DNA of 64,000 nucleotides from an uncultured delta proteobacterium (GTDB lineage: Bacteria > Desulfobacterota > Syntrophia > Syntrophales > UBA2185). Positions 1 through 64,000 of the stretch are shown piece by piece (position 1 is the first letter of the stretch; each line of letters starts with the position of its first letter). Under the pieces are notes generated by a model. It ran no database searches. It saw only the letters and a list, made by a program, of their open reading frames with translations, and had not been told where the DNA came from. The translations under genes and the position numbers were made by a program. The stretch spans positions 544,001-608,000 of the forward strand of contig CAVSPA010000004.1 in NCBI GenBank assembly GCA_963729715.1, in the 5' to 3' direction.

Positions 1-609
1 CATCCTCCAGGCATACATATCACCATTAAGAAAAAAATCCCTGTGGCAGCAGGACTGGGCGGGGGTAGTTCAAATGCAGCGACGGCACTCATGACCATAA
101 ACGATTTAATGGATTTTCATTATACCATCGATGATCTGATGAAAATCGGGGCAAAACTCGGCGCAGATGTCCCTTTTTTTATCTTTGGAAAGACGGCTTG
201 GGCATCCGGTATCGGTGATCAGCTTCAAGCTGCCGAAAATATTCCTCCATTATGGCTTGTCCTGATTAACCCCGGGTTTGAAATCTCCACAAAAATGGTT
301 TATGAACACCTTAATTTAAGATTGACAAAACGCGTGGTAAATTATAAATGTCCAGTGCTTCATACTGCTGATGACATAGTAAAAGGACTTCACAACGATC
401 TTGAGACGGTCACTCTGGTCCTGCATCCCATTCTGCGGTATTTTAAGAACATTTTAGTGCAAAATGGCGCTCTTGGCGCGCTAATGTCCGGCAGCGGCCC
501 GACGGTTATGGGGATTTTCGCAGATGAACAAGGCGCGATTACAGCAGAGAAGGCTTTGGAGAACGGAGGAGGGAGTGAATGGTCAGTATTCGCGGTTCAT
601 TCCATATGA
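1..609 (+). CDS. ispE: 4-diphosphocytidyl-2-C-methyl-D-erythritol kinase (5' end outside the window)
   Basis: Frame is open from base 1 (HPPGIHITIKKKIPVAAGLGGGSSNAA, GHMP kinase motif). Also has GADVPFF and LMSGSGPT. Canonical ispE-tRNA-Gln-prs order. Confidence 0.96.
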   Translation, partial: HPPGIHITIKKKIPVAAGLGGGSSNAATALMTINDLMDFHYTIDDLMKIGAKLGADVPFFIFGKTAWASGIGDQLQAAENIPPLWLVLINPGFEISTKMVYEHLNLRLTKRVVNYKCPVLHTADDIVKGLHNDLETVTLVLHPILRYFKNILVQNGALGALMSGSGPTVMGIFADEQGAITAEKALENGGGSEWSVFAVHSI

Positions 610-673
610 CGCGCGTTTCGTCATTCCCGCCGTTGTGAGCCTCGTATTCCTCTGCTGCTACGTCAGTTAATAA

Positions 674-748
674 TGGGGCGTCGTCAAGCGGTAAGACACA
701 AGATTTTGGTTCTTGCATACGGAGGTTCGAATCCTCCCGCCCCAGCCA
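674..748 (+). tRNA. tRNA-Gln (anticodon TTG)
   Basis: Acceptor stem TGGGGCG/CGCCCCA, anticodon arm CAAGA-TTTTGGT-TCTTG, T arm GGAGG-TTCGAAT-CCTCC, encoded CCA end. Confidence 0.97.
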
Positions 749-779
749 CATATAATAACTTTTTTTTGAAGGGATTTAC

Positions 780-1721
780 ATGCTTGATAGAATGAGAATT
801 TTCTCCGGGAATGCGAATTTGCCTCTCGCCCAGAAGGTTTGTGAAAACCTGGGAGTATCGCTGGGCAAGGCCAGCGTAACAACATTCAGTGACGGTGAGA
901 CAAGGGTGGAAATAAATGAAAACGTGCGTGGTATGGACACTTTTATTATTCAATCGACCTGTCCACCCGTCAATAGCACCTGCATGGAACTCCTCATCAT
1001 GATAGATGCAATGAAGAGGGCTTCTGCAGACCGCATAACTGCTGTAATACCATACTATGGTTATGCGAGACAGGATAGAAAGGTGGCACCGCGGGCGCCG
1101 ATTTCAGCAAAGCTTGTGGCAGACCTTATCACGGCAGCAGGCGCCTCTCGTGTTCTTTCGATAGACCTCCATGCCGGCCAGATCCAAGGTTTTTTTAATA
1201 TCCCCGTTGACAATCTCTTCGCCACCCCCGTACTCTTGGATTACATCAGAAGAAACTATCAGGGCAATATCGTCATCGTATCTCCCGATACGGGCGGCGT
1301 GGAGCGGGCGAGGGCGTTCGGCAAGCGGTTGGACGTCAATATTGCCATCGTGGACAAGAGGCGGGAAGGTCCCAACGAGTCGGCGGTCATGAATATCATC
1401 GGCGACGTGAAAGGTGCACGGGTCATTGTGCTTGATGATATGATCGATACAGCGGGCACGATAACGCAGGCAGCCCGAGCACTCGAAGGTGCGGGGGCCG
1501 TGGAGGTTTCCGTATGCTGTACCCATCCCGTCCTTTCCGGACCTGCAATAGAAAGGATCGAGAGTTCAACCCTTAAGGAGATTATCGTCACTGACACCAT
1601 TCCCCTGCACGACAGGGCTAAGGCTTGCAATCGCATCAAAGTGCTCTCTGTCGCAGGACTAATAAGTGAAGCAGTCAGACGCATCTATTATAACGATTCA
1701 GTACATTCGCTTTTCATATAG
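780..1721 (+). CDS. prs: Ribose-phosphate pyrophosphokinase
   Basis: Motifs FSDGE, PYYGYARQDRK, DLHAGQIQGFF and PRPP-binding VLDDMIDTAGT. Confidence 0.98.
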   Translation: MLDRMRIFSGNANLPLAQKVCENLGVSLGKASVTTFSDGETRVEINENVRGMDTFIIQSTCPPVNSTCMELLIMIDAMKRASADRITAVIPYYGYARQDRKVAPRAPISAKLVADLITAAGASRVLSIDLHAGQIQGFFNIPVDNLFATPVLLDYIRRNYQGNIVIVSPDTGGVERARAFGKRLDVNIAIVDKRREGPNESAVMNIIGDVKGARVIVLDDMIDTAGTITQAARALEGAGAVEVSVCCTHPVLSGPAIERIESSTLKEIIVTDTIPLHDRAKACNRIKVLSVAGLISEAVRRIYYNDSVHSLFI

Positions 1722-1730
1722 GAGGAGTAG

Positions 1731-2372
1731 ATGGAAATAAGTGAATTAAGAGCTAGTCGAAGGAAGACTTCCGGAAAAGGGGTTTCCCGACGACTTAGAA
1801 AAGACGGTATGACACCGGCAGTATTTTACGGCCCCAAGACTGAACCTGTCCTGCTCGCGGTGAATTCTACTGATTTGAAGAAGATATTAAAAGGCAAGGA
1901 GGAAAACATTTTCATAAACCTGCAGATAGGCGACGGCGGAGATATGGAAAAGTTCACCCTCATTAAGGAACTGCAGATAGATCCTGTCAGCCGGAAATTC
2001 CTTCACGTTGACTTTTGCGAAATTGATATGGAACGCGCTATTACCCTCGACGTACCCATTCATTTCAAGGGACAGGCGATAGGCATCGACAACGGGGGAG
2101 ATCTGCATCATATAAGAAGAGAAATAAAAGTATCCTGCCTCTTCACTGTTCTGCCCGAATTTGTAGAGGCCGATATAAGTGGTCTTGACATCGGCGATTC
2201 GATAAAGGTGCAAGATATAAAATTGCCCGCTGGCGTAAATGTCCTTGATCCGCAAGATACGATAATAGCATCGGTCACGGCACCGAAAGCTGTCGTGAAA
2301 GCTGAGACGGTAGAAGAAGAACAAGAAGAAATAGTAGTAGAAACGCCGGAAGAAGAAGAAAAAGGCAAGTAG
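1731..2372 (+). CDS. rplY: 50S ribosomal protein bL25 (long Ctc form)
   Basis: GKGVSRRLRKDGMTPAVFYG, LHVDF, acidic C-terminal tail, SD GGAGGAG; lies between prs and pth. Confidence 0.95.
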   Translation: MEISELRASRRKTSGKGVSRRLRKDGMTPAVFYGPKTEPVLLAVNSTDLKKILKGKEENIFINLQIGDGGDMEKFTLIKELQIDPVSRKFLHVDFCEIDMERAITLDVPIHFKGQAIGIDNGGDLHHIRREIKVSCLFTVLPEFVEADISGLDIGDSIKVQDIKLPAGVNVLDPQDTIIASVTAPKAVVKAETVEEEQEEIVVETPEEEEKGK

Positions 2373-2514
2373 GCACTGAAGCTTTCCGCTTGCAATGCGG
2401 GACGTCCTCGGCAAAGACAATATTCTCAGCTTCGACCTCTGCCTACAGAGCCGCGTTTGCGGGTTGTACTCCTGGTCAAGTGTAAGACTTCTATCCCCAC
2501 TTAGAGGTGACTGT

Positions 2515-3120
2515 TTGAAGCTTATAATAGGGCTGGGAAATCCGGGTCTCAAGTACCAGATCACCAGGCACAACTGTGGATTCTTGGCCGTTGATGAAAT
2601 AGCTGCCGGCCACAACATTCCCGTGCAATTGAAAGGTTTTGACGCCTGTTATGGAAAAGGCAAGATTGATGACATTCCGATCCTGCTCGTCAAGCCCATG
2701 ACCTTCATGAATATCAGCGGCTCTGCAGTAAAGAAGATCGTAGATTACTTCAAAATTGACATACACGACATCATCGTCATTCATGACGACATAGATCTCT
2801 CCTTCGGCACAATCCGCTTGAAGGCAGGTGGCGGTCACGCCGGCCATAAAGGACTAATCTCCATAATAGACAACCTCGTCAATCCGGAATTCATCAGGGT
2901 AAGAATCGGCATCGGAAGACCTTTTGATAAATTAACGGTTGAGAGATATGTCCTAGAACAGTTTGCCGAGGATGATATGAAACTGCTGCACGAAGTCATG
3001 AAAACCGTAAGCAATGCAGTGACAATGATTGCCACATCCGGAATTCAGGCGGCCATGAATCTTTACAATGAGAAACCTGCCAGTCAATTGGGGAATGAGA
3101 ACGATGCGGTGTTATCTTGA
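2515..3120 (+). CDS. pth: Peptidyl-tRNA hydrolase (likely TTG start at 2515)
   Basis: LIIGLGNPG, TRHNCGF, KPMTFMN, HDDID, GGHAGHKG. SD GAGGTG precedes TTG at 2515. Confidence 0.95.
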   Translation: MKLIIGLGNPGLKYQITRHNCGFLAVDEIAAGHNIPVQLKGFDACYGKGKIDDIPILLVKPMTFMNISGSAVKKIVDYFKIDIHDIIVIHDDIDLSFGTIRLKAGGGHAGHKGLISIIDNLVNPEFIRVRIGIGRPFDKLTVERYVLEQFAEDDMKLLHEVMKTVSNAVTMIATSGIQAAMNLYNEKPASQLGNENDAVLS

Positions 3121-3195
3121 TCCATCCCCATACAAATAACAACGATTGAAGAATCAAAGTCATAGAAGAACAGTGGCCTGATAAAGGAGGAAACT

Positions 3196-4290
3196 GTGGG
3201 CTTCAAGTGCGGTATTATCGGGCTTCCGAATGTCGGGAAATCCACAATATTCAACGCCCTGACGGCCGCAGGAGCCGAAGTGGCCAATTATCCTTTCTGC
3301 ACCATCGACCCTAATATAGGGATTGTGCAAGTCCCGGATCAGAGGCTGCAAAGAATTGCTGAAATTGTCAGACCTCCCAAAGTCACTCCAGCCGCCATGG
3401 AATTCCTTGACATCGCGGGGCTCGTCAAAGGCGCAAGCAAAGGAGAAGGTCTCGGTAACAAGTTCTTGGGCCATATCAGGGAAGTCGATGCTATTGTGCA
3501 CATTGTCCGATGCTTCGATCATCCCTCTGTCGTCCACATCTATGGCCCCGTCGATCCTGAACGTGACATAGAGATAATAAATACAGAATTGATTATAGCC
3601 GATCTGGAGACCGTCGAAAAAAGAATTGCAAAGATCGATAGGCTTGCAAAAACAGGAGACAAGGCCGCTCGTAAAGAGTTAGATACGTGTCTCCGTATCA
3701 AGGACGTTCTCGTAACGGGAACCGCTGCACGTGAGATACCCTTCCAGGAAGATGAGCAGATGATCGTGCGAGATCTTCACCTGCTCACAGCAAAGAAAGT
3801 CCTGTATGTTGCTAATGTCAGTGAGGCTGCTCTCAAGGGTGCTACCGACTGTATCCTGAAGGTGGAATCGATTGCACGAAAGGAAGACTCAAATGCAATC
3901 GTCATCTGCGGGGATTTGGAAGCGGACATAGCAGAACTTCCTAAGGACGAGCAACAGGTATTTCTCAATGCTCTTGGCATAGAGGAGTTGGGCCTTAATA
4001 AGCTCATTCGTGCAGGGTACTCTCTCTTGGGATTGATAACGTTTTACACAACGGTCGGTCCGGAGCTCCGGGCTTGGACCGTGCCCCGCGGTTCCAAAGC
4101 GCCAGAAGCCGCGGGAAAGATACACAGTGATATGGAGGCGGGGTTCATAAAAGCGGATATAATACATCACGACGATTTTCTCAGAATGGGGAGCCTGTCT
4201 AGAGCGAAGGAAGCAGGACTAATCAGAATTGAAGGAAGAGATTATATAATAGCCGATGGCGATATTGCTTACTTCAGATTTCATGTTTGA
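3196..4290 (+). CDS. ychF: Redox-regulated ATPase YchF
   Basis: [41 protein letters not shown]-terminal TGS domain. Confidence 0.98.
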
Positions 4291-4412
4291 AAGCAATCGC
4301 CCATTCGAGGAAAGGCTCTTTATAGGGAAGAGACGGCTGAAAAGACGGATATAGGCGAATCATCCATTATGACATGAATGTTTGACCCTTCATCACCCAT
4401 CTGTACGGCGGA

Positions 4413-4451
4413 TCGGTGGATGGCAAAGGAGGGAAGGAAACCATCCACCGA
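4413..4451. other. Perfect 11-bp inverted repeat with a 17-nt loop (hairpin; possible terminator or sRNA domain)
   Basis: TCGGTGGATGG (4413-4423) pairs with CCATCCACCGA (4441-4451); loop CAAAGGAGGGAAGGAAA. Confidence 0.7.
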
Positions 4452-4485
4452 CTCAAAGTAAGAGAATTTCACAACGCAATGAGAA

Positions 4486-4722
4486 CTAATCTTCGTGGTA
4501 AAAAAAATCAGGAAGGAAAAATGTTTTGCTTTGATCTCTATCGTCTTCCCTTTTTACAGCCTCCCTCGGATCAACTCCATTTGGCAATTCCTCTTTAGCC
4601 CTGGCGTCCTCAGTGATGAAAAACTCATACTCAGTACCGAATTCACCAAGCTCTGATCCCGAGCCTGAGACGTTATCTTTCTAATTTGTATCTTTCTCTT
4701 TGCGTTTTTCCTCCTTTTTCAT
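4486..4722 (-). other. Candidate small acidic ORF (78 codons plus stop) interrupted by an in-frame TAG at codon 14; alternatively part of a non-coding transcript
   Basis: Manual translation: MKKEEKRKEKDTN*KDNVSGSGSELGEFGTEYEFFITEDARAKEELPNGVDPREAVKREDDRDQSKTFFLPDFFYHED*. Lies just downstream of a sigma54 promoter motif. No SD before the ATG. Confidence 0.4.
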
Positions 4723-4853
4723 TGAATATATATCTATTTATAATAAATTTTCGTGAGACCTCTGAGATCTACCTTTCATGTTTGCTCTATCGGCTATTAT
4801 TCCTAAAGGTTTCTTACGCTCTCGAGAGGTCTCTTCAAGTTGTATTTTACTTC

Positions 4854-4869
4854 TGCAAAATTGTTGCCA
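4854..4869 (-). promoter_or_regulatory. Sigma54 (RpoN) -24/-12 promoter
   Basis: Minus strand TGGCAACAATTTTGCA has exact GG-N10-GC spacing. An IHF site, palindromic UAS and an adjacent bEBP gene support it. Confidence 0.8.
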
Positions 4870-4941
4870 CTTTAATACTACCGTCAATCGGTATCTGCGA
4901 ATTTAGAGCAGAGAAATCGCAATGAGAGTATAAGTTCCGTA

Positions 4942-4954
4942 AATCAATAATTTA
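4942..4954 (+). promoter_or_regulatory. IHF binding site
   Basis: AATCAATAATTTA matches WATCAANNNNTTR and sits between the UAS pair and the sigma54 promoter. Confidence 0.65.
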
Positions 4955-5041
4955 CAAACCATCGCGAAGGTTACTTTCCATCTGAAACGAAGCGATTATT
5001 CTGAAACGGGCAGATTTGACTTGATGCCTTGAGGGATTATT

Positions 5042-5127
5042 TGTGCGATGAGGGCACAATATATTTGCCCGTCGGTTAACTAATTCTGAAATATCGCATG
5101 CTTTGATAATTGTGCGTGGACCGCACA
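5042..5127. promoter_or_regulatory. Two palindromic upstream activator sequences, TGTGC-N7-GCACA
   Basis: TGTGCGATGAGGGCACA (5042-5058) and TGTGCGTGGACCGCACA (5111-5127), 69 bp apart and about 170-260 bp upstream of the sigma54 promoter. Confidence 0.65.
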
Positions 5128-5158
5128 TATTGTGCTATAATGGCGTAATATCTCTTTG

Positions 5159-7306
5159 TCAATTGATATGCTTATCAATTTTCTTTCGTTCCCTGATGAA
5201 TTTGTAACGGGAAATGCTTAAATGCTTGGCCGCGGCAGTCTTGTTGCCCCCGCTTATTTCGAGAGCATTTTCAAGGATTCTTTCTTTAATGTCACCCATA
5301 ATTTTCTGCGTCACCGAGGTGTAATCTATTTCACCGGACGAGAGAGTGGGAAGAAACTTTTCAATCTCAACTTTGAGATATTTATAATTGGGAACAACCT
5401 TTATTTCTGTGGGAAGATCCTCCGGCGAAAGAGCGCTACCGAATTTCTGCAGTATCATGACCCGTTCAATTATGTTTTTCAACTCCCTTACATTCCCTGG
5501 CCAAGTATAGGCCTTCAAAATAAGCTCTGCCTCTTTACTGAACCCTCTAACTTTCTTGCCGAACTTCCTATTGAATTCTTCTATATAGTGCCTTGCCAAG
5601 AGAAGTATATCATCCGGCCTCTCACGGAGTGGTGGGATAACAATAGGAACCACTCTTATTCTGTAAAAAAGATCTTCGCGAAACGAGCCTTCACTGACCA
5701 TCTTGACAAGATCCATATTCGTTGAAAAAATGAACCTCACATCGATGGGTATATTTTCCGTTCCGCCAAGCCGCCTCACATAGCCGTTTTCCAGCATCCG
5801 CAGAAATTTTACCTGTAGTTGGATGCTCATATTTCCAACTTCATCAAGCAGTAGCGTGCCTCCATTGGCATATTCGAGAAGACCTATTTTCCTCTTGCGT
5901 GCATCGGTAAAGGCCCCCGGCTCATATCCAAATAGCTCACTTTCCAACAGCGTCCCCGGAATAGCAGCGCAATTAACGTCAACAAAGGGCCGAGAAGACC
6001 TGTTGCTCTGCCTGTGAATGGCGCGGGCAATCAATTCCTTGCCGGTACCGCTTTCACCCTGAATTAATATGTTTGTATTATGTGACGCCACTTCCTCAAT
6101 CACATGGAAAATACCGATCATCTTCTTTGATTTGCCGAGAATATTATGAAACCCGAGCAGAATATCTTCCCTCTCCTTCAGCTTTTCAACTTCCGTCTTG
6201 AGGGACTCTGCTTCGAGCGAAAGCATGGAATGCATAATGACGTTGTCATATGAGGTAACCGCGTTCTTAACGAGTATATCCAGGATATTTATTTGATCCT
6301 GCGAGTAGCTGCCTGTCCGCTTTGCAAGATACAGCGCTCCTTTAAACTTGTCTTTAATATGAAGCGGAAACGCTATTTCCGACGCGAACCCATCGTAAAC
6401 GGGCAGGGTTGGTGACTTTTCATCAGATTCACGCCTGACGATAATATTATTAGTGTCCATTGCCTGATTAATGATGCTCCTGCCTATCATCCCATCATAA
6501 GCCCTCCTATCCTCGATGAAGACATTGCCGCCGTCAGTGACGAGACACCGATCCTTTTCGATGTCCAGGAAATATACGAGAACCCTGTCGGCGCTCGCAA
6601 TTCGGAGCGCACTCTTGTTGAGAATGTCGAGTATGCGATTATCGAGGACACGACTTAAATTTATCTCCGAGACGGCTTCCTGAAGAATCATCAACTGACG
6701 GATTTTCTCCGCATTCGTCTCAAAGAGCCTTGTGTTGTGGATAACAATGCTCATCTGACTGGCAAATGTCAAAAAGAGGCTGATTTCCTCGGTGAAAAAT
6801 TTTGTTTCCTCTTTGCACCATGCCGCTATTGTTCCAATGACATCATCGCCTATCCTGAGGGGTACACATACAATGGAACCTTTACTGAGAATCTTCGTCA
6901 GCAAACGGTCAGTTTCCGTGATTCTCGGATCCGTAGCCGCGTCCTCGATGGCAATGACCTGGCCTGATCTTGCCACCTTGGTCGACAGACAGTCATGTTC
7001 GTAGATATTCAGGGCTACGGAAAATGCTCTCTCCGTCTCTTCAGGGCTGTAATTCTTTACGACCTTCGTTTCCAGATACTGTTTTGTCTCATCAAGAAGC
7101 CTGATTATCCCCATGTCGAAACCCATGGTATCGACAACTTCATCCAAAATTCTGGCCAGTATTTCATCCACATTGGAGGGAGCTGTAAGAAAAGTACTTA
7201 TGCGAAAAATACTCTTCAGCAATTTATCCTTGTCAAGCAGAGGTGGATTGGATGCTTCGTTGCGGAAATCTTCATCATCATTTATTCTTGCCATTGTTAA
7301 AATCAT
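5159..7306 (-). CDS. Sigma54-dependent enhancer-binding protein with two N-terminal GAF-like domains, AAA+ domain and Fis-type HTH
   Basis: Walker A GESGTGKE, ESELFG-x-EPGAFTDA, Walker B LLLDEV, FREDLFYR, WPGNVRELKN, HTH GNKTAAAKHLSISR. GAF-like segments around GSIVCVPLRIGDDVIG and SEIAFPLHIKDKFKGALYL. Confidence 0.93.
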   Translation of the reverse strand: MILTMARINDDEDFRNEASNPPLLDKDKLLKSIFRISTFLTAPSNVDEILARILDEVVDTMGFDMGIIRLLDETKQYLETKVVKNYSPEETERAFSVALNIYEHDCLSTKVARSGQVIAIEDAATDPRITETDRLLTKILSKGSIVCVPLRIGDDVIGTIAAWCKEETKFFTEEISLFLTFASQMSIVIHNTRLFETNAEKIRQLMILQEAVSEINLSRVLDNRILDILNKSALRIASADRVLVYFLDIEKDRCLVTDGGNVFIEDRRAYDGMIGRSIINQAMDTNNIIVRRESDEKSPTLPVYDGFASEIAFPLHIKDKFKGALYLAKRTGSYSQDQINILDILVKNAVTSYDNVIMHSMLSLEAESLKTEVEKLKEREDILLGFHNILGKSKKMIGIFHVIEEVASHNTNILIQGESGTGKELIARAIHRQSNRSSRPFVDVNCAAIPGTLLESELFGYEPGAFTDARKRKIGLLEYANGGTLLLDEVGNMSIQLQVKFLRMLENGYVRRLGGTENIPIDVRFIFSTNMDLVKMVSEGSFREDLFYRIRVVPIVIPPLRERPDDILLLARHYIEEFNRKFGKKVRGFSKEAELILKAYTWPGNVRELKNIIERVMILQKFGSALSPEDLPTEIKVVPNYKYLKVEIEKFLPTLSSGEIDYTSVTQKIMGDIKERILENALEISGGNKTAAAKHLSISRYKFIRERKKIDKHIN

Positions 7307-7321
7307 TCCCTTTCAGAACAA

Positions 7322-7831
7322 TTATGCCTCGTGCAACATGATGCTCAGGGCTGTCGTAAGCTTTACTGTGTCTTCGTCTGCTCTTCTCAATCTCGCACTC
7401 ACAATCCGCCCTAGATTCAACAGGATGCGATAACCAAGTTCATGGTCCTCTTCAGCAACCTTCAAGAAGTCATCCTTCCTCATTTCATACATGACGCAAT
7501 CCGTAACTGCACGTACCGAGGCGGTTCTTCTCAGTTCCTCAAGGAGCGCCATCTCCCCAAAGACGGCGCGCTGTTTGCCGTCCAGTCTCGTAAACACCTT
7601 GTTCTTCCCTGACTCCTCATCGTCTGCGTCCTCTATGACAAGACTCTTTACGATCTCTACGGTACCCTCCAGAATAATATACATCGTGTCTCCGATTTCG
7701 CCCTCTCTCATGATGATCTCATCGGCCGAAAAGGTAACCTTACGCAGGATACCCGCAATTCTTTGGATTTTTTCCGGAGCCAGGTTTTTAAAGAGGGCAA
7801 TATCCTTCAATGCAGCAATATCCTTATCCAT
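7322..7831 (-). CDS. Stand-alone cyclic nucleotide-binding domain protein
   Basis: IMREGEIGDTMYIILEGTVEI and phosphate-binding cassette FGEMALLEELRRTASVRA; no Crp HTH. Confidence 0.9.
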   Translation of the reverse strand: MDKDIAALKDIALFKNLAPEKIQRIAGILRKVTFSADEIIMREGEIGDTMYIILEGTVEIVKSLVIEDADDEESGKNKVFTRLDGKQRAVFGEMALLEELRRTASVRAVTDCVMYEMRKDDFLKVAEEDHELGYRILLNLGRIVSARLRRADEDTVKLTTALSIMLHEA

Positions 7832-7939
7832 CAGTTATCCCCCAAAGCACAGCCTCTAACTTTTTTGCAGCATTCACTAAATTCCAGAAACTATCGGGAC
7901 TTTCCATATGAGACGCATAAAAGATCCTTTCTCATCACT

Positions 7940-9109
7940 TCATCTGACCGGCATTACCCTTGAAAGTATCACGGCAAATTGTCCGTCTTTTATGATATAT
8001 CCATCGTCAGGATTTAAGATATATTGCGTCTCCTCCTTTTTATAAAAAAAATCTTTTTTTGATTCCTTTATTTTATCCTTAATAAAGGTATCAATAATGG
8101 ATGTATCATCCGATAAAATATCCGCCAGCTTCATTGCCTTCTTTTCCGTCAAGAGGCCTATCAGGATAGCGTGCTGCTTTTCCCTGTAAAATGACGATAA
8201 TTCTTTAAATGTGTTGCCGACAAAACTTCGGGGAATTTCTGCTCTCCATAATTTGTTGGTGTCGCCTATAGACAGCATGCTCGAAAATATTTTAGGGAGA
8301 CCCGGGGAATTAATCGCACTGGCGAGCAGCGAACCTACATGTTCACCCCTGATAACGATTTCATCAACATTTGCCCGTTTTAAATGCTGCTTGTTTTCAC
8401 CGTCAAGAAGCTCGGCAACAGTCTTAACGTTGGGTGCTATAGACTTGATTGTCAAGGCGGCAAGGGTTGTTCTTTCATCAATCCGCTCATGCGGATGGCT
8501 TCCCGATGTGTCTGCCATAATTAAGGCAAAGGCAGCCTTCGTTATATTAGCCCTGGAAAGGACATCTTCATGGACGTAATTACCCCTGAGAAATTTAAGG
8601 TTGTATTTGTCATACTTGAGCTTGAGGGAATCGACATCGTCAACCGGAAGTTCATTTATTAGGATGATTGGCGTGTCTTCCATGGAGCGGTACGTCGTCA
8701 GCACCTGGAGAACTTCTTCCGTATGCTGATTCCAGCCGCATAGAACAATGTGGTCTTTCTCCTTGACAGTTTCCAAACCTTTTCCCTCCTTAATCTTCCG
8801 TTCGACAAATATGGAGGCGATGGTTGCCGTGAAAAGAGACATCAATCCCACACCTGCAAAGATGAGTATCAACCCGACCGCTCTTCCACCCGCCGTTATG
8901 GGATATATGTCACCATAACCGACAGTGCCCATGGTTACCACAGCCCACCAAATTCCATCCCACAAAGACCGAATGGTGGATTCTTCCCCGGTACGTTCAA
9001 AATAATAAACGCTGGTTGCGCTGATAAAGATAACACTCAGGATGACAGTGGCGATCTGAACAAAGCGCTCCCTGTATAATCTTTTCATGAACTTTAAGAC
9101 CATCGCCAT
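7940..9109 (-). CDS. Potassium channel, 2TM pore plus RCK (TrkA-N) domain
   Basis: Pore helix and filter WWAVVTMGTVGYGD flanked by TM helices; RCK start HIVLCGW. Confidence 0.92.
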   Translation of the reverse strand: MAMVLKFMKRLYRERFVQIATVILSVIFISATSVYYFERTGEESTIRSLWDGIWWAVVTMGTVGYGDIYPITAGGRAVGLILIFAGVGLMSLFTATIASIFVERKIKEGKGLETVKEKDHIVLCGWNQHTEEVLQVLTTYRSMEDTPIILINELPVDDVDSLKLKYDKYNLKFLRGNYVHEDVLSRANITKAAFALIMADTSGSHPHERIDERTTLAALTIKSIAPNVKTVAELLDGENKQHLKRANVDEIVIRGEHVGSLLASAINSPGLPKIFSSMLSIGDTNKLWRAEIPRSFVGNTFKELSSFYREKQHAILIGLLTEKKAMKLADILSDDTSIIDTFIKDKIKESKKDFFYKKEETQYILNPDDGYIIKDGQFAVILSRVMPVR

Positions 9110-9197
9110 ATTTTGCTCAGATAACTACGATGCACCCGGTCAGCTTCGTTTGCTCTCGGTATGCAATAGTCGACGATTTCATCCATGGATAATTAAA

Positions 9198-11231
9198 TCA
9201 ACTCTTCCCGTATTCCAAGAAGCGCATGGAGAAAGTGGCCCTGCCTTGAGTTGCAGAACGCAAGTCCGTCGAATATCCAAACATTTCCTTCAGGGGAACT
9301 TTGCTCCTGATCTCGCTTATCGTCCCCTTTGGCGTGATTGCTTGAATTTCCCCGCCTCTTGCATTTATGTCTCCAATAACGTCACCCATAAATTCTGCCG
9401 GCACGATGACATCCACCATCATGATCGGCTCAAGCAGTATTGGATCAGCCTGCAAACAACCATTTCTGACTGCAGATGATGCGGCAATCTTATAGCCAAG
9501 CGTCGTAGATTCCCCTTCCCTGTACGATCCTCCAGTTATAGTTACCCTGATATCAACGATAGGGTAACCACTGATTGCGCCGCTGAGAGTCGCCTCTTCA
9601 ATACCCTCGTGTACGGCAGGATAAAATTCTTCCGGTATTGCGGATTCGCCGGTCTGCCCGACAATCTCGTTACTCTCTCCCCTGCTTCTCGGTTCAAGCA
9701 ATAGCCGAACATGACCGAAATGTTTTCTTTCGCCAAGTTCTTTTTCAAAGAGTCCGTCGATTTCTATTTTCTTTTGAATTGTTTCCCGATAGACAACCCT
9801 CGGCTTACCGACATTTACATAGGCGTTAAAATCTCTCTTTAACCTATCGATGACGATTTCCAGATGAAGTTCTCCCATGCCCGAAATTACGGTTTGAGCG
9901 GTCTCATCGTTATACTTCACATCAATTGTGGGATCTTCTTCTATGAGCTTGGCCAGCGCGACGGTAAGCTTCTCCTGATCAGCCGGCGTCTTGGCCTCTA
10001 TGGCCTGGCTTATGACGGGTCTATAAAACTCAATAGGTTCGAGAAGAATAGGACGGGACTCATCGCAGATCGTATTTCCCGTCGTCGCATCTTTGAGACC
10101 CAGAACGGCAACGATATCTCCGGCGCCGCACCTTTCGATTCTTTCCCGTTTATTGGCATGCATCTTCAATAGTCGCGCAATCTTTTCCTTTCTCCCGAGG
10201 CTTACATTATATACGGCATCGCCCACCTTTAGACGGCCCGAATAAACCCTAAGATAAGTCAACTTTCTGCCTTCATCCTGCCTGATCTTGAACGCCAAGG
10301 CAGCAAGGGGTTCATCCTCGCGGCTGTATCGCACCTCTTCCATTTTCGTCACAGGATTGAAACCCCTAACCGGCGGAATATCATCCGGTGAGGGAAGAAA
10401 ATGAACGATAGAATCAAGTATCGGCTGAATGCCCTTATTCCTCAAGGCAGAGCCGCACATAACGGGAACAGCTTTTAGAGAGATAGTTGCCTGCCTGATG
10501 GCTCTTATCATCTCTTTTTCCGAAACACCTGTTCCTTCCAGATATTTCTCCGCTATATAATCGTCCATCTCGGCGAGTGATTCAATCAGTTTCTCACGAT
10601 GCTCTTTGACCTGCGGAAAAACGTCAGATGGTATATCTGACACCGAATAAGACGACCCGAGTGTACTATCATCCCAGATAACTGCCTTCTGTTTGATCAA
10701 GTCTATGATGCCCCTAAACTGATCTTCCTCACCGAGCGGTATCTGTATCGGCAGCGGCACCGAATTAAACCTTTCGCCCATCGTCTTGATGGTACCGAAA
10801 TAATCTGCACCGACCCTGTCCATCTTATTGATAAAAGCTATTTTGGGGACGCCATATTTATCGGCCTGGTGCCAGACTGTTTCTGATTGTGGTTCAACAC
10901 CGCCAACAGCGCAAAACACGACTAATGTTCCATCTAGAACTCTCAGGCACCGTTCAACCTCCATGGTAAAATCCACATGACCCGGAGTATCTATTATCTG
11001 GATATCATGATTCTCCCAGGTGCAGGCTGTAACCGCGGAAGTAATCGTTATTCCTCTCTCCTGCTCTTGCGGCATCCAGTCCATTGCGGCTTCGCCGTCA
11101 TGAACCTCTCCCATCTTGTATAATATTCCCGTGTAGAAGAGTATTCTTTCGGTGACAGTGGTCTTGCCTGCATCTATATGGGCCACCACACCGATATTTC
11201 TTGTTCTTGAAAGTTTCTTTTTTGAAGCCAT
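9198..11231 (-). CDS. fusA: Elongation factor G paralog outside the str operon
   Basis: AHIDAGKTT, ERGITITSA, DTPGHVDF, NKMD, GMGELHLE, EMFGYSTDLRSATQGRA. Domain IV loops are divergent. Confidence 0.93.
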   Translation of the reverse strand: MASKKKLSRTRNIGVVAHIDAGKTTVTERILFYTGILYKMGEVHDGEAAMDWMPQEQERGITITSAVTACTWENHDIQIIDTPGHVDFTMEVERCLRVLDGTLVVFCAVGGVEPQSETVWHQADKYGVPKIAFINKMDRVGADYFGTIKTMGERFNSVPLPIQIPLGEEDQFRGIIDLIKQKAVIWDDSTLGSSYSVSDIPSDVFPQVKEHREKLIESLAEMDDYIAEKYLEGTGVSEKEMIRAIRQATISLKAVPVMCGSALRNKGIQPILDSIVHFLPSPDDIPPVRGFNPVTKMEEVRYSREDEPLAALAFKIRQDEGRKLTYLRVYSGRLKVGDAVYNVSLGRKEKIARLLKMHANKRERIERCGAGDIVAVLGLKDATTGNTICDESRPILLEPIEFYRPVISQAIEAKTPADQEKLTVALAKLIEEDPTIDVKYNDETAQTVISGMGELHLEIVIDRLKRDFNAYVNVGKPRVVYRETIQKKIEIDGLFEKELGERKHFGHVRLLLEPRSRGESNEIVGQTGESAIPEEFYPAVHEGIEEATLSGAISGYPIVDIRVTITGGSYREGESTTLGYKIAASSAVRNGCLQADPILLEPIMMVDVIVPAEFMGDVIGDINARGGEIQAITPKGTISEIRSKVPLKEMFGYSTDLRSATQGRATFSMRFLEYGKS

Positions 11232-11266
11232 GGGCCAACCCGAGAGTGAATCCCTCTATCCCTGCA

Positions 11267-11884
11267 TTACCCTTCTTTTGCACCCGGCGCCAACATGTCC
11301 TTATTGATGGTAAACGGCTGCCTCGTATCGATATGCCCCTTGATAGACTCCACGTCCTTCCCGTCTATCAATAACTTCACCCTCTTAATGCCACTGATAT
11401 TGCGTATCAGGGTATTGGTAAGCGAATATATTGTCGCCATTTCGCTGGCACTGCCGCCCGGATGTAGTTTGACAAGATTCTTGTCAAAGCTGACATAAGC
11501 GGTTTGTTTATCGTCTATTCTGACATTGTCGAGCGCCACACCTTCCGGGAAGGTCCTTACAAGCTTTGTCTTAGAACCCTCGAGCAAAGCCTTTACCAAT
11601 TCCCCGGCCCTGGCTTGGTCATTCTCTTCCTTGGGAATATACCTCTTTTCCGGAACTAAAAATCGCTCATTCGCATCGGAAAAATACAACACAACCTCCT
11701 GTTTTTCCTTCTTCGCGGCAGCATCCTTGGTTGTTGGGAACACATATTCGAAAGTTATTACAAAGAAAAGTATGAGACACGCTACAACGGTAGTAATAAT
11801 CAAAAAAAGAATAGACTTCTTCATGCGCTTCTTCTTTTTCTTTACCTTTATCTCATCCGTTCTTCTCTTTTTCTTTGTGGCCAT
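11267..11884 (-). CDS. GerMN domain membrane-anchored protein
   Basis: Basic N-terminus plus TM helix; LYFSD, LVKALLEG, GGSASEMATIYSLTNTL, VKLLIDG. Confidence 0.85.
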   Translation of the reverse strand: MATKKKRRTDEIKVKKKKKRMKKSILFLIITTVVACLILFFVITFEYVFPTTKDAAAKKEKQEVVLYFSDANERFLVPEKRYIPKEENDQARAGELVKALLEGSKTKLVRTFPEGVALDNVRIDDKQTAYVSFDKNLVKLHPGGSASEMATIYSLTNTLIRNISGIKRVKLLIDGKDVESIKGHIDTRQPFTINKDMLAPGAKEG

Positions 11885-11920
11885 GTTTAATTGTTCTCCT
11901 CAATTACTAAAAGCGGCGAT

Positions 11921-11949
11921 AATGTAGGGTATTTTTGCACTACTGTCAA
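11921..11949 (-). promoter_or_regulatory. Sigma70 promoter for the GerMN-fusA unit
   Basis: TTGACA-17-TACATT on the minus strand. Confidence 0.6.
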
Positions 11950-12284
11950 GCAGAGAACAGAATCCAACCATCGTTGTCAAGGCGAAGAGAGGCTTCAGAA
12001 ATGTAAATTCCACGCCTCATGAAAACCCATTGTCGAGCCCCAGTCTGACAGCTTGCAACAATTCCCTGTCGTGGGACCTTGTCCGACGGACAGACCTCTC
12101 CGTTCATTGCGACGCTACTTTATCTCTGAGGGGAATGCTGACTTGGTAATATTCTGACGAGTGTGCATCCTACAATCATACGGAGTTCCTGATCCGCTTC
12201 GTTGCAAGATTACGCCCGCCACAATAATATACCATATAGGCGCCCGCCTTCAACCAGAGGTTGCACAGAAGGCGGCATGCTGCT

Positions 12285-12333
12285 TTGAAGCTCTCCGCAG
12301 TGATGTAGCAGGAGTGCGGTAGCCACCGAATTC
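12285..12333 (+). repeat. Short copy of palindromic repeat family A
   Basis: Starts TTGAAGCTCTCCGCAG and ends GCCACCGAATTC, matching the ends of the copies at 13304 and 53607. Confidence 0.6.
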
Positions 12334-12414
12334 AAGTAGATCGTGGAAAAATTAGATTATCCGGATTTGTTCCCGGACGGCGTTCAAGGAGAAATATGGA
12401 GGAGGTCGCCATTC

Positions 12415-12999
12415 CTATTCATTATCGGTGCTGCAACCATTCACCCACCAATCGCTCTTGTCTTTGAACCACCACTCGGAGGAATCCGTTCTAATAATGC
12501 TGAGAGCCAATTTTTTTGCAGTTTCAGTATGAAGTCGCCTTCTCGCAAATTCAATCCAGTCGTCAGTGTATTTATTGCCCAGATCGCCATATTCCTTCAA
12601 TTGGAGAATAAGCGCAAGCTGATCGGCATCGTGGGCAATGAGAGCCTCTCTTGTCTTCTTCTCGTTAAATTCGTCGATGACGGACTTAATTTCATCGCCG
12701 AAAAACACTGTTTGCGTCAGTTCTCGTACGGCCCTTTCCTCGTGCACCGTGACATATTTCTTGTACATATAGTTCATATCACCGGTCCTGGCTTCCGGAA
12801 GGTCATGGGCAAGGCATATCTTCAGTACCTTCAATTCGTCCAGGTCAGGTTCAAGCTTACTCAAGGCATAGCCGATAAATATCGTTCGCAGAATATGTTC
12901 AGCCACCGATTCGCAGCCAGAGCCCAAGAACCTAAAGCCCGTTCTCGGGGTCTTCTTCAACATGCCCACCTCAAATAAAAAATTCGCAACGCTGTCCAT
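12415..12999 (-). CDS. HD-domain hydrolase (YfbR/HDDC2-like 5'-deoxynucleotidase family)
   Basis: LKKTPRTGF, ESVAEH, LAHDLPEARTGD, AHDADQL. Confidence 0.88.
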   Translation of the reverse strand: MDSVANFLFEVGMLKKTPRTGFRFLGSGCESVAEHILRTIFIGYALSKLEPDLDELKVLKICLAHDLPEARTGDMNYMYKKYVTVHEERAVRELTQTVFFGDEIKSVIDEFNEKKTREALIAHDADQLALILQLKEYGDLGNKYTDDWIEFARRRLHTETAKKLALSIIRTDSSEWWFKDKSDWWVNGCSTDNE

Positions 13000-13000
13000 A

Positions 13001-13219
13001 TTATTCCTTTTTCATCGTTTTTATTCGATTGTCCATCATATCCGAGACTCTCTTTATCTGCGACTGGAGTGATGCAATACCGTCCGGCTTCATGGACAGC
13101 AATTTATCAATCTGCGTCTTCCAGTATTCCAATACCGAGATTTCGTTTTCCTTCAATTTTTTATCAAACCGAGCCTGGAGCTCTTTAACAAAAGCCGGAT
13201 TATTTTCCATATTAGTCAT
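13001..13219 (-). CDS. Small helical hypothetical protein closely linked to the HD hydrolase
   Basis: 72 aa ORF with SD GAGGA; ends 1 nt before the HD gene start. Confidence 0.7.
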   Translation of the reverse strand: MTNMENNPAFVKELQARFDKKLKENEISVLEYWKTQIDKLLSMKPDGIASLQSQIKRVSDMMDNRIKTMKKE

Positions 13220-13303
13220 TTGTTATCCTCAATCGACAATTCTGATCATCTTTTCATTAATTGTGACTATTATATCATAAAGCTTGTTCTTGCAACCATT
13301 GAT

Positions 13304-13420
13304 ATTGAAGCTCTCCGACGCAAGCTGCGGAGAATCCTCGATTCTTAAGGAACAGTGTCGTTCGTCATTCGCTTGCTTACCCCGCAGCAGGTGAAGGTGT
13401 TTGCTCTCGCTACCGAATTC
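13304..13420 (+). repeat. Long copy of palindromic repeat family A (MITE/REP-like)
   Basis: ATTGAAGCTCTCCGACGCAAGCTGCGGAGAAT...GATTCTTAAGGAACAG...TCGTTCGTCAT...CGCTACCGAATTC; close match to 53607-53689. Confidence 0.8.
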
Positions 13421-13421
13421 A

Positions 13422-13607
13422 GTAAACTACCACCGACCTTGTCGGTGGCCTTCAAAATGCGGCAAGCCTACGGACAATGTCCTTCGCCTTGCCTGATAAG
13501 GATTGAAACGATTACTCTAAAACATTCCTCACCAACATTGTTGGTTCACTGAAGGTGTGGGGCCTCCGCCCCCACACCCCACCACTGACAATGTCAGTGG
13601 TTTTGAC
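13422..13607. repeat. 186-bp multi-hairpin element with REP-like inverted ends (family B)
   Basis: Left end GTAAACTACCACCGAC-CTT-GTCGGTGG; right end (reverse complement) GTCAAAACCACTGAC-ATT-GTCAGTGG. Internal hairpins at 13472, 13531 and 13554. Confidence 0.65.
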
Positions 13608-13793
13608 AGATAAATAAAGGCAGTTCGAAAATCTTTGAAGCTCATAATCACGGCATTGAATGAACCTAATGATATTGAGATTTTACTTTGCACACCGATA
13701 ATAATTATGCTAATAACACATCTAATTAGTTAGGTTTGCGAGAACTGCTTTTTACATTGTAGAGCGGTGCAATATTTTTAATGAGGTATAGTT

Positions 13794-15452
13794 ATGGGCT
13801 ATCTCCGTCTGAGATTTTTCTATCTCATTCTTCTTTCCTTGACCTTTTTTACCGTGACACTGCACGACTCTTTCGCCGAAGAGGATACGGCCCATCTTTC
13901 CTTTGAAAAGACGGCAACACTAGGTGCAAAGACACGCCCGTATGTAGTCAAGGAAGGGGAGTGGCTGTTTCAAATCATGAGAGCCCAGGCGGGAGTGACC
14001 GCACACAGACTCACAATGATAAAAAAACTAAACCCGGAAATAAAAGATCTAAACAAAATCAAACCCGGCCAGGTCGTTATACTCCCTGAAGTGGAACGGC
14101 GCGCTGTTCCAGAGGGAGAAGAGAACTCCGAGGCGATGAATTATACCATTCGAAAGGGCGATTCCATCAGCCGGATCGCCATGCGTGAGCTGAATGTGAA
14201 GATGCCGGAGCTTAGAAAGGTCGTAGAAGATATCAAACAGCTCAATCCGGATATCAGAAATTATGACAGGATATATCCCGGCCAGACTTTGCAGCTGCCC
14301 CGCAGAAGCATTGTCATTACCAAACAAGAGGTAAAAGCACAGGAAGCCGAATCATCCTTTAAGATTGTTAAAGATGAAGCAAAGGACAAACCCATCATAC
14401 TTCCACGGGCGCATCTTGATATCATAAAAGTTGTCGTCAATAGAATGAATGGAACGCTTATAACGCTCGGCAAATACTATATTCCCATTCCGGAGTTGGG
14501 GCAGGTGACGATCGACTGTTCTACCATACCTGTTGTTGAACTCGATGACGGAACTTCTATTTTTTTGGATTTCTCCAATCGCATACCTGACACGTTGAAA
14601 AATATGATCCAGTCCAGCTGGAAGAATTATCATTCGGTTGAGATAGCAGGCGGCGACGATACCGCTGCAATTCTCCAAAAGATTGTCAATGTCTCGAACA
14701 CGTATTCAATGACGAGAAGGACGACACCTTACACCATAGGTGCCGGCCCGCCGCTTCAGCTTTCACTCGACTGGATTATCATGAAGAAGACGAAAGATGG
14801 TAAACCTTACCTGCAGGGACTGTCATTTGTGTCAGATAATTCCCGACTGTTACCCCAGCCCATGACTCAATATGCCGAGAGAAACGGCTTGACTGTAACA
14901 GAAATAATGGATGGACAAGGTGTGGCGACCGCGCCGGACGATAAATATGCGTCGCCCCAAATATCAAATCTGAACGCCGGCACCAACAAGGAACTCGTCA
15001 ATTCCCTGCTCAACGTACTCGGATATCAGACAAGCAGGGATACTGAGGTCGGGATACTGGACGCCTCCGCAAGCGGTTTTTACCTCTCCACCAAGGCCGA
15101 TGTGCTCGCAAAAAAAGGGGATAAACAAGTAATCGTTCTCTCAAAAGAAATCCCTCAACAATTCATTGACGGTTTGAAAACCCGGGGTACGGAGACAATC
15201 ACTCTCGATGGCGGAGAGACAAAAAGAGTGGTTATCGAGAAAGCCCTGCAGGCCGCCAACATTCCCTTCACATTTGCCACCTTCTCCTTTTCCGTCCCTG
15301 AAAAGACCGATAAGCCGACAGGCACGGTCAGTTTCCCCGCCTTTAAAATAACACGGGACGGAGGGACCTTTTATCTGATCGATTTTGATATGGACCGTGA
15401 AATATATGGACTGCTCAACAATAAGTGGGGGGTGAATATAGTCAGATATTGA
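13794..15452 (+). CDS. Exported LysM peptidoglycan-binding domain protein (two LysM repeats)
   Basis: Signal peptide; YVVKEGEWL...LNPEIKDLNKIKPGQVVILP and YTIRKGDSISRIA...LNPDIRNYDRIYPGQTLQLP. Confidence 0.88.
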   Translation: MGYLRLRFFYLILLSLTFFTVTLHDSFAEEDTAHLSFEKTATLGAKTRPYVVKEGEWLFQIMRAQAGVTAHRLTMIKKLNPEIKDLNKIKPGQVVILPEVERRAVPEGEENSEAMNYTIRKGDSISRIAMRELNVKMPELRKVVEDIKQLNPDIRNYDRIYPGQTLQLPRRSIVITKQEVKAQEAESSFKIVKDEAKDKPIILPRAHLDIIKVVVNRMNGTLITLGKYYIPIPELGQVTIDCSTIPVVELDDGTSIFLDFSNRIPDTLKNMIQSSWKNYHSVEIAGGDDTAAILQKIVNVSNTYSMTRRTTPYTIGAGPPLQLSLDWIIMKKTKDGKPYLQGLSFVSDNSRLLPQPMTQYAERNGLTVTEIMDGQGVATAPDDKYASPQISNLNAGTNKELVNSLLNVLGYQTSRDTEVGILDASASGFYLSTKADVLAKKGDKQVIVLSKEIPQQFIDGLKTRGTETITLDGGETKRVVIEKALQAANIPFTFATFSFSVPEKTDKPTGTVSFPAFKITRDGGTFYLIDFDMDREIYGLLNNKWGVNIVRY

Positions 15453-16429
15453 AAGCAAAAGGTATAGGTCTATTCTCAGGGGGGCTGGACAGCATCCTCG
15501 CAGCAAAAATCATCATGGCACTGGGTATTCAGGTTACGGGGGTCACGTGTACGACCCCCTTTTTTAGTCCCGAAAAGGCTAAGGCGGCCGCAAAAGAAAT
15601 CGGGATCCACCTTATTGAGGTGGACATCACGAAAGAACACCTGGATATGCTAAAGGCCCCAAAATATGGATACGGAAAAAATATGAATCCTTGCATCGAC
15701 TGCCACACCCTTATGCTTAAAATTGCCGGCAGGATGATGGAAGACAGGGAGGCCGATTTCATCTTTACAGGTGAGGTGCTGGGTCAGCGCCCCATGTCCC
15801 AGAATAGACAGTCTCTTTCTATCGTTGCGAAAAATTCAGGATATCAGGAGTATATCCTTAGACCCTTGAGTGCGCTGCTTCTCCCCGCAACAAGACCGGA
15901 AATCGAAGGCAAGGTAGACCGTCAAAGACTCCTCGCCATCAAAGGAAGAGGGAGGAAGGATCAGATTGAGATGGCAAGGCGCTACGGCGTTGACCATTAC
16001 TCAGCTCCTGCAGGGGGATGCCTGCTCACGGACCCCATGTTTTCCAGAAGACTTAGAGATCTCTTTCGGCACGGCCTGGATTTCGAGATAAGAGATATAG
16101 AGCTTCTCAAATATGGCAGGCACTTTCGCATCAATGAGTTTTCCAAAGCCATTGTGGGGCGAAACAGCGTTGAAAACGAGGCGCTCCAAAGACTATCTCA
16201 CGAGGAAGACATCGTTATCCATATGGAGCAATTTCCCGGACCGACCGTTATTGTTCCCTATGGAGGCGACAAAACGACCCTTCTTGCCGCCGCATCCCTT
16301 TGTGCCTCCTACAGCGACGCTCCCAAAGATGAGGAAGTTTCCGCCCTGTGTCGGAAAGGAGATTCCACAAGTCACGTTCAGGTGAAAGCTGGACTCAGGG
16401 AAGATATAGAGTGCTGGTTGATTAAATGA
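15449..16429 (+). CDS. PP-loop tRNA thiolase-like protein (ThiI/MnmA-related, DUF814-type C-terminus)
   Basis: SGGLDS PP-loop, NPCIDC, TGEVLGQRPMSQ, PAGGCLLTD, GRHFR. Likely TTG start overlaps the LysM gene stop (TTGA). Confidence 0.85.
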   Translation: MKAKGIGLFSGGLDSILAAKIIMALGIQVTGVTCTTPFFSPEKAKAAAKEIGIHLIEVDITKEHLDMLKAPKYGYGKNMNPCIDCHTLMLKIAGRMMEDREADFIFTGEVLGQRPMSQNRQSLSIVAKNSGYQEYILRPLSALLLPATRPEIEGKVDRQRLLAIKGRGRKDQIEMARRYGVDHYSAPAGGCLLTDPMFSRRLRDLFRHGLDFEIRDIELLKYGRHFRINEFSKAIVGRNSVENEALQRLSHEEDIVIHMEQFPGPTVIVPYGGDKTTLLAAASLCASYSDAPKDEEVSALCRKGDSTSHVQVKAGLREDIECWLIK

Positions 16430-16432
16430 GAC

Positions 16433-17953
16433 TCAGGGCAGATGCTCTGGCCGTAGTAGATCATGGATTGTCTTTACGGGATTGAATGTTTCGATTGGCA
16501 CTTCAACAAAAATGGTGGTCCAGAACGCCATTGAACCGTTCCACAAACCGGGGAGTTCAAGCGCTTTGAGATCCCTGCCCTTTTCGGATTTTCGTGAAAT
16601 GAAGTAGGCCTCTTTATTTACGAACTCACAGAGATCAAATTTGTCAGACCGGTAGTTGCGAACCCCACACACAATATCGACAGGATTAAAATGGGTTGCC
16701 CGTGACCAGATTGACTTCTGTTCCGTCGATCCCGAATCTATCTGTGACTCCTCAATGATCTGAAGAGACTGCGTTCCATCTTCCCCGTTTATCCAGAAAG
16801 GACCTCCACCCGGCTCTCCTTGGTTCTTTACCATACCACACACCCTGATCGGCCGGTTGAGTCTCTTGAAAACAAAAGAGCATTTCTCCGTAAGCGGTAA
16901 ATCCTCGAACCGTGGCGGCATGACAAGGTGAAGACTCTTTTCACAGAATAACCGCAGTTCCCGGATAACTTCTTCGTCCGGCACGGCTTTATCTAACTGC
17001 CGCAGGTATCTGAACATCTCGTTCTGAAGCGAGATGAGATAACCCCCGATAGCCTTCTTGTAAAATACGGTGACCGGTTTCAACCTGTCAGATACTATAT
17101 TGTCAATATTTTTCAGATAGACTATATCTCCCCCGGCGCCATTCAGATTATCGAGAAGGGCGCCGTGCCCGCCCGGCCTGAAAACGAGCTCCCCCTGTTG
17201 ATCACGAAACGGTCGGTTATCTAAATCCACGGCTATGGTATTTGTAGACGATTTCTGCTTGGAGAGTGCGATGTTAAAGGTTACATCATAGTCCTTCTCA
17301 TAATACCTTTTGATCACGGACAGGTAATCCGCGGCATCTTTTTGATGCTCCTCCGAGAGGGTTAAATGGAGCCTGCACATGCGGCAGGCATCTTTCGCAT
17401 AAAGAGCTGCCTCTACCAGGTGCTCTTCGAGGGCGGTGCGGCTGCCGTCAGGATAGGCATGAAATTTCAACAACGCTTTGGGGAGGTTGCCGTAATTCAA
17501 GCCTTTAGATGTCAAGATGTAGGTCAAGATATCGGCATGTCTTCCCTCTTCCAACATCTTTTCAAGGTCTTCGCCATCACGCAGTATTACGTCGCGCAAA
17601 TCCATGTAAAATGCGAACCTTTTTAGTTCCCCGGCGAAGTCATCCCTCTGTCTCGCATCCAAACTTCCTTTCTCGAGATATGGGTACCAGTCCTTGAACA
17701 TGCGGCTGGCAGCCCCGGAAGCGGGTACGAACTTCAGCACCTTTCTACCCATCCCGAGCTCTTCTTCGTACAACGCCGCCATCTTCGTAAGCTCTTCTTC
17801 CGAAAGGCTCACGATGCCGTCATTAACAGTACACGGCCTGTTGAGCTTGACCGGACGAACGCCTCTCTTGAAGAGGTCGATCTGTGCCAGCACTTTGTCG
17901 CGAGTGAGGCCTTCCTTCTCAATCTGTCTTGCGTCCGCTTCTGTAAAAATCAT
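16433..17953 (-). CDS. DUF4301 family protein
   Basis: KFVPASGAASRMFK, PKALLKFH, FRPGGHGAL, KNIDN, RVCGMVKNQGEPGGGPFW, ELPGLWNGSMA. Confidence 0.88.
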   Translation of the reverse strand: MIFTEADARQIEKEGLTRDKVLAQIDLFKRGVRPVKLNRPCTVNDGIVSLSEEELTKMAALYEEELGMGRKVLKFVPASGAASRMFKDWYPYLEKGSLDARQRDDFAGELKRFAFYMDLRDVILRDGEDLEKMLEEGRHADILTYILTSKGLNYGNLPKALLKFHAYPDGSRTALEEHLVEAALYAKDACRMCRLHLTLSEEHQKDAADYLSVIKRYYEKDYDVTFNIALSKQKSSTNTIAVDLDNRPFRDQQGELVFRPGGHGALLDNLNGAGGDIVYLKNIDNIVSDRLKPVTVFYKKAIGGYLISLQNEMFRYLRQLDKAVPDEEVIRELRLFCEKSLHLVMPPRFEDLPLTEKCSFVFKRLNRPIRVCGMVKNQGEPGGGPFWINGEDGTQSLQIIEESQIDSGSTEQKSIWSRATHFNPVDIVCGVRNYRSDKFDLCEFVNKEAYFISRKSEKGRDLKALELPGLWNGSMAFWTTIFVEVPIETFNPVKTIHDLLRPEHLP

Positions 17954-18114
17954 ATTAATTCGAAATGCGTATTTCCTTCCATCAGTCTTAGCATGAACCG
18001 GAGCCGATAAACTTTTTCCTCAAACAAAAGAGGCGCCCCTTCCCTTTTGCCATCCCGCGTGAGAGCACCTCCGCTAAACTCTGAAAACAGTCACTCATTA
18101 ATGATTCTAAGACG

Positions 18115-18219
18115 CTATTTCTTCTTGATCTTTTTTACCGAGCCTTTACGCAGCCGGTTCCTCTCCCGCAATAACCTGGATATATCTTTCTGTCTTCGCG
18201 TGGGTCTTTCTTTTGTCAT
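18115..18219 (-). CDS. Candidate 34-aa highly basic small protein
   Basis: Manual translation MTKERPTRRQKDISRLLRERNRLRKGSVKKIKKK*; starts 17 nt after the FHA gene stop, same strand. Confidence 0.4.
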   Translation of the reverse strand: MTKERPTRRQKDISRLLRERNRLRKGSVKKIKKK

Positions 18220-18236
18220 TGTTATCCGCTTTAAGG

Positions 18237-18941
18237 TTATTCCTTCACATAATACTGTAATTTTAACCAGCCTGCTTCGACAATGTCACCATCTTTCAGG
18301 TCGTATTTATGATCGACCTTCTGGCCGTTTACTTTCAGCGTTTTTCCACCCGCAGGCGTGATGAAATACCCTTCCTTCCTTCTATTGACGAGGGCGGCGA
18401 CTTTGGGGGCGAAGAATCCTTTAAGATGAATTCCGGCTCCGTCTTCCTTACCAATAGTCGTAACCCTTTCTTTGAGCAGGTAGTCCCTCTTGTCCGTCGA
18501 TCCTTCAATAACTATGAATCCACCCAGGATCTCGGGCTTCTCCTTGTCCTGAGAGGCCAATATTTTTTTTTGCTCTTCCGCGCCAATTACGACAGTTTCA
18601 TCCATCGAACGCCCCCGGACGGTAAAGCCCTCCTTGGTATTCGTTTCTCTTGCCTTTTCCAGGATGACATCAAGCGTATGAACACCGATTAGGACCACAT
18701 CTCCGTTATGCAATTCGCCTTTAGAAATTTTCTGGCCGTTGATATAGGTGCCGTTCAGGCTACTGGCATCCTCGATGAATAGACAATTCACCTCCTTCTT
18801 TATCCGCGCGTGATAGCCGGACACGGCCTGATTGTCGATGACGATATCATTATCCGTTTTTCTCCCAATAGTCATGACGTCCTGATCAAGCGGTATCTCT
18901 TTTATTACGGCTTCCTTGAATTTGAGCAAAACCTTCGCCAT
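18237..18941 (-). CDS. FHA domain protein (one canonical and one degenerate FHA)
   Basis: TIGRKTDNDIVIDNQAVSGYHA, SSLNGTYING; second module TTIGK...VNG...LKDGDIV. Confidence 0.9.
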   Translation of the reverse strand: MAKVLLKFKEAVIKEIPLDQDVMTIGRKTDNDIVIDNQAVSGYHARIKKEVNCLFIEDASSLNGTYINGQKISKGELHNGDVVLIGVHTLDVILEKARETNTKEGFTVRGRSMDETVVIGAEEQKKILASQDKEKPEILGGFIVIEGSTDKRDYLLKERVTTIGKEDGAGIHLKGFFAPKVAALVNRRKEGYFITPAGGKTLKVNGQKVDHKYDLKDGDIVEAGWLKLQYYVKE

Positions 18942-18944
18942 ATA

Positions 18945-19751
18945 TCACCTCCTGAACCATTCCTCAAAATTTAATAGAAAAGAAATCCAGCTTTTATTCC
19001 TGACATATCCCACAATAACCGTTATGTTGTCCTTGCCGCCCTGTTTATTTGCGAGTTCTACCAGCCTGTCACATACTACCGTTGGATCGTTCATTGATAC
19101 CGCAAGAGCAAGTATATCGTCATCGGAAACCATTGAGGTGAGACCGTCGGTACATAGTACCAGAATATCACCGGTAGACAAAGTCAACTCACTAACATCG
19201 ACTTCAACATCTGAAGCCACACCGAGGGCTCTGGTCAACAAATTTCTCATCTCAGATTTCTGGGCCTCTTCCCTCGTTAGTAACTCATGTTTCACCTGTT
19301 CATAGACTACAGAATGGTCGTCGGTCAGTTGCTCAATATCACCAGCCCTCACCAGATAAACCCTGCTGTCACCTACATGGGCGATGCTCAATTTATTCTT
19401 GCTGATTACAGCGGCCGCCACCGTTGTACCCATACCCTGCCAGCTCACATTGCTCTTTGCCGCCTCGTATATCGCCTGGTTGGCCAGACGGACTGCAGAG
19501 CCGATCGCCTTTGTCGTCTCGGAATAATCTTCGTCAAATTTCCCGACCAATGCGGCCCGACCCTCGTGAAACGCCTTAAAATAATCCCTTATTATATCAA
19601 GAGCCAGCTTGCTCGCAATTTCTCCGGATGCATATCCTCCCATGCCATCGGCAACCACAAAGAGACCCGCTTTGACATCAACGTTAAAGCCGTCTTCGTT
19701 GTTGGGTCTGACAAGGCCTTTATCTGTTCTTCCGCAAGCACTAATTTCCAA
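18945..19751 (-). CDS. PP2C-family Ser/Thr phosphatase (Stp1-like)
   Basis: RPNNED, VADGMGG, GMGTT, AHVGDSRVY, LCTDGL, GGKDNITV. Confidence 0.95.
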   Translation of the reverse strand: MEISACGRTDKGLVRPNNEDGFNVDVKAGLFVVADGMGGYASGEIASKLALDIIRDYFKAFHEGRAALVGKFDEDYSETTKAIGSAVRLANQAIYEAAKSNVSWQGMGTTVAAAVISKNKLSIAHVGDSRVYLVRAGDIEQLTDDHSVVYEQVKHELLTREEAQKSEMRNLLTRALGVASDVEVDVSELTLSTGDILVLCTDGLTSMVSDDDILALAVSMNDPTVVCDRLVELANKQGGKDNITVIVGYVRNKSWISFLLNFEEWFRR

Positions 19752-19772
19752 TGTTATCTCCTGAAGGCAGAT

Positions 19773-22235
19773 TCATAAAGAAAGGGCATTGGCGACTTCC
19801 CTTCCCTGTTGGTATCGCGCCTCTCTGTCTTTAGAGAGCAATCTCTCAATAATGGAAATGAGATTATCCGGTATATCCGGCGCCAGATCCTTAAGCGGCG
19901 TGGGTGTAGCGTTCGTTATATTGAACATGAGGGTAGTAATATTGTCCCCCTGGAACGGCTTCTCACCAGTGAGCAGCTCATAAAACACTACACCGAGTGA
20001 AAAAAGATCCGACCTGCCGTCAACATGGTGGCCTACGATCTGTTCCGGCGACATATAGCTCGGTGTTCCGATAATTGCGCCCGTCTTGGTACTCGAAGAG
20101 GTCATAACCCTGGCAATACCGAAATCAGTAACCTTAACCTCCCCGTTTTTCAAAATCATGATGTTTGCAGGTTTGATATCCCTGTGGACGACGCCACTGC
20201 AATGGGCATAATCAAGGGCCTGGGCAACCGATGAAATAATCTTCGTCACTTCGCCAAGAGGCAACAAATTCTCCTTCTGGCAATATTTTGTGAGGTCGTT
20301 TCCGTCAAGCAGTTCCATCGCCATGTATGCAAGGTCGTAATCCTCGCCGACGTCATAAATAGTAACGATATTAGGATGAGAAAGTTTACCCGCGGCCTCG
20401 GCTTCCCGGAAGAATCTCTTCTTCACTTCCGCAAGCTGCTCATCATCGACCTCTTCATATCGCAATGTCTTAATCGCCACTTCCCTGTTGATTTTGGGGT
20501 CCTGGCCCAGGTACACAACTCCCATCGCTCCCCGGCCCAGTTCCTTTATGACCTCATAGCGTCCGAGAGTAGGCTTGGTCTCTGCGCCATCCATTAGTAA
20601 CGTTGTATCTTTCTTAGCGCCTCCCAGGCCGAATATCATTGTATCCCCTGCCGCTTTAAGCTTCTTTGCTCGCTCCTCGATGTCCTTAAAGCTTCCGGCC
20701 TGCGCAATATGTTCATAGACAGCTACGGCTTTGTTAAACATCCGCTTTCTCTCAAAATCAAGGCCCAAGTTGTACAGCAGCTCTTTAACCGACTTATCCT
20801 CAACAGGACATTTACAGAACTTTTCGAAGGCCAAATCGAGCATGCCCTGTCCCTGGAACGATAGCCCCAGCATCTTATTGGTTTCGTGACTGTCTGCCTC
20901 GATGCGCTCCTTTGCCTCTTCCGTAAAAAAGTAACCCTTAGTAACAACCAAGGTATAGCCGATCAGGATAAGCAGAGACGGATGAACAAGTTTGACCCAG
21001 TATCTGTAATTTATCAGAAGATACATCCCCGCCCCGATCCAGATCAGCAAGATGATCAACGATGCTATGGCGCTGATCCTAATCTTCAGCCTGGGTATAA
21101 CCAATGCCAGGAACAAGCCAAAGAAGACGGTAACCCCTATCTCCAAAGGGAATGCCCAGGCAGGGCGCACTATATAATCACCGGAGAGGATGTTGTCAGC
21201 GACATTGGCGACGATACCCCAGGATGGAACATTAGGTCCAATAGGCGTAACCTCTAAAGCGCCGAGGCCGATTGCGCTCTGGGCAATGATCACAATCTTA
21301 TTCTTGAATGCCTCCGGAGGCGCCTTGTTAGCGGCCACATCATAAAAAGAGAAATAAGGAAAGCTCTTACTGAAGCCGATAAGCATCTCGCCCTTGCCAG
21401 ATGTCGCGATGGTGTTATTTCCAAAATTCACTCCACCAGCGATACTCACATCTCTTACGTCGTAGTTCAAATATTTCAATGATAGCTGCAGTCCGAAGGA
21501 CGGGTATGCTCGCCCTTCGTAATATACAAGCAGAGGTTCACTTCTCACTGTGCCATCGGCATCGGGAACAACATTAATGTGCCCGAGAGCCAACGCTTTC
21601 ATCGCAAAATCAGGAATTGGCGGGACAATCTGTCTTGCAGCGATGCTTCCATCCTGGGACGCTACGGGCACAGAATTCTGTTTGAGATAATCCGGAATTT
21701 CAGATCCTTTGCTGTCGATTGAATTGCCCAAGATGAAAACCAGGGGCAATATGACTTTTGGGGTCTCTCCGATGGCTGCCCCAAGTATTGCATCGTTATC
21801 CAGTTTCTTTTCTGTTTCTTTCAGCGTGGTATAGATATTATTGACCGGCGTGTTCTTAAGCACGCCGGTATCGCTCTCTATATTCTTGAGAATATCGCGC
21901 ACCTCAGTCAGGCCTTGGTTCATATCACTTTCAGAATAGATGATATCTACCCCTATTACTTTTGCTTCACATTTGTTGAGATATTCTATCATGCGTGCAA
22001 TGTAACCGCGCGGCCACGGCCATCTGCCCATGTTGGCGATGCTCTCATCGTCTATCGCCACAATCACAATGGGGGAGTTAGAAGCCTTCTCCTTCAAATT
22101 GGAAACTGCGTCATAGACCTTGTATTCCAAATATTTCGTCGGCATCCATTCAAAATAGAATGCGGCAATCGTCAAGGCCGTAAGAATCGCCCCGATTAGA
22201 ATATCTGAAATAACTGATCCAATTAACTTGTTCAT
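19773..22235 (-). CDS. Membrane Hanks-type Ser/Thr kinase with extracytoplasmic CHASE2 domain
   Basis: CHASE2 motif IVIVAIDDESIANMGRWPWPR, three TM helices, kinase motifs LGRGAMGVVY, VAIK, HRDIKPAN, DFGIAR, GTPSYMSPEQ. Confidence 0.95.
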   Translation of the reverse strand: MNKLIGSVISDILIGAILTALTIAAFYFEWMPTKYLEYKVYDAVSNLKEKASNSPIVIVAIDDESIANMGRWPWPRGYIARMIEYLNKCEAKVIGVDIIYSESDMNQGLTEVRDILKNIESDTGVLKNTPVNNIYTTLKETEKKLDNDAILGAAIGETPKVILPLVFILGNSIDSKGSEIPDYLKQNSVPVASQDGSIAARQIVPPIPDFAMKALALGHINVVPDADGTVRSEPLLVYYEGRAYPSFGLQLSLKYLNYDVRDVSIAGGVNFGNNTIATSGKGEMLIGFSKSFPYFSFYDVAANKAPPEAFKNKIVIIAQSAIGLGALEVTPIGPNVPSWGIVANVADNILSGDYIVRPAWAFPLEIGVTVFFGLFLALVIPRLKIRISAIASLIILLIWIGAGMYLLINYRYWVKLVHPSLLILIGYTLVVTKGYFFTEEAKERIEADSHETNKMLGLSFQGQGMLDLAFEKFCKCPVEDKSVKELLYNLGLDFERKRMFNKAVAVYEHIAQAGSFKDIEERAKKLKAAGDTMIFGLGGAKKDTTLLMDGAETKPTLGRYEVIKELGRGAMGVVYLGQDPKINREVAIKTLRYEEVDDEQLAEVKKRFFREAEAAGKLSHPNIVTIYDVGEDYDLAYMAMELLDGNDLTKYCQKENLLPLGEVTKIISSVAQALDYAHCSGVVHRDIKPANIMILKNGEVKVTDFGIARVMTSSSTKTGAIIGTPSYMSPEQIVGHHVDGRSDLFSLGVVFYELLTGEKPFQGDNITTLMFNITNATPTPLKDLAPDIPDNLISIIERLLSKDREARYQQGREVANALSL

Positions 22236-22333
22236 ATATTCCTCTCATTATTTTCGTATAAAGACAGGAAAAGGTACGCCCAGCCAGCCGCTCATCTGTA
22301 GTTATTTCCTGGCAACAATGCCTTTAAATTTCG

Positions 22334-23701
22334 GGATCATCTGACTTTGTTGTACAATGAAACAGGCATAAGTACCTGTAAAGCTTTTATAAATGCTCTT
22401 TGAAAATTGACACGTTTTCTAATCTCGGATAGAGTAGTTAAATGAAAACGAAAAATACACTCCGAGACCTGTATAAATTTCCTGGATTCCGTGCCCGTGC
22501 CACACTAAAGCCACACCCGGAAGATACTGAAGGATGCATTGTGACCCTTGAGCGCCGCCAAAAAAAACGGTCTGTTCCGGCTGCGGTACAACGGCATCAA
22601 GCTATCGGGACCGGCGAACGCATAGAGTGCGAGACCTGGATGCCGGAGCAACCCGCATCTATCTTGAATTCGAGTATCGCAGGGTCGCCTGCCCGCATTG
22701 CACAGCCGTGAAGCGCGAGACTCTTTCAATGCTGGCCAAGTCAGCCCGGTTCACTCAGCGGTTCGAGGACCGCATTGGACTGCTCTGTCGCGAGATGAGC
22801 ATCAAGCGTGTTGCGGAGCTTAACAACCTGAGCTGGGATCAGGTGTGTCGCATGGAGAAATGCTACATGCGCCGCCTGCTGGAGCAGCATCCACCTTCTC
22901 AGCAGCTTCGGACCATTGGCATCGATGAAATATCGACCCGTAAGGGCCACACCTATGCCATCGTTGTCGCCGACCTTGACCAGAGACGGCCGATCTGGCT
23001 GGGCGGACAGGGCCGCACCGAACAGGATTTGCAGTTGTTCTTCGACACCATGGGCCTTGAGCGCTGCAAGGCAATCGAACTGGCGGTCATGGATATGTGG
23101 AAGCCATTTCGCAAAGCAACGCTGAGTCATGCTCCCAACGCACAGATTGTCTATGACAAGTTTCACATCATGCGTCATCTGGCAGACGCCCTTGATCAGG
23201 TCAGGCGCAGCGAGTACAAACGTGTCAATGAGAAAGAACGTCGGTTCATCAAGGGGCAGCGCTATACGCTGCTGTCCCATAAATCCAATTTGGATATTGA
23301 AGGCCGGCGGGCCTTGCAAATGCTGTTAAAAGCAAACAAACGGCTTCATAAAGCCTATCTGTTGAAAGAATCGTTCGGGCAGCTCTGGGATTATAACAAC
23401 CCAACATGGGCACGAAAGTTCTTTGAAAGTTGGAAAGACCAGCTGCGCTGGCAGCGGCTCAAACCCTTTGAGAAGTTTGCAGAGCTGATTGAGCGCCACT
23501 GGGACGGGATCATCAGTTACTGCCATCCTGATCACAAGGTTTCACTTGGATTCATGGAAGGCTTGAATAACAAGATCCGTGTCATCCAACGCAGAGCATA
23601 CGGCATTAAGGATCAGGAATACCTGATGCTCAAAGTCATAACTTCCTTTATCAAAGAACCGAAATAGAAATCAATTTATGCACAACAAACCCAGAAGACC
23701 C
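22334..23701 (+). mobile_element. Complete ISL3-family insertion sequence (1368 bp)
   Basis: Imperfect terminal IRs GGATCATCTGACTTTGTTGTACA and (reverse complement) GGGTCTTCTGGGTTTGTTGTGCA. 8-bp target duplication AAATTTCG at 22326-22333 and 23702-23709. Confidence 0.95.
22442..23667 (+). CDS. ISL3 transposase needing a -1 frameshift at the A8 run (22560-22567)
   Basis: OrfA ...LERRQKK continues in the -1 frame as TVCSGCG...RVRDL (zinc finger, with CPHC). DDE motifs IGIDE, MDMW, YDKFH, EGLNNKIR. Confidence 0.9.
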
Positions 23702-23719
23702 AAATTTCGTATACACTAT

Positions 23720-23748
23720 ATCATATTTTTTACCAGCGCATCGGGCAA
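23720..23748 (-). promoter_or_regulatory. Probable original sigma70 promoter of the kinase operon, now beyond the ISL3
   Basis: TTGCCC-17-TATGAT on the minus strand, about 10 bp outside the right target duplication. Confidence 0.5.
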
Positions 23749-23954
23749 ATTCCGGAAAAAATTTGACATGTGAAAAATCTCTCATTCTTAATATTGCAAA
23801 GCACGAGAAATCCCCTTCCTCTGCTTTGGAACTTATTTCGTGCCTCAGCGAGCAGCGCTTGCATCAGCAATAACCAGCTGCATTATCAGTATCTTGAATC
23901 GGCATATACGCATGCCAAACTGCAGAGCCTCGCTTTAGGGAATGGCAGACTGGC

Positions 23955-26900
23955 TTAAACTTCGCGACGAAAACGGCCCAAATATCTCCGCACCGCTTTC
24001 TGGAATGAATCGAGATAGATATATATGACGGGAGAAATATAGAGGGTCACAATCTGTGAGAAGATGAGGCCTCCGACGACGGCCATTCCCAGTGGTCGCC
24101 GCGATTCGGCGCCCGCGCCCAAGCCGAGGGCAATGGGTAATGTTGCCATGAGGGCCGACATAGTTGTCATCATGATCGGACGGAACCGGATGAGCGCGCC
24201 CTGGAAGATCGCTTCCTCTGGGGTCTTGCCCTCCTTCCTTTCCGCATCCAAGGCAAAGTCAATCATCATGATCGCATTCTTCTTGACAATCCCTATGAGC
24301 ATGATGACCCCTACCAAGGCATACAGATTAAGGTCAATGTGAAAGATCAGCAGTGTCACAAGCGCCCCTAGTCCAGCAGAGGGCAGTCCCGAAAGTATTG
24401 TGATCGGATGGATGTAGCTCTCGTAAAGAATGCCGAGCACGATGTAAATTACCAGGATGGCAACAAGAATCAGAATACCAAGACCTGCCATGGACGACTT
24501 GAAGGCTTGTGCCGTACCCTGCAGGCTGCCTGTTATTGTTGCAGGAAGAACTGCCCTCGAAGTCTTCTCCACGCCAGCCACGGCATCGCCCAATGACTTC
24601 CCGAGGGCAAGATTAAATGATACCGTTACGGCCGGGATCTGTCCAAAATGGTTGACCGTAAGGGGTCCTACGGTGCGCTCCAAGGTCGCCACCGTGCTCA
24701 AGGGAACGAGGTTGCCGGATGATGATCGGACGTAAAGAAGAGAAAGGGCGGAGGGCTCCAGCTGGTACTCTGGCTCAAGCTCGATAATGACCCAGTATTG
24801 GTTTGTCTGTCCATAGATCGTCGATATCTGACGGGATGAGTATGCGCTGTAGAGGGCATCCTCCACCTGACCGGCACTGAGACCGAGGGCTGAGGCCTTA
24901 TCCCTGTCAATCCTTACGTAGATCTGGGGACTCTTTATCTGGAGGTCGCTCGTTACATCCAGGAAGCCAGGCAGCTCTCTGAGCTTCGCCTCCATGACAG
25001 GCGCATGTTTGTAAAGCTCGTTCATGTCCGAGCTCTGAAGGGTATACTGGTATTGGCTCTTTGTTAGGAGTCCACCGACGTTTATTGGTGGCGGGTTTTG
25101 CATAAATACCCTTATTCCCGGAACCGGAGCCAGCTTCGGTCTGAGCTCCTGAATTACCTCATCGGCACTTAGACTACGTTCGCTCCTTGGCTTAAGGCGT
25201 ATGAACATGCGGCCAATGTTGGACGACACCGTGCTTCCCACTGCTCCCACGTTGGACATGAAACCACTGACATTTGGATCTTGCGCGACAATCTCGGCGA
25301 GTTTCCTCTGATGTTGAACAAGGGATTGAAAGGATATCTCCTCCGCCGCCTCTGTAAAGCAAACAATCTGACCAGTGTCCTCGCTAGGAAGGAATCCTTT
25401 CGGAGTTATGAGATAGAGCCCGATAACCCCGATCAGAAAAATAAAGGAGACAATGAGGGTCGTTCGCCTGTAATGCAAGGCCCATTTCAGGCTTATTTCA
25501 TATGCACCGCGCATCCCTTCGAAGAACCGTTCGGAAATCTGGTAGAGATGGCCATGTTTCGCTTCGCCGGGCGGGCGGAGAAAACGGCTGCAGAGCATGG
25601 GCGTCAAGGTTAGTGATACAAACCCGGAAATGAGAACAGCAACAGAGATGGTAACGGCAAACTCATGAAGCAGTCTTCCGACGATGCCGCCCATGAAAAG
25701 AACGGGAATAAAAACAGCAACGAGTGAAAGTGTCATGGAAAGTATAGTAAAGCTAATTTCCCGCGATCCTTTATAAGCCGCCTCCATTACACTTTCACCG
25801 TGCTCCATGTGTCGGACAATATTCTCCAGCATGACAATGGCGTCGTCGACCACAAACCCAACGCACAGTGTGAGGGCCATCAGCGACAGGTTATCGAGGC
25901 TGTAGCCGCAGAGATACATCACTGCAAAGGTCCCTATGATCGACATGGGCAGGGCGAGGCTCGGGATGACCGTGGCGGAGATGTTGCGTAGAAACACAAA
26001 GATCACCAGGATGACGAGAACAAGTGCCAGGATTAAGGTGAACTCAACATCATGGACCGATTCCTTTATGGGAACCGAACGATCATAGAGGATATCGAGT
26101 TTCACCGATGCCGGGAGATCGTGCTGGAAGCTGGGAAGAATATCCTTTATGGACTGCACAACCTCAATGGTATTGGTGCCCGGCTGGCGAAGTATGGCGA
26201 GGACTATGGCACGGTTGCCATTGTACCACGCGGCAATCTTGTCATTCTGGACGCTGTCAATTACATGCCCCAGCTCACCCAGCCTCACCGGTGAGCTCCC
26301 GCGATAGGCCACGATGAGCGGCCTGTAAGCGGCCGCATCGTTGAGCTGCCCCGTGGCCTGCACGGTAAATGCCTGATGCGTTCCCCAAAGAGTGCCTGTA
26401 GGGATGTTCACATTGCCCGATGCGATTGCGCTCGCAACCTCGTCGATACCTATACCCCTTGAAGCGAGGGCCTTCGGATCAAGACGGGCGCGGACGGCAT
26501 ACTTCTGGGACCCATACACCATGACCTCAGCCACGCCGCTGATCATGGAAATGCGCTGAGCAAGGAGGTTCTCCGCATACTCGTCAACTGTCGACAGCGG
26601 CAGAGTTGCCGTGCTCATAGCGAGATAAAGGATTGGCCAGTCTGCCGGGTTCACCTTCCTAAATGTCGGAGGAGTGGGTAGATTTTGGGGGAGCTGGCTC
26701 GCCGCCGTAGCTATGGCGGTTTGAACGTCCTGGGCCGCCGCATCGATGTTACGGCTCAGGTTGAACTGGAGTGTGATCTTGCTGATACCAAGACCATTCG
26801 TCGAGGTCATGGAATCGAGGCCGGCAATGGTGGAAAATTGTTTTTCAAGAGGTGTTGCACAGGTAGAAGCCATCGTTTCCGGGCTCGCGCCCGGCAGGTT

Positions 26901-27047
26901 GACAGTAACAAGGATCGTAGGGAAGTCGACATTGGGAAGATCACTGACCGGAAGGGATCGATAGGCTACAAACCCAAAGAGCAGTATCGCCGTCATGACA
27001 AGGGTTGTCATAATTGGCCGGCGTATAAAGATGTCTGAAAGATTCAT
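23955..27047 (-). CDS. RND efflux permease (MdtB/MdtC-like)
   Basis: FIRRPIMTTL, GFVVDDAIVMLENI, GIVKKNAIMMIDFA, RFRPIMMTT. Confidence 0.95.
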   Translation of the reverse strand: MNLSDIFIRRPIMTTLVMTAILLFGFVAYRSLPVSDLPNVDFPTILVTVNLPGASPETMASTCATPLEKQFSTIAGLDSMTSTNGLGISKITLQFNLSRNIDAAAQDVQTAIATAASQLPQNLPTPPTFRKVNPADWPILYLAMSTATLPLSTVDEYAENLLAQRISMISGVAEVMVYGSQKYAVRARLDPKALASRGIGIDEVASAIASGNVNIPTGTLWGTHQAFTVQATGQLNDAAAYRPLIVAYRGSSPVRLGELGHVIDSVQNDKIAAWYNGNRAIVLAILRQPGTNTIEVVQSIKDILPSFQHDLPASVKLDILYDRSVPIKESVHDVEFTLILALVLVILVIFVFLRNISATVIPSLALPMSIIGTFAVMYLCGYSLDNLSLMALTLCVGFVVDDAIVMLENIVRHMEHGESVMEAAYKGSREISFTILSMTLSLVAVFIPVLFMGGIVGRLLHEFAVTISVAVLISGFVSLTLTPMLCSRFLRPPGEAKHGHLYQISERFFEGMRGAYEISLKWALHYRRTTLIVSFIFLIGVIGLYLITPKGFLPSEDTGQIVCFTEAAEEISFQSLVQHQRKLAEIVAQDPNVSGFMSNVGAVGSTVSSNIGRMFIRLKPRSERSLSADEVIQELRPKLAPVPGIRVFMQNPPPINVGGLLTKSQYQYTLQSSDMNELYKHAPVMEAKLRELPGFLDVTSDLQIKSPQIYVRIDRDKASALGLSAGQVEDALYSAYSSRQISTIYGQTNQYWVIIELEPEYQLEPSALSLLYVRSSSGNLVPLSTVATLERTVGPLTVNHFGQIPAVTVSFNLALGKSLGDAVAGVEKTSRAVLPATITGSLQGTAQAFKSSMAGLGILILVAILVIYIVLGILYESYIHPITILSGLPSAGLGALVTLLIFHIDLNLYALVGVIMLIGIVKKNAIMMIDFALDAERKEGKTPEEAIFQGALIRFRPIMMTTMSALMATLPIALGLGAGAESRRPLGMAVVGGLIFSQIVTLYISPVIYIYLDSFQKAVRRYLGRFRREV

Positions 27048-27069
27048 GTGGGCACTTTCCCGTATTTAC

Positions 27070-28188
27070 TCAGGGCGTCTCTTTAATAGTCACTTGGGCC
27101 CCCGGTATGATCCGCAACTGGCCATCCGTAACTATTCGCTCTCCCGCCCGGATCCCTTTCACTATAGCAGTTTCTCCATTGATGGTGGCTCCTATCGTGA
27201 CAGGTCTCACGTCCGCTGTGAGATCCGGCTTGACGACAAAGACGTATTGCCCTGATTGCCCTGTCTGAATGGCTTGTGAAGGGACGATTATGACGTTGGG
27301 CTCCTTTCTCAACGTCAAGACCACGGTAACGAACTGACCGGGCCAAAGACGCTTTTCGCTGTTGGCGAAAGTTCCCTTGAGGATGATGGTCCCCGTCACT
27401 TTATTTACTGCGTTGTCTATGAAGGTAAGCAGACCTTGCTCGGGTCGTTCATCTTTGTAGATAACGGCTTCCACTTTTAGTTTTTCAATCGCCTGGTACT
27501 TCTTAACTGCGGGCAAATCATTTTCGTTGATGGTGAATGTGACATAGATAGGCTGGATCTGGTTGATGACAACCAGTTCCACGTCATTGGCCTTGACGAT
27601 ATTTCCCTGATTCAGCTTCAGTGACCCCGTCCGCCCGCTAATAGGGGAATGAATAGAGCAGTAATGGACCTGGACGCGATTATTCTCAATAACGGCCTTA
27701 TCTGCCTTCAAAGTAGCTTCCAGCGCGGCCGCATTTGTCCGAACCTGGTCATACTGTTGCCTCGTGACAAATTGTTCCTCCAAAAGGGCCGTATACCGCT
27801 CCAAGTCCAACTGAGCGTTTTTTGCCTGGGCCTCATCCCTTGCCAGATTGGCCTCTGCCTGCTTTACCGCCTCCACGTACGGTCGGCAGTCGAGTTCATA
27901 GAGAAGATATCCCTTGCCAACGTCCTGGCCTTCCTTGAAATTGACTTTCGTTATTTCTCCGGTAATTTGTGCTTTCACCGATATGGTTTGATAGGGTTCG
28001 ACATTCCCGATCGCATTAATCTGCACGGGAATTGTCTTCTCAATTGCGGAAGCTACTACAACAGGCACCGGAGGGGGTACGGGTTTTTCCTTTTTAGAAC
28101 AGCCATAAATTAAGCCGGCAACGACAAATAAGAGAATTAACCATTTTCCCCAGGTGACAAAGAAATTATTTGAAGAACCATCAGTCAT
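27070..28188 (-). CDS. RND periplasmic adaptor (MdtA-like)
   Basis: Lipobox-like LIYGC, IHSPISGRTG, LWPGQFV. Confidence 0.93.
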   Translation of the reverse strand: MTDGSSNNFFVTWGKWLILLFVVAGLIYGCSKKEKPVPPPVPVVVASAIEKTIPVQINAIGNVEPYQTISVKAQITGEITKVNFKEGQDVGKGYLLYELDCRPYVEAVKQAEANLARDEAQAKNAQLDLERYTALLEEQFVTRQQYDQVRTNAAALEATLKADKAVIENNRVQVHYCSIHSPISGRTGSLKLNQGNIVKANDVELVVINQIQPIYVTFTINENDLPAVKKYQAIEKLKVEAVIYKDERPEQGLLTFIDNAVNKVTGTIILKGTFANSEKRLWPGQFVTVVLTLRKEPNVIIVPSQAIQTGQSGQYVFVVKPDLTADVRPVTIGATINGETAIVKGIRAGERIVTDGQLRIIPGAQVTIKETP

Positions 28189-28326
28189 TTTGTATTTTCC
28201 TGCCTTGCCTCATATATATTATCCACCGCCCTCACCTCATGTAATACATCTCTACGGCGAAGACCATGGCGCAATACCTTTCCGATTTCACCTCACGGAC
28301 AAAGACACCGGACTAATTGACAGCCC

Positions 28327-29640
28327 TTACGACTGATCGCCTATAACTGCTTTAAGAAGTGTCCCTGTCGCTTTCTTCATCTTCAAAATGGCAACCTGAT
28401 AATTATATACGGCCTCTGAGAGATTCCTTTCTGATGTGACGAGCAATGTGTTCGCATCCATTACATCGAGGCTCTGCGCCAATCCAAACTCGAACTGCTT
28501 CGAGACCGCATTAAAATTGTCCCTCGCATAGACAACTTGGTCTTCCAGGTATTTGAGCGTTCCCTTCTGCGTTACAATGTCCAGATACGCACTTGCGACT
28601 TCAATTCCCACAGACTTTTTAAAGTCTTCGTACGCAAGCGTAGACTGACGCTCCCTTGCCCGCGCCTCCCTGAGGTCCGCCCTTCTGAGTCCCCCCTCAA
28701 AGAAAGGGAAGTTCAATGACAGGAGTCCGTAAGTGCTGTCTCGCACCAGTGTTTGTGTATCCGGCGACTGATCGGAAGATGTATAGACCCCAGAAGCGGA
28801 AACTGTCGGCCAGAATGCACCCTTTGCATACTTGACCTGGTCTTCCGCCATCTTCTTTTGTACCTCAAGACTCTTGAGATCTGCCCTGCCGGCGTATGCC
28901 ATCTCCTCGAAGGAAGATTCAGGTGTAATCTTCATCTCCTCCGGGGGCGCTTCTTTCAGTTGAAAATCTCCTTCGATACCGACCGTACGTGCAAGGACGG
29001 CCTTTGCAAGCTCCAAGGCATTTATTGCCTTGATAGCATCAGATTGAGCGCCGGAAAGTTCCCCCTGGGCGCGAAGCAGCACTGTTTTTGTCACTTCCCC
29101 TACCTTCAAACGCTTTTCCGCGGCATTTCTATATTTGATAAGCCTCTCCAGATTAGACTCAGCGATCTCGAGAGCTTTCTTAGCCTTCATAACATCATAG
29201 TACGCAGAGGCGATACTCAATAGGTAACTTTCCCTCGTGGCATAAAGGTCATGCTGGCTCTTTACAATGTTCGCCCTTGATATCCCAAACGCTGTAAGCT
29301 CTCTCCCGCTTAAAGACACGGACTGATCAGCCCGGACGCCCCATGAGGTTGCAGTATCCGGCTGAAGAAGCGTGCCGACATCATTATATTTCTCGGCGCT
29401 ATATCTTGTGTAATTTCCGAACGCCGATAGTTTTGGGAGCAACGCTGACAGGGCTCTATCCTTGCCCGTCATAGCTATGTTGAGGTCTTCTACCGACAGC
29501 TTAATCCTCTCAGCACGCTCAAGGGCGATACGATAGAGATCATCAAGGGAATATTCTTTGGCATGCACAGAGATGGGCGTAATCGCTGCATTCACGACCA
29601 ATATAACACCGACCACTAAGGAAAGACGCCAATCGTTCAT
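28327..29640 (-). CDS. TolC-family outer membrane efflux protein
   Basis: Signal peptide and two OEP repeats (ALLPKLS...; AFWPTVS...FPFFEGG). Confidence 0.92.
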   Translation of the reverse strand: MNDWRLSLVVGVILVVNAAITPISVHAKEYSLDDLYRIALERAERIKLSVEDLNIAMTGKDRALSALLPKLSAFGNYTRYSAEKYNDVGTLLQPDTATSWGVRADQSVSLSGRELTAFGISRANIVKSQHDLYATRESYLLSIASAYYDVMKAKKALEIAESNLERLIKYRNAAEKRLKVGEVTKTVLLRAQGELSGAQSDAIKAINALELAKAVLARTVGIEGDFQLKEAPPEEMKITPESSFEEMAYAGRADLKSLEVQKKMAEDQVKYAKGAFWPTVSASGVYTSSDQSPDTQTLVRDSTYGLLSLNFPFFEGGLRRADLREARARERQSTLAYEDFKKSVGIEVASAYLDIVTQKGTLKYLEDQVVYARDNFNAVSKQFEFGLAQSLDVMDANTLLVTSERNLSEAVYNYQVAILKMKKATGTLLKAVIGDQS

Positions 29641-30260
29641 TCCGTCAACTCCAGTCCCACCCCTTTGAGAAAGATGTCCGAGACAAAGCCCACCTTACCA
29701 CTCAAAGGTGCATCCTGATTTGTAAGCATCCAGTAATAAAAGAATGACCGGATGATGCCCAAGAGTGTATAAGCCATCATGCGCGAATCCCCGGCCTTCA
29801 ACGTTCTTGTCTCCATCCCGAAGCGCATGATGCTTTCCACAAAAGAGACGTGGTTAAAATAGTCCGCTATAAGTTTGTCCCTCAAAATTGTCCCCTTATC
29901 CGAGAGTGTCAAACCTTCTCCGCGTATAAGAAGGTCGCAGAAAGCGACATTGTTTTCTACGAAATGAAAATGTGATCCCACCAGCTTCTCGATCTTACCC
30001 GTCAGTTCTTCTTCCACGTTTACGGCGTCTCTGATTTCGGAATACATCCTATCAATCTTCTCGCTCACCATGACATTGTACAGGCTTTCCTTGCCCTCAA
30101 AGAACTGATACAGAGTGCCCGTGGCAAAGCCTGATGCGCTGGCAATCTCTGCCATAGTCGTATTATGGAACCCTTTTGCAGCAAATATCTTTTCTGCCTG
30201 ACTGAGAATCTCCGTCCTCCGGAGTTGAAATTCCATCTCTTTTCTTTTTGATTTTTCCAT
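29637..30260 (-). CDS. TetR/AcrR family regulator
   Basis: AEKIFAAKGFHNTTMAEIASASGFATGTLYQFFEGKESL; 4-bp overlap with the tolC-like gene. Confidence 0.93.
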   Translation of the reverse strand: MEKSKRKEMEFQLRRTEILSQAEKIFAAKGFHNTTMAEIASASGFATGTLYQFFEGKESLYNVMVSEKIDRMYSEIRDAVNVEEELTGKIEKLVGSHFHFVENNVAFCDLLIRGEGLTLSDKGTILRDKLIADYFNHVSFVESIMRFGMETRTLKAGDSRMMAYTLLGIIRSFFYYWMLTNQDAPLSGKVGFVSDIFLKGVGLELTE

Positions 30261-30284
30261 CTTGGGGCCAATGTTCAAATAATA

Positions 30285-30296
30285 GAATGGTCATTC
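30285..30296. promoter_or_regulatory. Probable TetR operator
   Basis: Palindrome GAATG-GT-CATTC about 25 bp upstream of the tetR ATG. Confidence 0.5.
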
Positions 30297-30487
30297 ATAT
30301 TATGAATTGGCGCTCACATTGATACTAATTACCCGCTTTGTCAAGAAGAATTATCTATTCATAACACGAGAAATTTGCAAAGGAGTTCTATTTTTGCTAA
30401 GAGAAGTAATGTGAGTGCTATTGCTCAAGAGGAAGGGGAAGAACGACCCGGGAAAACAGGATTTCGTCGATTACAGTAAGGGGAAAT

Positions 30488-31441
30488 ATGAAAAAGTCAT
30501 GTCTACTCATCTTGACAATTACAACTCTGACATTCTTGTTTTTTCCAGCCTGTGGGAAGAATGAAAATATGACGGTAGAAGGGAAAAGGCTTAAGGTTGT
30601 AACTACTCTTTTCCCTCTCTACGATTTTGCAAAACAGGTCGGGCGTGAAAGGATAGAAGTAAGCTTACTGCTGCCGCCTGGGGTCGAAGCTCACGCCTTT
30701 GAACCAAGGCCCGCTGATATAAAACGCATTCAGGATGCGGACATTTTTCTTTTCACCAACAGATTCATGGAGCCCTGGGTCGGCGGCCTGCTAAAGGGCA
30801 TTGACACCAGAAGCCTCATCGTCGTCGACACGAGCCAAGGCATCACCCTGTTGCAAAGAACGGATGATAACAACGATGGGGAACACACGCGTCAAGACGA
30901 TTCCGGAAACGCTGATCCCCATATCTGGCTTGATCTTTCGAATGCAATGAGAATGGTTGATACGATTGCATCTCAATTCATTGCCAAAGATCCTCGCGGT
31001 AGCGATTTCTACACTAAAAACGCCGATGAATACAAGAAAAAGCTTGAGGAGCTCGACAAAAAGTATAAGAATACACTATCACATTGCACAAGCAGAGTGA
31101 TCGTCCATGCGGGGCATTTCGCTTTCGGTTATCTAACGAAACGGTATGGCATTATGTATGTCTCTGCGTATAAAGGTTTTTCTCCTGATGCAGAGCCAAC
31201 GCCCAAGAGACTTGTCGAAATCACCAAGAATGTAAGAAAGTACGGTATCAAATACATATATTATGAAGAGCTGTCAGCACCACGAGTCGCCGATGTCATT
31301 GCGAAGGAAACAGGGTGCCGTTTGCTGATGCTTCATGGCTCTCATAATGTGAGCAGGGAAGAAATGGAAAGTGGGGCTACATTTATTTCGCTGATGGAAA
31401 AAAATTTGGAAAACCTTCAGGTGGGATTACAATGCCGGTAG
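30488..31441 (+). CDS. znuA: Zn/Mn ABC transporter substrate-binding lipoprotein
   Basis: Lipoprotein signal, EAHAFEP, DPHIWLD, HFAFGYL. Confidence 0.85.
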   Translation: MKKSCLLILTITTLTFLFFPACGKNENMTVEGKRLKVVTTLFPLYDFAKQVGRERIEVSLLLPPGVEAHAFEPRPADIKRIQDADIFLFTNRFMEPWVGGLLKGIDTRSLIVVDTSQGITLLQRTDDNNDGEHTRQDDSGNADPHIWLDLSNAMRMVDTIASQFIAKDPRGSDFYTKNADEYKKKLEELDKKYKNTLSHCTSRVIVHAGHFAFGYLTKRYGIMYVSAYKGFSPDAEPTPKRLVEITKNVRKYGIKYIYYEELSAPRVADVIAKETGCRLLMLHGSHNVSREEMESGATFISLMEKNLENLQVGLQCR

Positions 31442-32226
31442 ATGTACTTACGGTCGAAGATCTTTACTTTCGGTATAACTCGTCAGATGTCCTGAGCGGC
31501 ATCTCATTTTCGATTAAGAAAGGCGATTACATAGGCCTAGTCGGACCCAACGGTTCGGGAAAGACAACCTTAGTCAAGGTCATACTTGGTCTGTTAAGGC
31601 CCTACAGCGGCCAGATTACACTATTCGGGGACGACATTGCCTCATTTTCCCGATGGGATAAAGTAGGGTATCTACCGCAGCACATTTCCGCCTTGAATCC
31701 CCGCTTCCCTGCTACGGTCCGTGAAGTAGTTGCCATGGGGCTACTTTCCAAGAAAAGTTTTCCCAAGCATATGAACAGATATGACCATACAACGGTCGAT
31801 AATGCGCTTGACCTCCTCGATATGAAGAGGCTCAAGAATGCGCCGGTAGGGGAACTTTCGGGAGGCCAGCAGCAGCGGGTCCTCGTTGCCAGGGCTATCG
31901 CGAATGATCCTGAATTCCTGATTGTCGATGAACCAACAGATGCATTAGACCCGGAAACAAGGGATCGTTTTTTCGAAATCATGCAGAGCCTGAATAGAGA
32001 GAAGAAAGTCTCTATCGTGATAGTTACCCATGACACGGGCAACATCGGAAGATATACCTCGAAGCTCCTCTACGTTGACAAGAAGATTGTTTTTTATGGA
32101 AGCTTCGAAGATTTTTGTGAATCCCGTGAGATCACCCAATTTTTCGGAGAGTTTGCACAGCACGTCATCTGCCATAGACATAATCAGAACCTCAATTGTT
32201 CCTCCGGTGACCATGGAACTGACTGA
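31432..32226 (+). CDS. znuC: Zn/Mn ABC transporter ATPase
   Basis: GPNGSGKTT, LSGGQQQRV, VDEPT, C-terminal HVICHRH. Confidence 0.85.
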   Translation: MPVDVLTVEDLYFRYNSSDVLSGISFSIKKGDYIGLVGPNGSGKTTLVKVILGLLRPYSGQITLFGDDIASFSRWDKVGYLPQHISALNPRFPATVREVVAMGLLSKKSFPKHMNRYDHTTVDNALDLLDMKRLKNAPVGELSGGQQQRVLVARAIANDPEFLIVDEPTDALDPETRDRFFEIMQSLNREKKVSIVIVTHDTGNIGRYTSKLLYVDKKIVFYGSFEDFCESREITQFFGEFAQHVICHRHNQNLNCSSGDHGTD

Positions 32227-33025
32227 ATTCTTACGGTACGGATTTCTTCAGCGGGCGTTAATTGCCGGTTCGTTTATAGCGATACTCTGCTCCACCCTCG
32301 GCGTCTTCTTGGTACTGAGAAGATTTTCCCTCATAGGCGACGGCCTTGCCCATGCAACTTTCGGCAGCGTGGCGCTGGCCCTGCTTCTCGGGATGTCGCC
32401 GCTGTACGTATCGATACCCGTCGTCATGATATGTTCTGTTGGCATTCTCAGGCTAACCGAGAGGGCGCGACTTTACGGAGATGCCGCCATCGGTGTAGTT
32501 TCCTCCCTGGGCATTGCCGGAGGCGTCATGTTGTCGAGCATTGCCGGCGGCTTTAATATAGATCTGTTCAGCTATTTATTCGGCAGCATCCTGTCCATCA
32601 GCGAAACAGAAGTCTATATTTCCATCGGACTTTCCATATTTGTTATCTTAATGATCATTTTTTATTACAATGAGCTCTTGTCCATAACCTTTGACGAAGA
32701 CTCGGCGAAAGTCTCCGGCATAAATACGGAATCAATCAATACAATGTTCGTCCTTCTCACCGCAGTGACGGTCGTCTTGTCCATGAAAGTAGTAGGTATT
32801 ATGCTCATCTCCGCATTACTTATATTCCCGGCGGTAACAGCCCTCCAGATCGCGAGAAGCTTTAAGGCGGTAATGTTGACCGCCTCGTTATCGGCTATGG
32901 TCTCAGTGGTCTCAGGAATTGTCGTCTCTTTCTCGCTTGATCTCCCGACTGGTGCAACGATTGTCCTGATTAATTTCATTCTTTTCCTCACGGGCCTCAC
33001 TTACAGAAAAATCATCAAAGCGTGA
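32213..33025 (+). CDS. znuB: Zn/Mn ABC transporter permease
   Basis: FLQRALIAG, SLIGDGLAH, YLFGSIL; ATG at 32213. Confidence 0.85.
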   Translation: MELTEFLRYGFLQRALIAGSFIAILCSTLGVFLVLRRFSLIGDGLAHATFGSVALALLLGMSPLYVSIPVVMICSVGILRLTERARLYGDAAIGVVSSLGIAGGVMLSSIAGGFNIDLFSYLFGSILSISETEVYISIGLSIFVILMIIFYYNELLSITFDEDSAKVSGINTESINTMFVLLTAVTVVLSMKVVGIMLISALLIFPAVTALQIARSFKAVMLTASLSAMVSVVSGIVVSFSLDLPTGATIVLINFILFLTGLTYRKIIKA

Positions 33026-33043
33026 AACTGATGGAGATGTGCG

Positions 33044-33952
33044 GTGGCTAAAGTAAGGGCCCTTCTACATAACCGAAATTTCATCCTGCTTATGGCTATA
33101 ACAGCCGGTCTGCTTTTTGATCATGCGGCACAATGGACAAAAGTGTTGGTCCTGCCAACTCTAACTCTCATTTTAACTTTGGCCATGACAGATTTCTCCG
33201 GCAAGGTCTACGAATACCGGAAGTCTCCTTTGGCCCCCGCCCTTGTCGGCGTATTCATGAGCTATGTAATACTGGGAAACTTCATTGTCGGGTTGAGTGC
33301 GTTCCTGATTCATGATGAAAGATTATGGATCGGGTTCATCATCATGGCAGCCGTTCCCCCTGCCATAGCAGTTGTCCCTTTGGCCCGTTTTCGGGGGGGA
33401 AACGAAATGTATGCTGTTATAGGTACCATCGGGGCTTATATCGGCGCCCTTGTCATTATTCCCGTAATAGCCTCCGGACTTCTGGACTTGCATTCCCTCA
33501 ATATAACCAGGCTCATCCTCGTGGCAGCCATATTGATTTTCCTCCCCCTCATGCTTCACAAAATTATCATAAGGAGAGGGTTGCATCGCAAAATGGAACC
33601 TATAAAAGGAATTCTTATCAAGTGGTGCCACTTCTTAATTCTCTATACGATTGTGGGACTGAATCGAGAAACAATTATAGGGCAGCCTTCTTCGCTCTAT
33701 CCCATCGCTGCGATCGCCGTCACCAGCACATTTTTGTTGGGGTTCTTGATAGAATGGATCGGTGCGCTGCTTCGCATAAGTAAGGAAAAACTGACCAGCC
33801 TTTGTCTGCTTGGCACTCTTAAGAACTACGCGCTCGCTGCAGGTTTAGCTCTATCTCTTTTCACTAAGGACACGGCCCTGCCGGCGGCGGTATTCATGAT
33901 TTTTATGATGATTTACATCGCGTGGCTGGATTTCAAAGTGCGATGGGCCTGA
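33044..33952 (+). CDS. Bile acid:sodium symporter (BASS)-like membrane protein
   Basis: Many TM helices with AAVPPAIA and GTLKNYALA motifs. Confidence 0.7.
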   Translation: MAKVRALLHNRNFILLMAITAGLLFDHAAQWTKVLVLPTLTLILTLAMTDFSGKVYEYRKSPLAPALVGVFMSYVILGNFIVGLSAFLIHDERLWIGFIIMAAVPPAIAVVPLARFRGGNEMYAVIGTIGAYIGALVIIPVIASGLLDLHSLNITRLILVAAILIFLPLMLHKIIIRRGLHRKMEPIKGILIKWCHFLILYTIVGLNRETIIGQPSSLYPIAAIAVTSTFLLGFLIEWIGALLRISKEKLTSLCLLGTLKNYALAAGLALSLFTKDTALPAAVFMIFMMIYIAWLDFKVRWA

Positions 33953-34053
33953 CTTACTTTCTTTTAGAATTCTACTTACTATATGCCCAGTTGTTGCTTG
34001 CAGGAGCAAATCTCGATATGGTATGCTTAACCTAAAAAAAGGAGGACACCACT

Positions 34054-34647
34054 ATGGCTATTCAATTACCCGACCTGCCCTACGCAAAAGACGGACTCGC
34101 ACCTTACATCAGCGCAAACACGCTGGATTTCCATCACGGAAAGCATCACCGTGCATATGTTGATAACACGAACAAACTGATAGCTGGAACGGATCTCGCC
34201 AATGAGTCGTTGGAAACTATTGTGAAGAAGACTGTTGGCGATGCGGCCAAAAGCGGTCTCTTCAATAATTCCGCGCAGGTCTGGAACCATTCCTTCTACT
34301 GGCAGTGCATGAAACCAAACGGAGGCGGCAAGCCCGCCGGAAAAGTCGCCGACAAGATCAATGAGGCCTGGGGAAGCTTTGACAAATTTGCGGAAGAATT
34401 GAAAAACGCTGGAGTCACCCAGTTCGGCAGCGGCTGGGCCTGGCTTGTACTGGAAGGCGGCAAATTGAAAGTGACAAAAACAGCCAATGCCGACACACCG
34501 ATTGCACATGGCGTAAAACCCCTGCTCACCGTCGATGTCTGGGAACACGCCTATTATCTTGATTACCAGAACAGGAGGCCGGACTATCTGGCGACATTTA
34601 TTGAGAAGCTGATAAACTGGGATTTCGTAAAGGCCAATCTGGGTTGA
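34054..34647 (+). CDS. sodB: Fe superoxide dismutase
   Basis: HHGKHH, AQVWNHSFYW, QFGSGWAWL, DVWEHAYY. Confidence 0.95.
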   Translation: MAIQLPDLPYAKDGLAPYISANTLDFHHGKHHRAYVDNTNKLIAGTDLANESLETIVKKTVGDAAKSGLFNNSAQVWNHSFYWQCMKPNGGGKPAGKVADKINEAWGSFDKFAEELKNAGVTQFGSGWAWLVLEGGKLKVTKTANADTPIAHGVKPLLTVDVWEHAYYLDYQNRRPDYLATFIEKLINWDFVKANLG

Positions 34648-34678
34648 TTCTGCTAACCCGTGGGAAAAAATAATTGCT

Positions 34679-35366
34679 GTGAGTATATCTTCCGATACGC
34701 CTCACTACAAGGACCATCGCCAACGCCTGAAGAAGATATTTTCAGAATCTGGCGTTGCTGCGTTCCACGACTATGAGGTCATGGAACTGCTCTTATCATA
34801 TGCCATTCCGCGGAAAGACGTCAAACCCCTGGCAAAGGAACTCCTCAATAAGTTCGGTTCTCTCAAGGGCATCATGGATGCAGAGAAAGACAGCCTGGAG
34901 AAGGTCAAAGGCGTAGGCCTTCATGCGGCAATCCTGATAAGATTCATAAAGGAAATGGGGATCCTGTACCTCAAAGAGAAGGCAAAGGAGAGGCCGCAGA
35001 TAACCTGCACGAGCGAGCTTCTCGATTATTGCAAGTCTTACATGGGCGGCCTCAAGGATGAGCGGCTTTGTGTCATACCCGGATGCACAAAACAGGATGA
35101 CGGATATTGAAACGATCCAGGAGGGCATAGTGAACCAGGCTGTCGTCTACCCGAGAAAGGTCCTGGAAAACATCCTGAAACAAAAGGCGTCCGCAGTCAT
35201 TCTCGTTCGCAATCACCCGTCGGGCCACGTCAAGCCATCGGATGAGGACGTATGCCTGACGAAGACAATCCAGGAAACCGCGAGAATTCTGGATATCATC
35301 GTCCATGACCACGTCATCATCGGTGAAAACAGATTTTTCAGCTTTCGTGAAGAGAGATTGATCTGA
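34679..35366 (+). pseudogene. radC: RadC/JAB-domain gene, frameshifted near 35075
   Basis: N-terminal part HRQRLK...YEVMELLL in one frame and C-terminal part VYPR...NHPSG...PSDED...DHVIIG in another. The JAMM motif HNHPSG reads RNHPSG. Confidence 0.85.
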
Positions 35367-35367
35367 A

Positions 35368-36192
35368 TCAGAACGGGATGGGCGTGAAGGTCATGACGAA
35401 GACCGCTATCGTGAGCCAGCCTATGACTTTCCTCTTCGTATCGAGCGGGATCCAGTCATAAATAACCGGCGGGTGATACATTCCCATAAAGAACAGGATG
35501 CCTGCCCACACAAGCCAGCCGACCCAGCCGGTTGCTCCGAGTACAACAAGAATGACGAGCACTGCCTTTGCTACCAGACCCTGTTTAGGGCCGATGACTG
35601 CATAGGCCACATGCCCCCCGTCAAGCTGGCCCACGGGTAGGAGATTCAAAGAGGTAACCAGGAGTCCAATCCATCCGGAAAATGCTATGGGATGAAGAAT
35701 GATATTGGCGCTGTCCGGCACGGAGCCGTGAACTATCCAGTTCATGATATAGAAAAGCATCGATGAGCCCAGGCTCAATTCCGTCTCAACCGTCTCATAC
35801 CTGACCTCAGAAAGATAAAGACCGACCAGCAGAACGGGAATTGTTACGCACAATCCCGCCAGAGGACCTGCCGCACCAACATCCAAGAGGATCCGGCGAT
35901 CCATGATCGGCGATTTCATCTTGATGAACGCACCGAAAGTGCCGATAAGCGGCGAAGGTGCCGGTATGAAATACGGAAGTGTCACATCGATATGGTGCTT
36001 TCGAGACATGAAATAGTGGCCGAACTCATGGGCACCGAGTATCAGCATGAGTGTAAATGAAAAGGGTATCCCCTTCCAAAGGAGCGACGGGTTTTCGAGC
36101 GGGTTGATGCCCTGCTGCAGTGTGCCCGCAACGAGGGTGGTAAAAATGGTCACAAGAAAAAGACCGATATGAAGAAGAGGCAATCTGCGCAT
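35368..36192 (-). CDS. Site-2 protease (M50 family)
   Basis: HEFGH, AGPLAG, NLLPVGQLDGGH. Confidence 0.92.
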   Translation of the reverse strand: MRRLPLLHIGLFLVTIFTTLVAGTLQQGINPLENPSLLWKGIPFSFTLMLILGAHEFGHYFMSRKHHIDVTLPYFIPAPSPLIGTFGAFIKMKSPIMDRRILLDVGAAGPLAGLCVTIPVLLVGLYLSEVRYETVETELSLGSSMLFYIMNWIVHGSVPDSANIILHPIAFSGWIGLLVTSLNLLPVGQLDGGHVAYAVIGPKQGLVAKAVLVILVVLGATGWVGWLVWAGILFFMGMYHPPVIYDWIPLDTKRKVIGWLTIAVFVMTFTPIPF

Positions 36193-36272
36193 AATTTCTT
36201 TCACATACTGAATCCGTGTAGGCTGAACATTGAAGGCGCCAATACGTTTCAAAATGCCCCTCTGAGCATCCT

Positions 36273-36301
36273 AAAAAAAAGGGATCATAAAATGACCCCT
36301 T
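36273..36301 (-). terminator. Intrinsic terminator after ihfB
   Basis: Minus strand AAGGGGTCAT-TTT-ATGATCCC followed by a T8 tail. Confidence 0.65.
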
Positions 36302-36366
36302 ACACTTCAGCCTGAATATTTATAAGCAACTTATTTACTATGGTTTATCTGAACAGTAGAAATAAT

Positions 36367-36648
36367 CTACTTCTTGGCATCAACTTTAGCTTTAAGTTCT
36401 TTACCCACCTTGAAGAATGGCAGTTTCTTCGGGGATACCATTATGTTCTTCCCCGTTTTTGGATTCCTGCCCGTATAGGCCGTGTAATTTCTCACTACAA
36501 AACTACCGAAACCCCTGATCTCTATCCTGCCTGCTTTCTTTAGTTCGTCAGTAAAACCCTTAAAGACTAGATTAACCACGTCGATTGCTTTTTTCTCCGT
36601 TAGATTTTCTTTTGCACTTAAAGCCTCAATGAGTCCAGACTTGTTCAT
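36367..36648 (-). CDS. ihfB: Integration host factor beta subunit
   Basis: RIEIRGFGSF, GRNPKTG, PFFKVGKELK. Confidence 0.88.
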   Translation of the reverse strand: MNKSGLIEALSAKENLTEKKAIDVVNLVFKGFTDELKKAGRIEIRGFGSFVVRNYTAYTGRNPKTGKNIMVSPKKLPFFKVGKELKAKVDAKK

Positions 36649-36826
36649 ACCTCCTCCTTCTCACGCTTCATCACACAGAAATTCCCGATAGATGTGCTGT
36701 CCGAATGGCTCAATTCAAAATAACATTATAATTTATCTGTATATTTTATTATCATGATTTATTTTCATTTTAATGTCAAGACAAATTTTTTGCCCATATC
36801 AGCGTCTTTGACAAGACTATTGCCTG

Positions 36827-37540
36827 TCAAAATGACAATAGATGTTGGACTTCTTTCTTTGTGAGATGCCTGAAAGTTCCTGCTTTCATATTGCCCAAGC
36901 TTATATCTGCAATCGCCGTACGGATGAGCCTGACGACGGGGTGGCCCAGTGACTCCAGGGCTCTCCGAATCAACCTGTTTCTTCCCTCTGCAATGCTCAG
37001 GGCAATCCAGCTGCTCTTCTTGTTTGTTCTCTGAATTTGCAGATTCTCCGGTTTAAAATTTCCATCGGGGAGCCTTATGCCTTCCGACAGCGCACGCATC
37101 TCCATTTTCGCCATATGCCCCTCAATCTTGACCATGTAAGTTTTTGGAATCTTAAATCGGGGATGCTGCACCCTCTGGGAAAAATAGCCGTCATTGGTCA
37201 AGAGCAACAGGCCCTCAGAATCATAGTCAAGCCGCCCAACAGGAAAAATCCTTTCCGATATGCCGGAGAGCAGGTCTGTAACGACTGCCCGCCTCTCCGG
37301 ATCATGGAGTGTCGTCACATACCCTCTCGGTTTATGGAGCATCAGGTAAACTTTGGATACTTCCGGCAATATCAACTTGCCGTCAACCCGGATATCATCT
37401 GCACCAGTATCCGCCTTAGCGCCAAGCTGCCTTACAACCGCATCATTTACAGTTACCCTGCCCTCGAGAATCATTTTTTCGGCTACCCGCCTTGACGATA
37501 TCCCTGAAGCGGCGATAATCTTTTGCAGACGCTCCTTCAT
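36827..37540 (-). CDS. rluB: rRNA pseudouridine synthase (RluB/RsuA family)
   Basis: S4 domain ERLQKIIA...SRR, VGRLDYDSEGLLLLTND, EGRNR; follows scpAB. Confidence 0.88.
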   Translation of the reverse strand: MKERLQKIIAASGISSRRVAEKMILEGRVTVNDAVVRQLGAKADTGADDIRVDGKLILPEVSKVYLMLHKPRGYVTTLHDPERRAVVTDLLSGISERIFPVGRLDYDSEGLLLLTNDGYFSQRVQHPRFKIPKTYMVKIEGHMAKMEMRALSEGIRLPDGNFKPENLQIQRTNKKSSWIALSIAEGRNRLIRRALESLGHPVVRLIRTAIADISLGNMKAGTFRHLTKKEVQHLLSF

Positions 37541-37596
37541 GCAATCCCCGAACAGATCCGACATTGAAATATTATAACCACAAGAGTTTCGGACAT

Positions 37597-38169
37597 TCAG
37601 ATTCCCACATCGTCTGGTATCCGCGATTCGGTGCCAAGGACCTCTGTTTCATCCTGCAAATCCTTCAATTCCTTCAGAGTCGGTAGTTCCGAGAGGTCTT
37701 TCAAGCTGAATATTTCAAGAAACTTCTTCGTTGTACCGTACATCATCGGTTTGCCCGGCACATCCTTTCGTCCCATAATCCTCACAAGTTTTTTCTCCAA
37801 CAATCCCTTCAAAGAGCTGCCGACGTCCACGCCCCGGATCCTGTCTATTTCCGATTTCACCACGGGCTGCTTATATGCAACCACAGCGAGGGTTTCCATA
37901 GCGGCATTCGTCAGCATCGACTGTTTCGCCTTCATCAATTTATTGATCCAGAAGCTCAAGTCTGACCTTGTCCTGAAGTGAAGGCCCCCCGCAACCTCCT
38001 GAAGGACAAAACCGCCTCTCCTTTCTTCATATTCATTAATCAGATCTTGCACCAGGCGAGCTATTTCACTTTTTTCAACTTCATGCAAAACTTCTCTAAT
38101 CTTATCTATGGTAAGCGGGGATTCCGATGCGAAAATGATAGCCTCTATTATTGCCCTTGTCTCTTCCAT
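37597..38169 (-). CDS. scpB: SMC-Scp complex subunit ScpB
   Basis: IEAIIFAS, ETLAVVAYKQP, IRGVD, YGTTKKFL. Confidence 0.95.
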   Translation of the reverse strand: MEETRAIIEAIIFASESPLTIDKIREVLHEVEKSEIARLVQDLINEYEERRGGFVLQEVAGGLHFRTRSDLSFWINKLMKAKQSMLTNAAMETLAVVAYKQPVVKSEIDRIRGVDVGSSLKGLLEKKLVRIMGRKDVPGKPMMYGTTKKFLEIFSLKDLSELPTLKELKDLQDETEVLGTESRIPDDVGI

Positions 38170-38337
38170 CTGCAATAACCTCTAAAAAGTGGCAAACAGT
38201 TTATACACGGGGAGCCTTATAAAGCAGTTCCGCGAGCGTGAGGCATCAGTCGCCATACTCAACAGTAACTGAGAATGAAGCACAACTGAGCTCCTGCACG
38301 CCCTTTACGGACACGGGAACATTTCCTGAGTCCCCAT

Positions 38338-39066
38338 TCATGACTCCGCGCCAAGAACGACTCTGATCACGCCAAAGGAACCGGCCTGATAGACCTTGAT
38401 CATTCTCAATTTCATAAGTTCTAAAATAGCAAGGAAGGTATACAGGATCATCCTTTTATCCGACGAATCGCGCAGCAATTCAGCAAAGGTAAGATTATTC
38501 TTCTCCGCAAGCTGTTCCATAACCTCGCTTATCCTGTCGGTGAGAGAGAGCTTTTCCACATCGATCTCCATTAATTCCGGTTCTTTCATGGAAGAAATGA
38601 TTCTGTAAAAAGCTTCTACAAGCGCAAAGACGCTGACTTCCACATCTATCTCATCTTCGCCTTGTGCCGCACCTCCATTCTCAGGAGAAAGACCTCTCTT
38701 AAAAATATCCCTTTCTAGAAGAGGCCTTTGCTCCAGTTGCGCCGCTGCTTCCTTGAAGACCTGATAATCGAGTAATTGTTTGACAAGTTCCGCGCGGGGA
38801 TCCGCCTCATCTTCCGTCTCCGCGGCATCGCCTTCCTCAACCGGAAGAAGCATTCTCGATTTGATATGTACCAGTGTCGATGCCAGCAACAGATAGTCCC
38901 CGGCGACATCGAGATTGAGATATTTCATCATTTCGATGTGCTGGAGGTACTGTTCTGTAATAAGGGCGATAGGGATATCATATATGTCAATCTCATTCTT
39001 CTTGATGAGATAGAGTAAAAGATCAAGCGGCCCTTCAAATATATCGAGTTTGACTTCGTATTCCAT
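38338..39066 (-). CDS. scpA: Segregation/condensation protein ScpA
   Basis: FEGPLDLLLYLI, IKSRMLLP, TFLAILEL. Confidence 0.95.
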   Translation of the reverse strand: MEYEVKLDIFEGPLDLLLYLIKKNEIDIYDIPIALITEQYLQHIEMMKYLNLDVAGDYLLLASTLVHIKSRMLLPVEEGDAAETEDEADPRAELVKQLLDYQVFKEAAAQLEQRPLLERDIFKRGLSPENGGAAQGEDEIDVEVSVFALVEAFYRIISSMKEPELMEIDVEKLSLTDRISEVMEQLAEKNNLTFAELLRDSSDKRMILYTFLAILELMKLRMIKVYQAGSFGVIRVVLGAES

Positions 39067-39198
39067 AATAACACTCTACAAATAATCACAGAATTAAAAA
39101 GTATTGTAAGACTTGAGTCTCAATGATGCGGGCAGGGGTGAAGCCAAGGCGCCACTTAACCTGTCCCTGTGAAAGAAAAAGCATCCGGCGGGGGAGAA

Positions 39199-40188
39199 TC
39201 AAATTTTTATCGCCGCCCTGACCTCCTCCATCGTCACGCGGGCTTCGTTCGCCGCCCTGACATTCCCGTCCTCGATAATGTTCTTGACTTCATCGATATG
39301 CTTGCGAAAGTAGTCCTGCCGTTCATGGATGGGCCGCAAACCTTCTATTATGCGATCAGCAAGGCGCCTTTTGCAATCCGTGCAGCCTATGCCCGCCCTC
39401 TTGCATTCTGCTGATACTTCGCTCACAAACTCGGCCGGCGAATAGATTTGATGAAAAGTGAAAACGTTGCAGAGCTCCGGCCTGCCTGGATCACTTTTTC
39501 TCATGCGCTGAGGATCAGTAAACATGGCTTCAATTTTTGCCCTCAATTCATCCCCACGATCACTGATGTAAACGGCGTTATTGTAAGACTTGCTCATTTT
39601 TCTCCCGTCAATGCCGAGGAGTTTAGGAACATCTGCAAGCAAGGGCACCGGAATGGGAAATATTTCTCTGTAAAGAAAATTGAAGCGCCGTGCAATCTCC
39701 CTGGTTAGTTCCACGTGGGGAAGCTGATCGACACCCACGGGCACTCCGTGAGCCTTGTACATAATAATATCCGCTGCCTGGAGTACCGGATAACCCAAAA
39801 ATCCAAAGGTGGACAGGTCTTTTCCCGAGAGCTCCTCCTTCATTTCCTTATACGTGGGGTTTCTTTCCAGCCACGGGAGAGGCGTTATCATAGAGAGGAT
39901 TACGAAAAGTTCAGCATGCTCTTTTATGCGGGACTGGATAAACAAGGTGCTCTTTCCCGGGTCCAGGCCTACACTGAGCCAGTCAATACTCATATTGAGT
40001 ATATATTCTCTAATCATGTCCGTATTATTGTATTCACTGGTGAGCGCGTGCCAATCGGCAATAAAATAAAAACACTCATAATCACCGCTGTTCTGGAGAT
40101 CTATCCAGTTTTTGAGAGCCCCGTAAAGGTTTCCGAGATGCAGGTTACCTGTTGGACGCATGCCACTCAATATTCTCTTCTTTGCCAA
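39199..40188 (-). CDS. trpS: Tryptophan--tRNA ligase
   Basis: SGMRPTGNLHLGN, YPVLQAADI, KMSKS. Confidence 0.97.
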   Translation of the reverse strand: MAKKRILSGMRPTGNLHLGNLYGALKNWIDLQNSGDYECFYFIADWHALTSEYNNTDMIREYILNMSIDWLSVGLDPGKSTLFIQSRIKEHAELFVILSMITPLPWLERNPTYKEMKEELSGKDLSTFGFLGYPVLQAADIIMYKAHGVPVGVDQLPHVELTREIARRFNFLYREIFPIPVPLLADVPKLLGIDGRKMSKSYNNAVYISDRGDELRAKIEAMFTDPQRMRKSDPGRPELCNVFTFHQIYSPAEFVSEVSAECKRAGIGCTDCKRRLADRIIEGLRPIHERQDYFRKHIDEVKNIIEDGNVRAANEARVTMEEVRAAIKI

Positions 40189-40318
40189 TTCATATCCCTC
40201 AGGTTAGCTGCCAAGAATAGACCATGAAATATTTTAGCTTTGCTCAGGGCGCGGCTCGCCCACTTTATCATTTCATATGAGGTGCGGGTCTTCAAAGCCT
40301 TCATTCTTTTTGAAGAGG

Positions 40319-40347
40319 TTCATAACAAAAAGCAAAGTTCCTGTCAA
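40319..40347 (-). promoter_or_regulatory. Sigma70 promoter upstream of trpS
   Basis: TTGACA-17-TATGAA with extended TG. Confidence 0.5.
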
Positions 40348-40452
40348 TGCGCCATGATGCCCAAACGCCCCAAATTCCCCAAAATGCATTGAGGCCCCCG
40401 ATACTAAATAACCGGAGACCTCAATTGCAAGATGTCTTTATACTATGATCTT

Positions 40453-40725
40453 CTATTTGACTTTGTCTGCCAATTCCTTGCCTGCCTTGAATTTTACAAC
40501 TTTCTTGGCCGGTATCTTAATAGCCTTTCCAGTCTGCGGATTTCTTCCCTCTCTTGCCTTTCTTTTGACAACAGAGAAGGTGCCGAACCCTACGAGGCCC
40601 AATTTCCCGCTCTTCTTCAGCGTTTTGGTCACTGCACCTACATAAGCATCCAATGCCTTCGCCGCTGCCGCCTTGGTGATACCTGCCGCCCCTGCTATTA
40701 CCGCTATTAATTCTGTTTTCGTCAT
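40453..40725 (-). CDS. hup: DNA-binding protein HU
   Basis: GFGTFSV, REGRNPQTG, VKFKAGKEL. Confidence 0.93.
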   Translation of the reverse strand: MTKTELIAVIAGAAGITKAAAAKALDAYVGAVTKTLKKSGKLGLVGFGTFSVVKRKAREGRNPQTGKAIKIPAKKVVKFKAGKELADKVK

Positions 40726-41137
40726 TATCTAAAATCCCCTTTCAATAAAATATATTCCTAAAATAATCCTCTGCCGGTGGCGCAACCGTACCTGAGACGC
40801 CGCCGATCGATAACATTCGATGCTTGACGCTCACATACACTTTTTTTGTTATCATAAAGAAAAGCAGCAAGCAAGACAATTTTATCTTTCTTAAAGAATA
40901 TTCTCTTTGCAAACACCTGCGCACCGCGGGTTTGGAAGGCACGTACATTATGAACATGCACTAATCTCGCATCAAGAGGGACGGCTTTTGTGTTTCAGTT
41001 TTGGAATGTGCAAAAATGGGACTTCGACATATGGGTATCTGCGGCGGATGCCCCGGACATGCAGCCGTGTGGACTTACTATTATTTCGCCCTGGTTTCGC
41101 TATTTCATCAGCAAGGGACAACTAACGAGGGGCGGTT

Positions 41138-42391
41138 TCATTTGTCTGCACTGGTAACAGGCGGGACGCCTGTCCTGGCCTCTTTCTTTTTCACCAGGAA
41201 ATAGAGCTCGCCTGTTTCCTTAAGGCTGCCTGCCAGCATCTCCGCAGCGCTTCCCTTTCCACAAAACAGATCAACGCGGCCCGGCCCTTTGATCACGCCT
41301 CCGGCGTCCTGATTGAGGACAAACCGGGAAAAGGTCTCCCATGATTTTATGTTTCCGTCCTTATCAAATACGGGCTTTCGCAGCCTTATAAAGGCAAGAG
41401 CACCTTTCGGAAACAAGTCAAGGTCCGTCGCGATAGACCTTCCCGGGGTGAGGGTAAGACCGAGGGCGCCTATAGGGCCGTTTTCGACAATGCGAAAAAA
41501 TACATAGCTCTCATTGTAGTTGAAAATATCCGATAGTTCTTCGGGATGCTCCCTCAAGTATTTCTTTATTGACTGATGCGTCATCTCGCTCTTAGAAAGC
41601 TTTCCTTTATCGAGAAGATATCCTGCCATCTTGTTCGGGCGACCGTTCTTCTGGGCATAACTGACCTGCACGTAGCGCCCGTCAGTTAACTTTATTTCTC
41701 CCGAACCCTGGATGTGCATAAAAAATAAGTCAATGGGATCATTAACCCAGATAAGCTCCAAGTTCCTTCCCTTGAGAACTCCGGCCTTTTCAATGTCTGC
41801 CCTGTCAAAATATGGCACCAGTTCGCCGCTCTTTAATCTGCCGATAATTTTTTCATTCTTATATTTCTCACTGAATTTTCCCAAATTGGCAACTACTATG
41901 TCATCTGGGGTCTTGTATATCGGATACCTGTATTCATCCGTCCTTTCGAGGGAGCCTTGCAATACAGACTCAAAATATCCGGTAAAGAGTACCCTGCCCT
42001 GATCATCAACCCCGGTCGCTCTGTACAAGTCAAATGTATTCAGTATTTTTTTCTGTTTGACATCGTCCGAATCAGGACCGCTCAGAATTTTTCGAAATGC
42101 CAGGAGCGACTCTCTTAATTCCTTGCCTGTAACGTCACTGACGCCAATTCCATACGTATTATTCCCGGCAATTCCTTCATAGTACTCGAGACTTCTCCCG
42201 AGCGCCGTATCCAGTAACTCACCATCAAGATCATCCGCCAACGGGGGAATTTTATCGGGGGGAAGCAGTACAAGCGGGGGCAGAATCTTTTCCCGGGGTT
42301 TTCCAATTCCTGCCGTGCAGCCGACCGCCAAGAAGAAAATCATGAGAAGGCAGAGAATACGAAATGGTCCCACATGCACCTCAAAGTTCAA
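41138..42391 (-). CDS. mltA: Membrane-bound lytic murein transglycosylase A
   Basis: Lipobox AVGC, FTGYFE, FFMHIQGSG, NESYVFF, 3D domain SIATD...QDAGGVIKG..RVDLF. Confidence 0.92.
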   Translation of the reverse strand: MNFEVHVGPFRILCLLMIFFLAVGCTAGIGKPREKILPPLVLLPPDKIPPLADDLDGELLDTALGRSLEYYEGIAGNNTYGIGVSDVTGKELRESLLAFRKILSGPDSDDVKQKKILNTFDLYRATGVDDQGRVLFTGYFESVLQGSLERTDEYRYPIYKTPDDIVVANLGKFSEKYKNEKIIGRLKSGELVPYFDRADIEKAGVLKGRNLELIWVNDPIDLFFMHIQGSGEIKLTDGRYVQVSYAQKNGRPNKMAGYLLDKGKLSKSEMTHQSIKKYLREHPEELSDIFNYNESYVFFRIVENGPIGALGLTLTPGRSIATDLDLFPKGALAFIRLRKPVFDKDGNIKSWETFSRFVLNQDAGGVIKGPGRVDLFCGKGSAAEMLAGSLKETGELYFLVKKKEARTGVPPVTSADK

Positions 42392-42839
42392 TGATCATCG
42401 CCTCTTCGTCACAGTAGTCCGGATATTTGGAACATCTGAAGCAGTCCGACCAGATCTTCTCGGAAAGGGTCGACCGATCAACCTCTTTAAATCCAAGACG
42501 CTTAAAAAAATCGGGCCTGTTTGTAAGAGTAAACATTCTGTAAAAGCCGAGTGTAATGGCCTCGGAGATGCTTCCCTCAACGAGTTTCCTCGCTATTCCC
42601 CGCTTTCTGTATTTTTCCTCTACATAGAGAGAACGTATCTCCGCCAGGTTATCCCAGATGATGTTCATGGCACAGATGCCTGCAACGGCATTCTCATCTT
42701 CATCAAAATAGATAAAAAAATCCCGCAGGCTGCCGTATATATCCATCAGGGAGCGAGGAAGTATCTCACCTCTGCCTGATGACAGATTGATCATCCTATG
42801 TATCGTCTTTACGTCACTGACCCGGGCTTTTCTCAGCAT
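42381..42839 (-). CDS. GNAT N-acetyltransferase (short ArgA-like)
   Basis: LAEIRSLYV, RGIARKLV, LSEKIWSDC..C...C-DE. Confidence 0.85.
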   Translation of the reverse strand: MLRKARVSDVKTIHRMINLSSGRGEILPRSLMDIYGSLRDFFIYFDEDENAVAGICAMNIIWDNLAEIRSLYVEEKYRKRGIARKLVEGSISEAITLGFYRMFTLTNRPDFFKRLGFKEVDRSTLSEKIWSDCFRCSKYPDYCDEEAMIIEL

Positions 42840-44532
42840 CCTTTGCCCTTTCCCTGCGGGAGATCTCGATCATCTCCCGGGCATGTTCCTTGGTTTTCTT
42901 TGTGAGCTCCGCACCGCCAAGCATTCTCGCAATTTCATCGAGCCTGTCCTTGTCAGAAAGGGCATCTACGGAGGCAACTGTCCTCTCGCCGGAGACGGCT
43001 TTCACGACGCGGTAATGCCTGTCCCCAAAACAGGCAATCTGCGGCAGATGTGTTATGCACAGGATCTGGTGATGTTTCGCCACTCCCTTGAGCTTCTTGC
43101 CCACATCCTCCGCCGTCGCCCCGCCGATGCCGCTGTCCACCTCATCAAAGATTATTGTTCCCACAGAACCGGTCCTCGCGAGGATATTCTTCACGGCGAG
43201 CATGATGCGCGAAAGCTCGCCGCCGGAGGCAATACGGTTCAGCGGTTTCAATGCCTCTCCCACATTCGTGGCAAGAAAGAACTCAACTTCATCGATCCCT
43301 CTTGGATTAAATGGTGCGGATCCGTGATGATCATCCGGCGCCTTGAAGGTAATCTCAAAGGCAGCATTTTCCATCCTCAGCGAATGAATCTCCCCCTCTA
43401 TGGCCTTTTTGAGAACAGATGCTGTTTTCCGGCGTTTCTCGGACAGGTCGCGCGCCTTCTCGAGCAATCTCGGGCTGAGCGTTTCCAAGTCTTTCGACAT
43501 CCTCTCAATCTCGTCGTCCACGGACGAAATGGCCTTCAGTTCCTCCTCGATTTGCACTCTCTTCTGTAAGACATCTTCCAAAGAACGTCCGTACTTTCGC
43601 TTCAGCTTGCCCAGTAGCTCCAGGCGATCATCGATAATATCAAGCCTCGCAGGGTCGTATGACAGGTTCTTCATGTAGTCCCTGAGCGTTAAGGCAGTTT
43701 CTTCAAGCTGATAATATATATTATCCAAATCCCCGTCAGACAGTCTCAACCCTGTATCAATCTTCTTGATCTCCCTTATGTTCGCTATTGCGCCGCGAAA
43801 TTCTCCGAGGACGGAACCTGCTCTTCCATATAGTAGGTCATGGGCTCCGGTCGCGTAGTCCATCAGTTTCTGCACATTGTTTAAAACCTTTTTTTCTTCA
43901 AGGAGGGTCGCGTCCTCTCCCGGTCGAATTCCTGCGTCGTCAATATCCTTAAGTTGAAACCGGAGAAGGTCATCCCTCTCGCCTCTGGTCTTCTTGACGG
44001 ACAAAAACTCTCTGATCTTTTCCTTTAGAGAGAGATACTCTCCGTACATTTCCGCGTATTCCCGCCTGAGAGGAAGCAGATCGCCAAACTCATCCAGAAT
44101 ATCGATGTGGTTATCTGCATTCAAAATGACCTGGTGCTCGTGCTGGCCGCAGATGTTGATGAGAGATTCACTGATGGTGGAAAGCATGCCTAAGGTGGCC
44201 AACTGCCCGTCGATATACACACGGTTCTTCCCAGTCCGGGAAACGATCCTCTTGAGAATCAATTCCTTCCCCACGTGGAAACCCATTTCCCGTATCTTTT
44301 TCTTCAGATCATCTTTCTCGCCGATGTCAAAAAGGGCCTCAACTGTCGCCGATTCTTCGAAGGACCGGATCATATCCGCAGAGGCCCGTTCCCCGAGAAG
44401 GAGGCTTACGGCACCTATGATAATAGACTTCCCCGCCCCGGTCTCTCCGGTAATAACATTCAGACCATCGGCAAAAGAGACCTTCATTTCATCGATGATG
44501 GCAAAATTTCTGATGCTGAGTTCCGTTAGCAT
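42814..44532 (-). CDS. recN: DNA repair protein RecN
   Basis: TGETGAGKS, GQHEHQ, ASGGELSR, FDEVDSG, CITHLPQIA. Confidence 0.97.
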   Translation of the reverse strand: MLTELSIRNFAIIDEMKVSFADGLNVITGETGAGKSIIIGAVSLLLGERASADMIRSFEESATVEALFDIGEKDDLKKKIREMGFHVGKELILKRIVSRTGKNRVYIDGQLATLGMLSTISESLINICGQHEHQVILNADNHIDILDEFGDLLPLRREYAEMYGEYLSLKEKIREFLSVKKTRGERDDLLRFQLKDIDDAGIRPGEDATLLEEKKVLNNVQKLMDYATGAHDLLYGRAGSVLGEFRGAIANIREIKKIDTGLRLSDGDLDNIYYQLEETALTLRDYMKNLSYDPARLDIIDDRLELLGKLKRKYGRSLEDVLQKRVQIEEELKAISSVDDEIERMSKDLETLSPRLLEKARDLSEKRRKTASVLKKAIEGEIHSLRMENAAFEITFKAPDDHHGSAPFNPRGIDEVEFFLATNVGEALKPLNRIASGGELSRIMLAVKNILARTGSVGTIIFDEVDSGIGGATAEDVGKKLKGVAKHHQILCITHLPQIACFGDRHYRVVKAVSGERTVASVDALSDKDRLDEIARMLGGAELTKKTKEHAREMIEISRRERAKDAEKSPGQ

Positions 44533-44533
44533 G

Positions 44534-45415
44534 TTACAGATTATTTGTTCCCGTGGGCGATCCACCCCAGCCAAGCTTCGTACGCAGGATCTCCATGTAG
44601 TCCCTGTGAGGTGACGACACGAGATTAGTCACATATGGGGATTTCCTGATGATTACACTGTCGCCTGATTTCATGGTATAAGATACCTGTCCATCAAGGG
44701 TTACCGTCGCACCCTCTCCCTTCGTCCACATGATTACCTTTATCTCCGCATTATTAGGGATAATGATCGGACGATTCGTGAGAGTAAAGGGACATATGGG
44801 ATTTATGATGAAGGAGTCCTGTTCAGGAAAAACGATGGGGCCACCTGCGGACAGGGAATGCGCTGTGGAACCCGTCGGGGTGGAAATGATGATACCATCG
44901 GCCCTGAAGGTTGTCAGATATTTGTTATTAACCGTTGTTTCGAGATTGAGGATGCGTGAAAGATTCCCGCGGGTAATCACTACGTCATTTAAGATGCTCT
45001 GTTCCCTGATGGTTTCCTTTCCCGAAAAAATCGTTATATCCAGCATCATCCGTTTTTCCGTCTGGTAATCGCCTTTGACGATCAATTCCAGCGCGCTTAT
45101 CATCTCACTCAGATTGACCTCTGTCAGATAGCCGAACTCTCCGAGATTGATGCCGACGACGGGGATGTCATACTGACTGACAAAACGCACTGTCCTGAGG
45201 ATGGTTCCGTCTCCGCCCAATACAACCAGAAGATCTACCCGCGCTGCCAGCGTTCTTCTATCCATACCTTCACCCGCACCGATCTTCCGGGCAATTCCCT
45301 CCTCTAAAAACACCTGGATCCCTTTTTTCGTGGCCCAGTCTCTCAGCTCTATGGTACAATTATCTGATTGCTCTTTCTCGACATTTGCAATTATACCGAT
45401 CTTCTCGATGCTCAT
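44534..45415 (-). CDS. nadK: NAD kinase
   Basis: LGGDGT, ND, DGIIISTPTGSTA, SAGGP. Confidence 0.96.
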   Translation of the reverse strand: MSIEKIGIIANVEKEQSDNCTIELRDWATKKGIQVFLEEGIARKIGAGEGMDRRTLAARVDLLVVLGGDGTILRTVRFVSQYDIPVVGINLGEFGYLTEVNLSEMISALELIVKGDYQTEKRMMLDITIFSGKETIREQSILNDVVITRGNLSRILNLETTVNNKYLTTFRADGIIISTPTGSTAHSLSAGGPIVFPEQDSFIINPICPFTLTNRPIIIPNNAEIKVIMWTKGEGATVTLDGQVSYTMKSGDSVIIRKSPYVTNLVSSPHRDYMEILRTKLGWGGSPTGTNNL

Positions 45416-45683
45416 GGAAACCTCTGCTGCGATTTTGAGATTTTTCTATCACAAAATCAGATGGGTGTCTATGTGCAGATTTCATACCTGGAAATACACG
45501 AAAGGAGAAAATTACCGAGCACAAGATAGTGGACCAACATCTATTGACTGCCGGCGGAAAAGTTAAATGAGGGGCAATGATCGTCTTTCAGATCAGTGCT
45601 GCATTGAAAGGGGCCTATTTTTTGCGACCAAACCGTTGATCTATTTTCATCCCCCAATTCATCATGTTCATTAGATGCCGGTT

Positions 45684-48581
45684 CTAAGAATCAGGGGCTT
45701 CAGCTTTCGTGAGCTCACCCTTTATCGCAAGACCAATCCTTTCCAGCAAATACGGTTTCCTGACATAGGCGCCCGCCCCGAGCTCCAGGGCCTTCTTTAC
45801 ACGCTCCGTCTCCGAAAAACCGCTCACTATTATTGCCTTCTGCTTCGGGTTGATGGCGAGAATCCGCCGGTACGTCTCCAGTCCGTCCATCCCGGGGTCC
45901 ATGATCATGTCCAGTACAATGAGATCAGCCTTATGCGAACTGAGGTAGGCAACCGCCTCCTCTCCGCTCGAAACAGCCTCTACCCTGTAGCACAGCCTCG
46001 TCAACATGCTACCTGCCACCTCACGCTGCTCCTTCACATCATCCACCACCAGAATCGTTTCACCCTTGCCCATGTAATGCTCAGGAGATGTCTTCTGCTC
46101 TTCCCCGGTCAGCTCCTCCCTCGTGGCCGGCAGGTAGATCGTGAAAGTGCTCCCTCTCCCATCCTCGCTTTGCACATCTATGTACCCGTCATGATCCTTC
46201 ACCGTTCCCCACACAACTGCAAGTCCCAAGCCTGTCCCGCTTCTCCCCATGACCTTCTTCGTATAGAAGGGTTCGAATATCTTCTTGATGTCAGAAGCGG
46301 AGATACCCCTGCCGTTGTCCGATACCGTCAGAACCACATAATCCCCTTCCCGCACATCATCATAGCCCCCGATGGGTTTATCGATGTAGCAGTTCTTCGT
46401 CCGAATTATCACTTCCCCCTCGTCGGATATGGCCTCTGACGCATTCGAGACAAGATTCATTATGGTCTTCCCCAAGTGAACCTGAGACCCTTTGATATTC
46501 AATAGACCCTTCTCAAGATCGGCCTTGAGACTCACAGATGGATGATGCGCCTTAAGCTTCTCAAATTCCGGGGTCTCCAAAAAGTCCTCAATCACGCGAT
46601 TGAGATTTACAACCTCCGAAACAGCCACACCCCGTCTGGCCAGTGTCAAGAGGTCCTGAATGATCGTCGCACCCCTCTCACTGGATTGTAGAATGCCCGA
46701 AGCGTAACTTCTTAGGGGATTTCCTTCCGGTAATCTTTCCAGGAGCAATTCCGAATAACCCACAAGAACCCCCAGGACATTGTTTAGATCATGAGCGACA
46801 CCGCCCGCGAGGGTCCCCAGTGCCTCCATCTTTTCGGCGCGGTTCAAGCGGTGCTCCAGTTGCTGACGTTCCGCCTCTGCCTCTTTGCGCTCTGTGATGT
46901 CTTTCGAAACAACTGTTACGGCAGTCGTTCTTCTTCCCGGCCTTCTTACGGGTGTAAATGTCCGGAGGAAATATTTATTATCTTTTTGGCTCCCATGCTC
47001 GCATAATAAAAATTCACCGGTCTCGAATACTTTCTGAACACTCTTCGTAAATGCTATCGTGTCCGCCTCTGAATGGAGGTCCGCATAGCTTCGGGCAATT
47101 ACCTCTTCTTGTGGGAGCCCCAGCCGCTGCAAATGTTTCTCATTCATAAACAGGTACCTGCAGTCACGGTCAATAAGATACATTGAATCTTCAGTCGAAG
47201 CGAGCGAGCGATATTTCTCCTCCGACTCGCGGAGTGCCTCATCGGCAAGCCTGCGCTCCGTGATATCACGTGCAAGACAGCGAAATCCCAGAGGCTGGCC
47301 GTTATGATCACGTATCAGAGACGCAGATATCTCAAGCGTTATAACGACACCGTCCTTTGTTATAATATCGAAATCAGCGACCTTCGCAGATTTTCCTGTT
47401 CCATATATCTCACGGAAAATCTCAAACATCCGGTTGGCCGCTTCCGGTTTGCTATAGCGCTGGTAATTCATGCCAAGGAGTTCTTCCGGTAAGTACTTTA
47501 GCGTTCGCTGGGCTGCATGGTTGAAAAAAATCATTTCCCCCGATAGATTGAGCTCAAAATAAGCATCTTCAATGCTTTCCAGGATCGTACGATATTTTTT
47601 CTCACTCTCCCTTACCGTCTCTTCTGCCTGTTTGCGATCCGTTATGTCACGCGAGATGCCACGATAACTGCGAAGATTCCCTTCCCAGTCAAATATTGGC
47701 ACACCGCTCGTCTCAAGCACCACTTCCCGCCCGTCTTTACATAAATTTATATTCTCTAATCCAGCAAAAGGCTCGTGTGACTCTATTATCACATCTGTTA
47801 ATTTCGTTAGTCTTTGCGCCTCATCCGGCGGCATAAAATCCCACGGCTTTTTTCCTAATACCTCATCCGGTTCATATCCGAGCAGTGCCTTGACTTTAGG
47901 ACTCGCATAGGTAAAGACGGCGTTCTCGTTGACCTCCCATACCCAGTCGCTGGTTGTTTCTACGAGGGAACGAAAGCGCTCCTCGCTCGCCCTGAGGGCC
48001 GCCTCCGTTTTCTTTCGTTCGGTGATTTCTCGCTGTAGCGCCAGATTTGTTTTTCTCAGCTCCACCGTACGCTCCGCAACCATCTGCTGGAGTCTGGCAG
48101 TCATATGCTGACTTTGATCTTCGATATTCTTACGATCCGTGATATCGCGACCGACGCCGATGACTCCGAAGAGCTTCCCGTTCGGCCCATAATAAGGAGT
48201 TCTGCACATTTCTATCAATACGCGTTTTCCATCCGGGTACGAAATCCACTCTTCATCGTACCGAGTCTTTTCATGGGCCAACGTCATCTGGTCGTTTCGA
48301 TGATATAGCTCCGCTTCCACGAGCGGGAAAATATCAAAATCCGTCTTACCAATTATTTCATCCTTGGCGAGCCCCACACGTAGTGCGAATGCCGTATTAC
48401 AATCCAGATATATTTCCTCAGCATCCTTGCAAAACATAATGTCCGGGATGGAATCAATCAAGCTGCTGAGAAAACATTTTTGCAGCATAAATTTTGAAAG
48501 CGAGTCCCCACAAAATTCTCGCGCAATATTGATTTCGTCTCGTGTAACTATACGCTTTGCTTCTAACATCCAAATCACCAT
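45684..48581 (-). CDS. Cytoplasmic hybrid sensor histidine kinase (four PAS/PAC, HK, receiver)
   Basis: Four PAC ends (DITDRK, DITDRK, DITERR, DITERK), H-box AHDLNN, FEPFYTKK, GTGLGL, receiver VVDD...LDMIM. Confidence 0.95.
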   Translation of the reverse strand: MVIWMLEAKRIVTRDEINIAREFCGDSLSKFMLQKCFLSSLIDSIPDIMFCKDAEEIYLDCNTAFALRVGLAKDEIIGKTDFDIFPLVEAELYHRNDQMTLAHEKTRYDEEWISYPDGKRVLIEMCRTPYYGPNGKLFGVIGVGRDITDRKNIEDQSQHMTARLQQMVAERTVELRKTNLALQREITERKKTEAALRASEERFRSLVETTSDWVWEVNENAVFTYASPKVKALLGYEPDEVLGKKPWDFMPPDEAQRLTKLTDVIIESHEPFAGLENINLCKDGREVVLETSGVPIFDWEGNLRSYRGISRDITDRKQAEETVRESEKKYRTILESIEDAYFELNLSGEMIFFNHAAQRTLKYLPEELLGMNYQRYSKPEAANRMFEIFREIYGTGKSAKVADFDIITKDGVVITLEISASLIRDHNGQPLGFRCLARDITERRLADEALRESEEKYRSLASTEDSMYLIDRDCRYLFMNEKHLQRLGLPQEEVIARSYADLHSEADTIAFTKSVQKVFETGEFLLCEHGSQKDNKYFLRTFTPVRRPGRRTTAVTVVSKDITERKEAEAERQQLEHRLNRAEKMEALGTLAGGVAHDLNNVLGVLVGYSELLLERLPEGNPLRSYASGILQSSERGATIIQDLLTLARRGVAVSEVVNLNRVIEDFLETPEFEKLKAHHPSVSLKADLEKGLLNIKGSQVHLGKTIMNLVSNASEAISDEGEVIIRTKNCYIDKPIGGYDDVREGDYVVLTVSDNGRGISASDIKKIFEPFYTKKVMGRSGTGLGLAVVWGTVKDHDGYIDVQSEDGRGSTFTIYLPATREELTGEEQKTSPEHYMGKGETILVVDDVKEQREVAGSMLTRLCYRVEAVSSGEEAVAYLSSHKADLIVLDMIMDPGMDGLETYRRILAINPKQKAIIVSGFSETERVKKALELGAGAYVRKPYLLERIGLAIKGELTKAEAPDS

Positions 48582-48639
48582 TCAATTTACCTTGAATCTT
48601 CTTTTTCTCGAGAAGATCCAGAGGTTCAACCTATATAAA

Positions 48640-48655
48640 AGCAAAAAGCATACCT
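48640..48655 (-). promoter_or_regulatory. Candidate sigma54 promoter for the hybrid kinase
   Basis: Minus strand AGGTATGCTTTTTGCT (GG-N10-GC), with an IHF consensus match at 48784-48796. Confidence 0.5.
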
Positions 48656-49546
48656 CCGCCGAGCATAAATGCACCCCCACATGGTTCAACTCTCAATTGT
48701 CTATGAAAGAAAGCAGATTGCCGAATTGCACGGCACTGCGAGACGAATTTGCCGAGGTTGTATTCAGAATAGTTTCATATATGTAAGATATTGATTTATG
48801 GATGTATTGATCAGAAACGATACAACTTCGAGACGTCTATTATTGTTAATGGGTTCGTACAACCGAGGGGAAAATCCAACTCCGTACAGCCCAAGTCAGC
48901 GCAATAACCAAAAAGCAGCGGCCGTTAAAGTAGATGAAAATACCGACCTCCGCGGATGAAATTGATACGGCAATTTTTTCTGCCGCGTTCGTAAGACCGT
49001 GATTTATTTTCCACCTTCGTTCCTATCCATCCCGGTCAGTCCGGAAGGGTTATTTGAGAGTGAAATAAATGAAGCAATCCACTCGCAAAACCGGCGATGC
49101 TAATCGTACTTCCCCCCTTGCATGAGCTCACGGCTCTATCGAATTCACTTGACAGTTTTTCGACCTTGATGTTAGCTAAAAAAACGATATGCGAAACGAT
49201 GGTCAAAACAGTAATGACAGGTTTTTGATGAGGGCTTTTGTCGCAGCGCTTATGGCATCCGTTTGCCTCAATGCCTGCAGCCAGGTGTCAACAAGCTTAT
49301 CCACATCCCGGTTCATCTTTGTCCGTATCAGCCGACTAAATATATACGGAATTAGACATCATGATAGGATGCGTGGAAGGGTGAGGAGAATCCGGTGGTC
49401 TTGGCTCCAGGAGTTCCTCCTTTTGATCTATTAGGAAGGATTAATCCGTGAATCTCAAAGATTAACTGTCCCGGTAATCAGAAGATTGGGCATCGATGAA
49501 TAGGCGGCCAAACATCTGCAGCAACTTTCGCTGTACTCAATTTCTT

Positions 49547-49852
49547 TCACCGAGTGGATGACCCTTCGGTCTCAGGACCTTCTTCCACCGCCGTGGGCTG
49601 CAGTTCTCTGGTCGGGGCCTTGCCTCGCATGCGGACACCACTGAAATCCCCGATTGGTCTCGTAAAAGTAAAATTGAATGGTTCTGCGACGAGCGCCCGT
49701 GCCGTAGGGCCGACACTCTGGCTCGGTATGGAAAACGGTAATGAGACGACGAAAACTGCCGTGCCAACAACTGTTGCAGCCAGACTCATCGGTCTGACAA
49801 GCAGGATATCCACTGTGGCGTCAAAAACCTGATCGTTCCCCAAAGCGGGCAT
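49547..49852 (-). CDS. Small conserved hypothetical membrane protein
   Basis: D-x3-VRP...LPFS...P-x3-TFTRP-x-G pattern typical of a widespread proteobacterial family; no clear signal peptide. Confidence 0.65.
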   Translation of the reverse strand: MPALGNDQVFDATVDILLVRPMSLAATVVGTAVFVVSLPFSIPSQSVGPTARALVAEPFNFTFTRPIGDFSGVRMRGKAPTRELQPTAVEEGPETEGSSTR

Positions 49853-50035
49853 GATTTTTTATATTGCAGTTTGTTCTTATGGCACTTATATTGTCTTCGT
49901 CGTGTTTCGGCAGAGACAGGATATTAACTCTATTCCGACCTAAATCTGTCTGAGATATTTCCTGAGAGCAAATACAAAATGGTGACACCAACCGATTCGT
50001 ATAATAATCGCACCGAGAAGTCGGCAAACCAATCT

Positions 50036-50869
50036 ATGGCTACCGCTCTTGTTGTTGAAGGCGGCGCCCTCCGTGGGGTCTTCTCAACGGGGATACTGGA
50101 CGGCTTTCTTGAGTCACGATTCAATCCTTTTGATTTCTACATGGGTGTTTCCTCGGGTGCATCCAATCTTGCAGCCTTTCTTGCCGAAATGATCGGTCGC
50201 AACAAGAGAATATATACGGACTATTCGCTGCGGCCCGAGTTTATTGATATGATCAGGTTCCTCGGCAGCGGTCATCTAATGGATCTCGATTGGCTCTGGG
50301 ATACTACCATTCGGGAAATCCGGCTCGATTTGCAGAGAATCTATGCAAAAGGGAAACCTTTCATAGTGGTACTTACGGATGTGCAAACCGGGGAAGCCGT
50401 ATATAAAGAGACCAGCGCCCAGGACCTTGAGCATATTCTTAAGGCCTCGAGCGCCATACCTCTTTTCTACCGGTCTTACCCGATTGTCGACAACCGCCCC
50501 ATGACGGATGGCGGCGTAGCAGATGCCATTCCCATAGGCAAGGCGATTGGTCTCGGGGCTCGCCGGATCATGGTAATTCGTTCCCGCAATCGAAACTACC
50601 TGAAACGGCACGATCCGTTTGATTGCCTCGTGCGCTGGAGCATGCGGTATCCTGCGCTGCAACAGGCCATGGCTAAGCGTGTTTCGCACTACAATGAATC
50701 AGTGAAGCTGATTCGCAAGCCGCCCGAAGGCGTAGCGGTCGTTGAAATATGTCCGCCCGAAAAGTTCCGCGTATCGCGGCTCAGCCAAAATCGTCTTATC
50801 CTGGAGGAAGGCTATAATCAGGGCCGCGCCCTGGCCGCACATGCAATCTCGCGCTGGCAAACGGCATAG
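50036..50869 (+). CDS. Patatin-like phospholipase (YjjU-like)
   Basis: EGGALRG, GVSSG nucleophile motif, DGG. Confidence 0.9.
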   Translation: MATALVVEGGALRGVFSTGILDGFLESRFNPFDFYMGVSSGASNLAAFLAEMIGRNKRIYTDYSLRPEFIDMIRFLGSGHLMDLDWLWDTTIREIRLDLQRIYAKGKPFIVVLTDVQTGEAVYKETSAQDLEHILKASSAIPLFYRSYPIVDNRPMTDGGVADAIPIGKAIGLGARRIMVIRSRNRNYLKRHDPFDCLVRWSMRYPALQQAMAKRVSHYNESVKLIRKPPEGVAVVEICPPEKFRVSRLSQNRLILEEGYNQGRALAAHAISRWQTA

Positions 50870-50943
50870 CCACTGTCTTCCTGTCTAATGACCGTATGAA
50901 AGTATACTCATTTCTCCATGGAAGTACTTCTTGTGGAACGCAT

Positions 50944-51327
50944 ATGATTTACGGGATAGCAGCCGATTTGGTGATCTTCCTCCATTTCCTGTGGATTGCC
51001 TTCGTCATCTTGGGATTTCCGGTATTCCTGTATTTTAAACTCCAAGAATGGAGAGCGATTCATCTGCTCGCCTTGATCGTCACGGTCGTCATGCAATTGA
51101 CCGGAACCATCTGTCCCCTTACCTATCTCGAAGCTTATCTCAAAGCCAAAGGTATATCGCGTGGGGTCTACCCCGGCCAGTTCACCATAGATACGCTTGA
51201 AAAACTTATCTATGTGGAAGATCTGACTCTTGAGAAGATTACCTACGCGACGCTCATATTTCTTGCTTTGGTATTGTTCTCATTTTGGTTGAAGCCTTTA
51301 ACATTCAAGAAGCAAACCAATGGTTAG
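50944..51327 (+). CDS. DUF2784 family membrane protein
   Basis: ADLV..LHFLWIAFV, ICPLTYLE. Confidence 0.8.
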   Translation: MIYGIAADLVIFLHFLWIAFVILGFPVFLYFKLQEWRAIHLLALIVTVVMQLTGTICPLTYLEAYLKAKGISRGVYPGQFTIDTLEKLIYVEDLTLEKITYATLIFLALVLFSFWLKPLTFKKQTNG

Positions 51328-51481
51328 ACATTGAATAATCGCCCTGTTTCTGATAAGGACGTGCATGTTATACTAAACATATTTTATTTTCCTTCCTTGC
51401 CGCTTTCGCAGGGACAGGATTGAGACGGGCAGGCTTCAATACGTTTGACAGGCTCACACCCGTCTCGCCGTTTATCGCGCT

Positions 51482-52813
51482 ATGATGGAAGAACCGATAC
51501 TCAGAGTAGGCATCGTGCAGGGGTACAAGGAAGTGGCAGGGCGGTTAAACGACCCCTTCCTGATCAATGACACTCGCAACATGGGCGGAAGGTTCCGTGC
51601 GCGCGTGAAGGAGGGGCGCATTATTCTTTCCGATGCTGCGGGAAATGAGATAATCCATGATAAGGAAATCCACTGTACCCCTCTCGATAACGCAACCTTC
51701 GCCCTCCTTGATGTAACGATAGGCGTAAATTTTCACTGGGAAAGAAAACAGGAGCAAACGTTCCGGGGAGAGATAAGACTCATCCGAGACGGAAATGATA
51801 CACTCACTGCCATCAATGTAATTCCTTTGGAAGATTATTTAGCGAGCGTCGTTTCCTCTGAAATGAGCGCTGAATCGGCGCCGGAATTCCTCAAGGCCCA
51901 CGCAATTGCGTCACGCAGCTGGCTCATGTCCATGCTCGGAACTATAGAAAAGGTAGGACATGCCGAAAATGAATCGCACGGCCCGGCCTTGAGAAACAAA
52001 GAGTTTGTCAGGTATTACCATAGGGTTGACCACACACTTTTCGATGTCTGTGCCGACGATCATTGCCAGCGGTATCAGGGTATCACCCGGATAATCTCCG
52101 AGAACGCCCGGCAGGCAGTTGAGGAAACGCGCGGCCTGTTTCTCGTATACAACGGTGAGATCTGCGATGCCCGCTATCATAAAGCCTGCGGCGGTCTCAC
52201 GGACAATTTCGCAAATACATGGGAGGATGTCACCATTCCCTATCTCACGTCCGTTTCGGACTCTGCCGTCACGTACGATCCGATCCGCACGGAAGAAGAA
52301 GCGAGGCAATGGATTCTCGGATATCCAGAGGCGTATTGCAAAACTAAAGACGTCAATACCCTGCGTCGGATTCTCCCGTCCTTGGATCAGGAGACGACGG
52401 ATTTTTTTCGCTGGAAGGTTACGTATACATGTATCGAACTGGAAGAGATTATCAGGAAAAAATCGGGAATGGACTTCGGCAACCTCCTCCGTCTCACTCC
52501 CCTTGAGCGGGGCCTCTCCGGCCGCATAGTGCGGCTGCAAATCGCCGGATCGAAAATGACGCTCACCATAGGCAAGGAACTCGAGATCCGCCGCTGGCTT
52601 TCCCGGAGCTATCTCTACAGCAGCGCCTTTGTCGTATCTGCAGAGAATGATACAGCCGGCCAGCCTGTCCGCTTTATCCTGCATGGCGCCGGATGGGGAC
52701 ATGGCGTCGGCTTATGCCAGATAGGGGCGGCTGTGATGGCCCTTAAAGGCTTTACGGCGGAATCCATCTTGAAACACTATTTTCGTGGTGCGGAGCTTCA
52801 GAAACTGTACTGA
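51482..52813 (+). CDS. SpoIID/LytB-domain lytic transglycosylase-like protein, no signal peptide
   Basis: LEDYLASVVSSEM, LKAHAIASRS, DVCADDHCQRYQG, GAGWGHGVGLCQIGA. Confidence 0.92.
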   Translation: MMEEPILRVGIVQGYKEVAGRLNDPFLINDTRNMGGRFRARVKEGRIILSDAAGNEIIHDKEIHCTPLDNATFALLDVTIGVNFHWERKQEQTFRGEIRLIRDGNDTLTAINVIPLEDYLASVVSSEMSAESAPEFLKAHAIASRSWLMSMLGTIEKVGHAENESHGPALRNKEFVRYYHRVDHTLFDVCADDHCQRYQGITRIISENARQAVEETRGLFLVYNGEICDARYHKACGGLTDNFANTWEDVTIPYLTSVSDSAVTYDPIRTEEEARQWILGYPEAYCKTKDVNTLRRILPSLDQETTDFFRWKVTYTCIELEEIIRKKSGMDFGNLLRLTPLERGLSGRIVRLQIAGSKMTLTIGKELEIRRWLSRSYLYSSAFVVSAENDTAGQPVRFILHGAGWGHGVGLCQIGAAVMALKGFTAESILKHYFRGAELQKLY

Positions 52814-52822
52814 AGAAAGGCT

Positions 52823-53545
52823 ATGCGAAAATCTTCTATCAAGACATCTTTCATCCTCGGCGCCGGCCTAGGAACGCGCCTGCGTCCGTTGACGGATAAC
52901 TGTCCGAAGCCGCTCTTAGCCGCAGGCGGACGCCCGATGATTACCTATGCCATGGATCATCTCATATCTGCCGGTATAGAACGCTTTATCATCAATACCC
53001 ATTACTTTGCAGATGCGTACGATAAGGCATTCCCGGACCGGCAATGGCGGGGAATACCCATCATCTTCCGGTATGAACCTGCGCTTCTCGATACGGCTGG
53101 CGGCATCAAGAACATCGAAGATCTCCTTGATGACGACGAAACAGTCATGGTTTACAATGGCGATACCCTTACAGACCTGCCGCTTGCTCATCTCATCGAT
53201 GCACACTACGCGAAGAGGAAGGAAGTCACCCTGGCTCTCAGAAGCAGGGGCTCTCCCTTGAACGTCAATCTGAATGCGGAGGGCGAGATATGTGACCTGC
53301 GGCATGTCCTAGGCGACGGCGGTGTTATCAGCTGTCTTTTTACGGGCATCTACATCGTGGAAAAAACTTTTCTTCGACGCCTGAGAGCGGGCCGCACGGA
53401 ATCGGTTATCCCAGTCTTCATCGCTATGATCAAGAAACAGCCTGGGTCGGTGGCAGGGATTATCATCGATGAAGGCTGGTGGTATGATATCGGATCCGTG
53501 GCGGAATATGAAAAGATAAATGCGATGCTCGCGGGAAAGGGGTAA
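52823..53545 (+). CDS. murU: Nucleotidyltransferase, probable MurNAc-alpha-1-phosphate uridylyltransferase
   Basis: LGAGLGTRLRPLTDNCPKPL, LDTAGG, NGD, WYDIG; adjacent to an AmgK-like kinase. Confidence 0.75.
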   Translation: MRKSSIKTSFILGAGLGTRLRPLTDNCPKPLLAAGGRPMITYAMDHLISAGIERFIINTHYFADAYDKAFPDRQWRGIPIIFRYEPALLDTAGGIKNIEDLLDDDETVMVYNGDTLTDLPLAHLIDAHYAKRKEVTLALRSRGSPLNVNLNAEGEICDLRHVLGDGGVISCLFTGIYIVEKTFLRRLRAGRTESVIPVFIAMIKKQPGSVAGIIIDEGWWYDIGSVAEYEKINAMLAGKG

Positions 53546-53606
53546 TAGCGGTTATTCATAGCAACGCACATTTGCCATGGAAGAACTAAACCGGATCCCC
53601 GCCAAC

Positions 53607-53689
53607 ATTGAAGCTCTCCGCAGCAAGCTGCGAAGATTCTTAGATTCTTAAGGAACAGCATCGTTCGTCATCCGTTCGCTACCGAATTC
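53607..53689 (+). repeat. Medium copy of palindromic repeat family A, between murU and amgK
   Basis: ATTGAAGCTCTCCGCAGCAAGCTGCGAAGAT...GATTCTTAAGGAACAG...TCGTTCGTCAT...CGCTACCGAATTC. Confidence 0.8.
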
Positions 53690-53765
53690 GAGATCGCCCA
53701 GTCGGCGTCTGCAACGGAAGGTGGAGGGCGGGAATGGTCTTTCATGGCTTATAATTTAGAGAACT

Positions 53766-54857
53766 ATGTCGCACCTAAATAATGAAATGCTCCAATTCGT
53801 GCGCCAGGCGTTCCGGCTTGAGAGCTCAGATGCCCTGATCAGCATACCCTTGGCTAAGCGCGGGTCAGGCAGATCTTTCCATCGAATCAAATATGAAGAT
53901 CACGGTTCTGTCGTCTTCATGTGTTACGACCAATTTCGCAAAGAGAACTACTACTACGCCACGATTGCCGACTTCCTTCTCACGATCCATGTTCCCGTCC
54001 CCCGGATTCTGGCACACGATCGTCTGAGGGGCTTCATTGTCATGGAAGATCTCGGAGACAGAGATCTCTGGTCCTACAGGGATGAGTCGTGGATAAGAAG
54101 AAGTGCGTATTACCGTACTACCCTTTCCATTGCATATAGACTCCATGCCTTTCCGGTCCAGGATTTCCCATTCGATAAAGTTCCGTTAATGGAAGAATTT
54201 AGTCCCGACCTTTACCGATGGGAGCGCGATTACTTCCTTGAGAATTTTGTGCAAGGCGTCTGCCGTATCAAGCTCCATCCATCGGATGCGAAAGATTTAG
54301 AGGACGAATTGAAGAGCCTATCGGCGCGTCTTGAAGATGCAAAACCAAGCCTCGTGCACAGGGATCTGCAGTCCCAGAACGTGATGATATGCAAGGACCA
54401 GCCGGCATTAATAGATTTTCAGGGCATGCGCTTCGGCAATCTATTTTACGACCTTGGATCACTGCTCTATGATCCTTATGTCCTTCTGACGGAGAATGAA
54501 CGCATGGAGTTGCTTTTATATTACTACCAGCTTCCGGCTCGCGGCGGCGTAGACGCGTCACAAGATAATATATCTTTCGGCAAGAAAATCATCAAGGTCT
54601 CGCAGGTGAAGGCGGATATTCTGAGAACCGACTGGGCGGGATTTCAGGATAAATTCCGGGACGCGTCGGCCCAGCGCCTAATGCAGGCCCTCGGCGCTTA
54701 TGGATTTCTCGGTTTGAAGAGCGGTCTTACGGAATTTATCGCCCATATCCCCGCGGGCGTTCTAAATCTTGTTGACAGCACTTCCCGCGCCAAACGTCTG
54801 CCGTTGCTGAAAAATCTAGCCATGAAATGTCAGCACTCTCTCGGCCGCAAACCCTGA
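53766..54857 (+). CDS. amgK: APH-family phosphotransferase, probable anomeric MurNAc/GlcNAc kinase
   Basis: GSGRSFHR, MEDLGD, HRDLQSQN, IDFQG, YDLGSLLYD, QRLMQALGAYG. Confidence 0.75.
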   Translation: MSHLNNEMLQFVRQAFRLESSDALISIPLAKRGSGRSFHRIKYEDHGSVVFMCYDQFRKENYYYATIADFLLTIHVPVPRILAHDRLRGFIVMEDLGDRDLWSYRDESWIRRSAYYRTTLSIAYRLHAFPVQDFPFDKVPLMEEFSPDLYRWERDYFLENFVQGVCRIKLHPSDAKDLEDELKSLSARLEDAKPSLVHRDLQSQNVMICKDQPALIDFQGMRFGNLFYDLGSLLYDPYVLLTENERMELLLYYYQLPARGGVDASQDNISFGKKIIKVSQVKADILRTDWAGFQDKFRDASAQRLMQALGAYGFLGLKSGLTEFIAHIPAGVLNLVDSTSRAKRLPLLKNLAMKCQHSLGRKP

Positions 54858-55029
54858 GTACTGAATAATCCCCTCATAGTGACAGGCCTCCTGATGGACA
54901 CCGTCTAATCAGAGATCGGCTGCGTTTCGAATTCTTTGCGTCGAATTCTTTGCCGTTGACATCCGATTACAATCGTTTTATATAGAAAAAGTGAAAAGAC
55001 ATTCTCTGCCGTATACAGGAAATCAATAT

Positions 55030-56247
55030 ATGACAACCGAACTGACATACGTAGTTATCACACCGTACAGCCTCATTAAGTCGAGAACTGGTAATATCAT
55101 AGCGAGACTCATGTCTCTCTCCGGCTGCGACCTGGTCGGGATTCGCATGATGCGGCCGTCCGATTCGTTTGTAGATGAATACATAAGGCGCGTGAAAAGC
55201 CTGAGCATCTCGCCCGGCTTAGGTGAGGCCCTTGTCGATTATATCGATCAGAACCTTCGGCGTGAAAATATTCTCAGGCAGGATAACCGCTGTCTCTTTC
55301 TTCTTTTCGAAGGTAAAGACGCCGTGGAGCGCATTTACGACGTGGTCGGTGAATTGACAACGGCGGCAGAATCGGAAGCCATTCGCGGAACCATTCGCGG
55401 AACTTACAGCGACTACGTCACCACCCCCCACGGGACGGTCCGGTATTTCGAGCCCGCTGTCTTGCTGCCGACAAATCTTGAATACGCAAAGAATAATCTG
55501 GAGCTTTTCGCTGAGCTGGGATTTAACGACTCCGGCATTTACGAAGAATGCTCCGAAGGAGAAACAACGCTGGTCATTCTGAAGCCCGACAATTTCTTCA
55601 AGCATTCCGTCCGGCCGGGAAATATGATCGATATGTTTTCCAAGACCGGCCTCCGGATTGTCGGCGCCCGGATGATCCGAATGAGCGCCGCTCAGGGCGA
55701 GGAGTTCTATGGATTCCTGCGCGATGTCTTCAAGAAGAAACTGAAGCCGCGGATCGCAACCCGGCTCAAGCAGGGAATGGAGGGTCTGTTCAATTTCCAG
55801 ATAACGGATGAAGAATACGACGCGATGGCTGAAGTCATCAACGAAAAGAATTCTCTGTACGAGTTTGCCCAGATCGTAAAATATATGACTGGCCTAGATC
55901 GGAAAAATGAATCGCCTTCCGACCGCGATAAGCCTGGAGAACACCGCGCTTTGGCGCTGCTCTACCGCGGCCCTAACGCAGTTGAGACAATCCGCGAACG
56001 CCTGGGCGTGACCGATCCCGCAATAGCCGCAGAAGGCACTATCCGTTCTGATTTCGGCCAGAACATCCTGCAGAACGCCGCACATGCATCAGACTCCATT
56101 GAAAACGCCGTCCGTGAAAGAAAAATCATCGGTCTCTATGGTAATGCAGGCGACGACTGCCGGATAATAATCCAAAATTGGCTGAAGGATGATCGTGGTG
56201 ATTCAGTACCCCTGAAGGAAGCAGTGAGAATTCAAGAACGGCGTTAA
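55030..56247 (+). CDS. Long-form nucleoside diphosphate kinase-like protein with duplicated NDK modules
   Basis: C-terminal module has TLVILKPD, LGVTDP, GTIRSDFG, NAAHASDS. The N-terminal module has GTIRGTY but no catalytic His motif. Confidence 0.85.
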   Translation: MTTELTYVVITPYSLIKSRTGNIIARLMSLSGCDLVGIRMMRPSDSFVDEYIRRVKSLSISPGLGEALVDYIDQNLRRENILRQDNRCLFLLFEGKDAVERIYDVVGELTTAAESEAIRGTIRGTYSDYVTTPHGTVRYFEPAVLLPTNLEYAKNNLELFAELGFNDSGIYEECSEGETTLVILKPDNFFKHSVRPGNMIDMFSKTGLRIVGARMIRMSAAQGEEFYGFLRDVFKKKLKPRIATRLKQGMEGLFNFQITDEEYDAMAEVINEKNSLYEFAQIVKYMTGLDRKNESPSDRDKPGEHRALALLYRGPNAVETIRERLGVTDPAIAAEGTIRSDFGQNILQNAAHASDSIENAVRERKIIGLYGNAGDDCRIIIQNWLKDDRGDSVPLKEAVRIQERR

Positions 56248-56305
56248 TGACGTCGCTCCGCGTGAAACGTGAGTTTCCAGGCGCAACTTCATGAGGCTGC
56301 ATGGA

Positions 56306-56998
56306 TTATCCGAACTCCGGCATTAATTCCCAGTTGCCACGCAGGGTCTCATATCGCAACCCTGATTTTAGAAGACCATTAAACTCATCGCGGGAAATGA
56401 AGCGAGCCCCCAAGCTTTCCATATGGGCAGTATAAACCTGGCAATCCAGGAACTCAAATTTGAGTTCCTTTAATTTGCGAACCAAATCGATCAACGCCGC
56501 CTTTGATGCATTGCTCATAAGCGAAAACATAGACTCGCCGAAAAAGCAGCGCCCGAGCGATACACCGTAAATGCCGCCTACGAGTTTCTCCTCATGCCAG
56601 GCCTCTGAGGAATGGGCAATTCCAAGCTCATGCAGCTTGCAATATGCCTCAAGCATGTCATCCGTAATCCAGGTGCCCTTCTGTTTTCTCCTCAATTTCT
56701 GACAGGAAAGAATGACTTCGCGAAATTTATGATCGTACGTAATCCGAAAGGTCCCTCGCCGCAGCACTTTCATCATGCTTCGCGAGACCCTAAGTTCATT
56801 TAGGAATAATATGAATCGCGGATCGGGAGACCACCAGATGATGGGATCGCCTTCTGAATACCATGGGAAGATGCCCTGGCTGTAGGCCGCAATCAGTCTG
56901 TCCGGCGAAAGGTCGCCGCCGACGGCAAGGATACCATTGCCCGATGTCATATCAACGGGAGGAAAGATTACTTCGTCGCCCAGTCGAAAAATCGGCAT
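56306..56998 (-). CDS. aat: Leucyl/phenylalanyl-tRNA--protein transferase
   Basis: GGDLSPDRL..AY..GIFPW, WWSPDPR, TWIT, FFGESMFS, NASK. Confidence 0.96.
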   Translation of the reverse strand: MPIFRLGDEVIFPPVDMTSGNGILAVGGDLSPDRLIAAYSQGIFPWYSEGDPIIWWSPDPRFILFLNELRVSRSMMKVLRRGTFRITYDHKFREVILSCQKLRRKQKGTWITDDMLEAYCKLHELGIAHSSEAWHEEKLVGGIYGVSLGRCFFGESMFSLMSNASKAALIDLVRKLKELKFEFLDCQVYTAHMESLGARFISRDEFNGLLKSGLRYETLRGNWELMPEFG

Positions 56999-57099
56999 GG
57001 AATATTAGCACCGAATTCCCATAGCCCATTGGGCACCATGAGACATTAAGCCATGACGCTGAGGTTCTGACAAAAGAAAATGTGTTCTCGCAGCAGTAG

Positions 57100-59379
57100 C
57101 TAAACGACCTCGCATTCTTCACGGACGTGGACAACGACATCATCACATTCGATATCCACGATGGCACTGCCGCCCTTTTGCAGTTTGCCGAAAAGCACCT
57201 CGTCCACAAAGAACCCTTTTATCTTGTCCTGGATCAGGCGCGCAATCTCTCTTGCCCCAAACTCCTCAGAGTAGCCCTTACTGGCAAGCCATTCGTAACA
57301 CAGGTCGGTAACCTGAAGATTCACATTCTTCTCCTGCAATTGAACTGCGAATTCAGCGATCGCTTTTTTTACGATCATGAGCACCACCTCATGGGTAAGG
57401 CTGTTGAAGTTGACAACACCATCGAGACGGTTCCTGAACTCAGGCGAAAAGATCCGCTCCACCGCCGTGAACACGGCGTCCGGATTGACGCTCTTGGCTT
57501 CGAATCCGATAATCTGCCTGCCGATCTCCCGCGCACCTGCATTAGATGTCATGAGTATGACGACGTTGCGAAAATCTGCTTTCTTTCCGTTGTTGTCCGT
57601 CAATGTTGCGTAGTCCATGACCTGCAACAGTGTGTTGAAAATATCGGCATGAGCCTTTTCGATCTCATCAAGGAGCAGGACGGAATGGGGATTCTTCCTT
57701 ATTGCCTCAGTAAGCAGTCCGCCCTCTTCATAACCGACATAGCCCGGAGGCGCCCCCACAAACTTTGCAACGGTGTGCTTTTCCTGATATTCACTCATAT
57801 CGTAGCGGTTCAGCGGCACCCCGAGAGTCAGCGCGAGCTGGCGCGCCAGTTCGGTCTTTCCCACGCCCGTTGGTCCCACAAACAACAGGGAGGCTACCGG
57901 TTTGTGCGGTTCTCGGAACCCCACGCGCGAACGCTTTATGGCCTCCACGACCAACTCAATCGCCTTGTCCTGTCCGAAGATCCTGCTTTTGAGGCCTGTC
58001 TCCAGGTCCTTGAGCTTGTTCAGCTCAGACGAAGAAATGCTCTTTTCCGGAATTCTCGCTATCTTGGCAATCACCGCTTCGATATCATGAAGATCAACCA
58101 CCTTCTCTGCACCCTCATCGGCGTCCTTCATATTAGCCAGAGCGCCGGCTTCATCGATCACATCGATAGCCTTATCGGGTAGCCTTCGGTCATTGATATA
58201 TTTATCGGATAATTCCGCGGCGGCGCGAAGGGCCTCTTCAGTATATGACACATGATGATATTCTTCATACCTCTTCTTGATGCCCTCAAGAATCTTCACT
58301 GTGTCGTCCGTTGTCGGTTCCATTACCTCGATCTTCTGAAACCTGCGGGAGAGGGCCCCATCCTTTTCAAAGTACTTGCGGTATTCGTCATATGTGGTGG
58401 AGCCGACACAACGCAGTTTGCCGGAAGCGAGCGCCGGCTTCAGGATATTCGAAGCATCGAGGGACCCCCCTGAAACAGCCCCGGCGCCAACGATATTATG
58501 AATCTCGTCGATGAAGAGGATTATTTTCTCCTGCCTCTGAAGTTCGGCTATTACGCGCTTCATGCGCTCTTCAAAATCGCCCCTGAATCTGGTGCCGGCA
58601 ATTATGGCACCCATGTCCAAGGCGTAAATCTTCGAATCCTTCAGACGCTTTGGGACCTTCCCGTCGGCAATGAGTTGCGCCAGCCCTTCCGTTATCGCCG
58701 TTTTTCCCACTCCGGGCTCGCCGACATGGACGGGGTTGTTCTTATATCGCCGGCAAAGGACCTGAATGGTTCGTTCGAGAACATCCTCCCTGCCTATCAA
58801 AGGATCAATATCTCCCGCTTTCGCCTTGGCCGTCAGTTCTGTCGTGAATGACTTTAGTATTTTGCTTGGATCAGAGTCCTTTTCCCTGGGTTCTTGCTCA
58901 GGCTCATTTTCCTCCCGCTTCTTACTCCGCCTTTGCACTTCCGTTGTATCGGGAATCACGGAGACTCCGTGAGAGATATAATTGAGCAGGGAAAGCCGTG
59001 TGATCCCCTCTTTCTTGAGAAAAAATGAGGCATATGATCCCTTTTCATCGAGAATTGAAACCAGAACATCTCCTAATTCGACAATATCTTTCTGCGCGGA
59101 GGTCGTATGCCATACGGCCCGCTCCAAAACATTTTGAAAACCCAGTGACTGGACGGATTGAGCTCCCTCCACGACAGGATTGCCCTCGCGGAGATGTTTT
59201 GCCAACACCCTTTTTAAATGCTCCGGATCGCCACCGCATCTCTGGACGATTTCAGATCCATCATCAAAGAAAAGCGCGGCATATAAAAGGTGTTCCGGCG
59301 TTACAAACTCATGAGACCGCGTATTAGCCTCGGCATACGCAGCCATGATGATTTGATTCAGATTCTCACTTATCTTCAT
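57100..59379 (-). CDS. clpA: ATP-dependent Clp protease ATP-binding subunit ClpA
   Basis: Two AAA+ domains ([17 protein letters not shown]), IGF loop, no ClpB middle domain; follows clpS. Confidence 0.96.
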
Positions 59380-59396
59380 TATATTCCCCCTATCGA

Positions 59397-59720
59397 TCAG
59401 GCCTCTTCTAATGAACATTTTAGAGGGAATTCTCTCAGTTTCGCCATGGTATGTACCTGAGCTGCCTTCGTGGCAGCAATATCGTATGTATATACGCCAC
59501 ATGCACCTGCGCCTTTATTGTGGACGTCGAGCATGATTTTGATCGCTTCCGCCGCCGGCTTATGAAACACAAGTATCAGAACTTCGACGACAAACTCCAT
59601 TGTCGTGTAATGATCATTATGAAGTATAACCCGATACATCTTAGGTTCTTGAAGTACCGTATCGGGATCTAACTTGACATCTCTGTCATCCATGGAATCA
59701 GGATCAAGATATTTCGCCAT
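59397..59720 (-). CDS. clpS: Clp protease adaptor ClpS
   Basis: YRVILHNDHYTTMEFVV, IMLDVH, FPLKC. Confidence 0.96.
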   Translation of the reverse strand: MAKYLDPDSMDDRDVKLDPDTVLQEPKMYRVILHNDHYTTMEFVVEVLILVFHKPAAEAIKIMLDVHNKGAGACGVYTYDIAATKAAQVHTMAKLREFPLKCSLEEA

Positions 59721-59778
59721 ACCAAACCCTCAAAATGCACATCAGTAGTTTACCTTTTTTAGTCAATTGTATAAAAAT

Positions 59779-59807
59779 AGTATAGAACACGAGGGGCTAA
59801 CTGTCAA
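59779..59807 (-). promoter_or_regulatory. Sigma70 promoter of clpS-clpA-aat
   Basis: TTGACA-17-TATACT. Confidence 0.7.
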
Positions 59808-59865
59808 TGTCGTTATTGAACTCCTGTTATTGAGCTCCTGGAAATGCTGTAAACTTGAATAGTCA

Positions 59866-60490
59866 TATACCTCCGGCAAAGCCGGAGGCTTGAATGTATG
59901 AACCGCTCAAAGCGGATTTAATTTACTGAACCACCTGAAGGTGGTTACTCCTCAAACATGTTGAGCTGATCGAGACGCCGGTCTTCTTGCTCTTGTTTTC
60001 TGATGTATTCTCGAATGGTGGCTTCATCTCTGCCAACGGTGGAAACTTCATAACCTCTGGCCCAAAAGTGCTGACCGGTGAAATTCTTGCGATGACCCAT
60101 AAAGTTTCTCGCAATATGTATCGCGCTCTTGCCTTTGATGAAACCAACCACTTGCGCTACCGCATGCTTCGGCGGAATGGAGATCAACATATGCACATGA
60201 TCAACTCGAAGATGACCCTCGATAACCTGACTCTCTTTCTGAATCGCGAGGTCCCTGAATGTTGACCCCAAATATCTCCGCAGTTGCTCGTAAATCGCTT
60301 TCCTCCGACACTTCGGTATCCATACCACATGGTACTTGCATTCCCATGACGTATGGCTTAAACTCTGCCTGTCGTTCAACTGAAACCTCCTTCCCCGTAA
60401 ACTTCGAACGGTTCACGGATAGGAGGTTTCCTTTATATTCCCGGAATTGTCAAACTCTGGGAGTCCTCCGGCAGAGCCGGTGGTTTACCC
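59866..60490 (-). mobile_element. IS200-type element, tnpA only (exact ends approximate)
   Basis: Subterminal hairpins CCTCCGGC-AAA-GCCGGAGG (59870-59888) and CCTCCGGC-AGA-GCCGGTGG (60465-60483) flank a Y1 transposase. Confidence 0.9.
59945..60379 (-). CDS. tnpA: IS200/IS605 Y1 HUH transposase
   Basis: CKYHVVWIPK, DHVHML (HUH), KGKSA, FWARGY, catalytic YI..Q. Confidence 0.95.
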   Translation of the reverse strand: MNDRQSLSHTSWECKYHVVWIPKCRRKAIYEQLRRYLGSTFRDLAIQKESQVIEGHLRVDHVHMLISIPPKHAVAQVVGFIKGKSAIHIARNFMGHRKNFTGQHFWARGYEVSTVGRDEATIREYIRKQEQEDRRLDQLNMFEE

Positions 60491-60669
60491 AGGATTAATT
60501 AGATATTCAGATAATGTTAGGCCGTTTTCTCGCTGGCCGAGACATCGTCTCCCCCGCGATCCAGGTGTCATTTCCGTCTTTTCGATAATATTGTCTGGTT
60601 GTGCGATATCCGCTTCTATGCTAAAAAATCTCGACGATAATCGGGATAGTTTCTTTTAGGGGGTAACTC

Positions 60670-62151
60670 ATGAACAAGCTGACCGTTGTGACGCCGTTCA
60701 GTTTGCAGTCTGACTTTGAAAAAACGCTCCGCATCTTCATTCAATCACCTCTGATCGAGGAAGTGATTGTCCTCCATGAGGGAGGCTTCAAACCAACATC
60801 TCCGAAGTGTCAAGTCATGAGAACCGCATCGCTGAATTCCGGCAAGGCATTGAACGAACTCATAGAAAGAATCAGGACAGATTCTCTTCTTATAATTGCA
60901 AAACCTGAAGCTATTGAGATTCCACCCGCCACGCTCGAACGGTTTATCGACATAGCGGAATCCACGGATCCAGGCATGGTCTACTCCGACTACCTGGAAA
61001 AAGAAGAGGGCGGCCTCGTTGAGCATCCCGTCAATGACTATCAACTCGGAAGCATCCGTGACGAATTTGATTTCGGATACGTGATCCTATTCTCTATCCC
61101 AGCAATCAGACGGGCATTAAGAAAGTACGGCCCCATACCCGCCGTCATTCATGCCGGATTGTATGACTTACGGCTGAAGGTTTCCGTCGACCACAGTCTT
61201 TTCCACATTCAGGAGTTTCTCTACACGAGGAAAGAATCAGAAGCGAATACAGATAAAGTAAGATCACGGGGTGAGGGTCAGTTCAATTATGTTGCTCCCT
61301 GGAGCCAGGCGGTACAAAAAGAAATGGAACTAGTTGCCACAGAGCACTTAAAAAATATCCGCGCCTTCCTTAAACCGCGTTTTAAAAATATACCTCGATC
61401 TCAGTATGCGTTTCCTGTTGAGGCAAGTGTCATCATACCCGTGCGGAACCGTGTGCGCACAATCGCGGACGCGGTGCATAGCGCCTTGACGCAGGAGACC
61501 GACTTTCCGTACAATGTGATTGTTGTGGACAATCATTCCACTGACGGAACGACTCCAATCCTGTCTGAGCTTGCCGGCAGCAATCCGGCTCTGAAACATA
61601 TTACTCCTTCAAGATTTGACCTCACTATCGGCGGGTGCTGGAACGAAGCCGTCTTTTCCGACCTCTGCGGCCGCCACGCCGTTCAATTGGACTCAGACGA
61701 TCTTTATGAGAGCCCCGGGACATTGCAGAAGCTCATCGACGTGATGAGAAGCGGAGACTTTGCCATGGTCATCGGCTCTTACACACTCGTCGATGAATCT
61801 CTGCAAGAGATTCCGCCCGGTATAATAGACCACAGGGAATGGACGGATGAGAACGGATACAACAATGCATTACGCGTTAACGGACTGGGGGCGCCGCGCG
61901 CCTTTGATACGGCGCTTCTACGGACAATCGGCTTCCTCAACGTGGGCTATGGAGAAGACTATGCAATGGCCCTCAGATTATCAAGAGAGTATCGCATAGG
62001 CAGGATTTATGAGAGCCTCTATCTGTGCCGGCGGTGGGCGGGCAATACGGATGCCCGCGTCCCCATAGAGAAGCGTAATCGCCATGATGCGTTCAAAGAT
62101 AAGATTCGAACCGTTGAAATCATGGCGCGCCGAAAACTGCAGCCGAAATGA
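60670..62151 (+). CDS. Two-domain family 2 glycosyltransferase
   Basis: N-terminal domain DYQLGSIRDEFDFG; GT-A domain SVIIPVRNR, VDNHSTDGT, QLDSDD, YGEDY. Confidence 0.88.
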   Translation: MNKLTVVTPFSLQSDFEKTLRIFIQSPLIEEVIVLHEGGFKPTSPKCQVMRTASLNSGKALNELIERIRTDSLLIIAKPEAIEIPPATLERFIDIAESTDPGMVYSDYLEKEEGGLVEHPVNDYQLGSIRDEFDFGYVILFSIPAIRRALRKYGPIPAVIHAGLYDLRLKVSVDHSLFHIQEFLYTRKESEANTDKVRSRGEGQFNYVAPWSQAVQKEMELVATEHLKNIRAFLKPRFKNIPRSQYAFPVEASVIIPVRNRVRTIADAVHSALTQETDFPYNVIVVDNHSTDGTTPILSELAGSNPALKHITPSRFDLTIGGCWNEAVFSDLCGRHAVQLDSDDLYESPGTLQKLIDVMRSGDFAMVIGSYTLVDESLQEIPPGIIDHREWTDENGYNNALRVNGLGAPRAFDTALLRTIGFLNVGYGEDYAMALRLSREYRIGRIYESLYLCRRWAGNTDARVPIEKRNRHDAFKDKIRTVEIMARRKLQPK

Positions 62152-62161
62152 GAGACCACAT

Positions 62162-63160
62162 ATGGACGCGCTCTTGCAAGAAGGAATATTCACCATATTT
62201 GACGGGAAAACGCCCGGGCCATCTCTGTCGGCGCAATGCTGCGATCTTCTCGAAAAGCAAAAGGCCTCATGGCCCGATCTTTCCCTCGGATATGCGGCCC
62301 TGGGGAGTGTGCGGGTAAAGGAGCTCCGCTGCAACGGCTTCTCTGTGAGGCTGCATCATAATCCCGGAAGGATCAAGAGCACTACCGCCAAGGTTGACCA
62401 AAAATCCATCGAAAAGAGGCCTTGCTTTCTCTGTCTTAAAAATCTCCCCGAGCCCCAACGCGGCATCTTATACAGGGGGGATTTCATTGTCCTCTGCAAT
62501 CCGTTTCCTATCTGTCCGGAGCACTATACGATTGCGCATATTATTCATGGTCCCCAGTTGTTTAAAGGGATGGTTTCAACATTTCTCAAGATGGCGAAGG
62601 ACTTCAGCCCCGATTTCAATGTGTTCTATAACGGCCCGGAAAGCGGTGCTTCCGCGCCGGACCACCTGCACTTTCAAGCGATTAATCGAGGAGTACTGCC
62701 AATCGAGAAAGAAATCAAAGACAAGGCAAGGCTGGTATTGGTCAAACGCATCCACGCCACATCTCTTTTCACGGCGAAAAATCTGGGAAGAGAGGTAATT
62801 ATTCTGGAAGGAAGGGATTCCACCGCTATCGGTGACGCCTTGACAGAAATTATCTCGGGCATGAAACGCGTCCTCGCGTCACCGGCAGAACCGCGGATGA
62901 ATCTGCTTTGCTCTTATAACGGAAATAAATGGCAGGTCGTAATTTTTCCGCGGCAAAGGCGTCGCCCCTCCGTCTATTTCCTGCCCGGCGACGAGAAGAT
63001 TTTAATCTCACCGGGGCTGGTGGAGATGGGAGGTATCATAATAACACCTATAGGAAAAGATTTTGACAGAGTCAATGAAGATTTGGTCAGGGAAATTTAC
63101 ACGGAAGTCTCAGTTGACGAAGAAACCTTGCAAAAAATATTGGCAGCTCTATCTTTCTGA
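62162..63160 (+). CDS. DUF4922 family protein (HIT/GalT-like HxHxQ nucleotidyl phosphorylase fold)
   Basis: NPGRIKS, RPCFLC..N, LCNPFPI, FYNGPESGASAPDHLHFQ, SPGLVEMGG. Confidence 0.85.
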   Translation: MDALLQEGIFTIFDGKTPGPSLSAQCCDLLEKQKASWPDLSLGYAALGSVRVKELRCNGFSVRLHHNPGRIKSTTAKVDQKSIEKRPCFLCLKNLPEPQRGILYRGDFIVLCNPFPICPEHYTIAHIIHGPQLFKGMVSTFLKMAKDFSPDFNVFYNGPESGASAPDHLHFQAINRGVLPIEKEIKDKARLVLVKRIHATSLFTAKNLGREVIILEGRDSTAIGDALTEIISGMKRVLASPAEPRMNLLCSYNGNKWQVVIFPRQRRRPSVYFLPGDEKILISPGLVEMGGIIITPIGKDFDRVNEDLVREIYTEVSVDEETLQKILAALSF

Positions 63161-63165
63161 CGCTT

Positions 63166-63717
63166 ATGAAAATGATAGCCATTATCGACAGCAGGATGAC
63201 ATTTGAGGAGGCCACCGCCGGGACAGACGCGCCCAGGGAGATAATTGACAAATTATGCCTCGTCGACGTGCGCTACCGGGCATTTGACGGCCAGCTGCAC
63301 CAGGGACAACTCGTGATTCACCAGGAGGTAAAGACGGACGTCGTGGAAATTTTTAAGCTCATGGAGCGAACGGGATTCCCTGTTTTCCAAGTTGTGCCGA
63401 TCGTGAAGTACGACTGGTCTGATGACCTGTCTATGGCAGACAATAATACGTCCGCCTTCAACTACCGCGTTGTTCAGGGCACCGACAGGCTATCAAACCA
63501 TGCATTCGGAAAGGCCGTGGATATTAACCCTTATTTCAATCCTGTCATAGATGAGGACGGCCGGTTTGATCCTCCGGGCGCCGCCTATCTTCCAGGGATT
63601 GCAGGGACGCTTGACGACTCACATCCCGTGGTGAGAGAATTCCTGAAGCGGGGATGGCGCTGGGGCGGACATTTCAGACCTAAGAAGGACTACCATCATT
63701 TTGACAAATCGGGATAA
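63166..63717 (+). CDS. M15-family zinc metallopeptidase, no signal peptide
   Basis: SAFNYR, LSNHAFGKAVDINP, WGG, DYHHF. Confidence 0.88.
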   Translation: MKMIAIIDSRMTFEEATAGTDAPREIIDKLCLVDVRYRAFDGQLHQGQLVIHQEVKTDVVEIFKLMERTGFPVFQVVPIVKYDWSDDLSMADNNTSAFNYRVVQGTDRLSNHAFGKAVDINPYFNPVIDEDGRFDPPGAAYLPGIAGTLDDSHPVVREFLKRGWRWGGHFRPKKDYHHFDKSG

Positions 63718-64000
63718 CGCGTCCGACCATAATTCCCGTCATCATCTTCCGTTTCGAAAGGTACTGATACAGGGTGACATCGGAAATAACCACCTTCTGT
63801 TCGACTTCCGATGCATGCAGGAGATGAATCGCGTTTCTTAAACGGAGCGCGAGACCGACGTGTACGACATCCAGTCCCTCAATGCCTGTGGTAAGTGCAA
63901 TCAAATCCCCGCTCTGAACCGTGTGCCGAGACTTTCCTAATGCAGCCTTCGGGATACGATGCAGCAATCGTCTGGACAGGCGCCTTTCAATCGCAACCAT
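63680..64000 (-). CDS. DUF1460 (NlpC/P60-like N-acetylmuramoyl-L-alanine amidase), C-terminal part; 5' end outside the window
   Basis: GDLIALTTGIEGLDVVHVG, LLHAS, L..YL...TGIMV.R. Confidence 0.8.
   Translation of the reverse strand: MVAIERRLSRRLLHRIPKAALGKSRHTVQSGDLIALTTGIEGLDVVHVGLALRLRNAIHLLHASEVEQKVVISDVTLYQYLSKRKMMTGIMVGRVIPICQNDGSPS

Follow-up and report, generated by a model that had tools for sequence, protein, structure and literature searches.

A predicted sigma54 small RNA module with an anti-Shine-Dalgarno loop, found across the Syntrophales with a putative dedicated one-component activator

Two of the arrangements discussed here are known already: a bacterial enhancer-binding protein (bEBP) gene followed by a sigma54 promoter and a small RNA (sRNA), and a small ORF paired with hairpins that expose an anti-Shine-Dalgarno (anti-SD) sequence. 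In Myxococcus xanthus, the gene of the bEBP PxrR (Nla19) is followed by an enhancer, a sigma54 promoter and, ~260 nt downstream, the three-stem-loop sRNA Pxr; the parts of the two papers used here place the function of Pxr in its first loop and describe paralogues with their own sigma54 promoters, and no Hfq (PMC5684412, PMC5568312). In Desulfovibrio vulgaris, three EBPs (DVU0653, DVU0679 and DVU2359) have an ncRNA as their sole listed target, directly downstream in two cases, according to the sections consulted (PMC4641369). Excerpts of three further papers describe the CcaF1 (DUF1127)/CcsR1-4 ‘cuckoo’ RNAs of Alphaproteobacteria, in which a ~70-aa ORF precedes 3’ UTR anti-SD hairpins with redundant loops (PMC8034643), NfeR1, an Hfq-independent blocker of ribosome-binding sites (RBSs) also from Alphaproteobacteria (PMC10746234), and CJnc230 (FlmE) of Campylobacter jejuni, an RpoN-dependent sRNA that is processed from behind a coding region, carries an anti-SD motif and represses translation (PMC11187230). 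In methanogenic habitats, Syntrophales drive the breakdown of fatty acids and aromatics; our literature search, with most subscription journals outside its range, found no report on Syntrophales sigma54 sRNAs or on the RNA described below.

We analyzed a 64,000-nt stretch of DNA from an uncultured member of this order (hereafter, the window), in which a sequence-only reading had pointed to a sigma54 promoter in the gap between ychF and a bEBP gene. ychF (3196..4290, + strand) is the convergent neighbour and lies outside the sigma54 unit. The activator gene (5159..7306, − strand; the start is likely 7294, as judged from relatives’ upstream sequence) encodes a one-component bEBP of GAF-GAF-AAA+-HTH organization, with Pfam matches to GAF_2 in two stretches, Sigma54_activat and HTH_8. 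The Sigma54_activat AAA+ domain, Walker A/B and the C-terminal HTH are all present with invariant motifs, and GAFTDA stands in place of GAFTGA in 52 of 52 orthologue loci; one paper lists GAFTDA as an activity-keeping variant, and another leaves the question open. The Pfam domain search found GAF-GAF as the input region and no receiver domain. As to the GAF ligand, the GAF domains resemble those of phosphodiesterases only weakly (E 3e-5 to 8e-4), and the matches of a fold search came mostly from the ATPase. rpoN was found in the source genome. In the first GAF domain, His104, Cys106 and Cys147 (window 6866-6997, − strand; residues 104-147), which are conserved in 46, 48 and 43 of the 52 loci, respectively, could form a metal or redox site. 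Upstream of the activator (window 7322-11884, − strand) lie genes for a small exported protein, a second elongation factor G, an RCK-domain potassium channel and a stand-alone cNMP-binding protein; several activator orthologues lack the last two of these neighbours, which therefore give no pointer to the activator’s signal.

The gap contains the promoter elements in the proposed order. Two TGTGC-N7-GCACA palindromes lie where they had been placed, at 5111..5127 (enhancer site 2) and 5042..5058 (enhancer site 3), 69 bp apart; they are the only two matches in 64 kb, far above chance (chance 0.04; 0 of 100 shuffles reach 2). Both listed sites are thus present, but the count is three: a degenerate site with 6 of 8 core bases at 5131..5147 (enhancer site 1), the third copy of repeat family D1, had been overlooked, and its position holds a full match in relatives, e.g., L004, L006 and L011. 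The IHF consensus at 4942..4954 is an exact match, and the −24/−12 motif TGGCAACAATTTTGCA at 4869-4854 (− strand) is the single match in the window, both as described before. By itself, the IHF consensus occurs at chance level (4 seen versus 3.45 expected) and the −24/−12 motif is weak (chance 0.29); since neither is significant alone, they carry weight because of their position and conservation. C(−12) at 4855 gives a predicted +1 at ~4843, which agrees with the start site near 4843 given by the sequence-only reading.

Downstream of the predicted start is a leader hairpin (4751..4836, − strand; 85 nt) with ~19 bp, an asymmetric internal loop and a ~28-nt apical loop. The 9-bp stem reported earlier (4825-4833 with 4755-4763) is present and forms the base of this longer irregular hairpin. 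The leader hairpin has a folding z of −2.75, shows two-sided change in 10 of 19 pairs with 95.5% paired across 20 sequences, and scores 97 bits against its model, R2. R2 matches 23 of the 121 order genomes; 32 of its 34 matches precede a listed sRNA match by 30-450 nt, and the remaining two are also within such modules. The leader hairpin has a single AGGA, which 6 of the 20 aligned copies have lost. In L010 (G001) and L085 (G124), which represent two families, the enhancer, promoter and leader hairpin are retained behind the activator and the ORF and anti-SD hairpins are gone; each genome has an anti-SD copy elsewhere. Because it stands alone behind enhancer and promoter at these two loci, the leader hairpin may function on its own, and it is possibly a unit or RNA of its own.

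The 3’ RNA of ~150 nt consists of hairpin 1 with a UUCCCUCCUUU loop, a C-run, hairpin 2, which is variable, and hairpin 3 followed by a U-tract, often with a second anti-SD loop. In the window, hairpin 1 (4411..4453, − strand) has 11 bp, and its loop UUCCCUCCUUU at 4435-4425, which matches the 16S anti-SD tail, is entirely unpaired in the whole-transcript fold. The 16S 3’ end read from the source genome is GGAUCACCUCCUUUCU; the sequence shared by the loop and 16S, CCUCCUUU, is identical to the anti-SD tail, so that 8 nt of the anti-SD are copied in the loop. Hairpin 1 has a z of −5.04 and is 99% paired with two-sided change in 5 of 10 pairs. All three helices covary, with two-sided change in 19 of 27 pairs and 93.5% paired versus 37-57% in slid controls, a comparison that favours the structure because the structure was derived from the same sequences. 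The covariation score of the 3’ RNA was reached by 0 of 500 shuffles, and G-U pairs in the hairpin fix the strand of the RNA. The loop is single-stranded and nearly invariant across copies. No Rfam family reached its gathering score in the window region, in 10 loci or in the intact C3 copy of the source genome, and the hairpin pattern had 0 matches in viral contigs. A bistable middle region, with the C-run competing against hairpin 2, was considered and is not general, the C-run being paired at >0.5 in 12 of 28 copies. Tandem expansion to at least three anti-SD hairpins was seen at L045 (G022), L096 (G093) and L090 (G115), family f2.

Searching 61 genomes gave 49 loci behind activator orthologues, and TGGYA-N7-TGY was found within 1.5 kb of the activator gene in 43 of them, mostly 170-310 nt past the stop codon. 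Conservation beside orthologous bEBP genes had been named in advance as the test of the proposal, and the proposal passed it, with the −24/−12 motif present at these 43 of 49 loci. Among the six loci with no nearby motif, one is at a contig end, one has a deletion, one has the module displaced by 1.9 kb and three have the module elsewhere in the genome. The 43 loci hold 117 enhancer-like sites, with at least two sites in 42; the usual set is three sites with spacings of ~20 and ~69 bp. In 15 of the 43 loci, including all nine promoter-keeping loci of the genus, enhancer and promoter flank a perfect 9-of-9 IHF match. Identity to the window in nine loci of other genera was 0.78 for the promoter, 0.87 for the leader hairpin and 0.93 for hairpin 1 (spacers, 0.29-0.53); within the genus, it was 94% for the promoter, 93% for the IHF site and 97% for both the leader hairpin and hairpin 1. 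Across the family as a whole, the 3’ RNA is the sole module never absent from the core.

The RNA and the activator also go together in genomes. R1, the model of the 3’ RNA, matches 98 of 121 order genomes, and it had 0 matches in a sample of 145 genomes of the phylum that lie outside the order, searched with stricter filters, and 0 in 80 unrelated bEBP loci used as a control. Taking a GAF-region match at E below 1e-70 as an activator orthologue (99 genomes), both were found in 96 of the 121 genomes, the RNA alone in 2, the activator alone in 3 and neither in 20, three no-match genomes being placed by elimination; these counts overstate the association because kin are not independent. Joint absence covers two whole families and recurs within six mixed families. 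Selecting metagenome loci solely by the hairpin pattern gave 120, of which 58 were left after dropping 12 duplicates and 50 with <700 nt upstream. A same-strand −24/−12 motif was located upstream in 55 of the 58 (controls: wrong strand, 1 of 58; downstream, 0 of 43), and at least two enhancer sites in 52.

A matrix trained on activator-adjacent loci found 27 sites in the 3.76-Mb source genome, with only three clusters (window, C3 and C5), two of which were outside the training set. Each cluster lies 170-260 nt upstream of a −24/−12 motif, with a leader hairpin and an RNA copy at all three, and remote copies in other genomes have the same enhancer geometry. Judged by these matches, the activator’s regulon in the source genome appears to be the three copies of the module only. 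The source genome has 6.5% contamination; the single-contig genome G005 has the same three copies. In G038, the module has one weak enhancer site and the activator is not detectable, and in G057 the module’s enhancer sites are weak. RNA copies at L064, L078 and L082 have no promoter within 900 nt. One of them, L064:1503-1545 (G000 C9:28092-28149), is a lone anti-SD-like hairpin (33 bits) with no sigma54 motif upstream, directly behind an AMP-binding gene fragment that by eye is acetyl-CoA synthetase-like. Conversely, L088 (G110) keeps the enhancer and −24/−12 motif behind the activator with no RNA match; an ORF that by eye resembles succinyl-CoA synthetase beta begins ~290 nt downstream, and the promoter may have been rewired.

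The window copy itself is reduced. Hairpin 2 and the hairpin 3/terminator region (4340..4410, − strand) are eroded, with ~17 nt missing from hairpin 2 and the second anti-SD loop lost, and R1 scores this copy at 60 bits versus 122-127 bits for the other two copies of the source genome. Activator-adjacent copies in the genus score 56-71 bits (8 genomes), and two genus genomes have no activator-adjacent RNA at all. Among the 10 genus loci, L008 lost the whole module, L010 everything past the leader hairpin, and L006 the ATG and stop of the ORF. In the source genome, the C3 copy has intact hairpins and an intact ORF, and the C5 copy (G000 C5:362422-363026) kept three enhancer sites, the leader and all three hairpins through an internal deletion that took most of the ORF. 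With an in-frame TAG at codon 14 of the window ORF, a remote copy that is intact (at least 120 bits) in 10 of 11 genus genomes and module parts missing at L008, L010 and L006, the window copy could be taken for a silent relic, the remote copies alone being at work. This seems very unlikely, however: the promoter, IHF site, leader hairpin and hairpin 1 are 93-97% identical within the genus versus 64-81% for the spacers, compensatory changes in hairpin 1 are seen within the genus, and 6 of the 10 genus loci retain an intact ORF. Since its promoter, leader hairpin and hairpin 1 are still 94-97% identical in the genus, the window copy is reduced rather than dead; these three elements are, by comparison of genomes, under constraint, with the ORF broken and hairpins 2-3 eroded. 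The genus illustrates how such a circuit moves: decay affects the activator-side copy, and the remote copies, whose enhancer geometry is the same, remain intact.

The erosion also bears on the length of the transcript, for which the earlier estimate of ~430 nt with a 3’ end at ~4410 did not hold. There is no U-tract at ~4410; the homologous transcript is ~500 nt, and the homologous terminator position at ~4340 is eroded. No terminator-like site was found in 4290-5040, and the 3’ end of the window copy is not predictable from sequence. Given the eroded terminator and the converging genes, the transcript might be a cis antisense RNA that regulates ychF: the unit and ychF are convergent in most loci, and in the window no terminator separates hairpin 1 from the stop codon of ychF. 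This is hardly credible: a strong terminator hairpin is kept in most families, and genes other than ychF are the neighbours at remote copies, at several adjacent copies and in several families.

Between the leader hairpin and hairpin 1 lies a small ORF of 78 codons (4486..4722, − strand), in which the assembly has TAG at codon 14 (4683-4681) and relatives have CAG. Read-through by pyrrolysine was rejected because the ORF’s normal stop is also TAG, a PylRS-like search gave only two ordinary synthetase matches, and none of the 48 tRNAs has a CUA anticodon. The ORF leader (window 4723-4754) is AU-rich with no Shine-Dalgarno, and the first codons contain AAAGGAGGAA, the complement of the RNA’s own loop, a wording kept mainly in its own family. 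Homologues encode a charged peptide of 63-82 aa with two FF motifs, which are kept among the 26 aligned intact ones at 14-76% overall identity, and the peptide is predicted to be disordered (pTM 0.18). At L023 (G030) and the metagenome locus L295, the ORF ends just before the last FF motif, which L023 retains in frame past a TAG. No Pfam or NCBIfam family covers the peptide (none of 26 peptides hits DUF1127 or another Pfam family below E 0.02), and the best score in a protein atlas search, 0.77, was at chance level.

The sequence-only reading had left the product as an sRNA or a small-protein mRNA. Both modules exist in the family and the RNA is its conserved core, but the ORF is broken in this genome. 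PspA is a feedback inhibitor of PspF. By analogy, the small protein might be the main product, for example as a feedback inhibitor of the activator, with hairpins that only stabilise and terminate its mRNA. The peptide family is real, with 67 homologues (the named ones are hypothetical proteins, mostly from Syntrophales), its two FF motifs are conserved, and its disorder resembles that of linear-motif peptides. Nevertheless, in a manual count of the 42 loci with promoter and hairpins, the ORF is intact in 26, broken or partial in 7 (one an assembly gap) and absent or degraded in 9; it is present in 35 of 55 metagenome modules, broken in the window and deleted in the C5 copy, and a terminator would not need the conserved loop. 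A main role for the protein is thus quite improbable, and the comparison of loci indicates that the small ORF is dispensable within the module.

We consider it probable that the gap is a sigma54 unit run by the adjacent bEBP and yields an anti-SD sRNA that blocks RBSs independently of Hfq. The ATPase would be switched on by a small molecule sensed by the tandem GAF domains, the HTH would bind three YGTGC-N7-GCACR sites (~20 and 69 bp spacing), and IHF would bend the DNA to the −24/−12 promoter. The predicted transcript of ~500 nt would comprise the leader hairpin, the small ORF and the ~150-nt three-hairpin 3’ RNA, which, where the ORF is present, would probably be freed by processing. By analogy with NfeR1 and CcsR, the exposed UUCCCUCCUUU loops would base-pair with strong Shine-Dalgarno sequences, shutting off translation with no need for Hfq. 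A search of 41 genomes found Hfq in none of them, in keeping with seeds that are displayed in loops and, as in NfeR1, require no chaperone.

With CCCUCC in the loop in place of the ACCUCC of 16S, the best pairing partners would be RBSs that contain GGAGGG. GGAGGG-type sites precede ORFs 56 times in the genome, and among ten such genes chosen by eye are those for three CoA transferases, three acyl-CoA ligases, an acyl-CoA dehydrogenase, fumarase beta and an MFS transporter. The anti-SD seed is unspecific, with AAAGGAGG at 89 of 3404 crude gene calls; many RBS-pairing partners are possible, and none of those compared is conserved across the order. Two top candidates were rejected as order-wide targets: pairing with the CoA-transferase RBS holds in 6 of 7 genus orthologues only, and that with the fumarase-beta RBS in four family-level loci only. 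Negative feedback on the activator’s own RBS was also rejected, the 10-nt complement to hairpin 2 being lost even in the closest relatives. In G026, G047 and G065 (family f6), the fumarase-beta gene is followed by a remote RNA copy ~750 nt downstream.

Sigma54 RNAs present in several copies can act as sponges, CrcZ/CrcY being an example. The hairpins might likewise be protein decoys, bound by a reader of the 16S 3’ tail or of C/U-rich loops on a GGYGGRYGG stem, with the RNA acting as a sponge from the same promoter. The stem sequence is unusually conserved (3 of 10 hairpin 1 pairs never vary) and is repeated as well as the loop, with up to three hairpins in a row, which fits protein recognition too, and the target search gave no conserved target. 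We regard the sponge as unlikely, since the loop is an exact complement of strong RBSs and fully accessible, and the Syntrophales loops, unlike those of CsrB/Rsm-type sponges, are pyrimidine-rich and lack the repeated GGA motifs read by CsrA, which is present in the genome. Moreover, the part of the NfeR1 paper used here demonstrates RBS pairing by anti-SD loop RNAs that do not depend on Hfq (PMC10746234). RBS blocking stays our preferred reading. An extended form of it, speculative and rather unlikely, would make three separable products the whole output of a one-component sensor, namely an 85-nt leader RNA, a disordered peptide with two motifs and an anti-SD mimic. The mimic would brake strongly translated mRNAs broadly, rather than a few targets, without Hfq, throttling protein synthesis when the syntroph’s energy margin collapses; the best-matching RBSs in the source genome include those of CoA transferases, acyl-CoA ligases and dehydrogenases.

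In summary, comparative sequence evidence points to a genuine and hitherto undescribed sigma54 sRNA module that is order-wide and comes with its own dedicated one-component activator. An RNA family, promoter, enhancer motif and probable activator come in one package across the order, which makes the module directly testable, even in E. coli. If the proposal is true, Hfq-free anti-SD sRNAs extend beyond Alphaproteobacteria and Campylobacter. The following comparisons refer to the sections of the cited papers used above. First, like Pxr, the Syntrophales RNA lies behind a bEBP gene with its own sigma54 promoter and has three stem-loops in intact copies (the window copy has the first hairpin only). 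Unlike PxrR, which is a two-component response regulator, the Syntrophales activator is a one-component GAF-GAF protein; in contrast to Pxr, the loop is an anti-SD copy, the unit can hold a leader hairpin and an ORF, and there is no Rfam match. Second, the Desulfovibrio EBP-ncRNA pairs come from the same phylum and also dedicate an EBP to an ncRNA, but two of those EBPs are response regulators, and R1 matched 0 of 145 phylum genomes outside the order. Third, FlmE differs in belonging to a flagellar regulon, having a single-stranded seed and lacking a dedicated activator, and the cited sections show no sequence relation to the Syntrophales RNA. At last, CcaF1-CcsR shares the small ORF followed by repeated hairpins that expose an anti-SD. 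The cuckoo, CcsR and alpha-r14 loops are, however, CCUCCUCCC and not UUCCCUCCUUU, the stem sequence is variable in alpha-r14 and conserved here, and CcaF1-CcsR has an RpoH promoter rather than a sigma54-type promoter, a DUF1127 peptide, which the Syntrophales peptide is not, and a place in another phylum. As far as its sequence features indicate, the Syntrophales RNA works like both PxrR-Pxr and CcaF1-CcsR and belongs to neither.
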